Part shown: positions 1-64,000 of the stretch, one piece after another
How the letters are laid out: each line of letters opens with the position of its first letter
Position numbering within the stretch: the stretch's first letter is position 1
Assembly (NCBI GenBank): GCA_963753865.1
Contig: CAVWDW010000003.1
Coordinates: 53,619 to 117,618 of the forward strand
DNA length: 64,000 nucleotides
Reading direction: 5' to 3'
Source: an uncultured Chloroflexia bacterium
GTDB taxonomy: Bacteria > Chloroflexota > Anaerolineae > Promineifilales > Promineifilaceae
Position numbers and translations under genes: made by a program
Notes under the pieces: generated by a model
What the model was told of the DNA's origin: nothing
Database searches by the model: none
The model's input: the letters and a program-made list of their open reading frames with translations, nothing else

Positions 1-1
1 C

Positions 2-1123
2 ATGCCCAAGATGGATGTGGTCTCTCTCGGCCTGGCCGGAGGCAGCATCATTGCGGTGGACAAGCGAACCGGGATGCCGCAGGTGGGGCCGCAAAGCGCC
101 GGTTCCTACCCGGGGCCGGTTTGCTACGAAAACGGGGGCGAGAATCCGACCATCACCGACGTCGACGCTATCCTGGGCTATCTGAACCCCGACTTCTTCC
201 TGGGCGGTCGGGAGAGGTTGAACATTGAGAAGGCAGAACGCGTGTTTAAGGAAAAGGTGGCCGATCCGTTGGGCCGCAGCGTGCCGGACGCCGCCGCCGC
301 CCTCTATCGTCTGGCCAACAGCATGATCTACGATCTGCTGCACAAGGTGACGATCCAACGGGGGCTTGACCCGCGCCAGTTTGCGCTCTTCTCCTTTGGC
401 GGCACTGCCGGCATGCACGTCGCGGCTTATGGGGATGAGCTGGGTGTGGCCCAGATCGTCATCCCTCACTCGGCCTCGGTCCACGGTGCGTTTGGCCTGA
501 CGACCGCAGACATTGTGCATGAAGATCAGACCACGAAACCGATGACTGAGCCGTGGGACATCGCCCAGCTCCAGGCCATATTCGGTGAGCTGGCGCAGCA
601 TGTCAAGGCCCAGCTTCGTCAGGAAGGGTTCAGTGACGAAGAAATTACACTGGAGCGCTCCATCGACATGCGCTACCGGCGACAGGTTCATATCCTGACC
701 GCCCCGGTTGCGGGGCAGGGGGAGATGACGGCCGATCTGCTGGAAGACACAATCGCCCGATTTGAGGCGTTCTATGAGGGCCGCTACGGACAGGAGTCGG
801 CCTATCGTGAAGCGGGCATCGAGATGGTGAGTTACCGGGTGCGCGGGGCCGGCGTCGTCAAGACACCGCGCCTGACGGAGTATCCCACCGGGGACGCCGG
901 CGCTGAACACGCTGTCGTGGACACGCGCCGGGCCTGGGTCGAGAAGGCGAAAGCTTTCCAGGACGTGAAGGGGTATGACTTTGAGCAGCTCGTTCCCGGA
1001 AACAGGGTGCCCGGCCCGGCCATCATCTGGACACCCATTACAACCGTTGTCACCAACCCGGATCAGTTCGCCACAGTAGACAAATACAAGAACCTGATCA
1101 TCACGCGCGAGGAGACCTTATGA
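2..1123 (+). CDS. Hydantoinase A / oxoprolinase-family subunit (HyuA-like), C-terminal part; 5' end lies outside the window
   Basis: Translation carries HyuA-type motifs (FSFGGTAGMH, IVIPHSASVHGAFG). The stop overlaps the next start (ATGA at 1120-1123). Confidence 0.8.
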   Translation: MPKMDVVSLGLAGGSIIAVDKRTGMPQVGPQSAGSYPGPVCYENGGENPTITDVDAILGYLNPDFFLGGRERLNIEKAERVFKEKVADPLGRSVPDAAAALYRLANSMIYDLLHKVTIQRGLDPRQFALFSFGGTAGMHVAAYGDELGVAQIVIPHSASVHGAFGLTTADIVHEDQTTKPMTEPWDIAQLQAIFGELAQHVKAQLRQEGFSDEEITLERSIDMRYRRQVHILTAPVAGQGEMTADLLEDTIARFEAFYEGRYGQESAYREAGIEMVSYRVRGAGVVKTPRLTEYPTGDAGAEHAVVDTRRAWVEKAKAFQDVKGYDFEQLVPGNRVPGPAIIWTPITTVVTNPDQFATVDKYKNLIITREETL

Positions 1124-3252
1124 CAGCCGTAGACCCGGTCACATTTCAGATTATTCGCCACAAACTGGTGCAGGTCATTGATGAAGCGATTATCGCGCTG
1201 GAGAATGTCTCCGGCTCGCCCATCACCAACGAAGGGCACGATATGATGGTTTCGCTCTACAAGGCTGACGGCGGCCTGATGGTGGGCGGCGTCGGCTTCT
1301 TGCACCATCTGACCAGCGCCTCTCAGGCAGTGAAGCATGTCATCGCCAACTTCTCGGAAAATCCGGGAATCTACGAAGGGGACGTCTACTTCTTCAACGA
1401 CTCTTACACCGCGGCCCTGCACCCGCCGGATGTCTATCTCATCTCACCTATCTTCTTTGAGGGTGAGCTGACCGGCTTCGTGGCCAACTTCGTCCATGTC
1501 ACCGACATCGGGGCGATTGACCCCGGCGGCTTCTCGCCTAATGCTACGGAATCCTACCACGAGGGGTTCCAGACCAAAGGGCTGAAGATCATTGAGCGCG
1601 GCGTGATGCGTAAGGATGTGGTGGAAACGTTCCTGAACATGGTCCGCGACCCCGGCATGACCCAGCTCGACATGAAATCCCAGTTGGCCGCCAACTTCGT
1701 GGCCAAGGAGCGCATGGACAAGCTCTACCAGACCTATGGCGTGGCGACCGTCAATGAGGTGTCCGAGGCGCTCATCCAACAGTCGGAAGCGCTGGTTCGC
1801 GAGCGACTGCTTGAGCTGCCCCAGGGTTCCTGGCAGGCGCGTGAATACATCGACTTGCACGACGGCTCCACACTGGTCGTCCAGCTGACCGCGACCAACC
1901 AGGACGGCACGCTGACGTATGACTTCACCGGCTCCAGCCCCCAATCGCCGGTGGGCGTCAACTGTTGTTATTGGGCCTCGTGGGGTGCCCTGTTCGCGCC
2001 CATCTTCCCGCTGCTTGCCTGGGATGTGACCTGGAACGACGGCGTGACGAGACCGATCCGAATGATTGCGCCCGAAGCGACTGTCGTCAACTGTCAACGG
2101 CCGGCGCCGATCTCAATCGCCACCGTCGGGACCATCCAGATCGTCAACAACCTGTCGACCATTGTTTTGTCCAAGATGATGGGCGCCAGCGAAGCGTACC
2201 GCGACCGGGCCACCGCTGTCTGGCATGGCAGCCACGCCCACATTGAAACACACGGCCTCACCGCCTCCGGTGAGTTCTTTGTGGCCCCATTGACCGACAC
2301 CTTCGCCGGTTCGGGTGGGGCGCGGGCGCTGAAGGATGGGGAAGACATCGGCGGCGAGATCCCCAATGTGGTTTCGCGCTGGGCCAACGTGGAAAGCCAG
2401 GAGTTAAACACACCGCTGCGCTATCTGTACCGCCGACCGGTGCCCGACTCCGGCGGCCCCGGCAAGTTCCGGGGAGGTGTCTGTCATGAGTACGCCTTCA
2501 CCCCCGGCGCCATCGGACCGATGCCGATGGGTCTGACCCTGTTCGGCAAGGGCACGCGTGCGCCGATGAGTCTGGGCATCTTCGGCGGCTATCCCGGCTG
2601 CAACGTGGGCTATGCTACGTTCCGCGAGGGCAATCTCGCCGATTTGCCGTTCAGTCGCGATACGACTGAGGGCGCTGAGGTGGAAGCCATTCAATGGGGG
2701 TCGGTCGATTTGGAGAAGGGAGACATCCAGTACATTCGCTTCATGGGCGGAGGTGGCTATGGCGACCCCATCGACCGCGAGCCGGCCCTGGTCCTGAACG
2801 ATGTCTTGACCGGGATGGTGACCGCGCCGGTGGCCAGAGAGATCTACGGTGTCGTCGTTGAGAATGACGCCATCGACTCCCCGGCGACGCTTGCCAGACG
2901 GGCGGCGATTCGGGCGGAGCGCATCGAACGCTCTGTCGACGTGGGGCTGGCCGAGCGCCAATCAGTCGCCCCCAGCGGCCGTCGCATCAATGAGTATTTG
3001 CAGCAGAGCAGCGCCGGGGCGACCGAATGCACCTGGTGTGGCTATGAGGTCGCTCCTGCCGGTGCTGACTGGAAGGCCCACGCCGTTCTGCGCCGGGACG
3101 ACATATCCAGGGCAGGGCCACTACGCACTGCCGGATACGGGTATGTCCTGGTTGAGGCGTTCTGCCCGCAGTGCGCCACGCTGCTGGATACGGACATCGC
3201 CCTCAACGACGACCCGCCGCTCATTGACCGTATCGAGATGTGGCCCGCATGA
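1120..3252 (+). CDS. Hydantoinase B / oxoprolinase-family subunit (HyuB-like) with a ~110-aa C-terminal Cys4 zinc-ribbon-like extension resembling the acetone carboxylase gamma subunit
   Basis: 710-aa ORF with the HyuB-type C-terminal signature GGGGYGDPIDREP...VTAPVAREIYGVV. An extra tail follows with CTWC (3028-3039) and CPQC (3162-3174). ATGA overlap with hyuA. Confidence 0.8.
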   Translation: MTAVDPVTFQIIRHKLVQVIDEAIIALENVSGSPITNEGHDMMVSLYKADGGLMVGGVGFLHHLTSASQAVKHVIANFSENPGIYEGDVYFFNDSYTAALHPPDVYLISPIFFEGELTGFVANFVHVTDIGAIDPGGFSPNATESYHEGFQTKGLKIIERGVMRKDVVETFLNMVRDPGMTQLDMKSQLAANFVAKERMDKLYQTYGVATVNEVSEALIQQSEALVRERLLELPQGSWQAREYIDLHDGSTLVVQLTATNQDGTLTYDFTGSSPQSPVGVNCCYWASWGALFAPIFPLLAWDVTWNDGVTRPIRMIAPEATVVNCQRPAPISIATVGTIQIVNNLSTIVLSKMMGASEAYRDRATAVWHGSHAHIETHGLTASGEFFVAPLTDTFAGSGGARALKDGEDIGGEIPNVVSRWANVESQELNTPLRYLYRRPVPDSGGPGKFRGGVCHEYAFTPGAIGPMPMGLTLFGKGTRAPMSLGIFGGYPGCNVGYATFREGNLADLPFSRDTTEGAEVEAIQWGSVDLEKGDIQYIRFMGGGGYGDPIDREPALVLNDVLTGMVTAPVAREIYGVVVENDAIDSPATLARRAAIRAERIERSVDVGLAERQSVAPSGRRINEYLQQSSAGATECTWCGYEVAPAGADWKAHAVLRRDDISRAGPLRTAGYGYVLVEAFCPQCATLLDTDIALNDDPPLIDRIEMWPA

Positions 3253-3306
3253 TCGGCTGTCATCAACGAACGGACTGCCCGGTCGGCTGTCCCGGTCACT
3301 GACTGA

Positions 3307-4923
3307 ATGATGACCTACGACACCATTCCGCGTCAGTTTAATCTGACCAGTTACTTTCTGGATCGCAACCTGACGGAAGGCCGGGGCGACGCAGTCGCTC
3401 TGCGCGTGGGCGAAAGCGACTACAGCTACCGTGCCGTTGCCGAGCGCACGAACCGGATTGGGCATGTGCTCCGCTCGCTGGGTGTGGAGATGGAAGACCG
3501 CGTCCTGCTGGCGCTCAACGACAGCGTCGACTTCGTAGCAGCATGGTACGCCACGTTAAAGATCGGCGCCGTGGTGGCCGAGGTCTATACGTTCCTGCAA
3601 GCCCACGACTATGCCTACTATCTGAACTACAGCCGGGCCAGGGTCATCATCGTCGACCAGAGCAACTTGCAGAGAGTGCGCGAGGTCGTCCCAGACTGTC
3701 CCCACCTGCGCACCATTCTGGTGGCCGGGGAGCATGGAGCGCTGGCCCGAAACGAGCGGAGCCTCAACGAGCTGGCGGCCGACGCGCCGGTCGAGCTGGC
3801 GGCGGCCGAAACAACGAAAGATGACATCGCTCTCTGGAAGTTCACGACGGGCAGCACAGGCAAGCCGAAGGCGGCCGTCCATTGCCAGCATGATCCGGTC
3901 ATCAGCTTCGAGGGGTACGCGAGACAGGTTCTCCAGCTGCGTTCCTCCGACCGGGTGCTGGCGGTTCCCAAGCTGTTCTTTGGGTATGCGCGCGACCTGG
4001 TCACTCTGTTTACCTTTGGGGTCGGCGCGTGCGGCATTCTGTTCCCGGAACGAGCGACAGCGGAGAGGATGCTGGCTCTGGTGGAGCAGCAGCAGCCCAC
4101 GATTCTCGTCAATGTGCCCACGATGATGAACGCGATGATCGAACAACCCGGCGCGTCCGACTTTGACATGAGCAGCCTGCGCCTGAACACGTCCGCCGGG
4201 GAAGCGCTGCCTTCGGTTATTCATCAGAAATGGCTCGACACGTTCGGTGTGGAGACAATCGACGGCATCGGATCATCAGAAGCATACCATATCTACATTT
4301 CCGGCCGGCCCGGATCGCCGGCGCCGGCGGGCAGTCTGGGGCAGCTTGTCCCCGGCTACACGGCAGAGATTGTGGCGACTACAGGCCAGCCGGTGGCGGA
4401 TGGCGAGACTGGCGAGCTGTGGATCAGCGGAGAGAGCGCCGCCCTCATGTACTGGAATGAACATGAGAAATCCAAGCGGACCTTTGCCGGAGACACTGTC
4501 CGGACAGGTGATCTCTTTCGGCGCAATGCTGAGGGCTATTTCTGGTATCAGGGCAGGGTGGACGATCTCCTGAAGGTAGGGGGGATCTGGCTTTCCCCGC
4601 TGGAGATCGAAGCGTGCTTGCTGGAGCACGCGGCCGTTCGCGAATGCGTCGTCGTTGGTATTCAGGGTGAGAGCCTGACCCGCGTGCGCGCCTACGTTGT
4701 CCTCGCATCTGAGGATGCGCCGCATCCGACTCTCGCCGACGAGCTGCGACAGCATGTCAAGACGCACCTTGCGCCGCACAAATACCCGCGAGAGATCGAA
4801 TTTGTTCGCAGCCTGCCCAAAACTGCGTCCGGCAAAGTGGACCGCAAATCATTGGCCCGCCCCGAAGCCACAGGCCCGACTGTCGCATCGTCCGGATCAC
4901 CCGCCAGACAGGAACGAGTATGA
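3307..4923 (+). CDS. AMP-dependent acyl/aryl-CoA ligase (benzoate-CoA ligase-like family)
   Basis: Adenylate-forming motifs FTTGSTGKPKAAVH, GDLFRRNAEGYFWYQGRVDDLLKVGG and PKTASGKVDRKSL. The stop overlaps the next ATG (ATGA at 4920). Confidence 0.85.
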   Translation: MMTYDTIPRQFNLTSYFLDRNLTEGRGDAVALRVGESDYSYRAVAERTNRIGHVLRSLGVEMEDRVLLALNDSVDFVAAWYATLKIGAVVAEVYTFLQAHDYAYYLNYSRARVIIVDQSNLQRVREVVPDCPHLRTILVAGEHGALARNERSLNELAADAPVELAAAETTKDDIALWKFTTGSTGKPKAAVHCQHDPVISFEGYARQVLQLRSSDRVLAVPKLFFGYARDLVTLFTFGVGACGILFPERATAERMLALVEQQQPTILVNVPTMMNAMIEQPGASDFDMSSLRLNTSAGEALPSVIHQKWLDTFGVETIDGIGSSEAYHIYISGRPGSPAPAGSLGQLVPGYTAEIVATTGQPVADGETGELWISGESAALMYWNEHEKSKRTFAGDTVRTGDLFRRNAEGYFWYQGRVDDLLKVGGIWLSPLEIEACLLEHAAVRECVVVGIQGESLTRVRAYVVLASEDAPHPTLADELRQHVKTHLAPHKYPREIEFVRSLPKTASGKVDRKSLARPEATGPTVASSGSPARQERV

Positions 4924-5912
4924 CAAAACTACTGGAAGTCTCCGACCTTGTGACGCAGTTCAAGACCATGGATGGCGTGGTCCATGCCGTCAACGGCGTC
5001 TCCTTCGCCCTCGATGAAGGGGAGATTATCGGCGTCGTCGGTGAGAGCGGCAGCGGCAAGAGCGTGACAATGCTCTCGCTGCTCGATCTGTTGCCGAAGC
5101 CGGCTGGGCGGGTGGTGGGTGGTCAGGTCATGTTCATGGGCAACGATCTCCGGCATGGCACTGATGCCGACCTGCAAAAGGTGCGGGGCGGGCAGATTGG
5201 GATGGTCTTCCAGGATCCGATTGCTTCACTCAACCCCGTCCTGTCGGTCGGCCGCCAGATATCTGAAGTGTTGCTGGAGCACTTCCCGATCTCGGGCGCG
5301 GAGGCTCGCCAGCGGACGGTCTCCCTGTTGGCGAAGGTGGGTATTCCGGATGCCAATGCGCGGTATGATGACTTTCCCCACCAGTTTTCCGGCGGCATGC
5401 GCCAACGGGTTATGATTGCGATGGCGCTGGCCTGCGACCCGAAGATCCTCATCGCCGACGAGCCGACGACCGCGCTTGATGTCACCATCCAGGCGCAGAT
5501 TGTGGAGTTGATCAAGAGTCTGCGGCAGGAATCCAACATGGCCATCATCTGGATTACCCATGACCTGGGGCTGGTGGCCGGAATTGCGGAGCGCATCGTC
5601 GTCATGTACGCCGGATACATCGTTGAGCACGCGCCGGTGATGGAGTTCTATGAACACCCGCAGCACCCCTACTCAATCGGTCTGCTGGGGTCGGTTCCCC
5701 GGCTGGACCAGGCCAAGAAGGTGCGATTGGTGAACATCAGAGGCACGCCGCCCAACATGCTCAACCCGCCGACCGGCTGCCCTTTCGCGTCCCGCTGTCC
5801 TTACGTCTTTGACCGGTGTCTGGAAGAGAATCCCATGCTGCTGCCGGCAGGTGAGGATCACGTTGTCGCGTGCTGGTGGGACATCAAGGAACAGGCGCCA
5901 CGCTATGTCTAA
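4920..5912 (+). CDS. ABC transporter ATP-binding protein, oligopeptide/dipeptide (OppD/DppD) type
   Basis: Walker A GESGSGKS, signature FSGGMRQR, Walker [13 protein letters not shown], and a C-terminal oligo_HPY-type Cys cluster [14 protein letters not shown]. Confidence 0.9.
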
Positions 5913-6957
5913 AAGTGATGTAAACGATCCCATCCTTCAGGTGAAGTCGCTGAAGGTTCACTTTCCGATTAAGGAAGGATTGCTCCAGCGACAGGTGGGC
6001 CAGGTCAAGGCTGTCGATGACGTCTCATTCGATATCTTCCGGGGTGAGACATTCGGGCTGGTCGGTGAGAGCGGCTGTGGCAAGACAACTACCGGACGCT
6101 CAATTGTGCAGCTCATCAGACCGACGGCGGGATCGATCATCTTTGAAGGCGACAACCTGACGTCCCAGGACACGGCCGATATACGCCGCGCACGCCGCCA
6201 CTTTCAGATGGTCTTTCAAGACCCTTATGCTTCGCTCAATCCGCGCATGAATGTTGAGGCAATCATCGGCGAACCGTTGATCGTCCACAACCTGGCCCGC
6301 GGGAAGGCCGTCACCAAACGGGTGGCCGAGCTGATGGACATTGTGGGGCTTGAACCTGCGTTCATGTATCGCTATCCGCACGAATTCTCCGGCGGCCAGC
6401 GCCAACGCATCGGTATCGCCCGCGCTTTGGCCGCCAACCCGTCCTTCATCGTCTGTGATGAACCGATTTCCTCTTTGGATGTGTCGATTCAGGCCCAGAT
6501 TGTCAACCTGCTTGATGATTTGCAGCAAGAGTTCGGCCTGACCTATCTGTTTATCGCCCACGACCTGAGCATGGTGCGCTACATCTCCGACCGCATCGCC
6601 GTTATGTACCTGGGACAGATCATGGAGCTGGCGACCCATCAGGAGTTGTACGCCGAGCCTCTGCATCCGTATACGGTCTCGCTGCTGTCGGCCGTGCCGT
6701 TACCCGATCCGAAGAAGGAGCTGACGCGCAAGCGCATCGTGCTCTCGAATGAGATGCCCAGCCCGGCCAATCCGCCGGCCGGCTGTCCTTTCCATACCCG
6801 CTGTCCGCTTGTGACCGAAGTATGCCGAACGGAAAAGCCTGCGTTTACGGAGGTTCGTCCAGGCCACTTTTCGGCCTGCCACAGGGTGGATGAAGCGGGA
6901 GCGGGCACGGGCCTGCCGCCTTTTCCAATGCTGGATGCCACGCTTGACCAACGATAG
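5905..6957 (+). CDS. ABC transporter ATP-binding protein, OppF/DppF type
   Basis: [37 protein letters not shown]. The ATG at 5905 (MSKSDV) overlaps the upstream stop by 8 nt. The ORF-track start at 5809 lies inside the previous gene. Confidence 0.9.
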
Positions 6958-6998
6958 AAGATCCCCCACAGTCTCAATAACCAACCAGGAGGCCACAG

Positions 6999-7937
6999 AT
7001 GACCGAACACTATTTGGATGACTCAATCGTTCATGCGTTTTGGGATCGTTCTCTCGCACCGCGACTGGAGATTGACCCCGGCGACACGGTTGTGTTCGAG
7101 TGCCGCGAAGCCTCAGACGGCCAGATTACGCCCGAGTCGGACACAGAGACCTTGCGAAGCCTGGACTTTGGCCCCATCCATCCCCTGACCGGCCCCGTCT
7201 ATGTGCGCGGCGCCGAACCGGGGGATGCCCTGGTCATCGACATTCTGGAGCTTACGCACAAGGGCTGGGGGTGGAACGGGGTTCTCCCCGGGTTCGGCCT
7301 GTTGGCCGACGATTTCCCCGAGCCATACCTGCATCATTGGCAGCTTGAGGGCGACGTTTGCCGGTTCGGCCAGGGACACGCCATCTCCTTGCCGTTCGAG
7401 CCGTTCTGTGGCGTGATGGGCGTAGCGCCGGCTGCGGAAGGCCGGTTCGATACCGTTCCTCCGCGAGCGAACGGCGGCAATATCGACATCCGGGGTCTGG
7501 TTCCGGGAGCAACGCTCTGGATGCCGGTTGGCGTGCCGGGGGCGCTCTTTTCCACAGCCGATTGTCATGCGGCCCAGGGGGATGGCGAGGTGTGCGGGAC
7601 CGGCATTGAGACACCCATGACCGTTACGCTCCGCTTTGGTCTTGAGAAAGGGGCCAACGTGCCGGAGCTGCGCTTCCGGACGCCCAGCCCACTGACCCGG
7701 ACGGATAGCCAGGGTTACTTCGCGACGACGGCCCACGGCCCCGACTTGTTTGTCAACGCGCAGAACGCGATTCGCTATATGCTGGATTATCTGGAAGCGC
7801 AATATGGCTTGAGCCGCAACGAAGCGTACGTCCTGTGCAGCGCCGCGGTGGACTTGAAGATCAGCGAGATTGTGGACGCGCCAAACTGGATTGTGTCTGC
7901 CTATCTGCCGTTGAGTATTTTCGGCGCGGCATCCTAG
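6999..7937 (+). CDS. Acetamidase/formamidase family amidohydrolase
   Basis: FmdA/AmdA-type motif CHAAQGDGEVCGTGIE. AGGAGG Shine-Dalgarno 7 nt upstream of the ATG. Confidence 0.85.
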   Translation: MTEHYLDDSIVHAFWDRSLAPRLEIDPGDTVVFECREASDGQITPESDTETLRSLDFGPIHPLTGPVYVRGAEPGDALVIDILELTHKGWGWNGVLPGFGLLADDFPEPYLHHWQLEGDVCRFGQGHAISLPFEPFCGVMGVAPAAEGRFDTVPPRANGGNIDIRGLVPGATLWMPVGVPGALFSTADCHAAQGDGEVCGTGIETPMTVTLRFGLEKGANVPELRFRTPSPLTRTDSQGYFATTAHGPDLFVNAQNAIRYMLDYLEAQYGLSRNEAYVLCSAAVDLKISEIVDAPNWIVSAYLPLSIFGAAS

Positions 7938-8234
7938 AATTCGTTTGGGTCAAGTTCAAGACGGACGGACCTGATGCTCCCACGAGCTGAGCCTGCAGCA
8001 GGTACTGAAAAGCAGTAGGGCTCTTCGTGCGTCCAGATATGTTCTCGCGACCCGCCAGGTCATCGTGGAACATCTTGGTCATTTTTGTCGCGCAAGAGGG
8101 CAGGGGGATGATGTAACCACCACCAGACGACTATGTTATCATAGTGGCACCTGGCAGCCGGAGTGGTTATCGAGCCTGATGGAGTGGAACATGGCTCTAT
8201 GCTCGTACCAGACTCGAGACAACAAGGAGAGACT

Positions 8235-8690
8235 ATGATCCTTCTCATCCGTCGCCGGCTGCTGCTGCCGCTTCTGCTTGTGTTCGGTATGATGCTGGCC
8301 GGGTGCGGGCTGGGGCGCGGCAGTGGACCACCCGACCTGACCCTGACCGCCAATGGCCTTGACCATGTGACTGTTACGGGCACCTACTGCTGGGACGGCC
8401 TGTGTGTCGACACCGTGTACCCGCCGGTTGTGGAGACCTTTGTGGAGCTGGCGCCCGGCGAGCCGCTGGAGTTGGCGTTTGCTAGACCCCAACCGGCCAC
8501 CGCCTTCATGGCGCTCGACCGTTACGACACGTTCCCAAACGCGGATTCGGCCGCCAGCCAGCGGCTGGACCCGGTGACCACGCCCATCATCTGGTCGCCC
8601 GATCTACCCGCCGGCGACTACGTCCTGTTGGTGAGCGCACAGTGGGATGATGGCGACGCGTCGTATCATATGGGAGTGACGATCCCCTAG
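8235..8690 (+). CDS. Hypothetical lipoprotein
   Basis: ATG at 8235 preceded by AAGGAGA. N-terminus MILLIRRRLLLPLLLVFGMMLAGCG has a signal peptide and lipobox. No family recognised. Confidence 0.6.
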   Translation: MILLIRRRLLLPLLLVFGMMLAGCGLGRGSGPPDLTLTANGLDHVTVTGTYCWDGLCVDTVYPPVVETFVELAPGEPLELAFARPQPATAFMALDRYDTFPNADSAASQRLDPVTTPIIWSPDLPAGDYVLLVSAQWDDGDASYHMGVTIP

Positions 8691-8885
8691 CGACTCCGAA
8701 ACCGTCCCATCACAACCGCATAGGGACCAGCCCCATCGCTCCGCTGGCGTTTCATCGCATGGTACACTCTTTGTGCGGCACTACCTCCGCAACAGCAGGG
8801 GGGGTGGCTGTCCCCTTCTGACATAGAACCATCTCCTGTGAGCGGGCTAACATCGACTGCTGGAACATTTACCAGGACGCTTCCC

Positions 8886-9740
8886 ATGCAAAACACCAAC
8901 GACAACCCCGAAATCACAACGCTTCTCTTCCTTATAACCGGCTTCGAGACGGGGGTTCTTTTTGTCGCCGGCCTTGGCCTGCTTTTCGCCCCGGGCGTGC
9001 TGCGCCCCATGTGGCCCTGGCCCCTGGCGCCATTCAACGCGCTGTTGTTGGGGGCCATCTACTCGTCCTCAATGGTGGCGACGGCCATGGTGGTTTATAT
9101 CAGACGGTGGGCGCCGGCACGCGTTGTCCTGCCCATGATCTTGATCTTTACGACGATAGTGCTGATCGTCTGTCTGGTCTATATCGATCGTTTTGAGTTT
9201 CAGCGCTGGGTAACCTGGCTCTGGTTCGCGCTGTACATCATCATTCCCGCCAACGCGGCCTACCATATGTGGCTGTACCGGGACCTCAGGCCGTTCAACC
9301 CGCTGCCACTGCCCGCGCCGTGGCGGGGCGTGCTGTTGATTCCTACCATGTTGCTGGGGGTGTATGGCCTTGGCCTGCTGATTGCGCCAGACACCTTCAG
9401 CAGTTTCTGGCCCTGGCCCATCGACGACTTTCACAGTCGGGTCTACAGCGTGCTGTACATCACACCGGCGACAGGGGCTGTGCTCCTGTTTGGCGCGGCA
9501 GCCTCGATTGAGCTGTTGACCCTGGGACTGGTCCAGGTTGTTGGAGCTGGCATTGTCATGGGTGGTCTGGTACTTATTGACAACCAGGTCGGCAGAATAG
9601 AGTGGTCAGCCTCGGCCACGTGGGTGTGGATCGCAACCTTTGCGATTCTTTTCGCCACCGGCGCCGGTCTGGTGTGGCAGTCACGCGTAAGAGCAAGGAG
9701 CGAAGCTTCTCTGGCGGCGATGGATTCGGCGTCAGTCTGA
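8886..9740 (+). CDS. Multi-pass membrane protein with an internal two-fold repeat (WPWP motif); family unknown
   Basis: About 8 hydrophobic segments. The two halves share GLGLL(F/I)AP....(M/F)WPWP. Start chosen at the ATG at 8886; the ORF track gives 8838. Confidence 0.6.
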   Translation: MQNTNDNPEITTLLFLITGFETGVLFVAGLGLLFAPGVLRPMWPWPLAPFNALLLGAIYSSSMVATAMVVYIRRWAPARVVLPMILIFTTIVLIVCLVYIDRFEFQRWVTWLWFALYIIIPANAAYHMWLYRDLRPFNPLPLPAPWRGVLLIPTMLLGVYGLGLLIAPDTFSSFWPWPIDDFHSRVYSVLYITPATGAVLLFGAAASIELLTLGLVQVVGAGIVMGGLVLIDNQVGRIEWSASATWVWIATFAILFATGAGLVWQSRVRARSEASLAAMDSASV

Positions 9741-10143
9741 GTACTATTTGAGGAGCTTGAAGGACATTCTGACATCAGGCGCGTTTAATGATTGAGTGTC
9801 AAAGGCGTGCTGACAAGCCCATGAAACAGATAGCACCTCGGTTGCATTCGTCAATTCTCAATGAATTGATACGAAGAAGAATAGTCCGCACCAGGAACAA
9901 TCTCGTACTATTGTCGACGTTGTCAGGGCTGAAGCTTGCGAGGCGGAGCGATCGCGATGCTGAATGGATGCTCCGATATCACGGTCATTGAATTGAGCCG
10001 TCCAAACTTCCGCAGTGGCCCACATACTCCAGTCATTCAGCTTGGGGCGTAAGTTGTAAGCGCATGAAGCATTTAGCAGCTACATACAGGTCCCGCTCCC
10101 AGTTGCCCGTGCCTTCCTACTTCAACACCTCTGCCAGTCCGAC

Positions 10144-12108
10144 TCAACAGTAGATCCGTACCGCTTCCAATGGCATCAATTCTATATTGAACGATCCGCT
10201 CTCAGTTGAATAGGTCTGCGGCAGTCGCTGCCTAAACAGCATGGGCGATGCCATTGCCTCCACTACCGTGGTCTCATTCAGCCGGCGCACTTGAACTGTT
10301 GTCGGCAGATCGGTGAGACGAACCGGCTGGACATGCGGTGTCAGGTTTGACAGCAGCAGCATCCGTCCCGCATCGTTCTCGATCATCAAGCTTTCCACCT
10401 GAAGTGGCCGGCTGGAGCGTGTTGCGACGAGTCGCCCACTTTTCATCTCGCCCAAATCTGCCAGAAGATGGTAAACAGGATAGACACCGCCTGGAATGAA
10501 CCAAAACGTTGGGGTTGGCGTTTCGTCTTCCGCGGCGATTACACCACCACGACCGGTCGTTTCGAAGTAGGTGATACTGTCCACGCTGCTCTCGGCTAAA
10601 TGCTTTACACTGCCCAGGGTCCAGCTGAGACCGAACAAGGAACTCTGTCGCTCGTCTACCTGGAGCAATCCTGATTCTGAGCCAGGTTCCGGTTCGTTCT
10701 TCCAAGCGGCAGGATCGAGTCGTGGCTTGAGCGTGACCGGGCTAACGACAATGGGCTTGCCCTCGGCAAAGCGCCTGGCGGATTCGACCGTCTCTGCCTG
10801 AGCCGCCAGAGTTTCTACAAGCGAGGTGTTATCAAAGGCATGGACCTGGGGGTTGATTGAGTAGGTCACGAAATCCATCTGGGCCATTGGGGGGCGCCTT
10901 GCATTGATGGCGACAAAGTCGCTGTTGGTGCCCGCTCCAATCGGAATGTCTGCTCCCCAACTGGCCAGCATGTCGCGAGCCAGCTTGATCCAGGTCTCCG
11001 ACGTCGTTCTTTCGGCCACATGGAAGATCAGCCATTGTCGAATCGACGGCGGATTCGCCGACAAGACGCTCACCAGGTCGGCCAGTTCTTGCCGGGCATT
11101 GTCGGTCAGAAACAGGGCTGCTTCCAGTTGCGCTCCGACTGCTCTGGCCTCGACCGCAGCTTGTTGAAGCCTGGCTTTGTAGGCCGGGTTAGCCAGGTAC
11201 AAATCGACGCGCAGGTGCGACAGGTTCAAGGCTCTGATCAGGTCGATCGCCTCGTCGGGCAGCGAGTGACCGTGGCTCGCCACGCCCAGACCAAGAGTCG
11301 GCAATGGTCTTCCCTCACCCTGTGCCAGCGAGATGACGACCCGCTCATGCTCTGATTCATCCAGTGCCACCGAAGGAGTCTCCCCCGCAAGTGTCAGGCG
11401 AACAGCCTGCCCGATTCTTGTTCCTTTCTCAATCGGAACAGGGAACGGTTGGCTCAGCGGCGTGCCGTACACCTTGAAGGAGGCATCTGTCCAGTTGCGC
11501 TGGTCTTCCATTTCAAAGACCTCCCCCTCAAAGTCCACACGCGCCCATAGGTCCGGCAGCACTTGATGCGTGAGCGCGCGCAGGTTATCGAACGGCTGTA
11601 CGGGACAGAGATGACCGTTCCGGCTTAATTGCGGGGCAATTGTCGTGGGGAAGAAAGAGGATTCGGTAGATCCATCGGTATGTTCAACGATTGCTGTTCC
11701 TCCGGCGCACCCTGGGGGGTAGAGCACGCAGAACCCGATCCGGTTGCGACGAAAAGTGGATAGGGCTTCACCGTGCATGGTAAATGAAATCACGCCGTTG
11801 GCTTGCCCAACAATGCTGCCCTGCCATTGAAACGCAGCGATATCGCCTTGCCGATGGCTTGCGTCATAGGCGATTTCAAATGAATCCTGGCGCGCCTCAA
11901 TCCGCACGTTGGAGAGAGTCGCAGGAACGGTGCCCCACTCATCGTCACGCACGGCCACATAAACACGTCGCAGGATCTCGACGTTCCACCAGCTAATCGT
12001 GCGCAAATCACCGTCTTCATAGAGCAGCGACAGCGACCCCGCCTGTAGCGGTATGCGTGGTGGAAGTGAATCGGAACGACCGTAGTAGAGTACATTGGTA
12101 GTCGGCAT
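10144..12108 (-). CDS. Conserved-looking hypothetical protein (about 654 aa); no family recognised
   Basis: Long ORF with no competing frame. Its ATG overlaps the upstream stop by one nt (TGATG); an alternative GTG lies at 12111. Last gene of a 4-gene minus-strand operon. Confidence 0.7.
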   Translation of the reverse strand: MPTTNVLYYGRSDSLPPRIPLQAGSLSLLYEDGDLRTISWWNVEILRRVYVAVRDDEWGTVPATLSNVRIEARQDSFEIAYDASHRQGDIAAFQWQGSIVGQANGVISFTMHGEALSTFRRNRIGFCVLYPPGCAGGTAIVEHTDGSTESSFFPTTIAPQLSRNGHLCPVQPFDNLRALTHQVLPDLWARVDFEGEVFEMEDQRNWTDASFKVYGTPLSQPFPVPIEKGTRIGQAVRLTLAGETPSVALDESEHERVVISLAQGEGRPLPTLGLGVASHGHSLPDEAIDLIRALNLSHLRVDLYLANPAYKARLQQAAVEARAVGAQLEAALFLTDNARQELADLVSVLSANPPSIRQWLIFHVAERTTSETWIKLARDMLASWGADIPIGAGTNSDFVAINARRPPMAQMDFVTYSINPQVHAFDNTSLVETLAAQAETVESARRFAEGKPIVVSPVTLKPRLDPAAWKNEPEPGSESGLLQVDERQSSLFGLSWTLGSVKHLAESSVDSITYFETTGRGGVIAAEDETPTPTFWFIPGGVYPVYHLLADLGEMKSGRLVATRSSRPLQVESLMIENDAGRMLLLSNLTPHVQPVRLTDLPTTVQVRRLNETTVVEAMASPMLFRQRLPQTYSTESGSFNIELMPLEAVRIYC

Positions 12109-12929
12109 CACTCATCCTCCTGGGACAGGACGGTTTTCAGATAGGCAACGCTTTCTCGCGCCCAGGCCGTTTCCTTTTCGAGGGTCGCCTTCACGGTGGT
12201 TTCCGGCGGTGTCCACAGCTCCAGGACGGCCGTCGGGTGGCGGCCGAACGGTTGCAGCGTGTCTCGCAACCAGGGAATGTCCAGTTGTCCCTGCCCGGCC
12301 GGGGTCCCTTCGATGGTGAAGCCCATCATGTGGTCCGCCCGACGAACCCGAAAATCCTTGATATGCAGGTTCATTGTCCATGGGGCCAGCGCAGCTACAA
12401 CCACAGCTGGCCCTTCCAGCGCACCGAACGAGTTGACCGTGTCCAGGCAGATACCGAGGTCATTGCTTCCAATCGTTTCCAGGATATGCAGGAAGTCAGC
12501 GGTGGTGAAGCGGTCGTGATTCTCAAGCGCCAGGGCCACTCCAAAACGCTGGAAGAGAGGTAGGCCTTTTTGTATAAGGGCAATTGTCTCAGGGACGGTT
12601 GGTTGGTGGTTGGCGGTGTCGATGACAACTCGCACAAACGGCGAGCAAAACCGGTGGGCCAGTTGCACGTAGGTTTGCAGGTGTTCGAGGGCTATCCCGC
12701 GCGTGCCCACCTCAATCTGTATGTCGAGGTCGGCCGCTTGCGCCACAAGCCCGGCTAGTTCGGTTTCCGGCAGGTGATGGAGGGGCATGTTGTCTGCAAT
12801 CTGTACGATAGACACGCCCAGGTCAACCGCCTTTTGCAAGAGGTCGGCAGGGGACATGGGCCGTGGGGGTTCCTGGCCGGGCACGCCAATGGCCCATGTG
12901 TAGGTGTAGGAACTGATTCCGAGATTCAT
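12108..12929 (-). CDS. Sugar phosphate isomerase/epimerase, xylose isomerase-like TIM barrel (AP_endonuc_2 fold)
   Basis: MNLGISSYTYTW N-terminus, with LALENHD and CLDTVNS metal-ligand-type motifs typical of this fold. Confidence 0.75.
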   Translation of the reverse strand: MNLGISSYTYTWAIGVPGQEPPRPMSPADLLQKAVDLGVSIVQIADNMPLHHLPETELAGLVAQAADLDIQIEVGTRGIALEHLQTYVQLAHRFCSPFVRVVIDTANHQPTVPETIALIQKGLPLFQRFGVALALENHDRFTTADFLHILETIGSNDLGICLDTVNSFGALEGPAVVVAALAPWTMNLHIKDFRVRRADHMMGFTIEGTPAGQGQLDIPWLRDTLQPFGRHPTAVLELWTPPETTVKATLEKETAWARESVAYLKTVLSQEDE

Positions 12930-12940
12930 GGTGTCGCCAT

Positions 12941-13780
12941 TCAGGCGCCGGCCAATATAGCCTCGACCTGCTCATCGACGTTGTCCCATTCGAATACCTT
13001 CTTCCAGTCTGGTTGGATCAAGTTCTTCTTGGCGTTTTCCACCATGAGCAAGGCAGCATCGGAGAAGTCCGTGTTGAGATAGCCGTACTGGATGCCCAGG
13101 TTGACGTTGATATGCCCCATAAGAAAATCCATCGCGGCCTCTTCCGGCACCCCTCGGCTGACTGCCTCTTCCATGGCCTCTTTCATGATGAACATACAGG
13201 TCAGCACAACCGTCTCGGCCATCGCCGGTTCCAGCAGAATCATCTGATCGAGCGTGATGCGGTGCGTACGCAGCACCGGCGCAAACATGACGCGCACGAT
13301 CTGCTCCCCAAGCGCATAATCCTCATCACTGCCCTGCATCAGTGCGCACACAAGAGGCTGTTTGGCCCTGACGCCACCATAGAAGTCCAGTTTCGCCTCC
13401 GGGTCTGTTTCGTCGTTGACCACCGGAGGATGGCACGGATGAACGATGAAATAGGCAATGTCTTCGCGCTTGGGCATCTTGCCTGCATAGGGTGCGGCAG
13501 GATCGAGCGTAATGACCAGTGCCCCGGACTTCAGTCCGGGCACAATATCGTGGGCAACCTGCTCAAGGATCACATCCGGTACGGCTAGAATGATAGCGTC
13601 GGCGGTCGCCTGAGCCTCTTCCCTGGTGGATGGGGTCAAGCCCTGAGCGAGAAGGCGCTCCCGGCCCGCTTGCCCGGACTCCACATAGAGAATCGCATAG
13701 TCATCGACATCCCGAAGTCGGTTCGCAATGCGAGTGCCGATCTTTCCGCCGGCTCCGAATAGAGCAATGGTTTGGGTCAT
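12941..13780 (-). CDS. NAD(P)-binding Rossmann-fold dehydrogenase (subfamily not resolved)
   Basis: N-terminal IALFGAGGKIGTRIA dinucleotide-binding motif. AGGAGA Shine-Dalgarno upstream. Confidence 0.65.
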   Translation of the reverse strand: MTQTIALFGAGGKIGTRIANRLRDVDDYAILYVESGQAGRERLLAQGLTPSTREEAQATADAIILAVPDVILEQVAHDIVPGLKSGALVITLDPAAPYAGKMPKREDIAYFIVHPCHPPVVNDETDPEAKLDFYGGVRAKQPLVCALMQGSDEDYALGEQIVRVMFAPVLRTHRITLDQMILLEPAMAETVVLTCMFIMKEAMEEAVSRGVPEEAAMDFLMGHINVNLGIQYGYLNTDFSDAALLMVENAKKNLIQPDWKKVFEWDNVDEQVEAILAGA

Positions 13781-13848
13781 GGTGTTTCTCCTATCTCAAT
13801 TTCCTGGAACAGAGGTTTCTGTACACGATGGGTTCGGGGGAATGCATG

Positions 13849-14868
13849 CTAGAGTTGGACTACTCTGCCATCAGAGGCAGAATCATACGCAGCAAAGACA
13901 AGCTGCATAGTCTTCAGATTATCTTCCGCACTGGTTTCAGCTGGTTGCCCGGTGCGCAGGGCATGAAGCAAGTCGCTGTTGCAGGCAACGATGCTGGCGT
14001 GGACAGCGTCATAGGCAGGGTCGGCCCAGCTGTAGCGGGGTGGGGGAAAACGACGAGCCAATGTGCCCGCTTCTGTGGTCGCCCTTATCCAGAAGTCAGG
14101 AGCCAGTTCCACCGCCCCTCTTTCGCACTCCACGTGGACATAGGTTTCAGGGAAGCGGTTCTGCTCGACAGGGCTGGCATAGCTCATGGAGCAGACAACG
14201 CTGATGCCCGGCCCCATCTCCATCATGACCGTCGCCACATCTTCCCCCTTGATACCGGGAGTTATGCTGGCGATCTGGCAGTAGACGCTTTTGGCGTCGC
14301 CAAAGAGGAAACGGGCCGTGTCCAGAATGTGGCTGCCGATGTCGGCGAGGATGAATTGGTCCAGTTCTTTCAGAAACGGTTGGTTATCGAAAACAGGAAA
14401 GCTGTTCGTGTAGTGAATGTGGGCGCGAAACGGCCGGCCCACGTCGGCCCTATCCAGTGTTCTCTTCAGTTGGCGAATCTGATGCTGCCAGCGCCAGTTT
14501 TCGTGGATCATCATGGGCACATCCGCCTCTCGGCAGACAGAGACCATCTGCTCCGCGATCGCCAACGTGGGAGCCATCGGCTTCTGACAGATAGCTGGAA
14601 CTCTATACTCGGCTGCCAGGTTCACAAATTGACTATGTGTGTCGACATCAGTAATGATATCGATGAAATCTATCTTCTCGTTCTGCAGCAGCATCTCAGG
14701 ATCATCGTAGATTGCCGCTATTCCAAACTGCTCCCCTATCGCCGCCGCCTTTGGCAGCGTGCGATTGTAGAGCGCCACACATTGCACTCCAGCCAGTTCT
14801 TGCCATCCGGCAAGTTGAAAGCGAGACCAGAAACCTGTGCCAAATATCGCGAATCGTAGACTTTCCAA
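13849..14868 (-). CDS. Gfo/Idh/MocA family oxidoreductase
   Basis: RFAIFGTGFWSRFQLAGW Rossmann N-terminus and a QKP variant of the EKP motif (ICQKPMA). Apparent TTG start with a G-rich Shine-Dalgarno. Confidence 0.8.
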   Translation of the reverse strand: MESLRFAIFGTGFWSRFQLAGWQELAGVQCVALYNRTLPKAAAIGEQFGIAAIYDDPEMLLQNEKIDFIDIITDVDTHSQFVNLAAEYRVPAICQKPMAPTLAIAEQMVSVCREADVPMMIHENWRWQHQIRQLKRTLDRADVGRPFRAHIHYTNSFPVFDNQPFLKELDQFILADIGSHILDTARFLFGDAKSVYCQIASITPGIKGEDVATVMMEMGPGISVVCSMSYASPVEQNRFPETYVHVECERGAVELAPDFWIRATTEAGTLARRFPPPRYSWADPAYDAVHASIVACNSDLLHALRTGQPAETSAEDNLKTMQLVFAAYDSASDGRVVQL

Positions 14869-14908
14869 TGTGCCCCCCCATCTAACGTGACAGAATTTGA
14901 TGTAAAGT

Positions 14909-14928
14909 ATAACTGAGATTTCAGTTAT
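14909..14928. promoter_or_regulatory. Candidate operator: perfect inverted repeat ATAACTGA-gatt-TCAGTTAT in the divergent GntR/oxidoreductase intergenic region
   Basis: The palindrome is read directly from the sequence. A TATAAT box lies at 14949-14954, just downstream and facing the GntR gene. Confidence 0.45.
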
Positions 14929-14996
14929 GTGTCAATCCTGTTTGCGGGTATAATGTGGGGGCTAGAGGGAGAAGTCAGCACAATGGAGGATAGTCG

Positions 14997-15650
14997 ATGA
15001 GTGCAGAGGTTGGGTTCAGGAAAGTGCTGCTGAAGGAGCAAGCCTACGAACAGCTGAAAGGAATGCTGTTGGATGGCACCTACTTGCCCGGCACATTCTT
15101 GTCTGAGCGGAAGCTGGCGGAGTCACTCAAGATGAGCAAGACACCCGTGCGGGCTGCCCTGGAGCGTTTGGACCAGGAAGGATTCATCGCCGTCTCGCCG
15201 CAGCAGGGCATTGTGGTGCGCGACCTGTCGCTGCGCGAAGTGCGCGAGCATTATGACATTCGCATTGCGCTGGAAACGTTCATCGTCCGTTCTTTGGCCG
15301 GCAATCTGACGGCCCCACAGTTCGATCTGCTGGCGCAAAACCTGGCCGAACAGCGGCGATGCATCGTTGACAGTGATGTACAGAGTCTTGCCAACCTGGA
15401 CCGTGACTTCCATTTGCTTCTAGCGCGATTTCTTGACAATCAGGAGATTGTACGTGTTATGGAGCATCAACGAGACAAAGCATACCGCATCACCAATCAC
15501 ATTTCGACGATGTATCCGCCGCGCATGCAAGCCAGTTATGACGAACACCAGGCCATTTTCATGGCCTTGCAAGCCGCGGATGGAGAGGCGGCTGTGGCTG
15601 CCATGCAAGCCCACCTGCAAAACGGTCGTCAGTTCATCCTGCAAGGATAG
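14997..15650 (+). CDS. GntR family transcriptional regulator (FadR/FCD subfamily)
   Basis: Winged-HTH segment ERKLAESLKMSKTPVRAALERLDQEGFI followed by an all-helical C-terminal domain. GGAGG Shine-Dalgarno. Confidence 0.85.
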   Translation: MSAEVGFRKVLLKEQAYEQLKGMLLDGTYLPGTFLSERKLAESLKMSKTPVRAALERLDQEGFIAVSPQQGIVVRDLSLREVREHYDIRIALETFIVRSLAGNLTAPQFDLLAQNLAEQRRCIVDSDVQSLANLDRDFHLLLARFLDNQEIVRVMEHQRDKAYRITNHISTMYPPRMQASYDEHQAIFMALQAADGEAAVAAMQAHLQNGRQFILQG

Positions 15651-15655
15651 GGGCC

Positions 15656-18600
15656 GTGATACCAACGATCCAGAGTCAAAATGCCGTCCACGCAGCAGCC
15701 AACGTGCCACAATTGAACATAGGTCTGATCACAGGCTCTCTCTACGAGGACAGCATTGCCATCCTGTCAGGTGCAATCTCTGCGGCGCGGCAGCACAATG
15801 TCAACCTGGTTTGCTTTCAAGGGGGGCAAATCGGACTGGGACTTAATGAAGAGTCCGTCTATCGACTCATTACCCCGGACTACATCGACGGGCTGATTCT
15901 ATGGGCGGGTTGGCTGGGGCAAAACGCCAGCTCTGAGGACATGGCCCACTTCAGCCAACTGTTTTCAAGCATCAAGACAGTCAGCATCTCGCAGCAGTTC
16001 AACGACTCGCCCAGTGTGATGATTGATAACCGGCACGGCATAAGGGAGGTTCTGACGCATCTCATTCGTGACCATAATCGGCAGCGTGTGGCCATTGTCC
16101 AGGGGCCAGGGGGGCATTTCGAGTCGGAAGAGAGGTATCAATCTTATCTGGAAACGCTGACCGCCCAAGGCATTCCTGTTGATCCGGCGCTGGTGGCCCC
16201 GGGCGTTTTCGCCAAAGAGTCAGGCGTGGCGGCCGTCAACCTGTTACTGGATGAGCGGCAGGTCATGCCCGATGCCATTGTGACGCTCGATGATTACGTA
16301 GCCATTGGCGTCATAGGCGAGCTTCAGCGGCGCGGCCTGCGCGTGCCGGACGATATAGCGGTCACCGGCTTCGACAACGTACCTGAAGCAGAGGTGTTCA
16401 GCCCACCTTTGACCACTGTCTTTCAATCCGGTTTCGACCAGGGACGGCAGGCGATGAATTTGTTGGTTGGCTGGCTTGCGGGCGATGACATTCCCAAACA
16501 GACAAACCTGCTGACCCCGCTGATTATCCGGCGGTCCTGTGGATGTCCGGACCCCATTCTGGCCACCTCGCCGCTTGGCGCGCCCGAACGGCAGAACGGG
16601 CAAGCAGTGGCAGAGAACGACAACGACCTTTCCGCCACACTCGCCACGCTGCTTGCCGAGCAATTTCCTGGCGTCGGTTCAGGCTGGCTGCCGACATTCG
16701 TACAGAGCTTGCTAGCTGCACTGGAAACCGGAGAGAGGCAGGCGTTCCAATCTACATTGGAGATGATCCTGACCAGCGAGATCCGTCAGGATGCCACCCT
16801 CGCCAATTGGCAGCAGATTTTGTCAGCCATCACGCCGGACATTCTAACGAGCTTGCCCCAACCGATCGCCCAGAAGGCTGTTGGTTTGCTCGAACAGGCC
16901 CGCTTGATGGTCAGCGAAAGGCAGCGCCGGCAGGAAGGGATCAAGCGGCTCCAGGCCGAGCGGCAAGCCTTTGCGCTGCATCATATCGGCCAGGAGCTGA
17001 TTACTACATTCGACCTGGACACATTGGCGGAGTTGGTCAAGACTCGCTTTCCCGAACTGGGTATTCCCGGCTGCTCAGTGGTGCTGTTTGACAATCCGGC
17101 GGATAGTATCTCAGTCTCTTCCAGACCGGTCGCGGAGAAGCGTCTGCATGTCCTGACGGGCTATGGGGCCGGTTTCCCGACTGGCAAACCGGCCATCACG
17201 CCCTGTCAACCTGTCGATGAGCATCTGACCAATTTGAAAGCCGCCGGCACCCTCATTGTTGAGCCGCTGGATTTCCAGGATCAGCACCTGGGCTACATCG
17301 TGTTTGAGATTGGCCCGTTGGACGGCATGCTATATGAAAAGCTGCGCAGTTACCTCAGTTCGGCTATCAAAGGGGCTTTGTTGTTCCAGCGCAGTGAATC
17401 GCTTTTTCGCCAGGAGATGGCGGCACGACAGAAAGCGGAGGAAGCCGACCGGCTCAAGACGACCCTTCTGGCGAACGTCAGCCATGACTTGCGCACGCCA
17501 TTGAACGTTATTCTCGGCTACACTCAATCGGCGCTCAACGATCCCAATCCCTACGGGCGGGAACTGCCGGGTGATCTGATTGAGGATTTGCGCTACGTGG
17601 TAACCAATGCGGAACATCTGACCCGGCTGATCAACGACCTGCTGGACCTGTCGCGCGCGGAGATCAATGAACTCAATCTCCACCCCGAACCGATCGACAT
17701 ACGAACGTTCTTGCTTGACCTATTCGAGGCCATGTCGGGCACCGACCCACAAGATGACGTCAAGTGGCTGCTCGACCTGCCCGCACGGATGCCCATTATC
17801 ATGGCGGATCCCGTGCGGCTGCGCCAGATCGTGCTCAATATTCTTAGCAATGCTGAAGAGTTCACCGATCGTGGGACTATCACTCTGGGGGCAACCATAG
17901 AACCGCCTTTCCTCCACATTTGGATTCGCGACACAGGCGCCGGTATCCCCGTCAAGATGCAGGAAAAGATATTCGAGCCGTTTGTGGCAGCCAACTCCCC
18001 GTCTGGTCGCCGTGGAGGCATTGGCCTGGGCCTGTCCATTACACGTCGCCTGGTTGCCTTGCATAAGGGCATAATCTCCCTCGAAAGCAAACCGGGCGAG
18101 GGCAGCACCTTCCACATCTTCCTACCGCTGCCCAGCCTGGAGGGAGAGGCAATCTCGCAGAAACCGGCCGGGAACCCGGTCTTGCTCTACGTCTCAGGGA
18201 TCAAGACCCCGGAGACAATCCGGGAGCTGTGCCACCGCGCGGGATGGGGATTGGTGCGGCTGCAAAACTATGATGACTTGGCCGGCCTGCTGGCAGACTG
18301 TTCGCCAGTGGCTGTCAGTTGGGATGTAACCGACGTTCGACCCAGCGATTGGGTAGTCATCCAGAAACTGCGTTCGAATCCCTACCTGTCGATGCTGCCC
18401 TTGCTCATCTTTGATATGCCTGCCAACCGAGCCGCTAACGGTGATTTGACATCTGTGTTTATGAAGCCGCTGCACAGCGAGAGCCTGATCAACTTTATTG
18501 AGGCGCTGGGTATCGCCGGACCCGACAGCACAATCCTGGTGGTCGACGATGATCCGCAGGCCAGGGAGTTGTACGGGAGCTTGATCGAGGATATCTTGCC

Positions 18601-19231
18601 CGATTGTCAGCTGCGGTCTGCTGCCGACGGTGTCGAAGCGCTGCACGCGATCAAGCAAGAACGCCCTTCGTTGATTATTCTGGACCTGATGATGCCACGA
18701 CTTGATGGCTTCGGTGTTATTCGTCAACTACGAGCGGACCCAAAGACAGAGTCTATTCCGATCATTGTCCTGTCCGGCAAAGTCCTCACCCCCGGCGATA
18801 TCCAACAACTGAAGGGCGAGCGGGTGTTTCTACAATCCAAAGGCATCCTGTCGGAAGAAGAGTTGAGCGCGATCATCGCCAGGGTCATAGGGGAGGGCGA
18901 CAGTCTGAAGCCGGCCAACGACATCGTCAAGATAGCGCTCGGTTTCATCCACCAACATTATTCGGAACCGATCACGCGGACGGAGATCAGTCTGGCCATT
19001 GGCGTGGACAAAGATTACCTGGGACGCCTGTTTCGCGAGGAGTTGGGTATGACCGTAGGACAGTATATAGGGCGCTTCCGCATCTATCTTGCCAGGCAAG
19101 CCCTCCGCCAGACCGATCTTGACATTGCCCATATCGCCTATCAGTGCGGATTTCAGGATGCAGCCTACTTCAGCAGGCTGTTTCGTAAACTGACCGGCAC
19201 GTCCCCACGGAAGTACCGTGCCCAGAAGTAA
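15656..19231 (+). CDS. Soluble hybrid two-component regulator: LacI-type sugar-binding (PBP type I) domain, GAF-like region, HisKA/HATPase_c kinase, degenerate receiver, canonical receiver, AraC-type HTH
   Basis: 1191 aa. PBP region LNIGLITGSLYED...DDIAVTGFDN. H-box NVSHDLRTPLN (His codon at 17483). G-boxes GGIGLGLSITRRL and GEGSTF. Receiver TILVVDDDP...LIILDLMMP (Asp codon at 18683). AraC HTH AYQCGFQDAAYFSRLFRK. No clear transmembrane segment seen. Confidence 0.8.
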   Translation: MIPTIQSQNAVHAAANVPQLNIGLITGSLYEDSIAILSGAISAARQHNVNLVCFQGGQIGLGLNEESVYRLITPDYIDGLILWAGWLGQNASSEDMAHFSQLFSSIKTVSISQQFNDSPSVMIDNRHGIREVLTHLIRDHNRQRVAIVQGPGGHFESEERYQSYLETLTAQGIPVDPALVAPGVFAKESGVAAVNLLLDERQVMPDAIVTLDDYVAIGVIGELQRRGLRVPDDIAVTGFDNVPEAEVFSPPLTTVFQSGFDQGRQAMNLLVGWLAGDDIPKQTNLLTPLIIRRSCGCPDPILATSPLGAPERQNGQAVAENDNDLSATLATLLAEQFPGVGSGWLPTFVQSLLAALETGERQAFQSTLEMILTSEIRQDATLANWQQILSAITPDILTSLPQPIAQKAVGLLEQARLMVSERQRRQEGIKRLQAERQAFALHHIGQELITTFDLDTLAELVKTRFPELGIPGCSVVLFDNPADSISVSSRPVAEKRLHVLTGYGAGFPTGKPAITPCQPVDEHLTNLKAAGTLIVEPLDFQDQHLGYIVFEIGPLDGMLYEKLRSYLSSAIKGALLFQRSESLFRQEMAARQKAEEADRLKTTLLANVSHDLRTPLNVILGYTQSALNDPNPYGRELPGDLIEDLRYVVTNAEHLTRLINDLLDLSRAEINELNLHPEPIDIRTFLLDLFEAMSGTDPQDDVKWLLDLPARMPIIMADPVRLRQIVLNILSNAEEFTDRGTITLGATIEPPFLHIWIRDTGAGIPVKMQEKIFEPFVAANSPSGRRGGIGLGLSITRRLVALHKGIISLESKPGEGSTFHIFLPLPSLEGEAISQKPAGNPVLLYVSGIKTPETIRELCHRAGWGLVRLQNYDDLAGLLADCSPVAVSWDVTDVRPSDWVVIQKLRSNPYLSMLPLLIFDMPANRAANGDLTSVFMKPLHSESLINFIEALGIAGPDSTILVVDDDPQARELYGSLIEDILPDCQLRSAADGVEALHAIKQERPSLIILDLMMPRLDGFGVIRQLRADPKTESIPIIVLSGKVLTPGDIQQLKGERVFLQSKGILSEEELSAIIARVIGEGDSLKPANDIVKIALGFIHQHYSEPITRTEISLAIGVDKDYLGRLFREELGMTVGQYIGRFRIYLARQALRQTDLDIAHIAYQCGFQDAAYFSRLFRKLTGTSPRKYRAQK

Positions 19232-19279
19232 CAGGCGCTTCATTGTATTTCCCCACATAGCTGCGCAGGATGAACAGAC

Positions 19280-19825
19280 ATGATTGAACTGGATGCCGTG
19301 ATGATTGTGGCTCACCCTGATGACGACGGGCTTTTTGGTGGCGCCTTGCAGAAACGCCTGCGCTTTCTGAAATGGGGGATCGTTTGTCTGACATATAGCC
19401 TGGACCATCAGCGCGGTCAGGAGTTGGTGTCCTGGCAAAACTCCCTTGGTACGCCGACCGCAACCATTCAGTTTCTGAACTTCCCGGATGATCCGTCTGA
19501 CCTCCTGCGAAAAGAATCAAGCTTCTCGGTCGCGCTGATCAAGGATGCGCTGAACGCATTGGATATTCGGGCAAAGTTAGTCGTGACGCACAACTCCCTG
19601 GGTGAATATGGGCACCCGCATCACACAGATCTCCATCAAGCAGTCGTTGCAAGCTTCATCAATCCTGTCTTCTTTGGCACAGGCAGCCGGAAATCGAATG
19701 TAGTCATAGACGTCGAAGATTTTTCTGATGATCTATGCTCGTTCTATCCAAGTCAATCGACTGTAGTCCGAACGACCCATGAGCAGTTCGGCTGTTGTCG
19801 GACCGCTGGCTACATCTTTCCCTGA
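19280..19825 (+). CDS. PIG-L/LmbE family N-acetylglucosaminyl deacetylase-like protein
   Basis: VMIVAHPDDD and HPHHTDLH zinc-ligand motifs. Confidence 0.75.
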   Translation: MIELDAVMIVAHPDDDGLFGGALQKRLRFLKWGIVCLTYSLDHQRGQELVSWQNSLGTPTATIQFLNFPDDPSDLLRKESSFSVALIKDALNALDIRAKLVVTHNSLGEYGHPHHTDLHQAVVASFINPVFFGTGSRKSNVVIDVEDFSDDLCSFYPSQSTVVRTTHEQFGCCRTAGYIFP

Positions 19826-20076
19826 AGCGGCAGCCCTCATCCGTCATCAGCCAGCCCGGTCCGGCGCCTGTGAAACAGACAGGCAGCGGCCGTCATGCTG
19901 ATGCCCCCACGCAGCTTTGAAACCTCCTGGAGCATACGCCGCCACTGATGCCTGTCGCGCTCTGGCCCTGATGACAACGGCCGGGGGTTCCCAAGCCAAG
20001 TCGCTGTAGTCCAAAAAGTCTGCGCTGTTGTCCATCCGCAGCAAGGCATTTCGCCTATAGTGGAGTCAGGTTCATA

Positions 20077-20448
20077 GTGATGACTTCAACGCACAGCATC
20101 CTGATTATTGACGCAGACAAGGCCACCAGCAGGCTGTACCAGCGCGAGATCGGCAAAGTCTACAACGTCATCGCCTGTGCAAATTGGGCCCAGGGACTGG
20201 AAATCGTCAAGACGTTCGACATCTCGGCCATCATTCTGGATCCATATCAGCCCGATCTCCAGGACTGGCCCACACTGGATGATGACGCTGTGCAGCACCA
20301 GGAGATTCCGATCATTATCTGCACGACAGCGGACACGAGCCTGGCCTCAAGTCAACGTGTCCGGAAATACCTCATCAAACCAGTTTTGCCCACGCAACTG
20401 CTCATAGAGTTGGCCAGCGTGTTTACAGAAAGGAGGCCGCATACATAA
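20077..20448 (+). CDS. Stand-alone response regulator receiver domain protein
   Basis: ILIIDAD, AIILDPYQPD, IIICTTA and YLIKPV match the receiver beta1/beta3/beta4/beta5 positions. No output domain. Confidence 0.7.
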   Translation: MMTSTHSILIIDADKATSRLYQREIGKVYNVIACANWAQGLEIVKTFDISAIILDPYQPDLQDWPTLDDDAVQHQEIPIIICTTADTSLASSQRVRKYLIKPVLPTQLLIELASVFTERRPHT

Positions 20449-20533
20449 TAGCGACATAGCCCATAACCCACATTCTCGTCTGTCTATCTATCCAAAATCT
20501 TGGGAGCGAGTATCTTTAGGAGAGGAATCAGAA

Positions 20534-21973
20534 ATGAAAAACAACGTTGTGAAAATTCTCTTGCTCATCGTTATGGCCGCCCTCATTGCAGGGTGTTCTG
20601 CGCCGGCAGACACGGCGACCACCGTGGCTACGGCCGTTTCAGAAGTCAGCGAATCGGCCGAGGCTGCTGTAAGTGAGCCAACCGAAGCAGAACCAGCCGA
20701 AGAGATGGCTGAAGCTGCTGTCGACGAGGTCATTACGATCGAATACTGGATGCCCGATTGCGACACGGCATGTTGGGCGCCGCATGAGGCGTGGGCCGCG
20801 GAGTACAGCGAACTACATCCTAACGTTCAGTTTGTCCATCGCGGAGCGTCTTGGGGCGATTACTGGACCAAGCTGCCTCTCGAACTGGCCGCCGGAACCG
20901 GGCCTGATATGTGGTGGCATCACAACGCCTACAATTCGCTGATCGGCGATGGTCACGTTGCCCCGCTGCCGGCCGAAATGGTCGCAGAACTGCGGACCAC
21001 CCACGACAACATTGACGCCAATATGATCAACGGTGAACTCTACACGTTCGATCAGGGCAACATGACGGGCCTCATCTTCTACAACAAGGCGATGTGGGCC
21101 GAGGCTGGTCTGACCGAAGACGATATTCCCACCACGTGGGACGAGATGGTCGAGGTAGCCAAGCAGCTCACCGTGACCAATGACAGTGGCGAAATAGAGC
21201 GTGCAGGTTTCTTGCCCGAAGCAGTTATCTGGTGGGCGCTCAAGTACCAGACGGGCGAATTCAATTTCACCCCGGATGGCAGCCAGGTCTTCATCAATAC
21301 AGAAGGCGGCCGCACAGCTACGCAGATGATGAGTGATTGGATCAACGTGGACAAGATCTACTCCACTAATCTGCCGCCAAGCCAGGAGGCACTCGGCTCC
21401 GATGTAGCCGCCATGATCTACAACTGGGGTTGGGCTGCGGGCTGGTTGAATGACAATGCGCCTGATCTCGATTGGGGTGTCTTCCCGCTGCCGACCATCG
21501 ACGGGTCGGCTCCGGCGGTAGATCGCATGAACGGCGAAGCGACCTCTGTGGTCAGCGCCCACACGTCCGCGGAGAAGCAAGCAATTGCCTACGACTTTAT
21601 CAATTGGTATACAAGCGACCCTGAGAAGATGGCGGAGTTCGCCTTGACCGGCGTGGCCCCTGTCTTGAAGAGCATCAAGGATGACGCAGATCTCCAGGCG
21701 GTCCCTGTAGTCAGCGCCTCCATCGCGCAGACGGAGCGTACCATGCTATTGGGTTCTCCTCCTGCCTATGAAGATGCACTCAATCAGGAGATAATCGACG
21801 CCGTGCTCATTAGTGGCGCAACCAGTATCGAAGATGGACTGAAGAACGCGCAAGCTCGTGTTCAGGAAGCCATCGATGACTCAATCGCTGCGGGGGATCT
21901 GGTGCTCTGGGGATTCCAGGAACGCGCCTATCCGCATGCAGATGATATGCATCAGCCGGAGCTGCTGCCCTAG
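20534..21973 (+). CDS. Carbohydrate ABC transporter substrate-binding lipoprotein (family 1 SBP)
   Basis: Signal peptide with lipobox LIAGCS, an acidic low-complexity linker, then an SBP_bac_1-like body. AGGAGAGG Shine-Dalgarno. Confidence 0.85.
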   Translation: MKNNVVKILLLIVMAALIAGCSAPADTATTVATAVSEVSESAEAAVSEPTEAEPAEEMAEAAVDEVITIEYWMPDCDTACWAPHEAWAAEYSELHPNVQFVHRGASWGDYWTKLPLELAAGTGPDMWWHHNAYNSLIGDGHVAPLPAEMVAELRTTHDNIDANMINGELYTFDQGNMTGLIFYNKAMWAEAGLTEDDIPTTWDEMVEVAKQLTVTNDSGEIERAGFLPEAVIWWALKYQTGEFNFTPDGSQVFINTEGGRTATQMMSDWINVDKIYSTNLPPSQEALGSDVAAMIYNWGWAAGWLNDNAPDLDWGVFPLPTIDGSAPAVDRMNGEATSVVSAHTSAEKQAIAYDFINWYTSDPEKMAEFALTGVAPVLKSIKDDADLQAVPVVSASIAQTERTMLLGSPPAYEDALNQEIIDAVLISGATSIEDGLKNAQARVQEAIDDSIAAGDLVLWGFQERAYPHADDMHQPELLP

Positions 21974-22105
21974 TTGAACAATCTGGTTCAATAGGCGCAC
22001 GAATGGAAGTTAGTCTGCCAGCCAACGGCCGCAATGCGTTGGCTGGCACTAACTTCCATGACGCACGAGTTTGGGCGCAGCGACCAAGTGGAGGCAGAAA
22101 GAAGT

Positions 22106-23140
22106 ATGACTCAAAACGAATTGAGATCGGAAAGATCCCACGGCCTGGAACTGGACAGGCCCCAAAGTTTAGAGTCTGACCCAGCCAAGCCGTCTGCGCT
22201 GAAATCGTTCCTAAGTGGAAAGACCTTCCTCGTTATGTACGCGGTCGTTCCGGTCATGCTCTTTGGCATATTCATGTGGCTGTACCCAACGGCCTATGGT
22301 ATCTATGCCGGCAATACGAGATGGAACCCGATCGCGGTTGACAACACACCCGAATATATCGGGCTTGACAATTACCGCCGCATTTTCGAACCCGGCTCCA
22401 TTCGCAATCAAGACCTTATGACGGCGCTATCCAACTCCGTCAAATTCGGTGTCTTCACCGTGGGCATCGGTATTCCGCTGGCTCTGGTTCTGGCCACCAT
22501 GATTAACTCGTTGGGCAGGGCGGGCAGCTTCTTTCGATTTATCTACTTCTTGCCGGTCGTGACATCGACCATTGCCGTAGGCATCATTTGGGGGTTCCTG
22601 TACCAGCCACAGTTCGGTCTGTTCAATGCGATCCTCCGTGTGTTTCGCGATGGTCTGGGACTCAACTTTGCCCTGCCTACCTATCTGCTGGATCCCAGGA
22701 TCGCTCTGTACTGTATTGGCGTGATGGTCATCTGGCAGACGCTAGGATTCAATATCGTCATCTACATGGCAGGCCTGAGTGGTGTTCCCAGGGAGTATTA
22801 TGAGGCTGCTTCTATAGATGGTGCGGGCACATGGACTCGTTTCCGGCATATCACAATTCCACTCCTGCAGCCGGCAATCCTCTTCACAACAATAACCGGC
22901 GTGGCGGCTGCGCTTCAGGCCTTTGACGCGATGTACATCTTGTCGCCAAATCGACTTAATCTGGGCGGACCCGCCCGATCGACGCTGACCCTGGTAATGC
23001 TGCTCTTTAACCGGGCGTTCCCCACCTCCGGCAGATACGAGTTCGGCTACGCATCCGCGTTGGGTGTGATCATCTTTGCGCTGGTATTGGTCGTGAGTCT
23101 TATTCAACTGCGACTGAATCGCAACAACTGGGAGTATTGA
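22106..23140 (+). CDS. Carbohydrate ABC transporter permease (MalF/UgpA-like)
   Basis: EAA loop EAASIDGAGTWTRFRHITIPLL. Start chosen at the ATG at 22106 behind GGAGG; the ORF track gives 22034. Confidence 0.85.
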   Translation: MTQNELRSERSHGLELDRPQSLESDPAKPSALKSFLSGKTFLVMYAVVPVMLFGIFMWLYPTAYGIYAGNTRWNPIAVDNTPEYIGLDNYRRIFEPGSIRNQDLMTALSNSVKFGVFTVGIGIPLALVLATMINSLGRAGSFFRFIYFLPVVTSTIAVGIIWGFLYQPQFGLFNAILRVFRDGLGLNFALPTYLLDPRIALYCIGVMVIWQTLGFNIVIYMAGLSGVPREYYEAASIDGAGTWTRFRHITIPLLQPAILFTTITGVAAALQAFDAMYILSPNRLNLGGPARSTLTLVMLLFNRAFPTSGRYEFGYASALGVIIFALVLVVSLIQLRLNRNNWEY

Positions 23141-23141
23141 A

Positions 23142-24011
23142 ATGGAAACGACAACTCAATCTTTCAAGAACCCATTCTCCGCAGTGTCGCGTGCCGGTCT
23201 TGTCAAGTCATTGACCTTTCTTGTGGTTGGACTGGGTGCAGTTGCCTCAAGCATCCCGTTCATCTGGATGCTCCTTTCTGCCTTTAAGAGCAATGCGGAG
23301 CTGTCGACATTTCCGCCAACCATCTTTCCACAGCAATGGACGCTGGAAAACATCAGCTGGATGTGGAACACGATCGGGTTTCCGCGGCTTCTTCTCAACA
23401 GCCTGATTGTGTCTGTGGTCGTCACTGGGATAGCACTCTATACCAGCTCTCTGGTCGGGTACGTGCTAGCCAAGTTCCACTTCCGCGGCAAGAACCTGCT
23501 CTTCCTTTTCATCATCTCGCAGATGTTCATCCCGTGGCAAGTTGGGATGATCGTCAGGTGGTTCATGTTTGATTCGGCCGGCCTTCGCAACTCCCTCTTC
23601 GCCCTGATTATTCCCGGCATATATAGTGTCTTTGGCATCTTCCTGATGCGGCAGTATATGCACACAATTCCCAACTCGCTTATGGACGCTGCCCGGATTG
23701 ATGGGTGCTCGGAGATTGGCATCTTTCATCGGATCGTTCTGCCTAATCTTGGCGCACCCCTGTCTGCTCTGGCTGTCTTTACTTTCATGTTCACCTACAA
23801 CGATTTCTTCTGGCCTCTCATTGCGCTAAACAACCCGGATCAATACACCGTTCCGTTGGGATTGGCGTTCAGTCAAGGCCAATACTTCAATAACAATGCG
23901 TATGGCATGGGAGGAGCCGCGATTGCCGTCATTCCTATGCTCCTTGTGTTCATCTTCTTCCAGCGACGGATTACAGAAGGAATCACCTTGACAGGCACAG
24001 GCGGGCATTGA
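23142..24011 (+). CDS. Carbohydrate ABC transporter permease (MalG/UgpE-like)
   Basis: EAA loop DAARIDGCSEIGIFHRIVLPNL. Starts 2 nt after the previous stop. Confidence 0.85.
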   Translation: METTTQSFKNPFSAVSRAGLVKSLTFLVVGLGAVASSIPFIWMLLSAFKSNAELSTFPPTIFPQQWTLENISWMWNTIGFPRLLLNSLIVSVVVTGIALYTSSLVGYVLAKFHFRGKNLLFLFIISQMFIPWQVGMIVRWFMFDSAGLRNSLFALIIPGIYSVFGIFLMRQYMHTIPNSLMDAARIDGCSEIGIFHRIVLPNLGAPLSALAVFTFMFTYNDFFWPLIALNNPDQYTVPLGLAFSQGQYFNNNAYGMGGAAIAVIPMLLVFIFFQRRITEGITLTGTGGH

Positions 24012-24160
24012 GACGGCCGTTGCACTAGCGGCAAAACGACTCCTATGACTATTGACTCACGCGCCGTCCGGATTACCCACTGGCTGCTTGGCCTGAACCG
24101 CAGCGCGTCGAACGTACACCAGGGGCCGACGGCACATCTACACCTACACAGGGCACATCA

Positions 24161-25579
24161 ATGACCAAGATCGCTTTTATTGGGGCAGGCAGTACCGTGT
24201 TTGCCAGAAACCTGATGGGGGACATTCTCAGTTTTCCGGAACTGGCTAATTGCACCCTGGCTCTACACGACATCGATGAAGACCGGCTGCAAACATCGGC
24301 CGTCGTTGGACGCAATCTGGCAGCGGCTATGGACGTGCACCCAACCATCGAAGCCACCACCGACCGCCGCGCCGCGCTGGATGGCGCCGACTACGCCATC
24401 AGCATGTTTCAGGTGGGTGGCTACGAACCCGGGACGGTCACTGACTTCGAGATTCCAAAGAGCTATGGTCTGCAGCAAACTATAGCAGACACATTGGGCG
24501 TCGGCGGCATCATGCGCTCCCTGCGTACCATCCCGGTATTCCTGGACATTCTCGATGATATGGAAGAGCTATGTCCCGATGTAACCTTTCTCAACTACGT
24601 CAACCCCATGGCCATGATTTGCTGGGCCATTAGCCGGGCCAGCAAGATTAAGACAGTCGGCTTGTGTCACAGTGTCTTTCATACGGCCCACGAACTCTCG
24701 CTCGACATCGGTGTGCCGGTCGATGAGATCAACTATGTGGCGGCGGGCATCAACCACATGGCCTTCTACCTCAAGTTTGAGCGAGACGGCCAGGACCTCT
24801 ACCCTCTTATCCAACAGGTCGTGGATGAGGGCCGCGTGCCGGACTGGAACCGCGTCCGTTATGACCTGTTCAACCGCCTGGGATACTTTGTCACTGAATC
24901 CAGCGAGCATTTGAGTGAGTATGTGCCCTGGTTTGTCAAACGTGACCGGCCCGATCTGATCGAGGCCTACAACATCCCGATTGATGAGTACATATGGCGC
25001 TGTGAGAATCAGATTGCCGGCTGGGAACACCTCCGGGCCGCGCTGGAAGATCCGGACCCACTGGCCGCAGCGCGATTCGAGCAAACCTACACGCGAGACC
25101 TGCTCCACACGCTGGATGCTGCGGACCCCTGGCACGCCGCACAGCTGCGGCGCTGGGGGGCACGGGACGAGGAGCTGGAAGGGCCGACCGTGCGCCATTC
25201 GGGTGAGTACGGTTCGCTTATCATACACGGTCTGGAGACGGGCGAGCCGCAGGTGGTCTATGGCAACGTGCCCAACAACGGGCTGATCGACAATTTGCCC
25301 CAGGGCTGCTGTGTCGAGGTGCCCTGCCTGGTGGACAAGAACGGCATCCAGCCGGTCAAGATTGGCCCACTCCCTCCCCAGTTGGCTGCGCTGATGCAGA
25401 CCAACATCAATGTGCAGGCTCTGACGGTAGAGGCGGCGCTAACCGGCCTACGTCAGCACATCTATCACGCAGCCATGCTGGACCCCCACACGGCGGCCGA
25501 GCTGGACCTGGATCAAATCTGGAATCTGGTGGATGACCTGCTGGAAGCGCACCAGGATTGGCTCCCTGCGTACGAGTGA
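24161..25579 (+). CDS. Glycoside hydrolase family 4 (NAD+/Mn2+-dependent alpha-glucosidase/alpha-galactosidase type)
   Basis: KIAFIGAGSTVFARNL Rossmann N-terminus and the conserved VGLCHSV segment. Confidence 0.85.
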   Translation: MTKIAFIGAGSTVFARNLMGDILSFPELANCTLALHDIDEDRLQTSAVVGRNLAAAMDVHPTIEATTDRRAALDGADYAISMFQVGGYEPGTVTDFEIPKSYGLQQTIADTLGVGGIMRSLRTIPVFLDILDDMEELCPDVTFLNYVNPMAMICWAISRASKIKTVGLCHSVFHTAHELSLDIGVPVDEINYVAAGINHMAFYLKFERDGQDLYPLIQQVVDEGRVPDWNRVRYDLFNRLGYFVTESSEHLSEYVPWFVKRDRPDLIEAYNIPIDEYIWRCENQIAGWEHLRAALEDPDPLAAARFEQTYTRDLLHTLDAADPWHAAQLRRWGARDEELEGPTVRHSGEYGSLIIHGLETGEPQVVYGNVPNNGLIDNLPQGCCVEVPCLVDKNGIQPVKIGPLPPQLAALMQTNINVQALTVEAALTGLRQHIYHAAMLDPHTAAELDLDQIWNLVDDLLEAHQDWLPAYE

Positions 25580-25623
25580 CACGAGTTATTGTCTGGCAAA
25601 CTGAAATCATTGGGGAAATCATT

Positions 25624-27963
25624 TTGAGCGAGTATCCATTGCAGCCAGAACTCAGGAATCTGCTTAGCGACCCATCCTGGCTAATCACCCAGGGCGACTA
25701 TATACCTGATCTGAATCTGATTTACGAAACAAACTTTGCCCTGACTAACGGCTACATGGGCACCCGCGGCTCGCTGGAAGAGGCGGTCTGGCCCTCCCGT
25801 CCGGGAACCTTCCTCGCCGGTGTATTCAATCAGGCCGAGGATGTGACAAAAGCGCTGGTCAACACGCCCAACTGGCTGCCGCTGCGCATCTACGTGGATG
25901 GAGCTAGTCTGACACCAGACACCTGCCAGGTCGCGCACTTCCACCGGACGCTAGATATGGCGTTCGGTATCCTGTTTCGCAGCATGGTGCTGCGTGACGC
26001 GCAGGGACGCGAGACACGAGTGGAAGGTTACCGATTCCTGAGCCGTCACAACGTCCATCGCGCCGGGCTGCGGCTCTATGTTACACCTTTGAACTACAGT
26101 GGTGCGCTGGATATCGAGAGCATTAGCGACGGGACGATCACCAACATCGTCGCAGATCAGGGTCCGCCTTACGAAGTCAAACATCTGCGGTTGGTGACCA
26201 ATGAATCGATTTCCACTGGCACGGGCGGCTATCTGGAGATGGCCACCCGCGATAGTGACCTGCGCATCGGCCTGGCCACAGCGGTGCAGGTGTCCGACGT
26301 GAATGGCCACGCGCTGGAGAGGGTCCACACGCTTGAGACGGCGGGCGAGCAGCAGATCGAGCGGATTACAGTGACTGTCGAAGAGAATGAGACGGTGTGC
26401 CTCGACAAGTATGCCCTGACCTATACCACCCGTGACATAGAGCAGTCGAGGCTACGGCAGACTGTTACGGATGGGCTGCAGGGGTTCATTGCCGAGGGTT
26501 TGGTCCCTGAAATGAACGCCCACCGCCACGCTTATCAAGACCTGTGGGACGTAGCCGACATCACCATCCTGGGCGATGACCATGCCCAGAAGCTGCTGCG
26601 ATTCAACATCTTTCACCTGATGAGCAGTGTCAATGCCAACGACGACACAGTCAATCTGGGCGCCAAGGGGCTGCACGGCGAGGGCTACCGGGGGCATGTT
26701 TTCTGGGACACAGAAGCCTATCTACTGCCCTTCTTCACCTATACGTGGCCGGAGGCGGCGCGAACCTTGCTGGTCTACCGCTACAACCTGCTGGACGATG
26801 CACGCCGCAATGCAGCCGCCAACGGCCACAAAGGGGCGCGCTTTGCCTGGGAGTCCACCGACACTGGCGAAGAAGCGTGCGTCGAGTGGTGCACCAACAT
26901 TATGGGCAAGCCGGTTCGCTGCTGGTGTGGCGAGCTCGAGCTGTTTGTCTCGGCCACCATTGCGTATGGCATCCAGGAATATGCGCGCATCACCGGCGAC
27001 ACGGACTTCATGCGCGACTATGGCCGTGAGATCATTGTGGAAACGGCGCGTTACTGGGCGTCGGCCTTCACCTATAACGCCGCTGCTGATCGGTATGATC
27101 TACCTGACGTGATTGGCCCTGACGAGTTCCACAATCATGTGGACAACAACTTCTTCACCAACTACTTCGCCCACTGGAATATTGACCTGGCCATCACTAT
27201 TCTGGATAAGCTGGGCCAGGATGATTCATCCGGCTTTCAGGCGCTTGTGGATCGCATTGGTCTGACCCCGGATGAGCTGGCGCAGCTCAAGGAAGTGGCC
27301 GGCAAGATCACAATCCTCTTTGACCCCGACACCCGGTTGGCCGAACAGTTTGCCGGCTACTTTGAACGAGAGCAGTTTCTGATCGTTGAGCATGATGAGA
27401 ACCATATGCCTCTTTGGCCGGAGGGAATCGGGCAGGATTCGGACCTGGGAGATACTCAACTCATCAAACAGCCCGACGTGGTCATGCTGATGCTGCTTCT
27501 TGGGAACGATTTCGACCTGGAAACCAAGCGCATTAATTATGAGTTCTATAAGCCACGCACCACCCATAAATCCTCACTCAGCGCCAGCGCCAGTGCGCTG
27601 ATGGGGCTGATCGTTGGCGACACGGCCGAGGCTTATACTGATTTTCTGCGCACAGCCGAGACAGATCTCGTTGACAATCAGGCCAATACCGATCTGGGGC
27701 TGCATCTGGCTTCAACCGGCGGCACATGGCAGGTGGCCGTTCTGGGGTTTGCCGGGATGCACGTGGACGGCAGCGGCACCCTGTGCTTCGCCCCGCAACT
27801 TCCCCGCCATTGGCATGAGATGTCGTTCAGGGTGTGGTGGCGGGGGGCGCTGCTGGAGGTCACCATTGAGCAAACGAGGGTCAACGTCGAAGTGCTGCAA
27901 GCGTCCGGCGAAGGCCCGGATATCACCGTCAAGCTGGGATCGGAGTTGATTGTTGTCGCATGA
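25624..27963 (+). CDS. Glycoside hydrolase family 65 disaccharide phosphorylase (kojibiose/maltose/trehalose phosphorylase family)
   Basis: ETNFALTNGYMGTRGSLEE, GHVFWDTEAYLLPFF and IKQPDVVMLM motifs. The start is uncertain: TTG at 25624 behind GGGGA is chosen because the ORF-track start at 25558 overlaps the GH4 gene. Confidence 0.8.
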   Translation: MSEYPLQPELRNLLSDPSWLITQGDYIPDLNLIYETNFALTNGYMGTRGSLEEAVWPSRPGTFLAGVFNQAEDVTKALVNTPNWLPLRIYVDGASLTPDTCQVAHFHRTLDMAFGILFRSMVLRDAQGRETRVEGYRFLSRHNVHRAGLRLYVTPLNYSGALDIESISDGTITNIVADQGPPYEVKHLRLVTNESISTGTGGYLEMATRDSDLRIGLATAVQVSDVNGHALERVHTLETAGEQQIERITVTVEENETVCLDKYALTYTTRDIEQSRLRQTVTDGLQGFIAEGLVPEMNAHRHAYQDLWDVADITILGDDHAQKLLRFNIFHLMSSVNANDDTVNLGAKGLHGEGYRGHVFWDTEAYLLPFFTYTWPEAARTLLVYRYNLLDDARRNAAANGHKGARFAWESTDTGEEACVEWCTNIMGKPVRCWCGELELFVSATIAYGIQEYARITGDTDFMRDYGREIIVETARYWASAFTYNAAADRYDLPDVIGPDEFHNHVDNNFFTNYFAHWNIDLAITILDKLGQDDSSGFQALVDRIGLTPDELAQLKEVAGKITILFDPDTRLAEQFAGYFEREQFLIVEHDENHMPLWPEGIGQDSDLGDTQLIKQPDVVMLMLLLGNDFDLETKRINYEFYKPRTTHKSSLSASASALMGLIVGDTAEAYTDFLRTAETDLVDNQANTDLGLHLASTGGTWQVAVLGFAGMHVDGSGTLCFAPQLPRHWHEMSFRVWWRGALLEVTIEQTRVNVEVLQASGEGPDITVKLGSELIVVA

Positions 27964-28862
27964 AACAGTATAAGGCCATCTTCTTTGACTGGGACGGAAC
28001 GGCCGTCGCATCGCGCAGCGCGTCGGCAGATGAACTGCTGCCGCGCCTAAGCCGGCTCCTGGCACAGGACGTGTTACTGATTGTGATCAGCGGCACCACA
28101 TATGGCAATGTCGCGCAGGGATTGCTGTATGACCGGCTGCCGGAGAGCCAACGACACAACCTCTTCATGGGTCTTGGTCGTGGCGCCTATAACTACGGGT
28201 ATGTTGACGGTGCCGTGAGCATCCTGCACGAGATAACACCTGACCTGCCAACACGGCTAAAGATCGACAAAGTTGCCTTTGACATCCACGCCCACTTGCT
28301 GGGACAGTACCAATACAGAACAGACATCGTATTTAGCCGGCCCAATTACTGCAAGATTGACCTGCTTAGTGAGGTTGACCGGGGAGATTCACTGCATTTT
28401 CAGCCCGGTGAGCTTGACCTGGTCAATCGCAATCTGGAACGGCACAGCTATCAAGGTGGGGTGCGCCGGCTCATAGATGAAGCAATAGAAGTTGCAAGCG
28501 GCGCGGGACTGTCGCTGCAGGCAACCACAGATGCCAAGTACCTGGAAATCGGCATGGCGACGAAGGCCCACAACGTAGACTGGATGTATGAGAACGTCGT
28601 CTTTGACCGGGGTATCTCCATCAAGGAGTGCTGCTTCTGGGGTGACGAGTTCATGTTCCTGGGGCAGGGGGTGCGCGGCAGCGACGCGATGATGATAACT
28701 GACAAGACACGACAAGCGGACTTTTTCGATGTTTCAGAAGACCCCGGCCCTTTGCCGCCTGAGGTGCAGCACGTGGGTGGCAGCGTCTCGCGGTTTCTGG
28801 AGTTTCTGGACACCCAGGGCGCCGCGCAGCCCAATCAGCCGGAGCTTGATCGCAATGAATGA
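27960..28862 (+). CDS. HAD-superfamily hydrolase (type IIB-like, 300 aa)
   Basis: N-terminal nucleophile motif AIFFDWDGT and distal GDEFMFLGQGVRGSDAMM. ATGA overlap with the GH65 gene. Confidence 0.7.
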   Translation: MKQYKAIFFDWDGTAVASRSASADELLPRLSRLLAQDVLLIVISGTTYGNVAQGLLYDRLPESQRHNLFMGLGRGAYNYGYVDGAVSILHEITPDLPTRLKIDKVAFDIHAHLLGQYQYRTDIVFSRPNYCKIDLLSEVDRGDSLHFQPGELDLVNRNLERHSYQGGVRRLIDEAIEVASGAGLSLQATTDAKYLEIGMATKAHNVDWMYENVVFDRGISIKECCFWGDEFMFLGQGVRGSDAMMITDKTRQADFFDVSEDPGPLPPEVQHVGGSVSRFLEFLDTQGAAQPNQPELDRNE

Positions 28863-29493
28863 CGGACAGAAAGTGATTGTGTTCCAGGGTGATTCCATCA
28901 CCGATGCCGACAGAGACCGCAACCCGATGCATGCGGATAGTCCCAACGCGTTCGGCTCGGGATATGTCAACTTGATTGCTGCCCAACTGCTGCACGAACA
29001 ACCCGGTGCGCTCCAGATATACAATCGCGGGGTTGGCGGAGACCGCATCCTCGATCTGTATGCACGCTGGAAGGCTGAGTGCATCAACCTCAATCCGGAT
29101 CTCATCAGCATCCTGGTGGGCGTCAATGACACCTGGCACGAATTCATCAATCGTAACGGCGTGAGCGTGGAACGGTACGAAACTGTCTATCGCGACCTGC
29201 TGATTGACACCAGGACGAAATTGCCGCAAGTGCGTCTGGTTCTGTGTGAACCGTTTGTCCTCCTTCACGGGGAGGTGACTGAGGCGTGGCTGCCGGATAT
29301 TGCCCGGCGGCAGCAGGTGGTGAAACGATTGGCGTCCGACTTTGATGCTGTGTTTGTCCCATTTCAGGCGGCGCTCGATGCCGCCGTCCACCGTGCGCCG
29401 CCGTCCTGCTGGCTGGTTGACGGGGTTCATCCGACGGCCGCCGGGCATCACCTGTTGGCTCAAACCTGGCTGGATTGTGTGAATGGATATTGA
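28855..29493 (+). CDS. SGNH/GDSL-type hydrolase (esterase/deacetylase)
   Basis: Block I VIVFQGDSITD and block V DGVHPT. The ATG at 28855 overlaps the upstream stop by 8 nt. Confidence 0.8.
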   Translation: MNDGQKVIVFQGDSITDADRDRNPMHADSPNAFGSGYVNLIAAQLLHEQPGALQIYNRGVGGDRILDLYARWKAECINLNPDLISILVGVNDTWHEFINRNGVSVERYETVYRDLLIDTRTKLPQVRLVLCEPFVLLHGEVTEAWLPDIARRQQVVKRLASDFDAVFVPFQAALDAAVHRAPPSCWLVDGVHPTAAGHHLLAQTWLDCVNGY

Positions 29494-29627
29494 CAGGGAG
29501 CTGGCATCTTGCGACGGTTTTCCGTGCGGCAACTTCGCGTTGGCGGCCACGGTCTCTCAGAGCGGCCACGTGGCGGGGTTCATCCTGCGCAACCCGGGCC
29601 GGCTCCATCGCACAAAGGAATGAATAC

Positions 29628-30923
29628 ATGACGACCAGTAACACCACCGCTCGCTTTCCGGCGATCTTCGATTCAGCCGGCTTCTTTCGGGACCATCCGG
29701 CCACACCACCGCTGGCGCCCTTTGAGGTTCGGCCGTCCACGGAAGCCGAACGCGAGGCCTTGTACGCCGCCATGGGTGACTGGTCCACGAACCTGATCAA
29801 GCAGCCTCAAGGTGTCTTGCGCTACCCGTACATTGTGCCCGGCGGCGAATACGACCAACTGTGGGACTGGGATGGCTTCTTCTGCGGACTGGCCATAAGC
29901 GAAGAACGGCCGGCGTTCTTCCAGGGCTGCGTGCTCAACTTTCTCGACCACATACTGCCGGACGGCAAGACACCCAGCGTGATCGCGCCGACCGCCCCCC
30001 ATTATGAAAGCGTGCCCTTGCCCCTGATCGCCCAATGGATGGCCATCGCCTGCCGATTGGTCGGAGACGTCGAATGGGCACGACCCTGGTGGGACCGTGT
30101 GCTGCGCCAGCGGCAGTGGTATGAGGACAACGGTCGCGGGCGGCGCGGTCTATACCGCTTGCTTGTCTGGCCCGGGCATGGTCTGGATAACGACCCGGCG
30201 ATCTACGGCCGACGGGGGGAAACCGTCGCCGCTGTTCACGTCAACTGCTACCATTATCGTGAGCTGGTCGCGCTGGCCTATTTGGCCCACGAACTGGGCG
30301 ACACGGAGCAGGCCTCCCAACTCAGCGCACGGGCCGAAGCCCTGCGCGACAGCATCAATGAATTCATGTGGGATCCGATCGACGGCATGTACTACCATCT
30401 GGACCTCAGTGATTTCGAGGATGTGCGCGGGCAAGCGATCACCTGGGAGGTGCCCTACAAGGTTCGCTCCTGGGCCTGTCTTTTCCCGCTGTGGGCGGGT
30501 GTCGCCACGCCGGAACAGGCCGAGCGGATGGTGACTGAGCACATCCTCAACCCGGATGAGTTTCTCTCGCCCTACGGCATTCGCTCCCTGGCTGCCAACG
30601 AACGCATCTACAACAATGAGCCGATGGGCAACCCATCGAACTGGCAAGGGCCGGTGTGGGGCATGTCCACGTTTCATACTGCTTACGGTCTGCTGCGCTA
30701 TGGCTACGCTGACGCAGCAATGGACGTGGCCTCGCGCCTGATCGATGTGTATGTCGGGGACTACCAGAGGAACGGCGTAATCCACGAATATTATCACGCT
30801 GACACCGGTGCGCCGATCATTGGGCCGGGATTCCTCAGTTGGAATATGCTGGGACAGCGGGTGCTGGGGGACATTGCGGCGGGTATGGATCCGTCTCGTA
30901 TCCCGACGCCAGACGCGACGTAA
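29628..30923 (+). CDS. (alpha/alpha)6-barrel glycoside hydrolase, GH63/GH37-like (trehalase or glucosyl/mannosylglycerate hydrolase-like)
   Basis: DQLWDWDGFF, GLDNDP, NWQGPVWGMSTF and IHEYYHADTG motifs. ATG at 29628 behind AAGGA. Confidence 0.65.
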   Translation: MTTSNTTARFPAIFDSAGFFRDHPATPPLAPFEVRPSTEAEREALYAAMGDWSTNLIKQPQGVLRYPYIVPGGEYDQLWDWDGFFCGLAISEERPAFFQGCVLNFLDHILPDGKTPSVIAPTAPHYESVPLPLIAQWMAIACRLVGDVEWARPWWDRVLRQRQWYEDNGRGRRGLYRLLVWPGHGLDNDPAIYGRRGETVAAVHVNCYHYRELVALAYLAHELGDTEQASQLSARAEALRDSINEFMWDPIDGMYYHLDLSDFEDVRGQAITWEVPYKVRSWACLFPLWAGVATPEQAERMVTEHILNPDEFLSPYGIRSLAANERIYNNEPMGNPSNWQGPVWGMSTFHTAYGLLRYGYADAAMDVASRLIDVYVGDYQRNGVIHEYYHADTGAPIIGPGFLSWNMLGQRVLGDIAAGMDPSRIPTPDAT

Positions 30924-30959
30924 TCACCCAATGGATTGGCCCTTGTTTCGAGATTGACT

Positions 30960-33617
30960 ATGCATTGTCGCCAACAGTTCGCTCTCGATGGAGACTGGCT
31001 TTTCTGGCCGGATGAGACCGCTTCCCTGACCCCAGCGACGCTGAGTGCAGACACCGCACGTTCCATTGCCGTGCCGGGTCCCTGGCAGGCCCAGTTTGAC
31101 GATTTGCGCGATTACAGCGGACCAGGCTGGTACCGCCGTTCGGTCGACGTGCCCGCCGCCTGGGCTGGACTCCGGGTCATTCTGGGGTTCGGCGCGGCAG
31201 ATTATCTGGCCGAGGTGTGGGTTAACGGCATCGAAGTGGGCCAGCACGAAGGCGGCTATTTGCCGTTCGAGCTGGACATCACCGATGCGGCCCGACCCGG
31301 CGAGAATGTGCTGGTGGTCCGCGTCACCGACCCGCCGGAGCTTCTGGCCGAGATCCCCCACGGCAAGCAAAGCTGGTATGGTCCGTTGAGCGGACTTTGG
31401 CAATCGGTGTGGGTGGAGAGCCGTCCGGCGCAGCACATCCTGAACGTGCGCCTTACGCCGGACGCGGCGGCGGGCGTGGTGTCGGTGGACGTAGCCACCA
31501 GCCATCCGCTGTCGTCGACCGACCGGGTACAGGTGAGTATCGTCTCACCGGATGGTGCACCGGTGGCGGACGGCCAGTCTGCGGGCGCAGACCTGGCGCT
31601 GTCCATCGCGGACCCGCAGCTGTGGGATGTCGATACACCGAACCTGTACACAGCCACGATCACGCTTGACTCTGCGACAGGCCATGACACGGTTGTGGAC
31701 ACGTTTGGCTTTCGAACTGTCGAGACTCGACAAGGGCGGATATGGTTGAACGGCCGTCCTCTCTATTTACGCGGCGCTCTGGATCAGGATTACTATCCCG
31801 ATCTGATCTGCACGCCGCCCTCCGAAGCGTACATTGAGAACCAGTTTCGGCAGGCCAGGGCGATGGGGCTGAACTGCCTGCGCATCCATATCAAGATTGG
31901 GGATCCACGCTACTACGCCGCCGCCGACCGCGTGGGCTTGCTCATCTGGACCGAGCTGCCCAACTGGGGGCATTTGACGGAGGCTTCAGCCAAACGAGGT
32001 CGCGAGACGATCGCCGGCATGATCGATCGCGACTGGAACCATCCCTCGATTATTGTCTGGAACATCATCAACGAGGCGTGGGGCACCGAGTTATCGATCA
32101 ACTCCGATCACCGCGCCTGGCTGGCGGACCTGTTCGAACGGGTCAAGGAGCTGGATCCAACGCGGCTGGTGGTTGACAACTCGGCATGTTTTGACAACGC
32201 TCACGTAAAGTCTGATCTGGACGACTTTCACTTCTATGCCGCCATGCCCGAAGGCGCAGAGCGTTGGGATGCCTGGGTTGAGGAGCTGGCCAACCGCCCG
32301 CCGTGGCTCTATGCGCCGGAGTATCAGGCCAACCGCGAGCACGGCGCACCACTCATCGTGTCAGAGTTTGGCAACTGGGGTCTGCCTGACATCGGGCCGC
32401 TGCTTGAGCAGTACGGTGGCGAGCCGTGGTGGTTCGAGTCCGCCTACGACTGGGGCGGCGGTGACGTTTATGCTCATGGGGCAGAGCGGCGACTGCGCGA
32501 CCTCCATCTGGACAAGGTGTTTGGCGACTTCACCGGTTTGGCCCGCGCCGCACAGGAGGCACAGTTTGAGGGCCTCCGCTATGAGATCGAGGCCATGCGC
32601 CTGCGACCGCAGATATCCGGCTATGTCATCACCGAGTTCACTGACGTCCATTGGGAGAGTAATGGTCTGCTGGACATGCTGCGCCGGCCGAAAGTCCATT
32701 TCCAACGGCTGGCTGAGATCAATGCCGACACCATGATCATTCCCCGCACGACGCGGCGGTCGTGGCGAAGTGGTGAAGCGGCAATCGTTGACCTGAATTT
32801 GGCTCACAGTGGGGCCGAAGCGCTGCATGGCGCGACGCTGACCTGGGCACTGACCGGCGACCAAGTGACCATTGAGTCTGGAGCCGAGAAGAATCTGAGC
32901 CTCGACTCGTTCGGGGTCGTCAAGCTGCCGCCGCTGGAGCTGGCCATGCCGGCGGTGGCTTTTCCCAGTCCGGTCATTCTGGACCTGATCGCAGCCGACA
33001 ACACCGGCAAGCAGATCGCTCATACCTCGCTGCCGCTCATAATCTTTCCTCCGGCGACCACGCCACCCGGGACCGTTGTCTGCACGGACGAGATTCTGGC
33101 GGCCGCCCTGACGCGCGGTGGGTGTGAAACTGTGGCCGAGACCTCGCTTGATGTGCCGTGGGTCACCGCGACGTTTGACGACAGCCACCGGCGCTTTGCA
33201 CAAGAGGGAGGCAAGGTGCTCTTTCTGGCCGAGACGCCCGACGCCCTGCAAACGTCAGTGCCGCGCCTTTCGCTAGCTGCACGCCAGGGCACGCCCTGGT
33301 CGGGAGATTGGGCCAGCAGTTTGTCCTGGTACCGGCGTGACCTGTGGGCCGGGGCGCTGCCCGGTGACGGCCTGCTGGGCTTCGCCTTCTCTACGGTGCT
33401 GCCCCAGACGGTCATTAGCTCGGTGCAGTCGCTGGACTTCCGCGAGGAGGTGGTGGCAGGCTTGTTCGTTGGGTGGCTGAGACGGCCGGCCGGGCTGGTG
33501 CAGAAACGGCCGCTGGGCAGGGGCACACTGCTGGTATCAACCCTGCGGCTTGTAGATGCGTTGGGCCACGACCCACTGGCAGACTACCTGCTGCGAGAAC
33601 ATCTTTTGTTGCTTTAG
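30960..33617 (+). CDS. Glycoside hydrolase family 2 (beta-galactosidase/beta-mannosidase-like)
   Basis: WNHPSIIVWNIINEAWG (acid/base region) and LIVSEFGNWG (nucleophile region). Sugar-binding N-terminal domain with GGYLPFELDIT. Confidence 0.8.
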   Translation: MHCRQQFALDGDWLFWPDETASLTPATLSADTARSIAVPGPWQAQFDDLRDYSGPGWYRRSVDVPAAWAGLRVILGFGAADYLAEVWVNGIEVGQHEGGYLPFELDITDAARPGENVLVVRVTDPPELLAEIPHGKQSWYGPLSGLWQSVWVESRPAQHILNVRLTPDAAAGVVSVDVATSHPLSSTDRVQVSIVSPDGAPVADGQSAGADLALSIADPQLWDVDTPNLYTATITLDSATGHDTVVDTFGFRTVETRQGRIWLNGRPLYLRGALDQDYYPDLICTPPSEAYIENQFRQARAMGLNCLRIHIKIGDPRYYAAADRVGLLIWTELPNWGHLTEASAKRGRETIAGMIDRDWNHPSIIVWNIINEAWGTELSINSDHRAWLADLFERVKELDPTRLVVDNSACFDNAHVKSDLDDFHFYAAMPEGAERWDAWVEELANRPPWLYAPEYQANREHGAPLIVSEFGNWGLPDIGPLLEQYGGEPWWFESAYDWGGGDVYAHGAERRLRDLHLDKVFGDFTGLARAAQEAQFEGLRYEIEAMRLRPQISGYVITEFTDVHWESNGLLDMLRRPKVHFQRLAEINADTMIIPRTTRRSWRSGEAAIVDLNLAHSGAEALHGATLTWALTGDQVTIESGAEKNLSLDSFGVVKLPPLELAMPAVAFPSPVILDLIAADNTGKQIAHTSLPLIIFPPATTPPGTVVCTDEILAAALTRGGCETVAETSLDVPWVTATFDDSHRRFAQEGGKVLFLAETPDALQTSVPRLSLAARQGTPWSGDWASSLSWYRRDLWAGALPGDGLLGFAFSTVLPQTVISSVQSLDFREEVVAGLFVGWLRRPAGLVQKRPLGRGTLLVSTLRLVDALGHDPLADYLLREHLLLL

Positions 33618-33738
33618 CGGGTTGGGCTGCAGTACCTGGTTTTTGCGGGTGCCCATGTACCGATGGACAGGGATGCGGCCCAACTTCTATGCGATCGCAA
33701 TCGAGATCTGCCGGTCCAGGACGTGTTAGGAGAAGAAG

Positions 33739-35374
33739 ATGGTTAAGAAGGACATTGTAGAGGAAATTGACTGGGGCCAAACCGCCCTCGGTATCGAGTT
33801 CGGCTCGACCCGCATCAAGGTGGCTCTCATCGGGACCAACCATGTTCCCATCGCCTCGGGCAGCCACAGCTGGGAAAACCGGTACGACGATGGTGTCTGG
33901 ACCTACAGCCTCGACGATGTTTGGACCGGTCTGCAGGCTGCCTATCAGTCGCTCAGCGACGAGCTGTTCGAGACCTGCGGCGTGCCGCTGCAAACCGTAG
34001 GGGCCATTGGCTTCAGCGGTATGATGCATGGCTACATGGCCTTCGATGCGGACGGCAATCTGCTCGTCCCGTTTCGCACCTGGCGCAACACGACAACTGG
34101 CCAGGCCGCCGAGTCCCTGACCGAGCGCTTCCAATTCAACATCCCACAGCGCTGGAGCATTGCCCACCTGTATCAGGCCATCCTGAATGGCGAACCCCAG
34201 GTCAAGGACATCAGCTATCTCACTACGTTGGCTGGCTATGTCCATTGGCAGCTGACGGGGCGGAGGGTGGTGGGCATCGGCGAAGCATCGGGTATGTTCC
34301 CTATCGACGCCACGACCGGCAACTACGATACGCAGATGCTCGCGCAGTTTAACCACATACTTGAAGCGGAAGGCACGGCGTGGAAACTGCAGGAAGTCCT
34401 GCCGGAGGTACTCTACGCTGGAGATGCTGCCGGCGTCCTGACATCCGAAGGCGCCAGGCTGCTAGATCCGACCGGCCAATTCCAGGCCGGGATCCCGCTC
34501 TGCCCGCCGGAGGGCGACGCCGGGACGGGCATGGTGGCTACCAACAGTGTGGCCGAGCGAACGGGCAATGTGTCGGCCGGAACCTCCGTCTTTGCCATGA
34601 TCGTCCTGGAGCAGGCACTGTCGAAACGATATCCGGAGATAGATATGGTGACGACGCCCACCGGCAAACCGGTGGCCATGGTCCACAGCAACAACTGCAC
34701 CTCCGACCTCAACGCCTGGGTCGGTCTGTTTCAGGAATTCACCACGGCCCTGGGTGTGGACATCGACCAGTCCGCGTTGTTTGAGATGCTCTATCAGAGC
34801 GCACTCGGCGGTGAGGCCGATGGTGGCGGGATGCTGGCTTACAATTACCTCTCCGGTGAGCACTTAACCGGCTTTGAGGCGGGTCGACCGTTGTTCGTGC
34901 GCACGTCCTGGCAGCCGGTTCACATTAGCTAACTTCATGCGTACTCATCTCTTCGCGGCGCTTGGGGCCTTGAAGATTGGCCTGGATATCCTGTTTGAGG
35001 AGGAGCAGGTCACCATTGACCAGGTCCTGGGCCATGGTGGATTCTTCAAGACACCGGAAGTGGGCCAGAAGATGATGGTGGCGGCGATAAATGTCCCTGT
35101 GACGGTTATGGAGACAGCAGGGGAGGGCGGTGCCTGGGGGATGGCTCTATTGGCTGCGTACATGCTCCACGGGGAAGAGAATGAACCGTTGGAAGGGTAT
35201 TTGGGGAACAAGGTCTTCGCCGGGGAGCAGGGCACAACGGTCGCCCCAGACCCGGTCGATGTGGCCGGCTTTGCGGCTTTCATGGCACGCTACAAGGATG
35301 GGTTAGTTATTGAACGAGCTGCTGTAGATTCACTCTTGCTGCCACCATATGCGTCAGGGGAACAACATGCTTGA
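33739..35374 (+). pseudogene. FGGY-family carbohydrate kinase (ribulokinase-like), split by one frameshift near 34905
   Basis: ORF 33739-34932 ([12 protein letters not shown]...) continues in the +1 frame as ORF 34874-35374 ([13 protein letters not shown]...GHGGFFKT). The two join at ...RPLFVRT/PGSRFTL. Confidence 0.75.
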
Positions 35375-36014
35375 CTCACTGAAAGAAGACCTGGTGCAGC
35401 TGCACCTGGAGCTGCCCAAGAACAACCTGGTCGCCTGGACCAGCGGTAACGTCAGCATCCGCGACCCGGAGACCAACCTGGTGGTCATCAAGCCCAGCGG
35501 CGTTCGCTTTGAACACCTGACCGCGGCCAGCATGGTTGTTGTTGATATCGACGGCAACCTGGTGGAGGGCGAATACAAACCTTCGTCCGACACCGCCTCC
35601 CATTGCTACATCTATCGCCATATGCCGGAGGTCTACGGCGTGGTGCATACCCATTCGCGCTACGCGACGGCGTTTGCGGTGGTCGGTCGCTCCATTCCCT
35701 GCCACACCACGGCGATGGGCGACGAGTTCGGTGGGGAGATCCCGTGCGGCGGGTTTGCCCTGGTCGGCGGGGAGGAGATTGGGCAGCGTGTCGTCGACAC
35801 GCTGGCCGGCGGCCGCAGCCCAGCGTGCTTGTTGGTCAACCACGGCGTCTTTGCGGTGGGGCCGTCGGTGGAGAAGGCGGTTAAGGCCGCTATCATGACC
35901 GAGGACAACGCGGCCGTTATGTGGCTGGCCTATCAGCTTGGTCAGCCGCTGCCTCTCTCACAATCCGACATCGACAGCCTCTACGACCGCTATCAGAATG
36001 TCTATGGTCAGTGA
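35367..36014 (+). CDS. araD: L-ribulose-5-phosphate 4-epimerase (class II aldolase fold)
   Basis: MLDSLKEDL...[10 protein letters not shown]...VIKPSGV...KPSSDT...[13 protein letters not shown] aligns along its length with my recollection of E. coli AraD. Overlaps the kinase stop by 8 nt. Confidence 0.85.
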
Positions 36015-36082
36015 CGCGCATCTGATAGTAAGGACATCTAGCCATGAATCCCTTGGCTTCGAAAGTGCCCGTTTTACGGGCC

Positions 36083-36148
36083 GATTTCATCTGTATGCGA
36101 CAACGAATTTCATCTTCATGTGACTTGATTTCATCTGTTGTGACAACC
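36083..36148. repeat. Three tandem imperfect 22-bp direct repeats (GATTTCATCTGTATGCGACAAC / GAATTTCATCTTCATGTGACTT / GATTTCATCTGTTGTGACAACC)
   Basis: Read directly from the sequence. Non-coding region 70 nt downstream of araD. Confidence 0.8.
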
Positions 36149-36423
36149 TGCAACCAACGGGGAAGTGGGCAGCAGGACGCGCGTCCCGGACAAGTCCGGT
36201 ACTGATACTAACATTAATTGACGTTAGTATAACTGTGATTATGGCGTAGCGTGACGGGCGTCGCATCTGTGGTATGCTATGCTCGCACACTCTAATTGGG
36301 CGAGAAACGGAGTTGACAGGCTGGAACACGGCACAGTTGTGACGCACAGGTGGCGCCGCGGAACAGATGGGCCTCATGGTCTTTGTCGGCCTGACCTGGT
36401 TCGGCTGTTACAAGGAGATGTCT

Positions 36424-36906
36424 ATGGATAGAGCGATCCCTGATCCGCAGCAAGCCCCCGGTGTTGGTCTGCGCCACGTGCTGTTGACCACGCCGCCAGA
36501 CCAATTCGATTTCTCCGCTGATGCTGACTGTCCGACCGTCTACGGCGTTCTGACAGATTGGAACCTGGCTGACACCACGGCCACGATCGTCGGGCTGCGT
36601 GACGGCACCGCCAGCCTGTACACGACGGGAACGTTTGGCATCATCGGCGGCTTCGCCCACGAAGCCGTCCGCTCAGCAGCGCTTCGCTATGTGCAAGCGG
36701 CTGAACAACTGGCGGACTATTGCGTCCCCGTCACCGACTTCCCTTATCCAGCGCCGGGCGACGTAACGTTCTATCTGCTGACCTACGACGGTGTGGTCCG
36801 CTGCGAGGCCAGTGAGCAGGCGCTGGCCCAACGCACAGATCCGACCACACCGCTGTTCGCCGCCGCGCAAGACGTCCTGACCCAGCTGCGGCTGATCGTC
36901 AACTGA
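36424..36906 (+). CDS. Hypothetical protein (160 aa)
   Basis: ORF with AAGGAG 6 nt upstream of the ATG at 36424. No family recognised. Confidence 0.55.
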   Translation: MDRAIPDPQQAPGVGLRHVLLTTPPDQFDFSADADCPTVYGVLTDWNLADTTATIVGLRDGTASLYTTGTFGIIGGFAHEAVRSAALRYVQAAEQLADYCVPVTDFPYPAPGDVTFYLLTYDGVVRCEASEQALAQRTDPTTPLFAAAQDVLTQLRLIVN

Positions 36907-36952
36907 CGGCCGTGCCGCACACTCAAATTATGACTAACGGAGGACACCCACC

Positions 36953-37150
36953 ATGGCCCAACAACTGAAGATTGCCCGCCTCGACGAAGACGCAGTCGCC
37001 AGCATCCAGGAGCTGGAAGCAACGACCGGCAAGCATATCATGGCCTTCGAGACCGGCCCCCACTTCGCCACCCTCTCCGACGAAGAGCTGGAGCGTGTGC
37101 AGGCGCTGGAGAAGGTGTTGAATGTCATTCTGATCGTTTACGAAGGCTAA
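36953..37150 (+). CDS. Small hypothetical protein (65 aa, acidic)
   Basis: GGAGGA Shine-Dalgarno about 8 nt upstream of the ATG. Followed by a strong terminator. Confidence 0.5.
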   Translation: MAQQLKIARLDEDAVASIQELEATTGKHIMAFETGPHFATLSDEELERVQALEKVLNVILIVYEG

Positions 37151-37306
37151 ACGAAGTGCGGATGGTCGCTATTGCAATACAGACTACACGAAAAACGGAG
37201 GGTAGAACGAGGCGATGGCGCATCTCAGAGAAAAACTACGCCACTTCCGGGGCGCCATCCGTTATGACTTCGCGGAAAATCCTGCTATCTAGCGGCAGGA
37301 TCACAA

Positions 37307-37336
37307 GCAAAAAGCGCTCACAAGAGCGCTTTTTGC
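37307..37336. terminator. Bidirectional intrinsic terminator between convergent genes
   Basis: GCAAAAAGCGCTC-acaa-GAGCGCTTTTTGC: a perfect 13-bp stem with an A-run and a T-run on either side, so it reads as hairpin plus U-tract on both strands. Confidence 0.75.
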
Positions 37337-37449
37337 TTCCGACAGAAGACTGAGTTGTTAGGTTGCTCCCAACAGAGGCGATCTCATTCGCACTCGTCGG
37401 TCCAGTGCGATGGCCGTCAAACCTCTCCCACTCCCACACCAACCTCCGG

Positions 37450-38265
37450 TTAGGTCGCCGCAACAGGAGCGTCTTCTTCTCCGGGCATAAGCACTTCGGT
37501 GACTCCCTGCCCTTTCTTGAACATTGTGCTGCGGTTCAGCCAGACAACGATGACGGCAATTGCGATCCACAGGATGTTGTCCCACGGTTGGGCATCAGGA
37601 AAGATGGGGTTCATCATCTGGAAGTGGTAGAGAACCGCGATCAGAAGGCTTCCCCTGGAAACGTTGAAGAACGGCGTCAGGATGACGGAGAGGGCGATGA
37701 TGCCCAGGAAGTATGGGCCGGCAACCCAGGTGCCCTGGGGCAACCCGCTCAACAGGAACGAGGGGACGTGCCAGAGAGCCCAGATGACGCCAAGGATCAG
37801 GCTTGCCCAGAACGGAGCGAGCCGACGCTGCAGCAAAGGTAACGCCACCCCTCGCCATCCGAACTCCTCGATAGGACCGAGCAGCAAGGCGACTACCAGT
37901 GCCGGCAGCACCTGATACCAGGGCGAAAACGGAAACGGATCGCTGATGGTGCCCTTGATGGCGGCGCCCAGGTAGGTGACTGCAGGAATACCCACGATCA
38001 GGAACAGCCACCAGCCCACCGGCGCACGCCACAACGTCAGTCGCTTGAAGAAACTGCCCAGGCCCCGGACTCCGTAGTTACGCCACACCAGGAACACGCC
38101 GACCAGACCAGGCGAATAGACGGCCAGGATGACCAGCGGGTTGGACAGGTCAATCTCGCCAAAGATGGCGGCAACTGCATCGGGGAACAGGATCAGGAGC
38201 GCCGCAATGCCCCAGGTCAAAACGAAGGACAACAGTACAAACGGGATCAGGGTTCTTGTCTTCAT
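37450..38265 (-). CDS. CPBP family intramembrane glutamic endopeptidase (CAAX protease-like)
   Basis: EEFGWRG motif, a downstream H-containing helix (ALWHVP) and multiple transmembrane segments. ATG at 38265 behind AAGGAGA; the ORF track gives 38370. Confidence 0.8.
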   Translation of the reverse strand: MKTRTLIPFVLLSFVLTWGIAALLILFPDAVAAIFGEIDLSNPLVILAVYSPGLVGVFLVWRNYGVRGLGSFFKRLTLWRAPVGWWLFLIVGIPAVTYLGAAIKGTISDPFPFSPWYQVLPALVVALLLGPIEEFGWRGVALPLLQRRLAPFWASLILGVIWALWHVPSFLLSGLPQGTWVAGPYFLGIIALSVILTPFFNVSRGSLLIAVLYHFQMMNPIFPDAQPWDNILWIAIAVIVVWLNRSTMFKKGQGVTEVLMPGEEDAPVAAT

Positions 38266-38531
38266 CGTGCTTTCTCCTTGATGATGGACTGGACTGAATG
38301 CTCGAACGGATTCTGGACTTCCTGGCGATGGTTCTGACTGCTGCTGAATAAGTTGACTTGACTGGTTCATGTTTAACTCCTTTCAAAGACCGCTCATGTC
38401 GTGATGTCACCATCATAGGCGAACCCGGCTTCCCCCACATCGTCCGCACGACCATGGTCCATCTTGCCCTTTCGGGCACTGTCCAGATGGACCATGGCCA
38501 AGAGCGAGGGACGAAGTACAATGACGGGATA

Positions 38532-40043
38532 ATGACTGGTTTACGCGCCCGCCTGGGCCGCTTACGATGGAAGCTCACCTGGAGCTACACCTGGGTAGCA
38601 GCCTTGTCGTTTTTGATTGTCGAAACGGTGCTGTTGGTATTGCTGATGGTGGCGCTTGGGTTCAATCCGCTGCAGCGGGACAATCAGTTCTACAATGATA
38701 TTGTCGCGCCGGTCCTCGTGGATGATATTCGGCCGACGACGATGTCCTATCTGCGCAACCAGCCGGTGAAATCAGCCGCTCTGCAAGCCGATCTAGAGGA
38801 GGTTTTGGGACTTGATCCGCTGACGACCGCCAGTTCTCCGTTCGAAATCGAGCAGTTTGCCTCTGTCTTCGTGCTGGATGCCCAACAGAATCTCCTGGCT
38901 TCGACACCCCAATTCACTGCACTGCCGGCGGACGGCCGTTTCTTTGACCCCACCCTCCTGACAGGCGACGACAGCCTCTTGCCGCTGGTCACGGCCGCCT
39001 ATGCCGGAGACACCAGCCTTGAGCAACCCTTCGTTAGGACCACACCGGACGCGCTCTATCTGGTCTTTGTCGAACCACTGTCGGATGAGAACGATCGCTT
39101 GCTGGGTGTTGAGCTCGCGATCCTCCGGACGCCGACACCCTTGGCGGTGCTGCTGCTGGTGGGGATCGTCGTGGTGGGCGGCCTGACGATCTTCTCTCTG
39201 GCGGCGGCACTAATCGGGACGTTGTTTGGCTGGAGCACGGCACGGAAGCTCAGCGGACGGCTGGCGCATCTCTCACAGATCACAGCCGCCTGGGGACAGG
39301 GTAACTTTGAGCGGCAGATTCAAGACAACGAAGAAGATGAAATTGGTGAACTGGGAGAGAATCTAAGCCGGGTGGCTGCCGATCTACAGACGCTGCTGGC
39401 TGACAAAGAGCAGATCGCCGTCCTGGAGGAACGAGACCGCATGGCGCGGGAGCTGCACGATACGCTGGCGCAAGGCGTGGCCGGGCTGGTGTTGCAGTTG
39501 GAGGCGGTCAAGTATCACCTGGACGAGGGCGAAGTTTCCGAGTCGCAGCTGATTATCGCTGAGGCAAGCACGCAGGCACGGGATGCGCTGCGCACTGCCC
39601 GCGAAGCAATTGACGACCTGCGCGCCGAAGCGTTGTTTGCCCCCGATTTCGTCGCGGCGGTTGACCAACAGGCTCAGACGTTCAGCGCCGCCAACAACAT
39701 CCCGGTTGAACTGGAGGCCCACCTGCCTGATTCGCTGCTGCTGCCATCCACGACGGCCCTTCATGCGCGGCGGGCCTTGTCCGAAATGTTGGCCAATGTG
39801 GCCCAACACGCACTAGCTTCCTCGGTCTCGGTGGGGCTGTGGTTGGAAGAAGACAGTCTGGTGATTGAGGTCGTGGATAACGGGGCAGGGTTTGATGTAG
39901 AAACGGCCGTTCGGCCCGGACATTACGGTATCATCGGCATGAAGGAGCGGGCGCGGCTTACCGGCGGGCAGTTATCCATCACCAGTTCGCCTGGAAGCGG
40001 CACAACGGCCCTTCTACGATTGCCATTGGAGAAAACAGGATGA
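38532..40043 (+). CDS. Sensor histidine kinase (HAMP + HisKA_3 + HATPase_c, NarX/LiaS-like)
   Basis: Two transmembrane segments, H-box RELHDTLAQG, and ATP-binding VVDNGAGF and GIIGMKERA. The start at 38532 is the first ATG before TM1. Confidence 0.8.
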   Translation: MTGLRARLGRLRWKLTWSYTWVAALSFLIVETVLLVLLMVALGFNPLQRDNQFYNDIVAPVLVDDIRPTTMSYLRNQPVKSAALQADLEEVLGLDPLTTASSPFEIEQFASVFVLDAQQNLLASTPQFTALPADGRFFDPTLLTGDDSLLPLVTAAYAGDTSLEQPFVRTTPDALYLVFVEPLSDENDRLLGVELAILRTPTPLAVLLLVGIVVVGGLTIFSLAAALIGTLFGWSTARKLSGRLAHLSQITAAWGQGNFERQIQDNEEDEIGELGENLSRVAADLQTLLADKEQIAVLEERDRMARELHDTLAQGVAGLVLQLEAVKYHLDEGEVSESQLIIAEASTQARDALRTAREAIDDLRAEALFAPDFVAAVDQQAQTFSAANNIPVELEAHLPDSLLLPSTTALHARRALSEMLANVAQHALASSVSVGLWLEEDSLVIEVVDNGAGFDVETAVRPGHYGIIGMKERARLTGGQLSITSSPGSGTTALLRLPLEKTG

Positions 40044-40720
40044 GTGATTCCATTCAAGAGGTCCAGGACACCCCCATTCGTGTCTTGATTACGGACGATC
40101 ATCTGATTGTGCGCCAGGGCTTGCGGCTCATCTTGAAGACGGCCGCTGATATCGAGTTGGTGGGTGAAGCGACCAATGGCGAGGAAGCGTTGCAGCTAAC
40201 GGCCGAGCAGCAGCCGCACGTCGTCCTCATGGATTTGCGGATGCCGGTCATGGATGGCCTAACCGCCATCGAGCAGCTGAGGGAGCTGCACCCACAAGTG
40301 GCCGTCATCATCCTTACCACATATAACGAAGATGAGATGATGCTGCGCGGCTTGCAGTTGGGGGCGCGGGGCTATTTGCTGAAGGACACCGATCGAGAGG
40401 CCCTGCTGAGTACGATTCGCGCGGCGGCCCATGGTGAATCCCTTTTTAATCCTGACGTTGTGCAGCGTGCGCTGTCGGTACAGGCAGCAGCATCGTCCCC
40501 CGGACAAACTCCCCCACCCCCGGATTCCATTCAGTTGACGCCACGCGAGCTGGAAGTGTTGCAAGCCGCCGCGACGGGAGAGCGCAACAAGGAGATCGCC
40601 CTGCGCCTGGACATCTCGCCCCGCACGGTGAAGGCCCATTTGACCAGCGTGTACAACAAGCTCGGCGTGGATTCGCGGGCAGCGGCCATTGCCATCGCCG
40701 CGAAGAACGGCTGGCTATAG
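40040..40720 (+). CDS. NarL/FixJ family response regulator (REC + LuxR-type HTH)
   Basis: VLITDDH, VVLMDLRMP and LTPRELEVLQ...NKEIALRLDISPRTVKAHLTSVYNKLGV. ATGA overlap with the kinase gene. Confidence 0.9.
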   Translation: MSDSIQEVQDTPIRVLITDDHLIVRQGLRLILKTAADIELVGEATNGEEALQLTAEQQPHVVLMDLRMPVMDGLTAIEQLRELHPQVAVIILTTYNEDEMMLRGLQLGARGYLLKDTDREALLSTIRAAAHGESLFNPDVVQRALSVQAAASSPGQTPPPPDSIQLTPRELEVLQAAATGERNKEIALRLDISPRTVKAHLTSVYNKLGVDSRAAAIAIAAKNGWL

Positions 40721-40900
40721 TATCTGGCCGTGTTACTTCAGGTGTTCCTGTAACGAGAACTGGCAGCGTGCGTCGCGCTGCATTCTGATCCTCTGCAAAG
40801 GCTGAACAGCCCGCAGGCCGGCACCCTTAACGAGTGCTACGCGAAGATAACATTCGTCAGAAGGCGATCCATCCAGGTGGTTTGTCCGGGTGAGGTCGTC

Positions 40901-41281
40901 TCACCGGCCGCCTGACAAGTCCGCGTTACCACCCTTCACCTCCACCGTCACCACCTCCAGCGGCCCGTCGCCCACCACTTCCAGGGCGTGGGGCGGCAGG
41001 GCGTCACCCCATTGCACCGCGCCCGGTTCCGGCGGCGCGGCCAGCGTGCGGGAGTCGAGCAGCAGTTCGCCGGCTGCGTCGGTGCGGCGGAAATGGCTCC
41101 AGCGGATGATCTGCTGCACCCCAGGCCAGCGGTGGGTGTGGACGGCCGTCTTCTCCCCGGCAGGGATCAGCGTCCGCAGCACGCGCACGTGTTCGTTCTC
41201 CAGCAGCAGGGTATGGTGGGCGGGCGCCGCGCTGAGCGCGTCCAGCTCGTCCGGCCAGGGCCAGGTGGGAATGGTCGTCAT
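40901..41281 (-). CDS. Small cupin-fold protein (127 aa)
   Basis: ATG at 41281 behind AAGGAGA. Cupin-like segment EKTAVHTHRWPG. The longer ORF-track start has no Shine-Dalgarno. Confidence 0.5.
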   Translation of the reverse strand: MTTIPTWPWPDELDALSAAPAHHTLLLENEHVRVLRTLIPAGEKTAVHTHRWPGVQQIIRWSHFRRTDAAGELLLDSRTLAAPPEPGAVQWGDALPPHALEVVGDGPLEVVTVEVKGGNADLSGGR

Positions 41282-41505
41282 TCTGTCTCCTTGCGGTGTG
41301 GTTTGCTGAGAGTCGAACCAGTATACCGGCCGGATGTGGGCGGGTCGACCGGATTGGAAGCGCTTTGGAAGCGCTTTTCCTGTATAGTGGACAGCATGAT
41401 GGGGTGCTGCGGCCATCGTGCCTTCGCAGCTGCCAGCCCTGCGCCACATTTCCACCTCAATCCATCGACAACAGGTTCGTACTTATCTCATTAAGGAGAC
41501 AAGAC

Positions 41506-42423
41506 ATGGCAATGGTAAGCGGAGTATCGGCCGGTTCTGACGGCACGGTTTGGTGCACGGACAGCGACGGCAACATGTACATGCGCAGCGGCAACGGCTG
41601 GCAGTGCAACGACAAGGGCAAGGCCAGCGAGATCGCCGTGGGCGGCCGCACAAGCGTCTGGTGTCGCAATGACGACGGCCACGTATTCAAGTTGAAGGGC
41701 ACTTCAGCCGGCGACGACTGGGAGAAGGACTCCGTCGCCAGCCAGGTGACATCGATCTCGGTCGGAGCAGACGGCACCGTGTGGGTCACCAACCGGCAGG
41801 GCCAGGCGGTCAAGCTGGAGAGCGGCACGTGGAAGGCCAACCCGTCTTCGAAGGACGCCGTCGAGGTGGCGGTTGGGGATGCGGGCCACGTCTGGTATCG
41901 CAACAAGGCAGGCGACATTCTCAAGCTTCAGGGGTCCGGCTACAACAGCCCCTGGTCGAAGGACACTGTCGCCAAGCACGTCGAGTCGATCACCGTGGGT
42001 AATGACGGCAGCGTCTGGGTGACCAACACCGACGGCCAGCTGGTGACGAAAGTCGACCGGGAATGGAAGACCAACGACAAAGGCAGCGGGGCCACGCAGG
42101 TCTCGGCCGGCAAGAAGAGCAATGTCTGGTGTGTCAACGGCCAGGGGGAGATGTTCCACGCCGAAGCCAACGATTGGCGCACCCACTGGACGGCCGTTCC
42201 AGCACCGTCGGGCATGGCGAAGTCGACGATGTACACGATCAAGGACGGCGACCAGCTGCTGACGGTGCTGCGCGACAAGTACGCGGGCATCAGCGCGGCC
42301 GATCTGGCCGAGAAGGCGGGCCGCGTGGCCCGGATGAACGGTTGGACGGGCACGCTGGATAACAACTACGACAGCGCGGCCACCAGCCTGAAGGCCGGGG
42401 ACAAGATCGTCATCGCTGCCTAG
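41506..42423 (+). CDS. Six-repeat tectonin-type beta-propeller (lectin-like) protein with a C-terminal LysM-like domain
   Basis: Six ~38-aa repeats of pattern (I/V)(S/A)(V/A)G.(D)G.VW..(N)..G..(F/V)K(L). C-terminal YTIKDGDQLLTVL...LKAGDKIVI. AAGGAG 7 nt upstream of the ATG. No signal peptide. Confidence 0.7.
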   Translation: MAMVSGVSAGSDGTVWCTDSDGNMYMRSGNGWQCNDKGKASEIAVGGRTSVWCRNDDGHVFKLKGTSAGDDWEKDSVASQVTSISVGADGTVWVTNRQGQAVKLESGTWKANPSSKDAVEVAVGDAGHVWYRNKAGDILKLQGSGYNSPWSKDTVAKHVESITVGNDGSVWVTNTDGQLVTKVDREWKTNDKGSGATQVSAGKKSNVWCVNGQGEMFHAEANDWRTHWTAVPAPSGMAKSTMYTIKDGDQLLTVLRDKYAGISAADLAEKAGRVARMNGWTGTLDNNYDSAATSLKAGDKIVIAA

Positions 42424-42541
42424 CGGGGCCGGCAGCGTGTGGGTTGCCTGCCTGTGTAGAACAGGTTGGCAACCTGTTCTGCGAGGGAGTGGACAACGGG
42501 TGGATATCCGGGGAGAATAGCGCCATCTTTCAGTATCAGGA

Positions 42542-42928
42542 ATGCGCCCTATGACCGCCCCACCCGACAGCATCGACGCCTACATCGCCCCCTTCCCGAC
42601 CGCGATCCAGACGCGCCTGCAAGCGCTGCGCGGGACGATCCGCGAGGCCGCGCCGGGGGCGACCGAGACGATCAACTACACTATGCCCACTTTCAAGCTG
42701 CACGGCAAGAATCTGGTCCACTTCGGCGGCTATGACAAACATATCGGCTTCTACCCCGCCCCGTCGGCGATGACTGCCTTCGAAGAGCGGCTCACCGCCT
42801 ATAAGCGGGCCAAGGGGTCGGTGCAGTTCCCCCACGACCAGCCCTTGCCGCTGGAGCTGGTGCGGGAGATGGTGTTGTTTCGCGTGGCGGAGGACGAAGC
42901 GAAAGCGGCCGCCGCGAAGAAGCGGTAG
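42542..42928 (+). CDS. DUF1801 (YdhG-like) domain protein
   Basis: IDAYIAPFP...LRGTIREAAPGATETINYTMPTFKLHGKNLVHFGGYDKHIGFYP is typical of this family. Confidence 0.7.
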   Translation: MRPMTAPPDSIDAYIAPFPTAIQTRLQALRGTIREAAPGATETINYTMPTFKLHGKNLVHFGGYDKHIGFYPAPSAMTAFEERLTAYKRAKGSVQFPHDQPLPLELVREMVLFRVAEDEAKAAAAKKR

Positions 42929-43064
42929 CCGGTGGACAGTCTGATCATGCCCGACCCAGTACGACGATTTGCCAAATCGTCTCCTCCCTCGCACCCTACA
43001 AATCGGGCCACAGGTGCGCATCAACCACCAGCGGCAGGCCGCAGCAGACCGCGCCGGAGGGACG

Positions 43065-43196
43065 ATGTTTGAGTGTTTTACGTTGGCCTTCATCGCCCTG
43101 ACGGTGGGGCTGCTGCTGACGCGTTGGCAGCAATCGGACGAGAAGAAGCGGCAGGCCCGAGGCGAGGAAACCCGCCGGGGCGACAATAGCTGGTAG
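43065..43196 (+). CDS. Possible 43-aa single-pass membrane peptide
   Basis: ATG 4 nt after GGAGG. MFECFTLAFIALTVGLLLT hydrophobic helix, then a highly charged tail. Unsupported otherwise. Confidence 0.3.
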   Translation: MFECFTLAFIALTVGLLLTRWQQSDEKKRQARGEETRRGDNSW

Positions 43197-43224
43197 CCCA
43201 CCGGCCCGACCAAGGAGACAAACC

Positions 43225-43695
43225 ATGAACACCATTCTAGAGAACGAATACCCCGGCAACCATGACCTGCGCGACCAGATGCTCGACATCCTGAGCGACG
43301 CCGATCTGGCCTACCAGCTGCCCGGCAACAACCTGACGCTGGGCGCGTTGATCGAAGAGATGGGCCGCACGCAGCAGATTTACACCAACTCCTTCGCGAC
43401 GGGGGAAATGGATTGGCTGCTGGAGGCCCGCCCGCCGGCAGCGAGCGGCAGCGTGGCCACCTTGAAGGTGTGGTTCGAGGAACTGGACGCGGAGATGGTC
43501 GCCGCGTTGGAGGCGCTCTCGGAGGACGACATCCAGACCAAACAGATCGACCGGGGCCACGGCTTCACCCCCACCCCGCTGGACCAGTTCCAGATCTACC
43601 GCGAGGCGCTGCTCATTTTCTGCGCCAAGGCCAGCATCAGCCTGCGGGCGCTGGAGAAGCCGCTTCCCCCGCAGTGGCGGAGCTGGATCGGGTAG
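43225..43695 (+). CDS. DinB-fold family protein (tentative)
   Basis: About 155 aa and predicted helical, resembling the DinB_2 family. AAGGAGA Shine-Dalgarno. The family call is weak. Confidence 0.45.
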   Translation: MNTILENEYPGNHDLRDQMLDILSDADLAYQLPGNNLTLGALIEEMGRTQQIYTNSFATGEMDWLLEARPPAASGSVATLKVWFEELDAEMVAALEALSEDDIQTKQIDRGHGFTPTPLDQFQIYREALLIFCAKASISLRALEKPLPPQWRSWIG

Positions 43696-43989
43696 CGGCG
43701 GTCTGGGCGCGGATCGTATTTCTCAAACATGTCAAAATCCTCGGAGCGATCGGCTGCTGGCATCATGCCGCTGCTGATGGATGGCCTGCGGCAGTCGATG
43801 CAAACACCTGCCGGCTAGCTCGTCTCGATTGGCGAGAGCTTCGATGGCCAACTCCATAACCGGCACACGGCTGCGCAGATCCAGCAGCACGGACTGGCTG
43901 GTAATGGAACTGACATCCGACCCTTTCTAGCAGGCACCTGAACTGCTCACCATCTTCCTTGACTGACCCACAGCCATTCGATATAGTCA

Positions 43990-45117
43990 TTGATGAATGA
44001 GTATTCATTCAAACGAATATTTATTCAGGTTGACGCATCAGTGCGACGCGGAAAGCTGCTGCATCCTCGGAAAGACGAGAAACCATACATCGTAGGAGCC
44101 TCAGTGAACAACTCGCATTCAGACTTGAGTGAGACAGAGAACCGAGCGGCCGAACCAGATCCACCAACAGGCAACCCTCCTCCCCGTGGTCGATGGTACC
44201 GATCACAGGGCTGTAGGCCAGGTCTTCTTGCCCTGATCGCGTTGGTCGCGCTGGGGGCAATAGCGATAAGCCAGACCCGGCTAAGCTGGCAGTTGGGCGA
44301 GATGAGCGCCTTGATGTCACTTGGCGGTGCGGCGCAGGCTGCGACTGAACACCCATTCGAAGGAACGGTCGAGCGACTTGATTTTGGGGCGGATCCGCAG
44401 CAGGATGCGCTCGTTTATCTACCGCCGGCGACGGCTCCCAAGCGAACTTCAGCCATCTATTTCATACACGGTGGCGGTTGGGATCGGGGCAACCCGGAGA
44501 CTTACAGTTTCGTCGGCCGCTTTCTGGCCGAGCGTGGGTATCCGACCATTCTTGGCGGGTATCGTCTGACACCCGACCATCGCTTCCCAAGTCAACTGGA
44601 TGACACGACAGATGGTCTGCGCACAGGCCTCGACTTCCTGGAGGATCAAGGACTGCCCGTTGAGCGACTCATACTTGGTGGCCACTCTGCTGGCGCGCAG
44701 CTCGCCGCATTGATGGCGTACGACACAAGCATCACAGAAGTAGACCGCGACTTGTTCGGTGGCCTATTTACGCTGAGCGGCCCCCTGGACTTCTCGCTCA
44801 ACCAGCGCGGGCAGATCGCCGGAATGCTTGATGCTTACGTCAGCCATCTTGCCGATCCAAGCGCAGCCAATCCTGTCTACCACGCCGACTCAGACCAACC
44901 GCTTTCAGTCATCGTGATTCACGGTGACCAGGACCCGGTCGTAGATAGCAACAACGCGCACGCCTTTGTCGACAAGCTCAACCAGGGACCAGTCGAACGA
45001 GCCCAGCTGCACATGTTGCCTGGAAGGTTCCACACAGACCTATTGGAACTCTTCCTGACGCCGTCGACCGAGAGTCAAATCTTGACTGATTGGCTGGCCG
45101 CCGTCGACCAGCAGTAG
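43990..45117 (+). CDS. Alpha/beta hydrolase (esterase/arylformamidase-like) with an N-terminal membrane anchor
   Basis: Oxyanion HGGGW and nucleophile elbow GGHSAGA. Transmembrane segment LLALIALVALGAIAI. The start is uncertain. Confidence 0.75.
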   Translation: MMNEYSFKRIFIQVDASVRRGKLLHPRKDEKPYIVGASVNNSHSDLSETENRAAEPDPPTGNPPPRGRWYRSQGCRPGLLALIALVALGAIAISQTRLSWQLGEMSALMSLGGAAQAATEHPFEGTVERLDFGADPQQDALVYLPPATAPKRTSAIYFIHGGGWDRGNPETYSFVGRFLAERGYPTILGGYRLTPDHRFPSQLDDTTDGLRTGLDFLEDQGLPVERLILGGHSAGAQLAALMAYDTSITEVDRDLFGGLFTLSGPLDFSLNQRGQIAGMLDAYVSHLADPSAANPVYHADSDQPLSVIVIHGDQDPVVDSNNAHAFVDKLNQGPVERAQLHMLPGRFHTDLLELFLTPSTESQILTDWLAAVDQQ

Positions 45118-45155
45118 TTACCTGTGAATGAGCATAGCCTAACGGAACATCACCC

Positions 45156-45788
45156 ATGACCACCGACCCCATCCAGCAGCTCCGCATCACCGCCCGCGAG
45201 AACCAGATCCTCGATGCGGCCGTCGCCGTCTTTGCCGAGAACGGCTTCCACGCCACCACCATCCACGCGGTCGCCCAGCGTGCGGGGGTGGCGGACGGGA
45301 CGATCTACACCTACTTCGACAGCAAGACCGACCTGCTGATGGGCATCTTCGAGCGGCTGCGGGCGGCCGTTCTGAACGACGCGCCCCCCGCCCTGCCCGG
45401 CGCACTTGACCTGCGTGACGCGCTGGCGCTGGCGCTGGGCCAGGCGCTCACCGCGCTGCAAGCGGACGAGTTCGCCCTCTTTCGCGTCGTCATGTCGGAG
45501 ATGATGGTCAACGCCGAGCTGCGCCGTCGCTACATCGACACCATCCTGGCCCCGACGCTGCAAACGGCCGACGCGCTGGTGGCGGCGGAGGCGGAACGGC
45601 GGGGCATCGACCTTGATCCGGCACAGGCCCGGCTGGCTGTCCGCACCGTTTCCGCCACGGTGACGGGGCTGATGTTGGCCTACGTGATGGGCGACGACAC
45701 GATACGGGCCGAGTGGGAGCGCCTGCCCGATTATCTGGCCGGCCACATTGTCACTCTTATCGACACAGCGGAAAGGAACCGTCCATGA
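45156..45788 (+). CDS. TetR/AcrR family transcriptional regulator
   Basis: HTH segment ILDAAVAVFAENGFHATTIHAVAQRAGVADGTIYTYFDSK. Confidence 0.9.
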   Translation: MTTDPIQQLRITARENQILDAAVAVFAENGFHATTIHAVAQRAGVADGTIYTYFDSKTDLLMGIFERLRAAVLNDAPPALPGALDLRDALALALGQALTALQADEFALFRVVMSEMMVNAELRRRYIDTILAPTLQTADALVAAEAERRGIDLDPAQARLAVRTVSATVTGLMLAYVMGDDTIRAEWERLPDYLAGHIVTLIDTAERNRP

Positions 45789-47047
45789 CCCAAATTACCC
45801 TGGTTGCTTCCGGCTCGCGCGGCGACGTGCAGCCGTATATTGCCCTCGGACGCGGCCTGCTGTTGGCGGGCTATGACGTTCGCCTGCTGGCCACCGACGA
45901 CTTTGCGGAGCTGGCGGCCGAAGCGGGGCTGGCGTTCGCCTCCACCGGGCCAAGCCTGGAAGCGCTGATCCAGAGCGACGAGTGGCGCGAGCAGATCGAA
46001 GGCGGCAATCCGCTGTCGATGATGGGCAAGATGCGGTCGGAGCTGGAGAAAGCCGCCGGACCGCAGGTCGACCGGCTGCTGGAGCTGCTGCCGGGCAGCG
46101 ACCTGATCGTCACCGGCATGGCGGGCATGTCCCTCACCCCCGCCACCAGCCATTTCGATATCCCCGTCATCCACGCCTACGTGGTGCCGTTCACCCCCAC
46201 CACCGCTTTTCCCAGCCCGCTCGCGCCCGGACTGCCCGACATCGGGCCGCTGAACAAGCTCTCCTTTGACCTGACGCGCCAAATGTTCTGGCAAAGCTCC
46301 AAAGCGCCCGACGCCGTCTTCCGCGAGAGGCTGGGCCTGCCGAAGGGGCGCTTCTTTGGGCCGTTTCGGCAGATCGACCGGGGCACGGAGCCGGTGCTAT
46401 ACGGCTTCAGCCCCCACGTTCTCCCCCGCCCGGACGACTGGGACGAGCGGTATCACATTACCGGCTACTGGTTCCTGGACGAACCCGACGACTGGAAGCC
46501 GCCGGCCGATCTGCTGGCGTTCCTTGACGCAGGCGACCCGCCCGTATACATCGGCTTCGGCAGCATGGGCAGCCGCGACCCGGAGGAGACCGGGCGTCTC
46601 GCGCTGGAGGCGTTGGCGCTATCGGGACAGCGCGGGGTGCTGGCGGCGGGCTGGGGCGGCCTGCGGGCGGATGTCCTGCCCGACAGCGTCCATCTCGTCG
46701 GTTCGCTGCCCCACGCCTGGTTGTTCCCGCGCATGGCGGCCGTCGTCCACCACGGCGGCGTGGGCACAACGGCTGCCGGGCTGCGCTCCGGCGTGCCCTC
46801 CATCGTAACGCCCTTCATGGCCGACCAGCTCTTCTGGGGACGGCGCGTGGCGACGCTGGGCGTCGGCCCGGAGCCGATCCCGCGCAAGGAGTTGACGGCC
46901 GAGCGGTTGGCGGCGGCGATTATGCAGGCGGTGGGTGACGAGACGATGCGCCGGAAAGCGGCCGCTCTGGGGGCGCAGATTCGGGGTGAGGATGGCGTGG
47001 GGATGGCGGTGGCGATCATCGAATCCTACCTGAACCGGGTAGAATGA
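45785..47047 (+). CDS. GT1 family UDP-glycosyltransferase (MGT / sterol-macrolide glycosyltransferase-like)
   Basis: ITLVASGSRGDVQPYIALG N-terminus and UDPGT signature HHGGVGTTAAGLRSGVPSIVTPFMADQLFWG. ATGA overlap with the TetR stop. Confidence 0.85.
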   Translation: MTQITLVASGSRGDVQPYIALGRGLLLAGYDVRLLATDDFAELAAEAGLAFASTGPSLEALIQSDEWREQIEGGNPLSMMGKMRSELEKAAGPQVDRLLELLPGSDLIVTGMAGMSLTPATSHFDIPVIHAYVVPFTPTTAFPSPLAPGLPDIGPLNKLSFDLTRQMFWQSSKAPDAVFRERLGLPKGRFFGPFRQIDRGTEPVLYGFSPHVLPRPDDWDERYHITGYWFLDEPDDWKPPADLLAFLDAGDPPVYIGFGSMGSRDPEETGRLALEALALSGQRGVLAAGWGGLRADVLPDSVHLVGSLPHAWLFPRMAAVVHHGGVGTTAAGLRSGVPSIVTPFMADQLFWGRRVATLGVGPEPIPRKELTAERLAAAIMQAVGDETMRRKAAALGAQIRGEDGVGMAVAIIESYLNRVE

Positions 47048-47143
47048 GAACTCGTGTGCTCATTGTCGTCAGGAAATACCGAGTCAGGCTTCTAGACCGC
47101 TAGCTGCGTATGCGAATGGTGGCGAGACTTAAGGAGATCACTT

Positions 47144-48265
47144 TTGTATCTGGATCGTCAGCTTGTACAGTCACTGTTCCCCTCTATGGGGCAAGTCGTC
47201 TACTTCAACACAGCCACCATGGCCCTCGGCGCAGCACGTGTGCGCGAGGCGTACGAGCGAGCGCTCGCCGACTGGGTCAGCGGGCGGTTTGATTATACTG
47301 CTGCGGAGCAGGCGGGTGAAACGTGCCGCCGCATTTTCGCCGAATTGGTCGGCGCCACACCCGAAGAGGTCGCGCTCATTCCCGCAGTGAGCAGCTCCGC
47401 CGGTGTAGTGGCTGCGCAGTTAGGACCAGCCCGGACAGGCGATAACATCGTAGTGGCCGCTGAAGAGTTCACCTCCAACTACTATCCCTGGCTGCTCCTG
47501 CGAGATAGGGGTTATGAGGTCCACACGGTTTCGTTAAGCGACCAACAACCGTCAGTCGATGAGTACGCAGCCGCCGTCAACTCGCAGACTCGCCTTCTGG
47601 CGGTATCTGCGGTGAAGTCCTCCACCGGGGTAGCAGCGGACCTCTCGGCGCTGGCCGACATCGTGCATCGAGGCGATGGGTGGTTATTCGTTGACGCGTG
47701 CCAGGCTGCTGGAGCTGTCCCCCTGAATGTGCGTGAGGCGAATGTAGACTTTCTCGCTACCTCCAGCCACAAGTTTCTATGCGGTACCCGTGGCATGGGT
47801 TATCTATTTGTCCGCTCGGAACTGGTTCCAGCCATGCGCCCCGTTACACCCGGTTGGAAGGCGGCCCACGACCCGATGCGTAGTTTCTATGGCCCGGTGA
47901 TGGACCTCTCCTCCACAGCATCGAAGTTGGACACGTCGCTGGCGTGGTTTGCAGCCCTGGGCGAGCAGGCGGCCCTGACAATTTTCGAGGAGTTAGGGGC
48001 ACAGCAAATCTTCGAACATAATCAAGACCTCGTGCGGCGGTTCTATGAACGCATGGCGGGTGAGAATCTGTCCCCACAAGACAGCGGTGGGGCAGTAGAC
48101 TCAACAATCATCTCGATTCCGGTTAAAGACCCGGAAGAAGTAATGAGGCGCTTTGCTGCGGAGCGGATCATGGCCTCGGTTCGGGCTGGTCGGGTGCGCA
48201 TCTCGCTGCACTTCTACAATAGCCCGGAGCAAGTAGATCTCGTGACCAGTATTTTATGTGGCTGA
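47144..48265 (+). CDS. Class V aminotransferase / cysteine desulfurase-like PLP enzyme
   Basis: PLP-lysine motif SSHKFLCG. TTG start 8 nt after AAGGAG. Confidence 0.75.
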   Translation: MYLDRQLVQSLFPSMGQVVYFNTATMALGAARVREAYERALADWVSGRFDYTAAEQAGETCRRIFAELVGATPEEVALIPAVSSSAGVVAAQLGPARTGDNIVVAAEEFTSNYYPWLLLRDRGYEVHTVSLSDQQPSVDEYAAAVNSQTRLLAVSAVKSSTGVAADLSALADIVHRGDGWLFVDACQAAGAVPLNVREANVDFLATSSHKFLCGTRGMGYLFVRSELVPAMRPVTPGWKAAHDPMRSFYGPVMDLSSTASKLDTSLAWFAALGEQAALTIFEELGAQQIFEHNQDLVRRFYERMAGENLSPQDSGGAVDSTIISIPVKDPEEVMRRFAAERIMASVRAGRVRISLHFYNSPEQVDLVTSILCG

Positions 48266-48516
48266 GCCTTTCCTGGAGTCATGCTTGCCGGGTCAGCTGC
48301 CGGTGACGTGTCCCGACAGCAGGGTCTCCACTCCATACCGATGAACGCGCAACGCAGCCAAACGGCTGCCAGTACACTTGGGCTTTTTTGTATTCGAGCG
48401 ACCGTAGTGACCGATTTCATTTTCGGTCACTTGGCGTCGGCAGAATACGCGACAAGGAATGTCGCGGCTACAGTTGGCAACCCGACTACTCAAAGACCCT
48501 TTTGGTACACCGTGTA

Positions 48517-48545
48517 TTCGCCTGCTTCGGGGCGTCGGCTATAAT
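48517..48545 (+). promoter_or_regulatory. Putative sigma70-type promoter for the MscS gene
   Basis: TTCGCC, 17 nt, then TATAAT, located 28 nt upstream of the ATG at 48573. Confidence 0.4.
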
Positions 48546-48572
48546 CGGCGACGAAAGGAGCAGGACAACTCG

Positions 48573-49883
48573 ATGGACGATCTTCTCCAACAAGCGGAAA
48601 ACCTTCTCAACGAATTCCTCCAACCGCAGGGTGATTTGCTGGGCCTGGCGATCCAGGCGCTGCTGTTCGCGCTGGCGCTGCTCATCACCCCGCTCATCTA
48701 CCGCTTCACTGCCCGTTACTTCGACAAGTTGACGGCGCGGCTGGGGCAGTATGACCGGGTGCAGTCGATGCCCGCCTATGCCGAAGGGTTCGCCACCTGG
48801 CGCGGCGTGCTGCGGCCGTTGGTGGCCTGGCTGCTCATGCGGATCGGCGTGGTGGTGCTCGACCAGATCGGCCGCCCCAGTTCCCTGCTGCTCTGGCTGA
48901 GCGGCTTTTTCCTTATCTGGCTGCTCTACCGGCTGGCCCACGCCATCATGACGCTGTGGATGCCGCTGGAACAGGCCGAACGCATCACCAACCGCATCAT
49001 CCGGCCCATCGCCATCATCATCGCCCTGGTCCACACAAGCGGCCTGCTGGATGAGTTCCTCGACCTCGGTTTCACCATTCAGACGGCCCGCATTACGCTG
49101 GGCGCGGTTATTGCCGGGCTGGCAGTCTTCGTGCTGGGCATCGTTGCCTCGCGGACGTCGCGCAGCTGGCTGCAGAACAGCTTCCTGCCCAACGCGGGGA
49201 TGGACGCTTCGCTGTCGGCCGTCCTGGCAACGCTGGCCAGCTACCTTGTGCTGGTGGCCGGGCTGTTCGCGGCCCTTATCGTAGCCGGCTTCGACCTGAC
49301 CGGGCTGACCGTCATCCTCGGTGGTCTGTCCGTCGGTCTGGCGTTCGGTCTGCAAGACGTCATCGCCAACTTCGTCAGCGGCTTCATCCTGCTGTTCGAG
49401 CGCTCTGTCGCCCACGGCGACGTAATCGGCATCGAGGAAGAGTTCGGTGTGGTGCAGGACGTGGGCATTCGGGCCACCGTCGTGCGCACGGTTAAAGACG
49501 TAGAACTGATCGTCCCCAACTCGTCGCTGCTGACCAACGTCGTCACCAACTATTCGCGCGGTGAGAACCGGTCCATCCGCCTGGAGATCGCCGTCTTCAC
49601 CTACTACGACAAGAACCCGAAGCTGGTGCGCGAAGCCATGATGACGGCCGCCGGGCGCGTGGACGGGCTGGCCGAAAAGCCCGCCCCCTATGTCGAGTTC
49701 CAGGCGTTCGGCGCCGACCGGACCAACGAGTTCACCCTCGAAGTGTGGATCGAAGACATCGGCGAGTTCGACGAGATCAGCAGCGACCTGCGCTTCTACA
49801 TCTGGGAAGAGATGGAGCAGCGCGGCCTCCACTTCCCGCCGATGCAGCATGAGGTGGCGATACGGGAGGGGCGGGCGCCGTAA
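48573..49883 (+). CDS. Mechanosensitive ion channel, MscS family
   Basis: Multiple transmembrane helices followed by the pore/beta-domain signature GLQDVIANFVSGFILLFERSVAHGDVI. AAAGGAG Shine-Dalgarno. Confidence 0.85.
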   Translation: MDDLLQQAENLLNEFLQPQGDLLGLAIQALLFALALLITPLIYRFTARYFDKLTARLGQYDRVQSMPAYAEGFATWRGVLRPLVAWLLMRIGVVVLDQIGRPSSLLLWLSGFFLIWLLYRLAHAIMTLWMPLEQAERITNRIIRPIAIIIALVHTSGLLDEFLDLGFTIQTARITLGAVIAGLAVFVLGIVASRTSRSWLQNSFLPNAGMDASLSAVLATLASYLVLVAGLFAALIVAGFDLTGLTVILGGLSVGLAFGLQDVIANFVSGFILLFERSVAHGDVIGIEEEFGVVQDVGIRATVVRTVKDVELIVPNSSLLTNVVTNYSRGENRSIRLEIAVFTYYDKNPKLVREAMMTAAGRVDGLAEKPAPYVEFQAFGADRTNEFTLEVWIEDIGEFDEISSDLRFYIWEEMEQRGLHFPPMQHEVAIREGRAP

Positions 49884-50077
49884 TCGCAGACCTCAGAGGT
49901 CTTGAAGTAGATGGCGACGTGACAACTTCTGTCCTGTCGCACAGGCGGTTGTTGGCAGTGGCAAGCAGTGACCTCTCCGTGGCGACCGGAGAGTCACCAT
50001 ATTTACCAACTTCACAAACAGGTTGCCTGCGATTGCGTTATATTGCTGTCTTGCCAGCCTGCTTCGCAGCACTGTAC

Positions 50078-50273
50078 CAGGGTTTTTCAGTTGTCTGTTT
50101 CGGCCGGAACACAGGCCGTTTCAACGGCCTGCTACCGGAGGAAACCCACCGAAGGTGGGTTGCAGAAGGGGTGGCCGGCGCGCTGTCCTTTCCGGGTCAA
50201 GTGGGTTTTGACCCACTTGCCCGGTAGCTGCCGGGTTGTCAACCCGCAGCGGCTTGACAACTGAAAAGCCCTG
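50078..50273. mobile_element. 196-bp MITE-like non-coding element, copy A: 18-bp terminal inverted repeats and 10-bp target-site duplication
   Basis: 5' CAGGGTTTTTCAGTTGTC and 3' GACAACTGAAAAGCCCTG are reverse complements apart from one T/C. Flanked by AGCACTGTAC at 50068-50077 and 50274-50283. About 80% identical to 63366-63559. Confidence 0.75.
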
Positions 50274-50448
50274 AGCACTGTACCGCAGCAGTAGTGACTA
50301 TCAGCTGTTTGCTATACAATAGCAGAACATATCTCGCCCCACTTTCTTTGCTTCCAGATGAATAGGTTCGTATCAGGGCAGGATACCCGTTTTCCCGTGG
50401 TGTCGGCGTTCTTGCCGCGCACCTGTTATGATCGCATGGAGGTTTCTA

Positions 50449-50931
50449 ATGAGTGAACGTGCAGATGCTTTAGCCAATCGGATTATGGAGGGAGCTGAGG
50501 CGTTGGCCTCTTTCACCGAACACCTTTCTCCGGCAGGATGGGCGACGATCGTTCCCGGTGACCAGCGCCCGGTGGGCGTATTAGTTCACCACGTAGCCAG
50601 CATGTATCCACTCGAAGTGGATCTGGCGCGGTTGTTGGCTGAGGGCAAGCCAATTGCGGGTGTGACCTGGGACGATGTTGACCAGGGCAATGCCGATCAC
50701 GCCCATACCAACGCTGAGGTGGCCCAGGGGGAAGCCATCGCCTTGTTACGGCGTAATAGTAAGGCAGCTGCCGATCGCGTCCGAGAGTTCACTGATGAAG
50801 AATTGGACAATGCGGCAATCGTCTCTCTCAATACCGACGCGCCTCTGACCGCACAGTACTTTATCGAGGATCATGCCTTGCAGCATAGTTTCCATCATCT
50901 GTCCAGTATCCGTATGGCCCTCGACGCCTAG
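50449..50931 (+). CDS. DinB family protein
   Basis: About 160 aa with His-containing helices (VLVHHVASMYP, ADHAHTN, HSFHHL). GGAGG Shine-Dalgarno before the ATG at 50449. Confidence 0.6.
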   Translation: MSERADALANRIMEGAEALASFTEHLSPAGWATIVPGDQRPVGVLVHHVASMYPLEVDLARLLAEGKPIAGVTWDDVDQGNADHAHTNAEVAQGEAIALLRRNSKAAADRVREFTDEELDNAAIVSLNTDAPLTAQYFIEDHALQHSFHHLSSIRMALDA

Positions 50932-50991
50932 AGGACTGGAGGGGAGCACGTTCGTCAGGTACGCGCCAAGGACGTGCTCCCATATGGGTTG

Positions 50992-51450
50992 CTAGTCGCC
51001 ATTCTCCTCCCTCTCGGCGCCGCCGACCACCCTGACCGTTTGCGCCAGGATGCGCTTTTCGGCGTCGCTCAGGCGGGCTTCCGGGTGGGTGATCAGAAAG
51101 ACAGCCGGGGGCATCTCACCTTCCAGAATGACTTCGGCCATCTCGTCTCCTTCTTCACCTTCGCGGTCTCCCTTGCCCCACTCAGAGAAGTTGAGGTATT
51201 GCCGCCCCTCAACTACGTCACGCTGCACCAGCCAGGAAACAGGGGCCACATTGCTATACCAGGGCCATTCTGTCTCGTTGCTGTGGCAATCGTAGCACGC
51301 TCGCTCCGCCAGCTCCCTGGCCTCGGTGTCGGTCCAAACCAGGTCGTTGGTAATGGGTGGGTTCGTATGGTTCCGTCCATAGGGAACCAGCTGAATGAGA
51401 AGAAACCCGCCAGCGACAACGACCACCAGAACAAGAAATAACCTGCGCAT
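50992..51450 (-). CDS. Heme-binding domain (Haem_bd) protein with an N-terminal membrane anchor
   Basis: CYDCHSNETEWPWYSNVAPVSWLV matches the cytochrome-c-type heme-binding domain family. ATG at 51450 behind a G-rich Shine-Dalgarno. Confidence 0.75.
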   Translation of the reverse strand: MRRLFLVLVVVVAGGFLLIQLVPYGRNHTNPPITNDLVWTDTEARELAERACYDCHSNETEWPWYSNVAPVSWLVQRDVVEGRQYLNFSEWGKGDREGEEGDEMAEVILEGEMPPAVFLITHPEARLSDAEKRILAQTVRVVGGAEREENGD

Positions 51451-51941
51451 CAATAGACCCCCCTACAAGAATGACTGAATCAGCCATCGTGATAGCTGAC
51501 GACTCGATTTCACCAGTATAGCGTAGCGGCGCGGCAGTTGTCCTATATCGAAGGGTACTGAATCCGGTGTGCTGGAGACGTGACGTACTGGTGTCAGCCT
51601 CCATATCGGCAGCCAGAAGAGGGCGGGCAAAACAAGAACCGGACTGAGGGGCGGAAGGCGGCTGCCCACCCGCGCGAACGTTCCGGGGCGAATCAGACCT
51701 TTGTCTCCCGCAGTGAATAGGCGGCGGGTCTGGGCCTCGTAGGCTCAGGCCCGCATTACCCTGCATAACAGCGGCGAGACGTTCTGCGTGGACGAGAACG
51801 GATCAGCACGGTCGACGGCTGTTGATCCGCCGGCATTCGACGCCATCGGTTTTTCGATTGGGCTGCCAGGCGCCAGCGCGAAGCCGACAGCCGATCAGTT
51901 GATGTGGCCAGGGCTGCGGGCATCAGGCATGCGGGTGCTGG

Positions 51942-53606
51942 CTACGCTTCGCTTGCCGTCTGCTCCGCAATCCACGCCCAACTGTCTGCCTCTGCACTTG
52001 TCAGGGCGGCGCCAAGCGTCTTCTCCGCCGGGTAGACGTCATCGTCGCCCAGTTGGTCCAGCACGCCGGTGCGCTCGAACTGTTCCATCACCCGGTCGTT
52101 CATGCCGACCAGCTTCAGCTTGTTGCCGCTTGCTTCCAGCTCCTCGTGGTAGCGTTTGATCACCTGGATGAAGGTGCTGCCCACCTCATCCCGGTCACGC
52201 AGACCAAAGATGACGACGGAGTTGGTCGCCTCGCCCACGTCCGGCAGGTTTTCTTCCAGTTCGGCCGCCCCGGCAAAGAAGAGGCTGCCGATCGGGTTCA
52301 GCATGTACACCTGCTCGCTTTCCATGAGTTCGGGCATCTCTTCTTCTGCGAAGGTGCCGTCGGGCTGGTGGACGAGACGTTCAATGCGCACCGACTCCGA
52401 CGAGGAGAAGACATAGAGCAGGATGTGGAGCAGCACGCCGATGCCGACGGCGTACTGGATGGGCAGGAACAGCGTGGCTACGAGGGTGATGCCCATGATG
52501 GTCATGGGGGCCGGGCCGGTGAAATAGACCGTCTGTAAACGGCCGACATTGATCATGCTGATGCCGACCATGACCATGATGCCTGCCAGCGTCGGCAGGG
52601 GAATGACGCCGATAAGCGGCCCGATGGTCAGCATGGCCAACGCAGTGAAGCCCGCCGTGAACAGATTGGCCCAGCGGGACGTACCGCCGACCTGTTTGAG
52701 GACGGCCGTTCCGCCCAGCGACCCGCCCACCGGCAGCCCGCCCGCAAAGCCGGTGGCGATGTTGGCCAGCCCCTGCCCGCGAAAGTCGCCATTAGGATCG
52801 GGATACTCGCCGTCGGGGTTGGGCACGCTTTGGCTGACGCCCGCGCCCTGCACCAGAATGATGAGTGACAGGGCCAGCGCCGGCGGAATGAGGCGCACGA
52901 CCAGCGACAGGTCAGGCAGGTTGAAGGTGATGGCCGAGCGGGGAATCTCCGTGTTGTCGCCGACGGTCAGCAGTCCCTCTGGCGACCAGACGGCGACGAT
53001 GAGCGTGGTCACTACCAGGGCAACCGCATACCCATATCGCCCATACTTGGTGCGCTCAACGGTGAATATAATCAGCATGGTCAACAGACCGATGATCAAC
53101 GATGTCCAGCTGATCAGTTCCGGGTTGAGCAAGGTGTCGAAGGTGCGCATGACCGAGTTGCCCGCGCCGCTGTAGTAGCCAGTCAGGTCGCCCACCTGCC
53201 CCAGAATGGTCAGAATGCCGATGCCGGTCAGGAAACCGGTCATGACGGAGTTGGAGATGAAGCGGGTCAGGAAGCCGAGCTTGAGCACGCCGAACAGGAG
53301 CTGGAACAGGCCAATGAGGATGCCCAGCACGACGATAATCGCCAGCTGGTCCGGCTCCGACAGGCCGGTCACCTGCTCGCCGGTGGCGATGGCGGTGGCG
53401 CTGGTCGAGTCGACGTTCATGATCACCGAACTGGTGAACAGCGCCGCGACGGCCGTTCCGGCAACGGTCGAGTAGATGCCATAGACCGGGTTCACCCCTG
53501 CCAGCAGGCCGTTGCCCAACGAGCCGGGGATGGTGATAACGGCCATGATCAGGCCGGAAATGAGGTCGTTAATGAGTGTTTTTCGCGGGACTCGGAATCC
53601 TTGCAT
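51942..53606 (-). CDS. SulP family inorganic anion transporter with a C-terminal STAS domain
   Basis: 554 aa. About 10-12 transmembrane segments with SulP-type N-terminus DLISGLIMAVITIPGSLGNGLLAGV. The STAS-like tail carries VVIFGLRDRDEVGSTF. Confidence 0.85.
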   Translation of the reverse strand: MQGFRVPRKTLINDLISGLIMAVITIPGSLGNGLLAGVNPVYGIYSTVAGTAVAALFTSSVIMNVDSTSATAIATGEQVTGLSEPDQLAIIVVLGILIGLFQLLFGVLKLGFLTRFISNSVMTGFLTGIGILTILGQVGDLTGYYSGAGNSVMRTFDTLLNPELISWTSLIIGLLTMLIIFTVERTKYGRYGYAVALVVTTLIVAVWSPEGLLTVGDNTEIPRSAITFNLPDLSLVVRLIPPALALSLIILVQGAGVSQSVPNPDGEYPDPNGDFRGQGLANIATGFAGGLPVGGSLGGTAVLKQVGGTSRWANLFTAGFTALAMLTIGPLIGVIPLPTLAGIMVMVGISMINVGRLQTVYFTGPAPMTIMGITLVATLFLPIQYAVGIGVLLHILLYVFSSSESVRIERLVHQPDGTFAEEEMPELMESEQVYMLNPIGSLFFAGAAELEENLPDVGEATNSVVIFGLRDRDEVGSTFIQVIKRYHEELEASGNKLKLVGMNDRVMEQFERTGVLDQLGDDDVYPAEKTLGAALTSAEADSWAWIAEQTASEA

Positions 53607-53779
53607 ACGTATCTCACCTCATCTACTGGGTACACTGTCGAGGTCGTGTGCTCCCCTAACCATAACAAGGAAGACGCGTCGGGGCGAAAACTCGGCGGGG
53701 CAGTTTTGGGGTGGTTTTGAGCGAGTGGGCCGAATGGAGGACTGGACGCCGGCGGAGGTGGGCCGGGTCAGATTGCCTC

Positions 53780-53808
53780 TTGACAGGCAAAGGATGTGGC
53801 TCTATACT
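53780..53808 (+). promoter_or_regulatory. Near-consensus sigma70 promoter of the ROK regulator gene
   Basis: TTGACA (53780-53785), 17 nt, then TATACT (53803-53808). Confidence 0.65.
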
Positions 53809-53832
53809 TACTTTATTCAGTGAATAAAGTAA
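53808..53832. promoter_or_regulatory. Perfect 12-1-12 palindromic operator TTACTTTATTCA-g-TGAATAAAGTAA overlapping the -10 box and transcription start
   Basis: Read directly from the sequence. AT-rich like known ROK-repressor (NagC/Mlc/XylR) operators. Lies 10 nt before the ROK ATG. Confidence 0.6.
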
Positions 53833-53841
53833 CAAACGCTT

Positions 53842-55056
53842 ATGTCTAACCCCACCCGTGGCAACCGAGATCTGATGCGAGCTATCAACCGTTCAGCCGT
53901 GCTCAACACGATTAAGAACCACGGCCCACTGCCCCGCACCGATATCGCCCGGACGACCAATCTGAGCGCGGCGACGGTGACCGGCATTGTCAACGAGCTA
54001 ATCGGTGAGGCACTTGTCTTCGAGAAAGCGGAGGGCAGCTCCAGCGGCGGCCGCCGGCCGATTCTGCTCGCCCTCAACCCGCGCGGCGGCTATGTGATCG
54101 GCATCAAGCTGGCGGAGCGCACCATCACCGGCGCACTGGCCGACCTGGAAGCGACGGTCCAGCAAGCGTACACCGCCCCCCTGCCCCCCGACGCCGATTT
54201 GACGGCCGTCCTCGATACGGTTGCGGCGGTTGTCGACCATCTGTTGGCCGGGGCGGGCATCGACCGGGACCATCTGTTCGGCGTCGGTGTTGGCGTGGCC
54301 GGCGCGGTCGATCCCGGCCACGGCGTACTGCGCTATAACCCGTTCTTCGCCTGGCGCGATCTGCCGCTGGCCGACCTGTTGAGCGAGCGCCTGGGCGTGC
54401 CGGTGGCCATCGACAACGACGTCAATACCCTGACCATCAGCGAGCTGTGGTTCGGCCGGGGCAAGGGCATCAGCAACTTCCTGGTCGTCACGGTTGGCCG
54501 AGGTGTAGGGCTGGGCATCGTGCTCAACGGCCACGTCTATCTGGGCGCCCACGGCGGCGCGGGCGAGTTCGGTCATATGGTCATCGATGCGGACGGCCCG
54601 CTCTGTGAATGTGGCAAGCGGGGCTGTCTGGAGGCGTATGTGGCTGACCCGGCGCTGCTGGCGGCTGCCGCTGACGCTGTCGCCGCAGGCGCGTTGTCGC
54701 CGGACGTGGCTGATCTGGACGCGCTGATGGCCGCCGCAGCCGCCGGGGAAACGGCCGCCGCTGAGATCTACACCCGGGCGGGTGATGTGCTGGGGATCGG
54801 CATTGCCAATCTGATCAATGTTCTCAATCCACAGCTCATTTTGATCAGCGGCGAGGGCGTGCGCTCCGGCGATCTGCTGTTCGAACCCATGCGCCAGGCG
54901 ATCGATCGACACGTGATGCCCGGCCTGGCCGGGGACACCGACATTCAGATCGACCCGTGGGATGATCACGCGTGGGCGCAGGGGGCGGCGAGCCTTGTGC
55001 TGCGCCATCTATTCGAGTCACCACTGCATCGTGAGTACCAAACGGTCATCGCCTGA
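53842..55056 (+). CDS. ROK family transcriptional repressor (NagC/XylR-like)
   Basis: N-terminal wHTH (LMRAINRSAVLNTIKNHGPLPRTDIARTTNLSAATVT), VGVGVAGAVD, and the ROK zinc motif CECGKRGCLEAY. Confidence 0.85.
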   Translation: MSNPTRGNRDLMRAINRSAVLNTIKNHGPLPRTDIARTTNLSAATVTGIVNELIGEALVFEKAEGSSSGGRRPILLALNPRGGYVIGIKLAERTITGALADLEATVQQAYTAPLPPDADLTAVLDTVAAVVDHLLAGAGIDRDHLFGVGVGVAGAVDPGHGVLRYNPFFAWRDLPLADLLSERLGVPVAIDNDVNTLTISELWFGRGKGISNFLVVTVGRGVGLGIVLNGHVYLGAHGGAGEFGHMVIDADGPLCECGKRGCLEAYVADPALLAAAADAVAAGALSPDVADLDALMAAAAAGETAAAEIYTRAGDVLGIGIANLINVLNPQLILISGEGVRSGDLLFEPMRQAIDRHVMPGLAGDTDIQIDPWDDHAWAQGAASLVLRHLFESPLHREYQTVIA

Positions 55057-55069
55057 GGCGCTTCCTGCA

Positions 55070-55987
55070 ATGACTTCAGTGAATCAGGGTGCATTGACGC
55101 CCGCCCGCCGCAAAAGTCTGCGCAACTTAATGTGGGCTCTGTTCTTCATCGCCCCCAGTCTGCTTGGCTTGTTGGCCTTTCTAATCGGCCCGATGGTGGC
55201 CTCGTTAGGTCTGTCCTTCATGGCCTGGGACCCATTATTGCCATCACAGTTCACGTTCGTCGGTCTGGACAACTACATTGAACTGGCCAATGATCCCGAC
55301 TTCTGGCAGGCCCTGCGGAATACGCTCTTCTTCATCGTCGGATATATTCCTCTCGTTCTGGTTATTGGGCTTCTGGTGGCGCTGCTCCTCAATCGTGGTT
55401 TGCGCGGCATGGCATTCTTCCGCGGGGCGTTCTTCATGCCTGTCATCTCAGCCTGGGTGGCTGTGGCTCTGTTGTGGATGTGGATCTTTAACCCGCGTTT
55501 TGGTCTGGTCAACTATCTGCTGGGTCTGATCGGGATCGACGGGCAGGCATGGCTGTTCGATCCAAACTGGGCCATGCCTGCTATTATCCTGACCAGCGTC
55601 TGGAAGGATATCGGATTTGTCTCGGTCCTGTTCCTGACCGGACTGCAGAGTATTCCACAGGAGTATTACGAGGCAGCGTCCATTGACGGAGCCAGTCAGG
55701 TGGCCAAATTCCGCAGCATCACCATTCCCCTGCTCTCCCCGACTACCTTCTTTGTGCTCATCATCTCGCTCATCAACTCCTTCCAGGTGTTTGATCAGGT
55801 GTGGATCATGACCGAGGGTGGCCCAGCCGGAGCGACGTCTGTTCTGGTGGAACAGATTGTGAACAACGCTTTTCGCTACAGTCGGATGGGGTACGCGGCA
55901 ACAATTTCCTGGGTGCTGTTCGCTCTAGTGTTTGCTGTCACGATCATCCAGTCTCGTATTCAGAAGAAGTGGGTGAGCTATGATTGA
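55070..55987 (+). CDS. Carbohydrate ABC transporter permease (MalF-like)
   Basis: EAA loop EAASIDGASQVAKFRSITIPLL. ATG at 55070 lies just after the ROK stop. Confidence 0.85.
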   Translation: MTSVNQGALTPARRKSLRNLMWALFFIAPSLLGLLAFLIGPMVASLGLSFMAWDPLLPSQFTFVGLDNYIELANDPDFWQALRNTLFFIVGYIPLVLVIGLLVALLLNRGLRGMAFFRGAFFMPVISAWVAVALLWMWIFNPRFGLVNYLLGLIGIDGQAWLFDPNWAMPAIILTSVWKDIGFVSVLFLTGLQSIPQEYYEAASIDGASQVAKFRSITIPLLSPTTFFVLIISLINSFQVFDQVWIMTEGGPAGATSVLVEQIVNNAFRYSRMGYAATISWVLFALVFAVTIIQSRIQKKWVSYD

Positions 55988-56843
55988 GACAACCCAACCG
56001 GCCAAGGCTCCGGGGCCCTCATTCAGGCAGCGGCTGGGCACCGGGCTAACCTATCTCCTGCTGCTGGGCGGCGCGGCCATCATGCTCGTACCATTCATGT
56101 GGATGGTCTCGACATCACTGAAAGCCAACGAGTTCGTCCTGACGATGCCACCGCAGTTTATTCCCCAACCGGCCACGCTGGACAGTTACCGGCGGCTGTT
56201 CGACCTGTTCCCCATTGGCCGCATGTTTGTAAACAGCCTGTTCGTGGCACTGGCGGTTGCGCTGGGTCAGCTGGTCACGTGCTCGATGGCTGCCTACGCC
56301 TTTTCCCGGATGCAGTTCCGTGGCCGCGACGCTCTGTTCCTTGTCTATCTGGCGACGCTGATGATCCCGTTCCAGGTCACGATTACGCCTTTGTTCATTT
56401 TGATGAGTCGTTTGGGATGGATCAACACCTATCAGGGCCTCATTCTGCCGGGTGTCTTCAGCGCTTTTGGCACGTTCCTGCTGCGCCAGGCATTCCTATC
56501 TATTACGGTGGAGTATGAGGAGTCGGCCGTGCTGGACGGGGCTAACCCGTTCACGATTTACTGGCGCATTATCCTGCCTCTGGCCAAGCCCGCTCTGGCC
56601 ACTCTAGGTGTATTTGCATTCATGAGTTCGTGGAACTCGTTCCTGTGGCCGCTGTTTGTAGTGCGCGATGAACTGCTCATGACGCTGCCAGTGGGTCTGG
56701 CTACCCTCCACGGCAGCTGGCTGACCGAGTGGAATCTTGTAATGGCCGGCACGCTCATTACCGTTGTACCGATGGCTATTGTCTACCTGTTTGGCCAGAA
56801 GTATCTGGTGCGCGGCTTCGTAACGAGCGGCCTGAAAGGCTGA
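55980..56843 (+). CDS. Carbohydrate ABC transporter permease (MalG-like)
   Basis: EAA loop ESAVLDGANPFTIYWRIILPLA. 8-nt overlap with the previous gene. Confidence 0.85.
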   Translation: MIETTQPAKAPGPSFRQRLGTGLTYLLLLGGAAIMLVPFMWMVSTSLKANEFVLTMPPQFIPQPATLDSYRRLFDLFPIGRMFVNSLFVALAVALGQLVTCSMAAYAFSRMQFRGRDALFLVYLATLMIPFQVTITPLFILMSRLGWINTYQGLILPGVFSAFGTFLLRQAFLSITVEYEESAVLDGANPFTIYWRIILPLAKPALATLGVFAFMSSWNSFLWPLFVVRDELLMTLPVGLATLHGSWLTEWNLVMAGTLITVVPMAIVYLFGQKYLVRGFVTSGLKG

Positions 56844-56968
56844 TTCGCAGCACAACTGCCCACCCCACCTTTGAAAAGGAGGCGAGAATCTATTGCTGGC
56901 AGCTTAGTCAAATCACTCGACTCGTAGTCTACATTGGAGAGAAGAACTGATTCATAAGGAGAATCAAG

Positions 56969-58371
56969 ATGATTACTAGATGGAAACGTAGTGTAGTTGT
57001 TAGCCTGATGACTGTGGTACTGGCGGCGTTGGCTGCTTGCGGTGGGCAAGCTGCTGCCACGGCTGAACCGCAAATTGTCCAGCAGACTGTTGAAGTGCCG
57101 ATAGAAGTGCCGGTAGAGGTAGTCGAGACGGTGGTAGTCGAATCTATCGTGGAAGTTCCGGTCGAAGTGGTCGTCACCGCTACGCCGGAGCCGGCCGCCC
57201 CGTCCGAACCGGTGGAACTGGTCTACTATACGTTCTGGGCCGCACCGGACCATCTGGAGGACCTGGACCAGATGATTGCCGCGTTCAATGTCGAACATCC
57301 TAACGTGGCGATTAAGGTTGAGACCGCGCCGTTTGGTGATTACTTCACCAGACTTCAGACGCTGATTGCCGGTGGAACAGCGCCCGATGTGTTCGAACGA
57401 AATTACGAGAACTTCGTCACCTACGCCGACCGCGGCTTGCTGCTGGATCTGTCCTCGCAGATGGCGGCCGACGACACGCTCGACCCGGCCATCTACTACC
57501 GCGCGCGCTGGAGGCGTTCAGCTACAACGGTATGCAACAGGGTTTGCCGGCCACCTTCTCCACAGTTGTGATGTTCTACAATCAGGAACTGTTCGATGCT
57601 GCCGGGCTGGACTACCCGACGGACGAATGGACATGGGATGATGTGCGCACCGCCGCTGCGGCCATTAACGACCCGGACAACGGCGTATACGGTTTGCATT
57701 CCGGCATCCAGTTCTGGGAGTTCTACAAGAAAGCAGCCCAGAATAACTGCCAGTTCTTCAACGAAGACCAAACTGAAGTGCTGATCAACTCGCCAGAGTG
57801 TGTTGACGCCTGCAGACGATGGTCGATTTCGTTGAGGTAGATGGAGTAATGCCAGCGCAGCCGACATGGGTGGCGTTTCTGATGGCGATATGTTCCTGCA
57901 GGGTAACCTCGGCATGCTGGTTAGCGGCATCTGGATGTTCCCCGCGTTCCAGGACGCGCCGTTCGCCTGGGACATAACCGTGGAGCCAGGCATGGAAACG
58001 CAGGCGACCCACTTCTTTGCCAACAACGCGGCCGTCTTTGCAGCCACCCAGCACCCCGCTGAGGCGTACGAATGGACCAAGTTCCTGACATCCAACGCGG
58101 AAGTGGCCAACATTCGTGTTGCATCTAACTGGGAGCTGCCGGCGCTGAACAACCCGGAGTTTTTTGCTGACTATCTGGCGCAAACACCTCCAACAACCGT
58201 CAGGCCGTGTTCGATTCGCTGGAGTACGCCATCGTGCCGCCAGTCATCGTCCGTCAGAATGAGATGCAGGACGCCGTGAACCAGCTCATTGAGCAGGTCA
58301 CGCTGGACCAGATAACCGCTCAGGAAGCGCTCGACACGGCGAAGGCCGAAATCGAAGCCTTGCTCCAGTAA
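56969..58371 (+). pseudogene. Carbohydrate ABC substrate-binding lipoprotein interrupted by 3-4 frameshifts (or sequence errors)
   Basis: Lipobox LAALAACG. The SBP-like reading continues across frames with switches near 57499, 57809, 57856 and 58188: DPAIYY/PRALEAFSYNG, VDA/LQTMVDFV, PAQ/DMGGVSDG, AQTP/NNRQAVFDSLEY. Confidence 0.7.
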
Positions 58372-58458
58372 TTGTTTTCCACGCTTAACACCGATATCCG
58401 ACCGGAAAGCCGGTGGATATCGCCACCCTTCACACATCGAAAGTCGGAGACTGCCTCT

Positions 58459-60807
58459 ATGATCATCCATGAGCCGTATGGCATCGAGCATCTCTACGAA
58501 CCCCAGCCTCATGAGCGCTTTCGCGTTATCCCCGGGCGGGACAACCGTGTCTGGGCGTCAGCCTGGCTGGCGATGTCGTTGTCGACCGTGTCTGGGCCGT
58601 ATGGCGTATAGCAGATGGTCCGATGAGCCAGACGGCCAACGGACAAGCGGCCACGGCGGCTGGCGTATCGACCTTCCGCCGTTTGAAGCGGGACAGCACG
58701 TGGCTTACAAGGTTTGCGCGGCTGGCCCAGACGGCGTAGCCGAGACCCAGCCATTCACGTTTGATGTGCCCGGCTGGCAGCATCCGCAGCGGGTTGACCT
58801 GCTGGAACAACTATCAGATGGCGTAGTGCTCCGGTTTGCATTCGCAGACCCAACCTATCTGCCGGTGATCTGGACTGTGCGGATCGATAGAGCGGATCAC
58901 ATTCTCTACGAGGTGACCCCGGCCCTTCGCGCGAGCTTACCTACTGATGATGTGCTGCAAGCGGTGACTGTGGAGGTCGGCGGTCTGCGGCTGACGGTCT
59001 GGCTCGCCTCTTTCCGACTCGAAGTTCGCGAAGCCGGCGGCACGTTGTTGCCGGCCCAGACGCTGCCCGAGCTTCTGCTCCTCCCGTTCAACCGCCGATG
59101 GTTGTGCGACTGGCAGCAGAATGCCCGAATAAGGAGCGTTTCTACGGCGTAGCGACGCAACGCGTTTGACAGCGGGGCGTTGAGCTCGACACGTTGGTTA
59201 TGAGCAGTACAGAATCAGGGTACACGCACCTACATCCCCATACCTGGCTCCTGTCTTCGCAGGGCTATGGCTTCTTCGTGGATACAGCCGAGCGGGTGCA
59301 GTTCGACCTCGCCGCTACGGACAGCACAGTCTGGACGGCCGACGTGCCGCTGGTTGATGGCCACCTGCGCGCCCACCTGTTCGCCGCCGGCAGCCCGCTC
59401 GCCAATCTGAGTGCCTATAGCCGGCTGACCGGCCCGGCCGAGCGGCCGCCCGACTGGATCTTCGGTCCGTGGATGAGCGGCAACGAATGGAATACGCAGG
59501 CCGAAGTGATGCGCCAGATTGACCTGACTGCGGACCATGACATCCCGGCTTCTGTCCTGGTCATCGAGGCCTGGAGTGACGAGACGACATTCTACATATG
59601 GAATGGCGCCCAGTACGACGCTCAACCCAGCGACCAACCACTGCGCTATGAGGATTTCAGCTTCAGTCCGGACGGCCCCTGGCCGGATCCGAAGGGAATG
59701 GTCGACGAGTTGCACCGGCGGGGCATCAGGCTCGTGCTGTGGCAAATACCGATCCTGAAGCATATTGACGAGCCACACGCACAGCACGATATGGACCTGG
59801 CGATGGCGCGCGAGCGCCGCTACAGTCTGAGTCACGCGGATGGGTCGCCCTATAACGTGCGGCCGATCTGGTTCCATGACTCCTTGTTGCTCGATCCATC
59901 GAACCCGGAAGCTCGCGACTGGTGGCTGGCCAAGCGAGCGTATCTGTTGGACGATCTGGGCGTCGACGGCTTCAAGACAGACGGGGGCGAACACCTTTGG
60001 AACAGCGACGTGGTCATGGCCAATGGGGCACAAGGCGAGGCGGCCATCAACCTCTATCCCAACCTCTATATCAGCATGTACCATGACATGATGCGGGAGC
60101 GCGGGCTGGAACCGTTGACGTTTAGCCGCGCCGGGTTCACTGGCATCCAAGCCCTACCCTGCCATTGGGCGGGCGACGAAAACTCCACCTGGCCCGCCTT
60201 TCAGGCCAGCGTGCTGGCCGGGTTGAACGCCGCACTCTCCGGCATCAACTTCTGGGGCTGGGACATCGGCGGTTTCAGCGGCGAGATTCCCGACGCGGAA
60301 CTGTATGTACGTGGCGCGGCCATGGCTGCCTTCTGTCCTATCATGCAGTATCATTCCGAACTGAATTTTCATCGCCAGCCAAGCCGCGATCGGACGCCTT
60401 GGAATATTGCCGAACGGACCGGTCACCCAGAGGTCATCGACATCTATCGCCACTTCGCTAAACTTCGCCTGAGCTTGATGCCTTATCTACAGGCTGAGGC
60501 GCTTGCGCGTCGAACATGCCGAGCCGCTCATGCGGCCGCTCTTCCTCGACTGGCCGGACGTTCCTGAGTGCTGGACCATCACCGACCAGTACATGCTTGG
60601 CCGGGCCCTGCTGGTGGCTCCGGTGCTGGAGCCGGACGTCGAGGGACGAACCGTATTCTTGCCGCCCGGTGACTGGCTCGACTTCTGGACAGGCGAGCGG
60701 CTGGATGGCGGTCGCCGTGTGGCGGTCAATGTTCCCTGGGATGCATTCCGGTCTTCCGGCGACCGGATGCGGCCTGGCCGCTTTCCGAGGAGGCACAGGA
60801 GGAATGA
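58459..60807 (+). pseudogene. Glycoside hydrolase family 31 alpha-glucosidase/alpha-xylosidase interrupted by at least 4 (probably about 8) frameshifts
   Basis: Catalytic region GVDGFKTDGGE and WGWDIGGF lies in ORF 59194-60567. N-terminal and C-terminal parts are in other frames, with switches near 58545, 58625, 59100-59170, 60500 and 60745. The end is inferred from an ATGA overlap at 60804. Confidence 0.7.
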
Positions 60808-61938
60808 CCGTAATCTCCGACGAACTCGAGCGTAGCATCGCCATCATCCGCGCCAACCAGACGGCCAGTGGTGCGTATCTGGCCAGCCCCACTTTCCTAC
60901 CTACCATTACTGCTGGTTTCGCGACGGGGCGTTCATCGCTTATGCGATGGACCTGACCGGGCAGCACGACAGTGCGGCTCGCTTCCATTCATGGGCTGCG
61001 ACGACCATTGCCGGGCAGGCGACGGCGTCCGGCGAGCCACCGCTGCGGGCGTGGCGGGCCGCGCCCCGAATCCGGCCGATCTGCTCCACACGCGCTACAC
61101 GGTGAACGGCGAACCGGGTGAGGAAGAGTGGCCCAACTTCCAGCTCGACGGATTGGGAACGTGGCTGTGGGCGCTGGGCGACCACAGCCACCGCACCGGG
61201 CACGCGCCAGACGCGGCCGTTCGCGAGGCGGTTGGGCTGGCGGCCGACTACCTTGCCGCGCTGTGGTCGCTGCCTTGCTATGATTGCTGGGAGGAGTTTC
61301 CCGACGAGGTCCATCCTCATACTTTGGGCGCCATCTACGCCGGGTTGGGCGCAGCCGAAGCGCTGACAGGCCACGTCTATGGGACAGTGCGCGAAGCCAT
61401 CCGCGCCCGGGTGCTGGACGAAGGTGTTGCTGACGGCCGTTTCGTCAAGTACCTGGGCAGCGATACAGTAGATGCCAGCCTGCTGGGCCTGGCGGTGCCG
61501 TATGGGCTGGTCGCTGTCGATCACCCCACCATGCAGCGAACCGCGGCCGAAATCCAGCGTACGCTCTGCGCCGGGGGCGGGGTTCACCGCTATCTGGACG
61601 ACACCTACTACGGTGGTGGCCAGTGGGTACTGTTGACGGCGTGGCTGGGCTGGTATCTGGCGCAGGCCGGGCAGCGTGAAGAAGCGGCCGCGCTGCTGGC
61701 GTGGGTGGAGGCGCAAGCCACGCCGGAGGGGTGGCTGCCAGAGCAGGTGCCGGACGCGCTCAACGACCCGGCCTGCTACGATCCCTGGCTGCGACGTTGG
61801 GGGGAAATCGCCAGCCCGCTGCTCTGGTCGCATGCGATGGCCATCGTGCTAAGCAAGGAACTGACATCGACCGGTGCTGCCTACCGACTTGGGCGAGGTA
61901 TTCGTTGCCATGCCCTGCCCGAAAAGGCGGTTGGCTGA
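60804..61938 (+). pseudogene. Glycoside hydrolase family 15 (glucoamylase/trehalase-like) interrupted by at least 2 frameshifts
   Basis: MTVISDELERSIAIIRANQTASGAYLASPTF, then another frame PTYHYCWFRDGAFIAYAMD, then the frame of ORF 60868 (WPNFQLDGLGTWLWAL, CYDCWEE, GWLPEQV, LLWSHAM). Confidence 0.65.
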
Positions 61939-61966
61939 ATCGCGTTCCCGCTTTATGCTTGAGCGC

Positions 61967-62707
61967 ATGACTACCTCTACTCCCCGCCCCCAAACACAGT
62001 CAGACCCTCTGGAAGGCAAGATCATCTATGTCCTGATCATGACGTTGATGGTGCAGTTTCTGTATCCGTTGTCCAGTGGCGACTCGTTGTGGCGGACGAT
62101 CTTGTTCCAACTATTCTACGTTGCGCTGTTCCTGGCTGGAATCTACATGGTCGGCAAGAACAAGGTGATCGTGCGCTCACTCATCATTGCCACTATTGCC
62201 TGGATTGTTATCGGCACTCTGGGTGCCATGAGACCAGACTTGCAGTGGGCAAATGTAGTGGGCTATCTCCTGATCATCTTCTTCCAACTGATGCTGACCT
62301 ACGTACTGATGCGTTTTGCCTTCCGCGCCAGCAGAGTCAGCAGGGACGTCCTCCTGGCTGCCATTACCATCTATCTGCTGCTCGGCGCCGTCTTTGTGCC
62401 GGTGTATGGGTTAATCGAAACGTTTACCTGGTTCCCCGATGAGGTAGCCCACGCCTTTATTGATGGCCAGAATACGTATGAGAGTCTGGCCATTCCCTGG
62501 CAGACGTTTGTCTATTACAGCTACGCAACGCTGACCACGCTGGGTTATGGTGACATTGTGCCGGTGACGCACTGGGCGCGGTCGGCGGCTACACTTGAGG
62601 CGGTCATCGGCGTGCTGTATACGGCGATTATCATGGCTCGGTTGGTCGGGCTGTATGCTGGGCGGGATGTGGGGACCGAAACAGTCTCCGGCCCGGAGGC
62701 AACGTAG
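61967..62707 (+). CDS. Two-pore-helix-type potassium channel family membrane protein
   Basis: Selectivity filter TLTTLGYGD preceded by several transmembrane helices. The start is uncertain (ATG at 61955 or 61967). Confidence 0.75.
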   Translation: MTTSTPRPQTQSDPLEGKIIYVLIMTLMVQFLYPLSSGDSLWRTILFQLFYVALFLAGIYMVGKNKVIVRSLIIATIAWIVIGTLGAMRPDLQWANVVGYLLIIFFQLMLTYVLMRFAFRASRVSRDVLLAAITIYLLLGAVFVPVYGLIETFTWFPDEVAHAFIDGQNTYESLAIPWQTFVYYSYATLTTLGYGDIVPVTHWARSAATLEAVIGVLYTAIIMARLVGLYAGRDVGTETVSGPEAT

Positions 62708-62819
62708 GTGCTTGCCAACCCGACGGCCGTCTGGAACATGGCCAGCCAGAGGTTGTCACGGCGCGCCTCAGCAAGTTGATGCGATAGGACGGCGTCGAGA
62801 TCGGTCGTCGCCGGCCGCG

Positions 62820-63227
62820 CTACTTCAGACGCGACAGGGTTATCACCGGGATCTTGCGCTCCGTTTCCTCGCGATAGGTGGTGAAGTTGTCGAAGGCAGC
62901 TTCCATCCTGGCGTACAGTTCATCCCGCACACTGCCGTCGACGACCTCGGCCCGGGCGCTGAACTGGGCCGTGCCGTACTCCACGAACACCTCCGGGCGC
63001 TTCAGAATGTTGTGATACCAATCGGGGTTATTTTCCGCGCCGCCGTTGGAGGCGACGATGACCAGCTTGCCGGCGTTCTCGATGGTGACCAGCGGGTTGA
63101 CGCGCTCTTCGCCGCTGTCGGCTCCGAATGTATGGAGCAGCAGCAGGCGGTTGTCGGCAAAACGGCCGCCAACCATGCCGTCGTTGGCGCGAAACTCTTC
63201 GATAATCTTCTCATTAAAGTCTGACAT
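62820..63227 (-). CDS. Deazaflavin (F420)-dependent nitroreductase family protein (DDN-like)
   Basis: MSDFNEKIIEEFRANDG...GGAENNPDWYHNI...VITLSR matches the DDN/PF04075 pattern. The ATG at 63227 is chosen over the longer ORF-track start. Confidence 0.75.
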   Translation of the reverse strand: MSDFNEKIIEEFRANDGMVGGRFADNRLLLLHTFGADSGEERVNPLVTIENAGKLVIVASNGGAENNPDWYHNILKRPEVFVEYGTAQFSARAEVVDGSVRDELYARMEAAFDNFTTYREETERKIPVITLSRLK

Positions 63228-63365
63228 AGCGTGTATTCCTTGCAAGACGGCCGCCCCGCCGCTCGGGGCTGGACCGCAGTATACGTTTGTTGAGTGCTTG
63301 GGTACCATGATAGTAGCAGATTTTGGCCAACTTGCCTCATTTGTTGGCGCCAATCAGTTTCGCGC

Positions 63366-63559
63366 CAGGGTTATGTAGTTGTCTGTTTCAGGTGGCATAC
63401 AAGCCGTTGGAATAACCTGCTGCTGGTGGCAACCCGCTGGAGATGGGTTGCAGAAGGGGTGGCCGGTGCGCTTTCCTTCTCGTCTTTAGTGGGTTTTGAC
63501 CCACTTCCCCGGTAGCGGTCGGGTTGTCAAGCCGCTGCGGCTTAACAACTGAGCCCCTG
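63366..63559. mobile_element. 194-bp MITE-like element, copy B, with a 9/10 target-site duplication
   Basis: Same ends (CAGGG...CCCTG) and the same conserved core as copy A. Flanked by AGTTTCGCGC (63356-63365) and AGTCTCGCGC (63560-63569). Confidence 0.7.
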
Positions 63560-63673
63560 AGTCTCGCGCACCGAACCTACCGCGACGCAACCGCCTGCGG
63601 TATACTGGCGTCGGGTTTCCCACCCTGAACCGAATATTGCCGCTCAACATCCCCCTATAAGAAGGAAGCGCCC

Positions 63674-64000
63674 ATGCAGCCCAGCCTATTTGACACGGAA
63701 GTCAAACTCGCCGTCTACCGTCATCTTGCAGAGAGTGGCCGGCGGCCGCCGGTGGAGCAGATCGCCGAGCGACTCGAGGTCAGCGTCGGCCGTATTCTGG
63801 CCGCCTATGAACGTTTGCAAGACCAGCGGCTGCTGGTGCTGGAGCCGGACCGGGCCACCATCCGTATGGCCCCACCCTTCTCCGGCGTGCCTACGCAGCA
63901 CGTGGTCGAGTCCGGCGGCGTGCGCTACTTTGCCAACTGCGCCTGGGATGCGCTGGCAGTGCTGGCGGCGCTGCGTCGACCGGGGGTGGTCCGCTCAGCC
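63674..64000 (+). CDS. Alkylmercury lyase (MerB)-like family protein, N-terminal part; runs off the window
   Basis: My own translation from the ATG at 63674: MQPSLFDTEVKLAVYRHLAESGRRPP...MAPPFSGVPTQHVVE...YFANCAWDAL. This shows an N-terminal wHTH-like region plus a Cys-containing MerB-type motif. It is not in the ORF track because no stop falls in the window. Confidence 0.55.
   Translation, partial: MQPSLFDTEVKLAVYRHLAESGRRPPVEQIAERLEVSVGRILAAYERLQDQRLLVLEPDRATIRMAPPFSGVPTQHVVESGGVRYFANCAWDALAVLAALRRPGVVRSA

Follow-up and report, generated by a model that had tools for sequence, protein, structure and literature searches.

What is the 196-bp palindromic sequence that lies, with an MscS-type channel gene on one side and a DinB_2 gene on the other, in this uncultured Chloroflexia bacterium, and is it, or was it, able to move? 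We addressed this question in the whole stretch of DNA presented here (64 kb, hereafter the window) and in related DNA. A first-pass annotation, made from the letters alone, had described at this place a 196-bp element with 18-bp terminal inverted repeats differing by one T/C, set within a perfect 10-bp duplication, and both features could be located exactly. The element, referred to here as copy A, occupies positions 50078-50273 of the plus strand (covariance-model score 224.6 bits), where a terminal-repeat stem closes five internal hairpins. By direct reading of the sequence, and in the terminal-repeat search, its left end CAGGGTTTTTCAGTTGTC falls at 50078-50095 (plus strand). The right end, GACAACTGAAAAGCCCTG, falls at 50256-50273, where the minus strand reads CAGGGCTTTTCAGTTGTC; apart from a single T/C difference it is the left end reverse-complemented, and the two 18-bp repeats thus match at 17 of 18 positions. 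The general form of the terminal repeats of the element is CAGGG[T/C]TTTTCAGTTGTC.

Directly outside both ends stands the 10-mer AGCACTGTAC, at 50068-50077 on the left and at 50274-50283 on the right (both plus strand). The two copies are exact and are the only ones in the 64 kb, in which 0.09 occurrences are expected. A search for the terminal-repeat pattern with up to 3 mismatches gave three matches in the window against 0.02 expected from shuffles, namely both ends of copy A and the left end of a second copy, copy B, and no other terminal-repeat-like site was found elsewhere in the window at that threshold. With its perfect duplication and 17/18 repeats, copy A is a recent insertion, the youngest and best preserved of the copies that we know.

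The claim of a second copy 13 kb away also held. A direct-repeat search placed copy B at 63366-63559 (plus strand, 194 bp, 196.5 bits with the covariance model), 13,288 bp downstream of copy A and 81% identical to it, inserted into the promoter region that separates two divergent genes, one for a deazaflavin-dependent reductase and the other MerB-like. Comparison of its flanks, and alignment with a relative, revealed a flanking repeat of its own, AGTTTCGCGC at 63356-63365 and AGTCTCGCGC at 63560-63569 (both plus strand), matching at 9 of 10 positions; we calculate that agreement at 9/10 or better would arise by chance with a probability of about 3e-5. This repeat has the same length as that of copy A and a different sequence (AGTYTCGCGC vs AGCACTGTAC). 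Since the flanking 10-mers differ between the two sites, they are target duplications and not the core of a recombination site. The terminal repeats of copy B are degraded, with 3 mismatches in the left one and a 2-nt deletion in the right one.

The relative is an uncultured Chloroflexia bacterium represented by the MAG CAVQSM01, whose contig CAVQSM010000006.1 shows synteny with the window, at a nucleotide identity of about 90%. A search for empty sites in related genomes had been proposed in the first-pass annotation, and for site B it had a clean outcome in this MAG. We retrieved the orthologue of the deazaflavin-dependent reductase gene from the relative and aligned the intergenic regions. 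The spacer between the MerB and reductase genes measures 240 bp in CAVQSM010000006.1 vs 444 bp in the window, which is the sum of 240, the 194 bp of the element and the 10 bp of the duplication. The flanks of the site are 88% identical between the two genomes, and where the window carries copy B between its two repeats the relative has a single AGTCCGCGC, the element and one copy of the repeat being precisely missing. No other observation argues as strongly as this filled and empty pair that the element is mobile or once was. Copy B is thus read as an older, decaying insertion which arrived after the lineage of the window split from its nearest sequenced relative; formally, the absence from the relative could also reflect a precise excision and not a later insertion.

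Site A offers no orthologous empty site, because in the relative the 1.2-kb segment corresponding to window 49877-51043, which includes copy A and DinB_2, is replaced by about 4 kb (L123 11110-15176) with a gene for a multicopper oxidase and two others that lack Pfam matches. An exact look-up of the DinB_2 protein found no record of it. Synteny with CAVQSM010000006.1 is regained at window position 51044. A more distant relative is also non-syntenic at site A, downstream of the MscS gene. Since the breakpoint coincides with the stop codon of the MscS gene and is 195 nt away from the element, the ends of the element do not mark the indel.

Two further observations concern the surroundings of copy B. 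The gene downstream of it (window 63675-64000) corresponds to the MerB (organomercurial lyase, PF03243) genes of the relative, in which two overlapping ORFs are called for MerB (L129 8941-9760); the MerB-like fragment in the window, 108 aa long and cut by the window end, had no Pfam match at E<=1e-5. Moreover, a short-read Logan contig from the source organism, ERR11523668_408647 (L128 1-115), breaks inside copy B just past the conserved core described below. Such a break fits a branch of the assembly graph at a repeat and is a weak hint of further copies.

Counting the copies, as had also been proposed, brought to light a third one, and at the same time showed the family to be small as far as it is sampled. 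A 20-mer from the core of the element, searched among 185,579 species-representative genomes, matched one MAG only, through CAVQSM010000006.1. There, copy C occupies a locus unrelated to A or B (L001 379-563), and it appears again at the other end of the contig (L002); we counted these two occurrences as one insertion site. Copy C is 83-84% identical to A and B, with an 11-nt deletion in its first hairpin, eroded tips, terminal repeats that are degraded and still recognisable, and a flanking duplication matching only at about 6 of 10 positions. Both arms of its terminal repeats carry the same change of GTTGTC to GTTTTC, as is expected if the two ends co-evolve with one transposase.

The contig itself has a peculiarity. 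Both ends of the 188.7-kb CAVQSM010000006.1 (L001 2-2027 and L002 2063-4063) bear the same sequence of about 2 kb, including copy C, with 86% identity between the two and many indels, and a gene full of internal repeats lies downstream. These repeated ends could be the overlap of a circular contig with noisy ends or a real segmental duplication.

Altogether there are three known insertion sites in two related MAGs, two in the 64-kb window and one in the relative, and the element measures 184-196 bp across the three copies. A covariance model built from the three copies, run over the window and some 90 kb of related DNA, found no others. Plasmid and phage blastn searches with the element gave no matches, nor did scans of viral contigs with the terminal repeat and with the core. 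A metagenome scan with a 17-mer of the core was too permissive, such that the matches listed were all random, and the BLAST matches extended over 20-33 nt only. All three left flanks start with AG, which is not significant at n=3. The copies differ from each other by 16-19% vs 12% for orthologous intergenic DNA between the two genomes. Because the copies diverge more than the orthologous intergenic DNA, they must derive from master copies between which divergence had already taken place, which implies a family larger or older than the three sites seen.

We then asked whether the element encodes anything. A six-frame chimeric peptide query, designed to pick up any spurious ORFs annotated in other copies, was searched against 5.8 billion protein clusters, and no homologue was found for any frame, in agreement with the earlier statement that the element contains no credible gene. 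Its non-membership of Rfam families was likewise borne out, there being no match at the gathering score and the best sub-threshold match reaching 19 bits vs a cut-off of 95 bits. Scans of the element for promoter and terminator consensus sequences found nothing. At the inner edge of the right repeat of copy A, and overlapping it, there is nevertheless a perfect sigma-70 -35 hexamer, TTGACA (50252-50257), which faces outward and resembles the arrangement by which insertion sequences give rise to hybrid promoters. In the flank of copy A it is not followed by a -10, and the hexamer is unconserved, reading TTAACA in copy B and being absent from copy C.

The claim that the element is packed with hairpins stood, with one refinement. 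All the hairpins listed are present in copy A, where folding gives a five-hairpin block at 50112-50254 (plus strand; hairpins at 50112-50131, 50143-50161, 50165-50192, 50193-50223 and 50226-50254) that has no support from covariation; they are, however, confined to this young copy and have decayed in B and C. Folded as RNA, copy A reaches -115.8 kcal/mol, with z=-8.3 relative to shuffles; the minus strand gives z=-9.1, and folding as single-stranded DNA gives z=-8.2. The folds of copies B and C are only modestly better than those of shuffles (z about -3). Covariation and pair conservation in the three-copy alignment were equal to those of shuffled controls, and the only pair with changes on both sides lies in the terminal repeat. 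As the folds are weaker in the older copies, the hairpins belong to the element at the time of its insertion and are not kept up later, and their decay together with the lack of covariation means that they are not evidence for a selected RNA. A structured RNA was accordingly rejected on the Rfam, covariation and two-strand folding tests.

The interior of the element behaves otherwise. In the three copies, which are otherwise 81-84% identical, 23 consecutive columns of the alignment (TGGGTTGCAGAAGGGGTGGCCGG) are invariant in 3/3 (column-shuffle P=0.0017); this core lies at 50156-50178 in copy A and at 63444-63466 in copy B, both on the plus strand. The three copies likewise agree throughout a 15-nt hairpin, GTGGGTTTTGACCCA. 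By comparison, the invariant columns of the terminal repeats number only 12 of 18 and 8 of 19. Conservation is thus higher in the interior than at the ends, a pattern that one would not expect of a simple decaying MITE. The core could be a cis-element for transposition in the master lineage, a site for a host factor or an exapted function. All three copies have the same orientation and lie about 105-160 nt upstream of the start of a gene on the same strand, an arrangement with a chance probability of 0.25.

A short reading frame also passes through this region. An 18-codon frame is kept in the three copies, at 50155-50211, 63443-63499 and L001 446-502, starting with GTG, ATG and GTG, respectively, traversing the invariant core and ending at a common TGA stop. 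Its C-terminal half varies freely between copies, so that the conservation looks to be one of nucleotides and not of a peptide.

Several readings other than a simple mobile element were weighed against these data. A structured non-coding RNA or 5' leader, inherited vertically, immobile and flanked by repeats that agree by coincidence, would suit the very stable multi-hairpin fold of copy A (z=-8.3) and the intergenic position upstream of genes; yet the relative lacks the element precisely at site B and keeps one of the flanking 10-mers, two different flanking 10-mers occur at two sites, neither Rfam nor covariation lends support, and both strands fold equally well, as is typical of DNA palindromes. 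We thus consider this reading very improbable. Even less credit, next to none, goes to a site-specific recombination system of the integrase, Xer or integron type, of which the sequence would be the footprint or the attachment site. A palindromic structure between direct repeats is what such a site could look like, but the flanks differ between the sites (AGCACTGTAC vs AGTYTCGCGC), as in a duplicated target and not in a constant core, and a Pfam search of the window ORFs showed no recombinase gene nearby.

More room must be left for a mobile element that also bears a functional module, its core and hairpins acting as a protein-binding site, a small RNA or a regulatory cassette upstream of genes, although this too we hold to be improbable. 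The invariance of the 23-nt core (P=0.0017) while the terminal repeats vary, the common orientation of 3/3 copies, each about 105-160 nt ahead of the start of a gene on its own strand, and the perfect outward TTGACA at the right end of copy A all speak in its favour. Against it, the conservation of the core may equally be due to a cis-requirement for transposition in the master copies, three co-oriented insertions are expected by chance with a probability of 0.25, and TTGACA is unconserved in copies B and C. Furthermore, there is no covariation, the hairpins have decayed in B and C, and the consensus scans found neither promoter nor terminator. In its most specific form, this proposal would have the core TGGGTTGCAGAAGGGGTGGCCGG and the hairpins as a functional cassette, a protein-binding site or small RNA, spread upstream of stress and detoxification genes (DinB_2, MerB-like) or, alternatively, the core as a new internal cis-element for transposition of the ISAs1 type; we mention it as a long shot.

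The reading that we prefer is that the element is a 196-bp non-coding DNA transposon (MITE), non-autonomous and moved by a DDE transposase that acts in trans and has its gene elsewhere, and we consider it very probably correct. The element has terminal repeats, is flanked by duplications at two sites and is polymorphic in presence and absence, with a single copy of the target in the empty site; it holds no gene and no known RNA. The MITE interpretation of the first-pass annotation thereby gained the support of different 10-bp duplications, an empty site at B, a third, unrelated locus and a lack of coding capacity. As for the mechanism, the transposase would bind both 18-bp terminal inverted repeats, which start with 5'-CAGGG, and cut at the tips of the element, excising or copying it. 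It would then join the ends of the element to a target cut with a 10-bp stagger, the repair of which would yield the 10-bp direct duplication. We infer a DDE chemistry, of either the cut-and-paste or the copy kind. In this scheme the element is probably selfish DNA without a host function.

If the element is moved in trans, which transposase moves it? The window was said to lack one, and both tests agree with this: a Pfam search of its approximately 54 ORFs found no transposase and only metabolic, transport and regulatory families, and tblastn with the ISAs1 transposase YhhI was negative on the window and on related loci. Neither the window nor the roughly 90 kb of related DNA yielded an autonomous partner.

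Two other genes of the window deserve mention. An FGGY-family carbohydrate kinase is split over overlapping ORFs, 33739-34932, with the N-terminal and part of the C-terminal domain, and 34874-35374, with the remaining C-terminal domain; it is a frameshift pseudogene or an assembly error. In a 1,191-aa ORF at 15656-19231, a periplasmic sugar-binding domain is joined to HisKA, HATPase, a receiver domain and a helix-turn-helix of the AraC type. This hybrid two-component layout is known best from polysaccharide loci of Bacteroides, and the ORF adjoins ABC sugar-transport and glycoside-hydrolase genes.

The ends of the element are more informative about a helper. To our knowledge, ISfinder lists "CAGGG, direct repeat 8-10" for ISAs1 alone. 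We surveyed 11 ISAs1 elements, consisting of ten diverse transposase loci from plasmids and the E. coli H-repeat, and located their ends. CAGGG...CCCTG tips were found in 7 of the 11, with 14-20/22 identity between repeats, and perfect 10-bp duplications in six: those of Methylocystis, Azospirillum (ISAzs5), a Shigella plasmid (ISAeme2), Martelella, Streptomyces and Alteromonas, the last with CACGG tips. The H-repeat around yhhI in E. coli K-12 (PF13808 and PF01609, 1,291 bp) ends in CAGGGAAAGATC.../CAGGGCAAGATT..., or, given at greater length, CAGGGAAAGATCATCAAA / CAGGGCAAGATTACGAAA. The published ISAs1-family element ISArsp11, of 1,306 bp, has the left repeat CAGGGCTGATGCAAAGTCG and a 10-bp direct repeat (PMC6305408, Table 3). 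In its CAGGG tips, 18-bp repeats and 10-bp duplication, our element matches ISAs1; beyond CAGGG, its similarity to the repeats of ISArsp11 and of the Streptomyces ISAs1 element is weak, about 10-11/19 by eye.

These results changed two statements of the first-pass annotation. A 10-bp duplication had been thought uncommon for an element of this kind, whereas 10 bp together with CAGGG tips is the ISAs1 signature (PMC6305408, Table 3; our 11-element survey). Likewise, the element had not been recognised as a known IS end or Rfam family; the Rfam half of this stands, while the ends point to a particular family as candidate partner. Because CAGGG tips, repeat length and 10-bp duplication are common to both, ISAs1 is the likeliest source of the partner, and judging from the ends we regard an ISAs1-family insertion sequence as the probable helper, though with clearly less assurance than we attach to the MITE itself. 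With no autonomous partner found, the family of the helper is read only from the signature of ends and duplication. Having no transposase, the element is not an ISAs1 insertion sequence itself and would be at most a derivative or passenger of one.

The main competitor on this point is a MITE mobilised by a transposase outside ISAs1, either from the groups of the IS4 family with 10-12-bp duplications (IS231, ISH8, IS4Sa) or from an undescribed family. No partner was found in the window or related DNA, and past the CAGGG tip the likeness to the ISAs1 terminal repeats is weak, both of which leave space for another helper. Tips in CA are widespread among DDE transposons in general, and duplications of about 10 bp are made by subgroups of the IS4 family as well. 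These same IS4-family groups, however, end in CAT or CA and not in CAGGG, and the full 5-nt CAGGG with exactly 10 bp is the pattern of most of the ISAs1 elements sampled. A helper from outside ISAs1 is therefore an unlikely choice, if one to be taken seriously, and an ISAs1-type helper is the one that we carry forward.

Here a transposition event can be read from sequence alone, through a filled site, an empty site and a duplication, in an uncultured Chloroflexia lineage whose mobile elements are barely catalogued; our literature search found no paper on MITEs in Chloroflexi. The ends of the element direct the search for its helper to ISAs1-type transposases. The element can also serve as a marker of insertion polymorphism at the strain or species level, and it is a likely cause of assembly breaks in these MAGs. 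The contrast between the conserved core and the varying ends could bring to light either a sequence that transposition requires in cis or an exapted function. What goes beyond a routine MITE is only the tidy pair of filled and empty sites and this conserved core.

Set beside known systems, the element shares with ISAs1 elements (ISArsp11, ISAeme2, ISAzs5 and the E. coli H-repeat/ISEc1) the CAGGG...CCCTG tips, repeats of about 18-22 bp and the 10-bp duplication. The ISAs1 elements measure 1.2-1.4 kb and encode a transposase with DDE_Tnp_1_assoc and DDE_Tnp_1, whereas ours has 196 bp and no ORF; sequence similarity past CAGGG is weak, and there is no ISAs1 element in the Chloroflexia DNA examined. 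REP/BIME palindromes resemble it in being intergenic and palindromic. REPs are mobilised by RAYT (REP-associated transposase) and have 20-40 bp and no target duplication, unlike the 196 bp, terminal repeats and 10-bp duplication found here. Closer parallels are the bacterial MITEs, such as Correia/NEMIS of Neisseria, RUP of Streptococcus pneumoniae, ERIC/IRU of enterobacteria and Nezha of cyanobacteria, although the element has no sequence similarity to the repeat RNAs curated in Rfam. Families of the Correia, RUP, ERIC and Nezha type usually count tens to hundreds of copies and make duplications of 2-9 bp (TA for Correia and RUP), compared with the three known insertion sites and 10-bp duplication of the element. 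Like it, they are short, non-coding and intergenic, have terminal inverted repeats and a target duplication, fold into a long hairpin or several hairpins, and are present or absent between related genomes. The view supported by this analysis is that of a new, low-copy and clade-restricted MITE with ISAs1-type ends, belonging to a kind of element that is already known.

Follow-up and report, generated by a model that had tools for sequence, protein, structure and literature searches.

An intergenic region separating two divergently oriented genes of an uncultured Chloroflexia bacterium, encoding a deazaflavin-dependent nitroreductase (DDN family) and a MerB-like lyase, harbors one of two related copies of an element found within the 64,000-nt stretch of DNA analyzed here (hereafter, the window). 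An initial annotation proposed that this copy contains a strongly conserved core suggestive of a functional RNA or protein-binding module, which could supply or disrupt promoter or UTR functions, raising the question of whether the element serves the genes that flank it or reached the space between them as mobile DNA.

A decayed repeat copy between two divergent genes

The coordinates first assigned to this element, hereafter copy B, and the 9/10 match between its flanks were confirmed (Table 1), as was its location between divergent genes, on the basis of TIGR00026 and PF04075 matches for the DDN gene and of a PF03243 match for the MerB-like gene, the NF009710 match of the latter being weak. 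Copy B starts with CAGGG, ends with CCCTG and is directly bounded by AGTTTCGCGC and AGTCTCGCGC. Only short chance reading frames were found within its 194 nt, indicating that it encodes no transposase of its own. The initial annotation overlooked the ends and the 10-bp duplication of copy B as hallmarks of a transposon.

Table 1. Features of copy B, its surroundings and the related copy A (positions in the window)
Feature	Position	Strand	Details
MITE copy B, member of the ~195-nt family, old and decayed	63366-63559	+	194 nt; nhmmer 175.6 bits
Left target-site duplication	63356-63365	.	AGTTTCGCGC; 9/10 vs right flank; family length exactly 10 bp
Right target-site duplication	63560-63569	.	AGTCTCGCGC; 9/10 vs left flank; family length 10 bp
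Left terminal inverted repeat, degenerate	63366-63385	+	CAGGGTTATGTAGTTGTCTG vs consensus CAGGGTTTTTCAGTTGTCTG
Right terminal inverted repeat, degenerate	63540-63559	-	AACAACTGAGCCCCTG; 2-nt deletion
REP-like two-hairpin arm, better preserved of the two in copy B	63481-63542	-	Covariance model R1, 55.2 bits at C3:117099-117160
Parts of the better-preserved arm	hairpin 1, ~63517-63538; GGTAGC linker; hairpin 2, 63488-63505	-	Hairpin 2 AGTGGGTTTTGACCCACT; arm alignment
Opposite arm, partly decayed	63400-63450	+	Hairpin 1' CAAGCCGTTGGAATAACCTG, 63400-63419; hairpin 2' CAACCCGCTGGAGATGGGTTG, 63430-63450
Copy A, same MITE family	50078-50273	+	Perfect AGCACTGTAC duplication at 50068-50077 and 50274-50283
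Flanking gene, deazaflavin-dependent nitroreductase (DDN family)	62823-63227	-	TIGR00026 86 bits; PF04075 106 bits
Flanking gene, MerB-like lyase, N-terminal part, leaves the window	63674-64000	+	PF03243 32.3 bits (cut-off 27)

Alignment of copies A and B yielded 37 mismatches and 4 gap columns over 197 aligned columns, an identity of 79-81% that agrees with the ~80% and ~39 differences originally estimated; the nearest family copy to copy B reaches 82% identity. The two blocks singled out as identical in both copies each occur exactly twice in the window, where none would be expected by chance, and identical A-B runs of at least 22 and at least 19 nt are mildly unusual (p ~0.02). Differences between the copies amount to 18, 13 and 10 in successive thirds (p = 0.30), which does not bear out the description of a heavily substituted 5' third. 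Pairing between the 5' and 3' ends is indeed present in both copies, the paired ends being the terminal inverted repeats (18 nt at 94% in copy A). The reported repair of the terminal hairpin holds in part: one pair is gained and another is lost, and the hairpin spans 13 nt with 92% complementarity in both copies.

An empty site in a congeneric genome

The genome of a congeneric bacterium (G011) presents a clean empty site, with the region G011:C6:112089-112894 running unbroken over the joined flanks of copy B (806 vs 808 nt, 86% identity) and a single AGT-CCGCGC at the orthologous position. In the same comparison, promoter-proximal blocks are conserved on both sides, outside of the element. 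Comparing the DDN/MerB region with that of a relative had been put forward as a check on the regulatory proposal, and the orthologous region of G011 does without the element. Both junctions of copy B were recovered exactly in metagenome contigs, and no empty-site variant was seen among these contigs. No RNA sequencing run was found to contain the stretch, and its sampled words were nearly absent from three metatranscriptomes of a study containing its DNA. The element would have landed centrally in the DDN/MerB intergenic region, where conservation is lowest, at some point after the host allele diverged from the G011 allele, which retains the empty site.

A family of miniature elements with 10-bp target duplications

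Copies A and B belong to a family of 55 loci in the 5.12-Mb genome, of which 42-44 are full length, distributed over 10 of its 11 contigs and conforming to a ~195-nt consensus delimited by inverted ends of 18-24 nt (CAGGGTTTTTCAGTTGTC and GACAACTGAAAAGCCCTG). Of 42 full copies, 36 have 10-bp flanks agreeing at eight or more positions, a level reached by 67/2000 random controls, and in 18 the agreement is perfect; the duplication signal is found at offset 10 only (identity 0.76 vs ~0.3). According to gene calls that are crude, 47 of the 55 copies are intergenic and 19 of the 55 fall in gaps between divergent genes, a mild excess over the 27% of intergenic length that such gaps represent genome-wide; copies between same-strand genes show no orientation bias, with 18 on the strand of the genes and 14 on the opposite one. 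The element is hence short, multi-copy, dispersed and devoid of a transposase, with inverted ends, a duplication of fixed length and an empty site in a relative, and it is a MITE.

The genome contains at least four coexisting CAGGG-ended MITE families that differ in their subterminal sequences. A locus considered as a stand-alone progenitor doublet (C9:626173-626334) was rejected as such, being an old copy of the family with decayed ends. Scanning 185,579 species genomes, with the window's own genome left out, for the core pattern returned a sole match, in an Opitutus MAG contig, that was attributed to chance, as nhmmer detects no element there.

ISAs1-type ends and a broken resident element

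The ends and the 10-bp duplication of the MITE conform to the published signature of the ISAs1 family of insertion sequences, which comprises a 14-22-bp inverted repeat starting with CAGGG and a 10-bp direct repeat (PMC11946415); ISArsp11, with 1,306 bp, likewise presents a 10-bp direct repeat (PMC6305408). The sole ISAs1 transposase signal in the genome (PF13808, NF033564) maps to the interior of a 1,282-bp unit (C7:214424-215705), one end of which, CAGGGTTTTTCAGTAGTCGG, agrees with the MITE consensus end in 18 of 20 positions; no other match with up to two mismatches occurs outside of MITE copies. The gene in this unit is broken, extending over three frames and containing a TAA, the target duplication of the element is not visible, and its ends are closer still to a different, ~124-nt MITE family. 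With the sole end-matched ISAs1 element broken and no identical copies among its members, the 195-nt MITE family looks extinct.

These end features lead us to infer that the family was mobilized in trans in the past by an ISAs1 enzyme. An origin of the MITE by mere deletion from the resident insertion sequence was rejected, given that the likeness is confined to the ~18-nt ends. The intact ISAs1 transposase of G011 was also rejected as a partner, as it is 23% identical to the resident remnant and lacks CAGGG-type ends. No paper describing an ISAs1-derived MITE family was found, and among papers that mention both terms none pointed to one in its title or abstract.

Pairing and conservation within the MITE family

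Young copies of the MITE fold far better than shuffled sequences on both strands, with z-scores of -7 to -8.5; copy A presents a z-score of -8.5 and copy B one of -2.65. Folding energy tracks divergence (r = 0.84), revealing that pairing decays as copies diverge, and broken pairs are apparent in the opposite arm of copy B (row M195copyB_R of the arm alignment). In simulations of neutral decay from the global consensus, which are confounded by subfamily-diagnostic differences and were therefore applied only to old single copies such as copy B, the stability of copy B was reached in 12 of 60 random-mutation runs, so that this copy is no more stable than predicted. Subfamily masters exceed in structure the random-mutation prediction from that same, confounded global consensus (mean -8.7 kcal/mol), which leaves room for some structural constraint on actively transposing lineages.

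Across 43 copies, no covariation was detected within the family relative to shuffles, whether assessed through paired cells (85.9% vs 85.5%), pairs changed on both sides (12 vs 9.0±2.3) or the covariation score (0.083 vs 0.082). The change from CCCGG/CCGGG to CCCGG/TCGGG, presented by the initial annotation as preserving pairing, does occur, but it is a single substitution shared by about half of the copies (UG in 21 and CG in 20 of those aligned), without repeated compensation. Conservation, expected to be uneven once more copies were compared, is near-uniform over 44 aligned copies, remaining at 0.85-0.95 along the element save for one dip, and RNAalifold produced weak consensus folds on this alignment (-20 to -23 kcal/mol). 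Rfam yielded no matches in the window at the gathering threshold and none at E<=5 on positions 63300-63620, while the palindromes of relatives returned generic matches to long hairpins of the miRNA-precursor type, far below threshold. A scan of positions 63150-63750 found no promoter- or terminator-like sites. The absence of covariation within the family and its near-uniform conservation, two outcomes that the initial annotation had itself named as refuting its proposal, and the lost pairing of copy B speak against the functional RNA or regulatory role initially put forward.

A REPIN-like interior drawn from a class-wide arm family

The interior of the MITE is a REPIN-like doublet, consisting of two inverted arms, each made up of hairpin 1, a GCTA(G/C)C linker and hairpin 2, and both the left and right arms are present in every copy examined in the arm alignment. 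The arm pattern is also found without CAGGG ends in genomes G002, G005 and G021, where a reversed control pattern returned no hits, and stand-alone doublets were identified in G002, G005, G021, G015, G056, G040 and G142. A covariance model of the arm matches 43 of 121 genomes, corresponding to 37 of the 85 sampled genera of the class. The linker reads GGTAGC in the 195-nt MITE and GCTAGC in both G005 and G021; in G002 it is either GCTGGC or GCTGAC. There is no strict GTAG head, and no relevant literature was found on the hairpin loop motif.

Within this arm family, pairing is strongly supported by covariation. Paired cells amount to 87.7%, compared to 72.5±1.1 in shuffles, cells changed on both sides to 75 versus 22.4±3.5, with 10 of 16 pairs showing such changes, and the covariation score to 0.428 versus 0.156 in shuffles and up to 0.11 in slid controls; all three measures lie above every shuffle (0/500). 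The conserved, structured core of the initial annotation can thus be recognized in a class-wide family of arms with strong covariation, none of which is detectable within the MITE family itself.

Within this genus, IS200-like Y1 genes are surrounded by inverted arms both in G002 and in G005 (29 nt at 93%, 28 nt at 86% in the latter). In G005:C274, arms at 546-605 and 1213-1273 enclose an ORF at 654-1148, and in G002:C2 a Y1 gene presents arms on either side. The window's own genome contains a single Y1 gene, an intact 171-aa ORF (C3:180766-181278), beside a tandem array of arms (C3:181387-182216) whose stems (GGTGGTT/AACCACC) are unlike those of the MITE. In this genome, arms are found only in this array, in the 195-nt MITE family and in a second CAGGG-ended family. 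The Y1 proteins match the IS200/IS605 model NF033573 with 78-83 bits (cut-off 55) and fall below the cut-off of the curated RAYT model NF047646 (19-21 bits, cut-off 80). Arms inside CAGGG-ended elements, a possible change of vehicle from the Y1-associated setting, are seen in at least two MITE families of this genome, and doublets flanked by CAGGG are hinted at in G015 and G142, the latter a member of another family of the class.

As the arm is a class-wide, older repeat flanking Y1 genes, the conserved core of the MITE would be inherited cargo. Judging from the covariation and genomic context of the arms, this core is probably an older, structure-selected module bound by a Y1 transposase, and a protein-binding (ssDNA) role is plausible at the level of the superfamily.

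Discussion

We consider it likely that copy B is the fossil insertion of a chimeric, non-autonomous MITE in which ISAs1-type ends surround a REPIN-like doublet. Acting in trans, a DDE transposase of the ISAs1 family would have recognized the CAGGG-initiated terminal inverted repeats, and a staggered 10-bp cut upon insertion of the ~195-nt element would have generated the AGTYTCGCGC duplication. Selection within the superfamily would have shaped the hairpins carried as cargo, most likely because the Y1 transposase uses them as ssDNA substrates, with the arms multiplying in this genome solely as passengers of CAGGG-ended MITEs. Copy B would since have decayed neutrally, its two ends degenerating and two of its four hairpins eroding, and it probably has no function beyond spreading two divergent promoter regions apart by 204 bp.

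Three other explanations were weighed. The possibility that copies of the element are REPINs spread through their arms by the resident IS200-like Y1 (HUH) transposase, their CAGGG ends being incidental, draws on an interior that is a REP doublet of the Y1-flanking type and on the intact Y1 ORF retained in the genome. We deem it very unlikely, because in 36 of 42 copies it is the CAGGG/CCCTG ends, rather than the arms, that the 10-bp duplications adjoin, and to our knowledge HUH Y1 transposition (IS200/IS605, RAYT systems) leaves no target duplication; moreover, arms free of CAGGG ends are seen in this genome only in the Y1-adjacent array, and the stems of that array differ from those of the MITE arms. 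A non-ISAs1 DDE transposase, encoded for instance by an unrecognized or lost element with similar ends, has in its favor a resident ISAs1 element that is dead and whose ends are nearer to the ~124-nt MITE family, as well as the existence of at least four CAGGG-ended families with different subterminal sequences. Yet CAGGG ends combined with a duplication of 10 bp have been published as the signature of ISAs1 (PMC11946415, PMC6305408), and the 18/20 end match coincides exactly with the tip of the genome's sole ISAs1 gene, making this the least credible reading, with a minimal chance of being correct.

It is also highly improbable that the element, or copy B in particular, was exapted to serve the DDN/MerB-like pair, be it as a structured non-coding RNA or through cis-regulation (as UTR, promoter or operator). 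The marked folding of young copies on both strands (z -7 to -8.5), the placement of copy B between divergent genes, as for 19 of the 55 copies, the two blocks identical in copies A and B (p ~0.02) and the real hairpin covariation of the superfamily could all be read in its favor. Against them stand 43 copies without covariation above shuffles, near-uniform conservation, the loss of pairing in copy B at a neutral rate, an unbiased orientation with respect to genes (18 vs 14) and the lack of Rfam matches and of promoter- or terminator-like sites, together with a G011 orthologue that works without the element and in which the conserved promoter-proximal blocks lie outside of it.

If copy B is a fossil MITE, it and the ~55 others should be annotated as MITE copies rather than as candidate RNAs, and the DDN/MerB intergenic region as a pair of ordinary promoter regions that an insertion has separated. 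The ISAs1 family has received little study, and at least four CAGGG-ended MITE families lie here beside a dead parent element. The chimera unites two non-autonomous classes that are usually handled apart, combining DDE-type ends with a REPIN-like doublet of a Y1 system, and suggests that a structure-selected module can go on spreading after a change of mobilizing enzyme. The case also illustrates that, where two copies of a repeat differ in ways that seem to keep pairing intact, the differences can be subfamily markers passed on by descent, and that tests for covariation must be made at the appropriate evolutionary level. More tentatively, the association of ISAs1 ends and REPIN cargo may be no accident, with Y1-system doublets in this lineage repeatedly switching vehicle and being amplified by a DDE transposase, a scenario that we regard as possible but rather doubtful. 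If true, the ~55 copies would be dual-recognition elements that the intact resident Y1 enzyme could still accept as ssDNA substrates, and they could be re-mobilized, seed rearrangements or act as Y1 landing sites.

Like Correia/CREE, RUP, BOX, ERIC and Nezha, the family described here is short, non-coding, multi-copy, mostly intergenic and strongly folded, with inverted ends and target duplications, and it departs from them in its ISAs1 partner and its 10-bp duplication. Promoter, terminator or RNase-site roles have been described for some classical MITEs, and there is no sign of them here. The family shares with ISAs1-family insertion sequences (ISArsp11, ISPmar4, Frankia Francci3_2330/2941) the 18-24-nt inverted repeats starting with CAGGG and the 10-bp duplication, and a ~1.3-kb ISAs1 unit with near-identical ends resides in the same genome; unlike these insertion sequences, the MITE is 195 nt long, carries no transposase gene and has an unrelated interior, the REP doublet.

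This interior resembles REPIN/RAYT systems (Bertels & Rainey 2011, PMC3116915/PMC3337134; Quentin et al. 2018, PMC6006769) in its two inverted hairpin repeats around a spacer, in the repeats flanking a one- or few-copy Y1 transposase gene, in stems kept by compensatory change and in the occurrence of both doublets and tandem arrays. It differs in that each arm comprises two hairpins over ~55 nt, with a GCTAGC/GGTAGC linker instead of a fixed GTAG head, and in that the transposases fit the IS200 model and not the curated RAYT model. The arms make up an uncatalogued REP-like system, often arranged in doublets or arrays, in bacteria other than the Proteobacteria, from which REPINs are chiefly known, and, unlike REPINs, which have no 10-bp duplications, the doublet of this genome is wrapped in DDE-type ends with 10-bp duplications.

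Copy B belongs to a MITE family with 10-bp duplications

As the initial annotation had claimed, copy B is flanked by AGTTTCGCGC and AGTCTCGCGC, a 9/10 match, and lies between divergent genes encoding a deazaflavin-dependent nitroreductase (DDN) and a MerB-like protein. Family alignment bore out its estimate of about 80% identity to copy A (37 substitutions and 4 gap columns over 197 columns, 79-81%), and the blocks GGGTTGCAGAAGGGGTGGCCGG and AGTGGGTTTTGACCCACTT, reported as identical in both copies, are each present once per copy and nowhere else in the window (copy A, 50157 and 50200; copy B, 63445 and 63488; chance expectation, 0 matches). The N-terminus of the MerB-like protein (window 63674-63800) weakly matches Sigma70_r3 (helix-turn-helix-like; 21 bits, under the cut-off). 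A DNA-binding domain may be part of this protein itself.

BLAST and profile searches of the whole 5.12-Mb assembly identified 55 loci of the family (42-44 full length, 195-nt consensus), 47 of them intergenic by a crude gene call. Between same-strand genes, 18 copies lie on the genes' strand and 14 on the opposite one. The 10-bp flanks match at ≥8/10 positions in 36 of 42 full copies, perfectly in 18, compared with 67 of 2000 random position pairs reaching ≥8/10, and offset 10 is the sole signal among offsets 6-14 (identity 0.76 vs about 0.3). Joining both copy B flanks and querying the genus provided the proposed comparison with a relative lacking the insertion: the congeneric genome G011 is unbroken across the joint (806 vs 808 nt, 86% identity) and, in base-level alignment, carries a single AGT-CCGCGC where the window has duplication-element-duplication. 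Both copy B junctions, left and right, recur without differences in contigs from two public metagenomes, in which no empty-site form was seen.

Among 40 relatives searched, only G011 contains MITE copies (five, 76-89% identity), and the family is limited to two species. One copy, 100% identical, is common to an orthologous site in both (C3:167252-167432, L023; G011:C6:178250-178428, L037). Its segment of ~580 nt is about 98% identical between the species, versus 86% for the DDN/MerB locus, which suggests recent exchange of the segment. The shared copy sits inside the end of a MITE of the 124-nt family, with duplication CTGAACACCC. Two pairs of MITE loci share identical flanks on different contigs (C5:5755-5946 and C3:295037-295228; C4:7474-7664 and C3:271790-271980) and are either segmental duplications or redundant assembly contigs.

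The MITE ends match those of ISAs1 elements

Searching for the end sequence beyond the known copies returned one match with ≤2 mismatches, CAGGGTTTTTCAGTAGTCGG at C7:214424, with an inverted partner 1,282 bp away. The only ISAs1 transposase signal of the genome (PF13808 and NF033564) sits within this interval, the NF033564 match falling into three pieces spread across three frames, with a single TAA. This IS shows no visible target duplication, and its similarity to the MITE is restricted to the ends. It is the likely parent in this genome and is now dead. The hallmarks of ISAs1 are a 14-22-bp inverted repeat beginning CAGGG and a 10-bp direct repeat (PMC11946415); ISArsp11, of this family, spans 1,306 bp, with inverted repeat CAGGGCTGATGCAAAGTCG and a 10-bp direct repeat (PMC6305408). 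The CAGGG ends and 10-bp duplication thus place the MITE with ISAs1. An intact ISAs1 transposase in G011 was rejected as partner because it is 23% identical and without such ends.

The genome harbors at least four ISAs1-ended MITE families. The ends of the ~124-nt family (at least 10 copies, with ~10-bp duplications) are closer still to those of the ISAs1 remnant; a third type has a different interior with a GAAACCGAGTTTCT palindrome, and the ~200-nt family (about 20 copies by BLAST) contains a REP-like two-hairpin arm, GCTGCCGGTTGAAACCGGACAGCTAGCGAGCAAACCTGATGAATCAGGTT.

Coordinates of the features discussed (contigs without a genome prefix belong to the genome of the window)
Feature	Location	Strand	Description
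Copy B	window 63366-63559		CAGGG at left tip, CCCTG at right tip
Deazaflavin-dependent nitroreductase gene	window 62823-63227	minus	
MerB-like gene	window from 63674	plus	
Only ISAs1-family IS	C7:214424-215705		1,282 bp; ends CAGGGTTTTTCAGTAGTCGG
~124-nt MITE family (examples)	C7:223332-223455, C7:620233-620356, C9:412336-412459, C9:598420-598543, C1:76289-76412		ends CAGGGCTTTTCAGTAGTCGG...TCGAACAGTGAAAAGCCCTG
Third CAGGG-ended MITE type	C3:217241-217362, C7:749956-750090		122-135 nt; ~10-bp duplications
~200-nt MITE family (examples)	C7:693436-693640, C7:727068-727242, C10:86732-86929		ends CAGGGCAATCGC...GCGATTGCCCTG
Y1 transposase ORF, relative G005	G005:C274 654-1148		164 aa; inverted arms at 546-605 and 1213-1273
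Single Y1 gene of this genome	C3:180772-181116 (region C3:180766-182260)		intact 171-aa IS200-like ORF

Conservation and structure within the MITE family

The strongly conserved core previously proposed dissolves across 44 copies, where per-column identity is 0.85-0.95 throughout (10-nt windows), with a single dip at consensus positions 111-125 and nothing special about the two "core" blocks. The heavy substitution described for the 5' third is also weaker than stated: differences between A and B number 18, 13 and 10 by thirds (P = 0.30). The two long identical runs depart only mildly from expectation (P about 0.02). Covariation was likewise not recovered when the 76 pairs of the copy A minimum-energy fold were scored on a 43-copy alignment against 500 shuffles (score 0.083 vs 0.082 shuffled, 152/500 as high). 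Standard pairs form in 85.9% of cells (85.5% shuffled), 12 pairs changed on both sides (9.0 ± 2.3 shuffled, 64/500 as high), and structures slid by 1-3 columns yielded as many or more such pairs. The pairing-preserving change of CCGGG to TCGGG is present but common to about half of the copies, and so looks like a single inherited event; the "repaired" terminal hairpin does gain one pair but loses another, both copies having 13 nt at 92% complementarity. Pairing of the 5' and 3' ends is confirmed and follows from their nature as inverted repeats (in copy A, 94% over 18 nt).

Young copies fold with z-scores of -7 to -8.5 on either strand, and copy B with -2.65 (plus) and -3.4 (minus); folding energy tracks divergence (r = 0.84). 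At -81.8 kcal/mol, copy B is equaled in stability by 12 of 60 simulations of a randomly mutated consensus (-74.3 ± 8.3). Some diverged subfamily members, such as that at C5:5755 (-104 kcal/mol), are far more structured than random mutation of the global consensus predicts; such extra structure could mean that masters still transposing were under constraint, or simply that the global consensus is a poor ancestor.

A covarying two-hairpin arm is associated with Y1 transposases

Weak BLAST matches to consensus positions 116-173 in the relatives G005 and G021 pointed to palindromes that stand alone in G002, G005 and G021, measure about 125-135 nt and have no CAGGG ends. Each consists of two inverted arms formed by hairpin 1 (e.g. 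GCGGTGGGTTGAAACCCACCGC), a GCTAGC/GCTGGC linker and hairpin 2 (e.g. AGTGCGTTAAAACGCACT), the same four-hairpin layout as the MITE interior. Across 31 aligned arms (two hairpins, 16 pairs), 87.7% of cells form a standard pair (72.5 ± 1.1 shuffled), 75 changed on both sides (22.4 ± 3.5) and the covariation score is 0.428 (0.156), none of 500 shuffles reaching any of these measures and slid controls scoring 0.03-0.11. Single pairs present up to four standard pair types, indicating several independent events.

The arm covariance model matches 43 of 121 sampled genomes, in 37 of 85 genera of the class, often as inverted doublets or arrays (with at most 44 matches counted per genome). Set against a MITE found in two species, this gives the arm a much greater age and range than the MITE, and hence either the MITE acquired the doublet or the doublet acquired ISAs1 ends. 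REP-like doublets preceded by the CAGGG-starting CAGGGCAATCGC and CAGGGTAGAGTC occur, respectively, in a congeneric species (G015:C167:15717-15930, L113) and in a member of a different family of the class (G142:C581:745-900, L112), which hints that the combination of putative ends and doublet recurs outside this genome. Tandem arm arrays are also found in relatives (G005:C159:6900-7435, L038 1473-1959, 144-nt period; G038:C94:71-349, about 73-nt period).

In G005, the arms bracketing a Y1 gene form repeats of 29 nt (93%) and 28 nt (86%), and a G002 Y1 gene is likewise bracketed. The Y1 gene of the window's own genome is followed by a tandem array of related arms (at least five 161-nt units, each with hairpins GCCGGTGGTTGAAACCACCGGC-TAGC, AACGCATCTTGATGCGTT and CGGGGAATTCATTCCCCG) that looks REPtron-like. 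Arms were found in three places only in this genome: the ~195-nt MITE family, the CAGGGCAATCGC-ended family and this array. The Y1 proteins score 78-83 bits with the IS200/IS605 model and 19-21 bits with the curated RAYT model (cut-off 80); the system is thus regarded as REPIN-like in its working but not as a canonical RAYT member.

Origin of copy B

Together, these results make it highly probable that copy B is a neutrally decaying fossil of a chimeric MITE: an ISAs1-type DDE transposase would have inserted the element with its REPIN-like doublet, the hairpins of which would have gained their shape in another setting, probably while serving Y1 transposases as ssDNA substrates, and copy B would since have decayed neutrally. 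The arms beside Y1 genes might suggest that a Y1 enzyme, rather than ISAs1, spread the MITE, a very unlikely route contradicted by the 10-bp duplications at the CAGGG/CCCTG tips. Mobilization by another DDE family has only a slight probability.

An exapted RNA or regulator, the role foreseen initially from the conserved blocks and divergent promoters, is highly improbable. Neither an Rfam match nor a sigma-70-like promoter or intrinsic terminator is present at copy B, and no RNA sequencing run was found to contain this stretch. Copy B occupies the least conserved middle of the DDN/MerB intergenic region, and the promoter-proximal blocks of both genes conserved with G011 lie outside the element. 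Lack of covariation, near-uniform conservation, decay and absence of motifs leave no evidence for such a function in the MITE or copy B.

The MITE diagnosis is in itself ordinary. In the literature searched, we found no described precedent for a chimeric Y1-type REP doublet enclosed by DDE-type ends, as in at least two MITE families here, for the coexistence of a dead parent with at least four ISAs1-ended MITE families in one genome, or for a two-hairpin REP-like family that spans a class. Arms arranged around a Y1 gene, as here, are the layout known from REPINs and REP/RAYT systems (PMC3116915, PMC3337134, PMC6006769).
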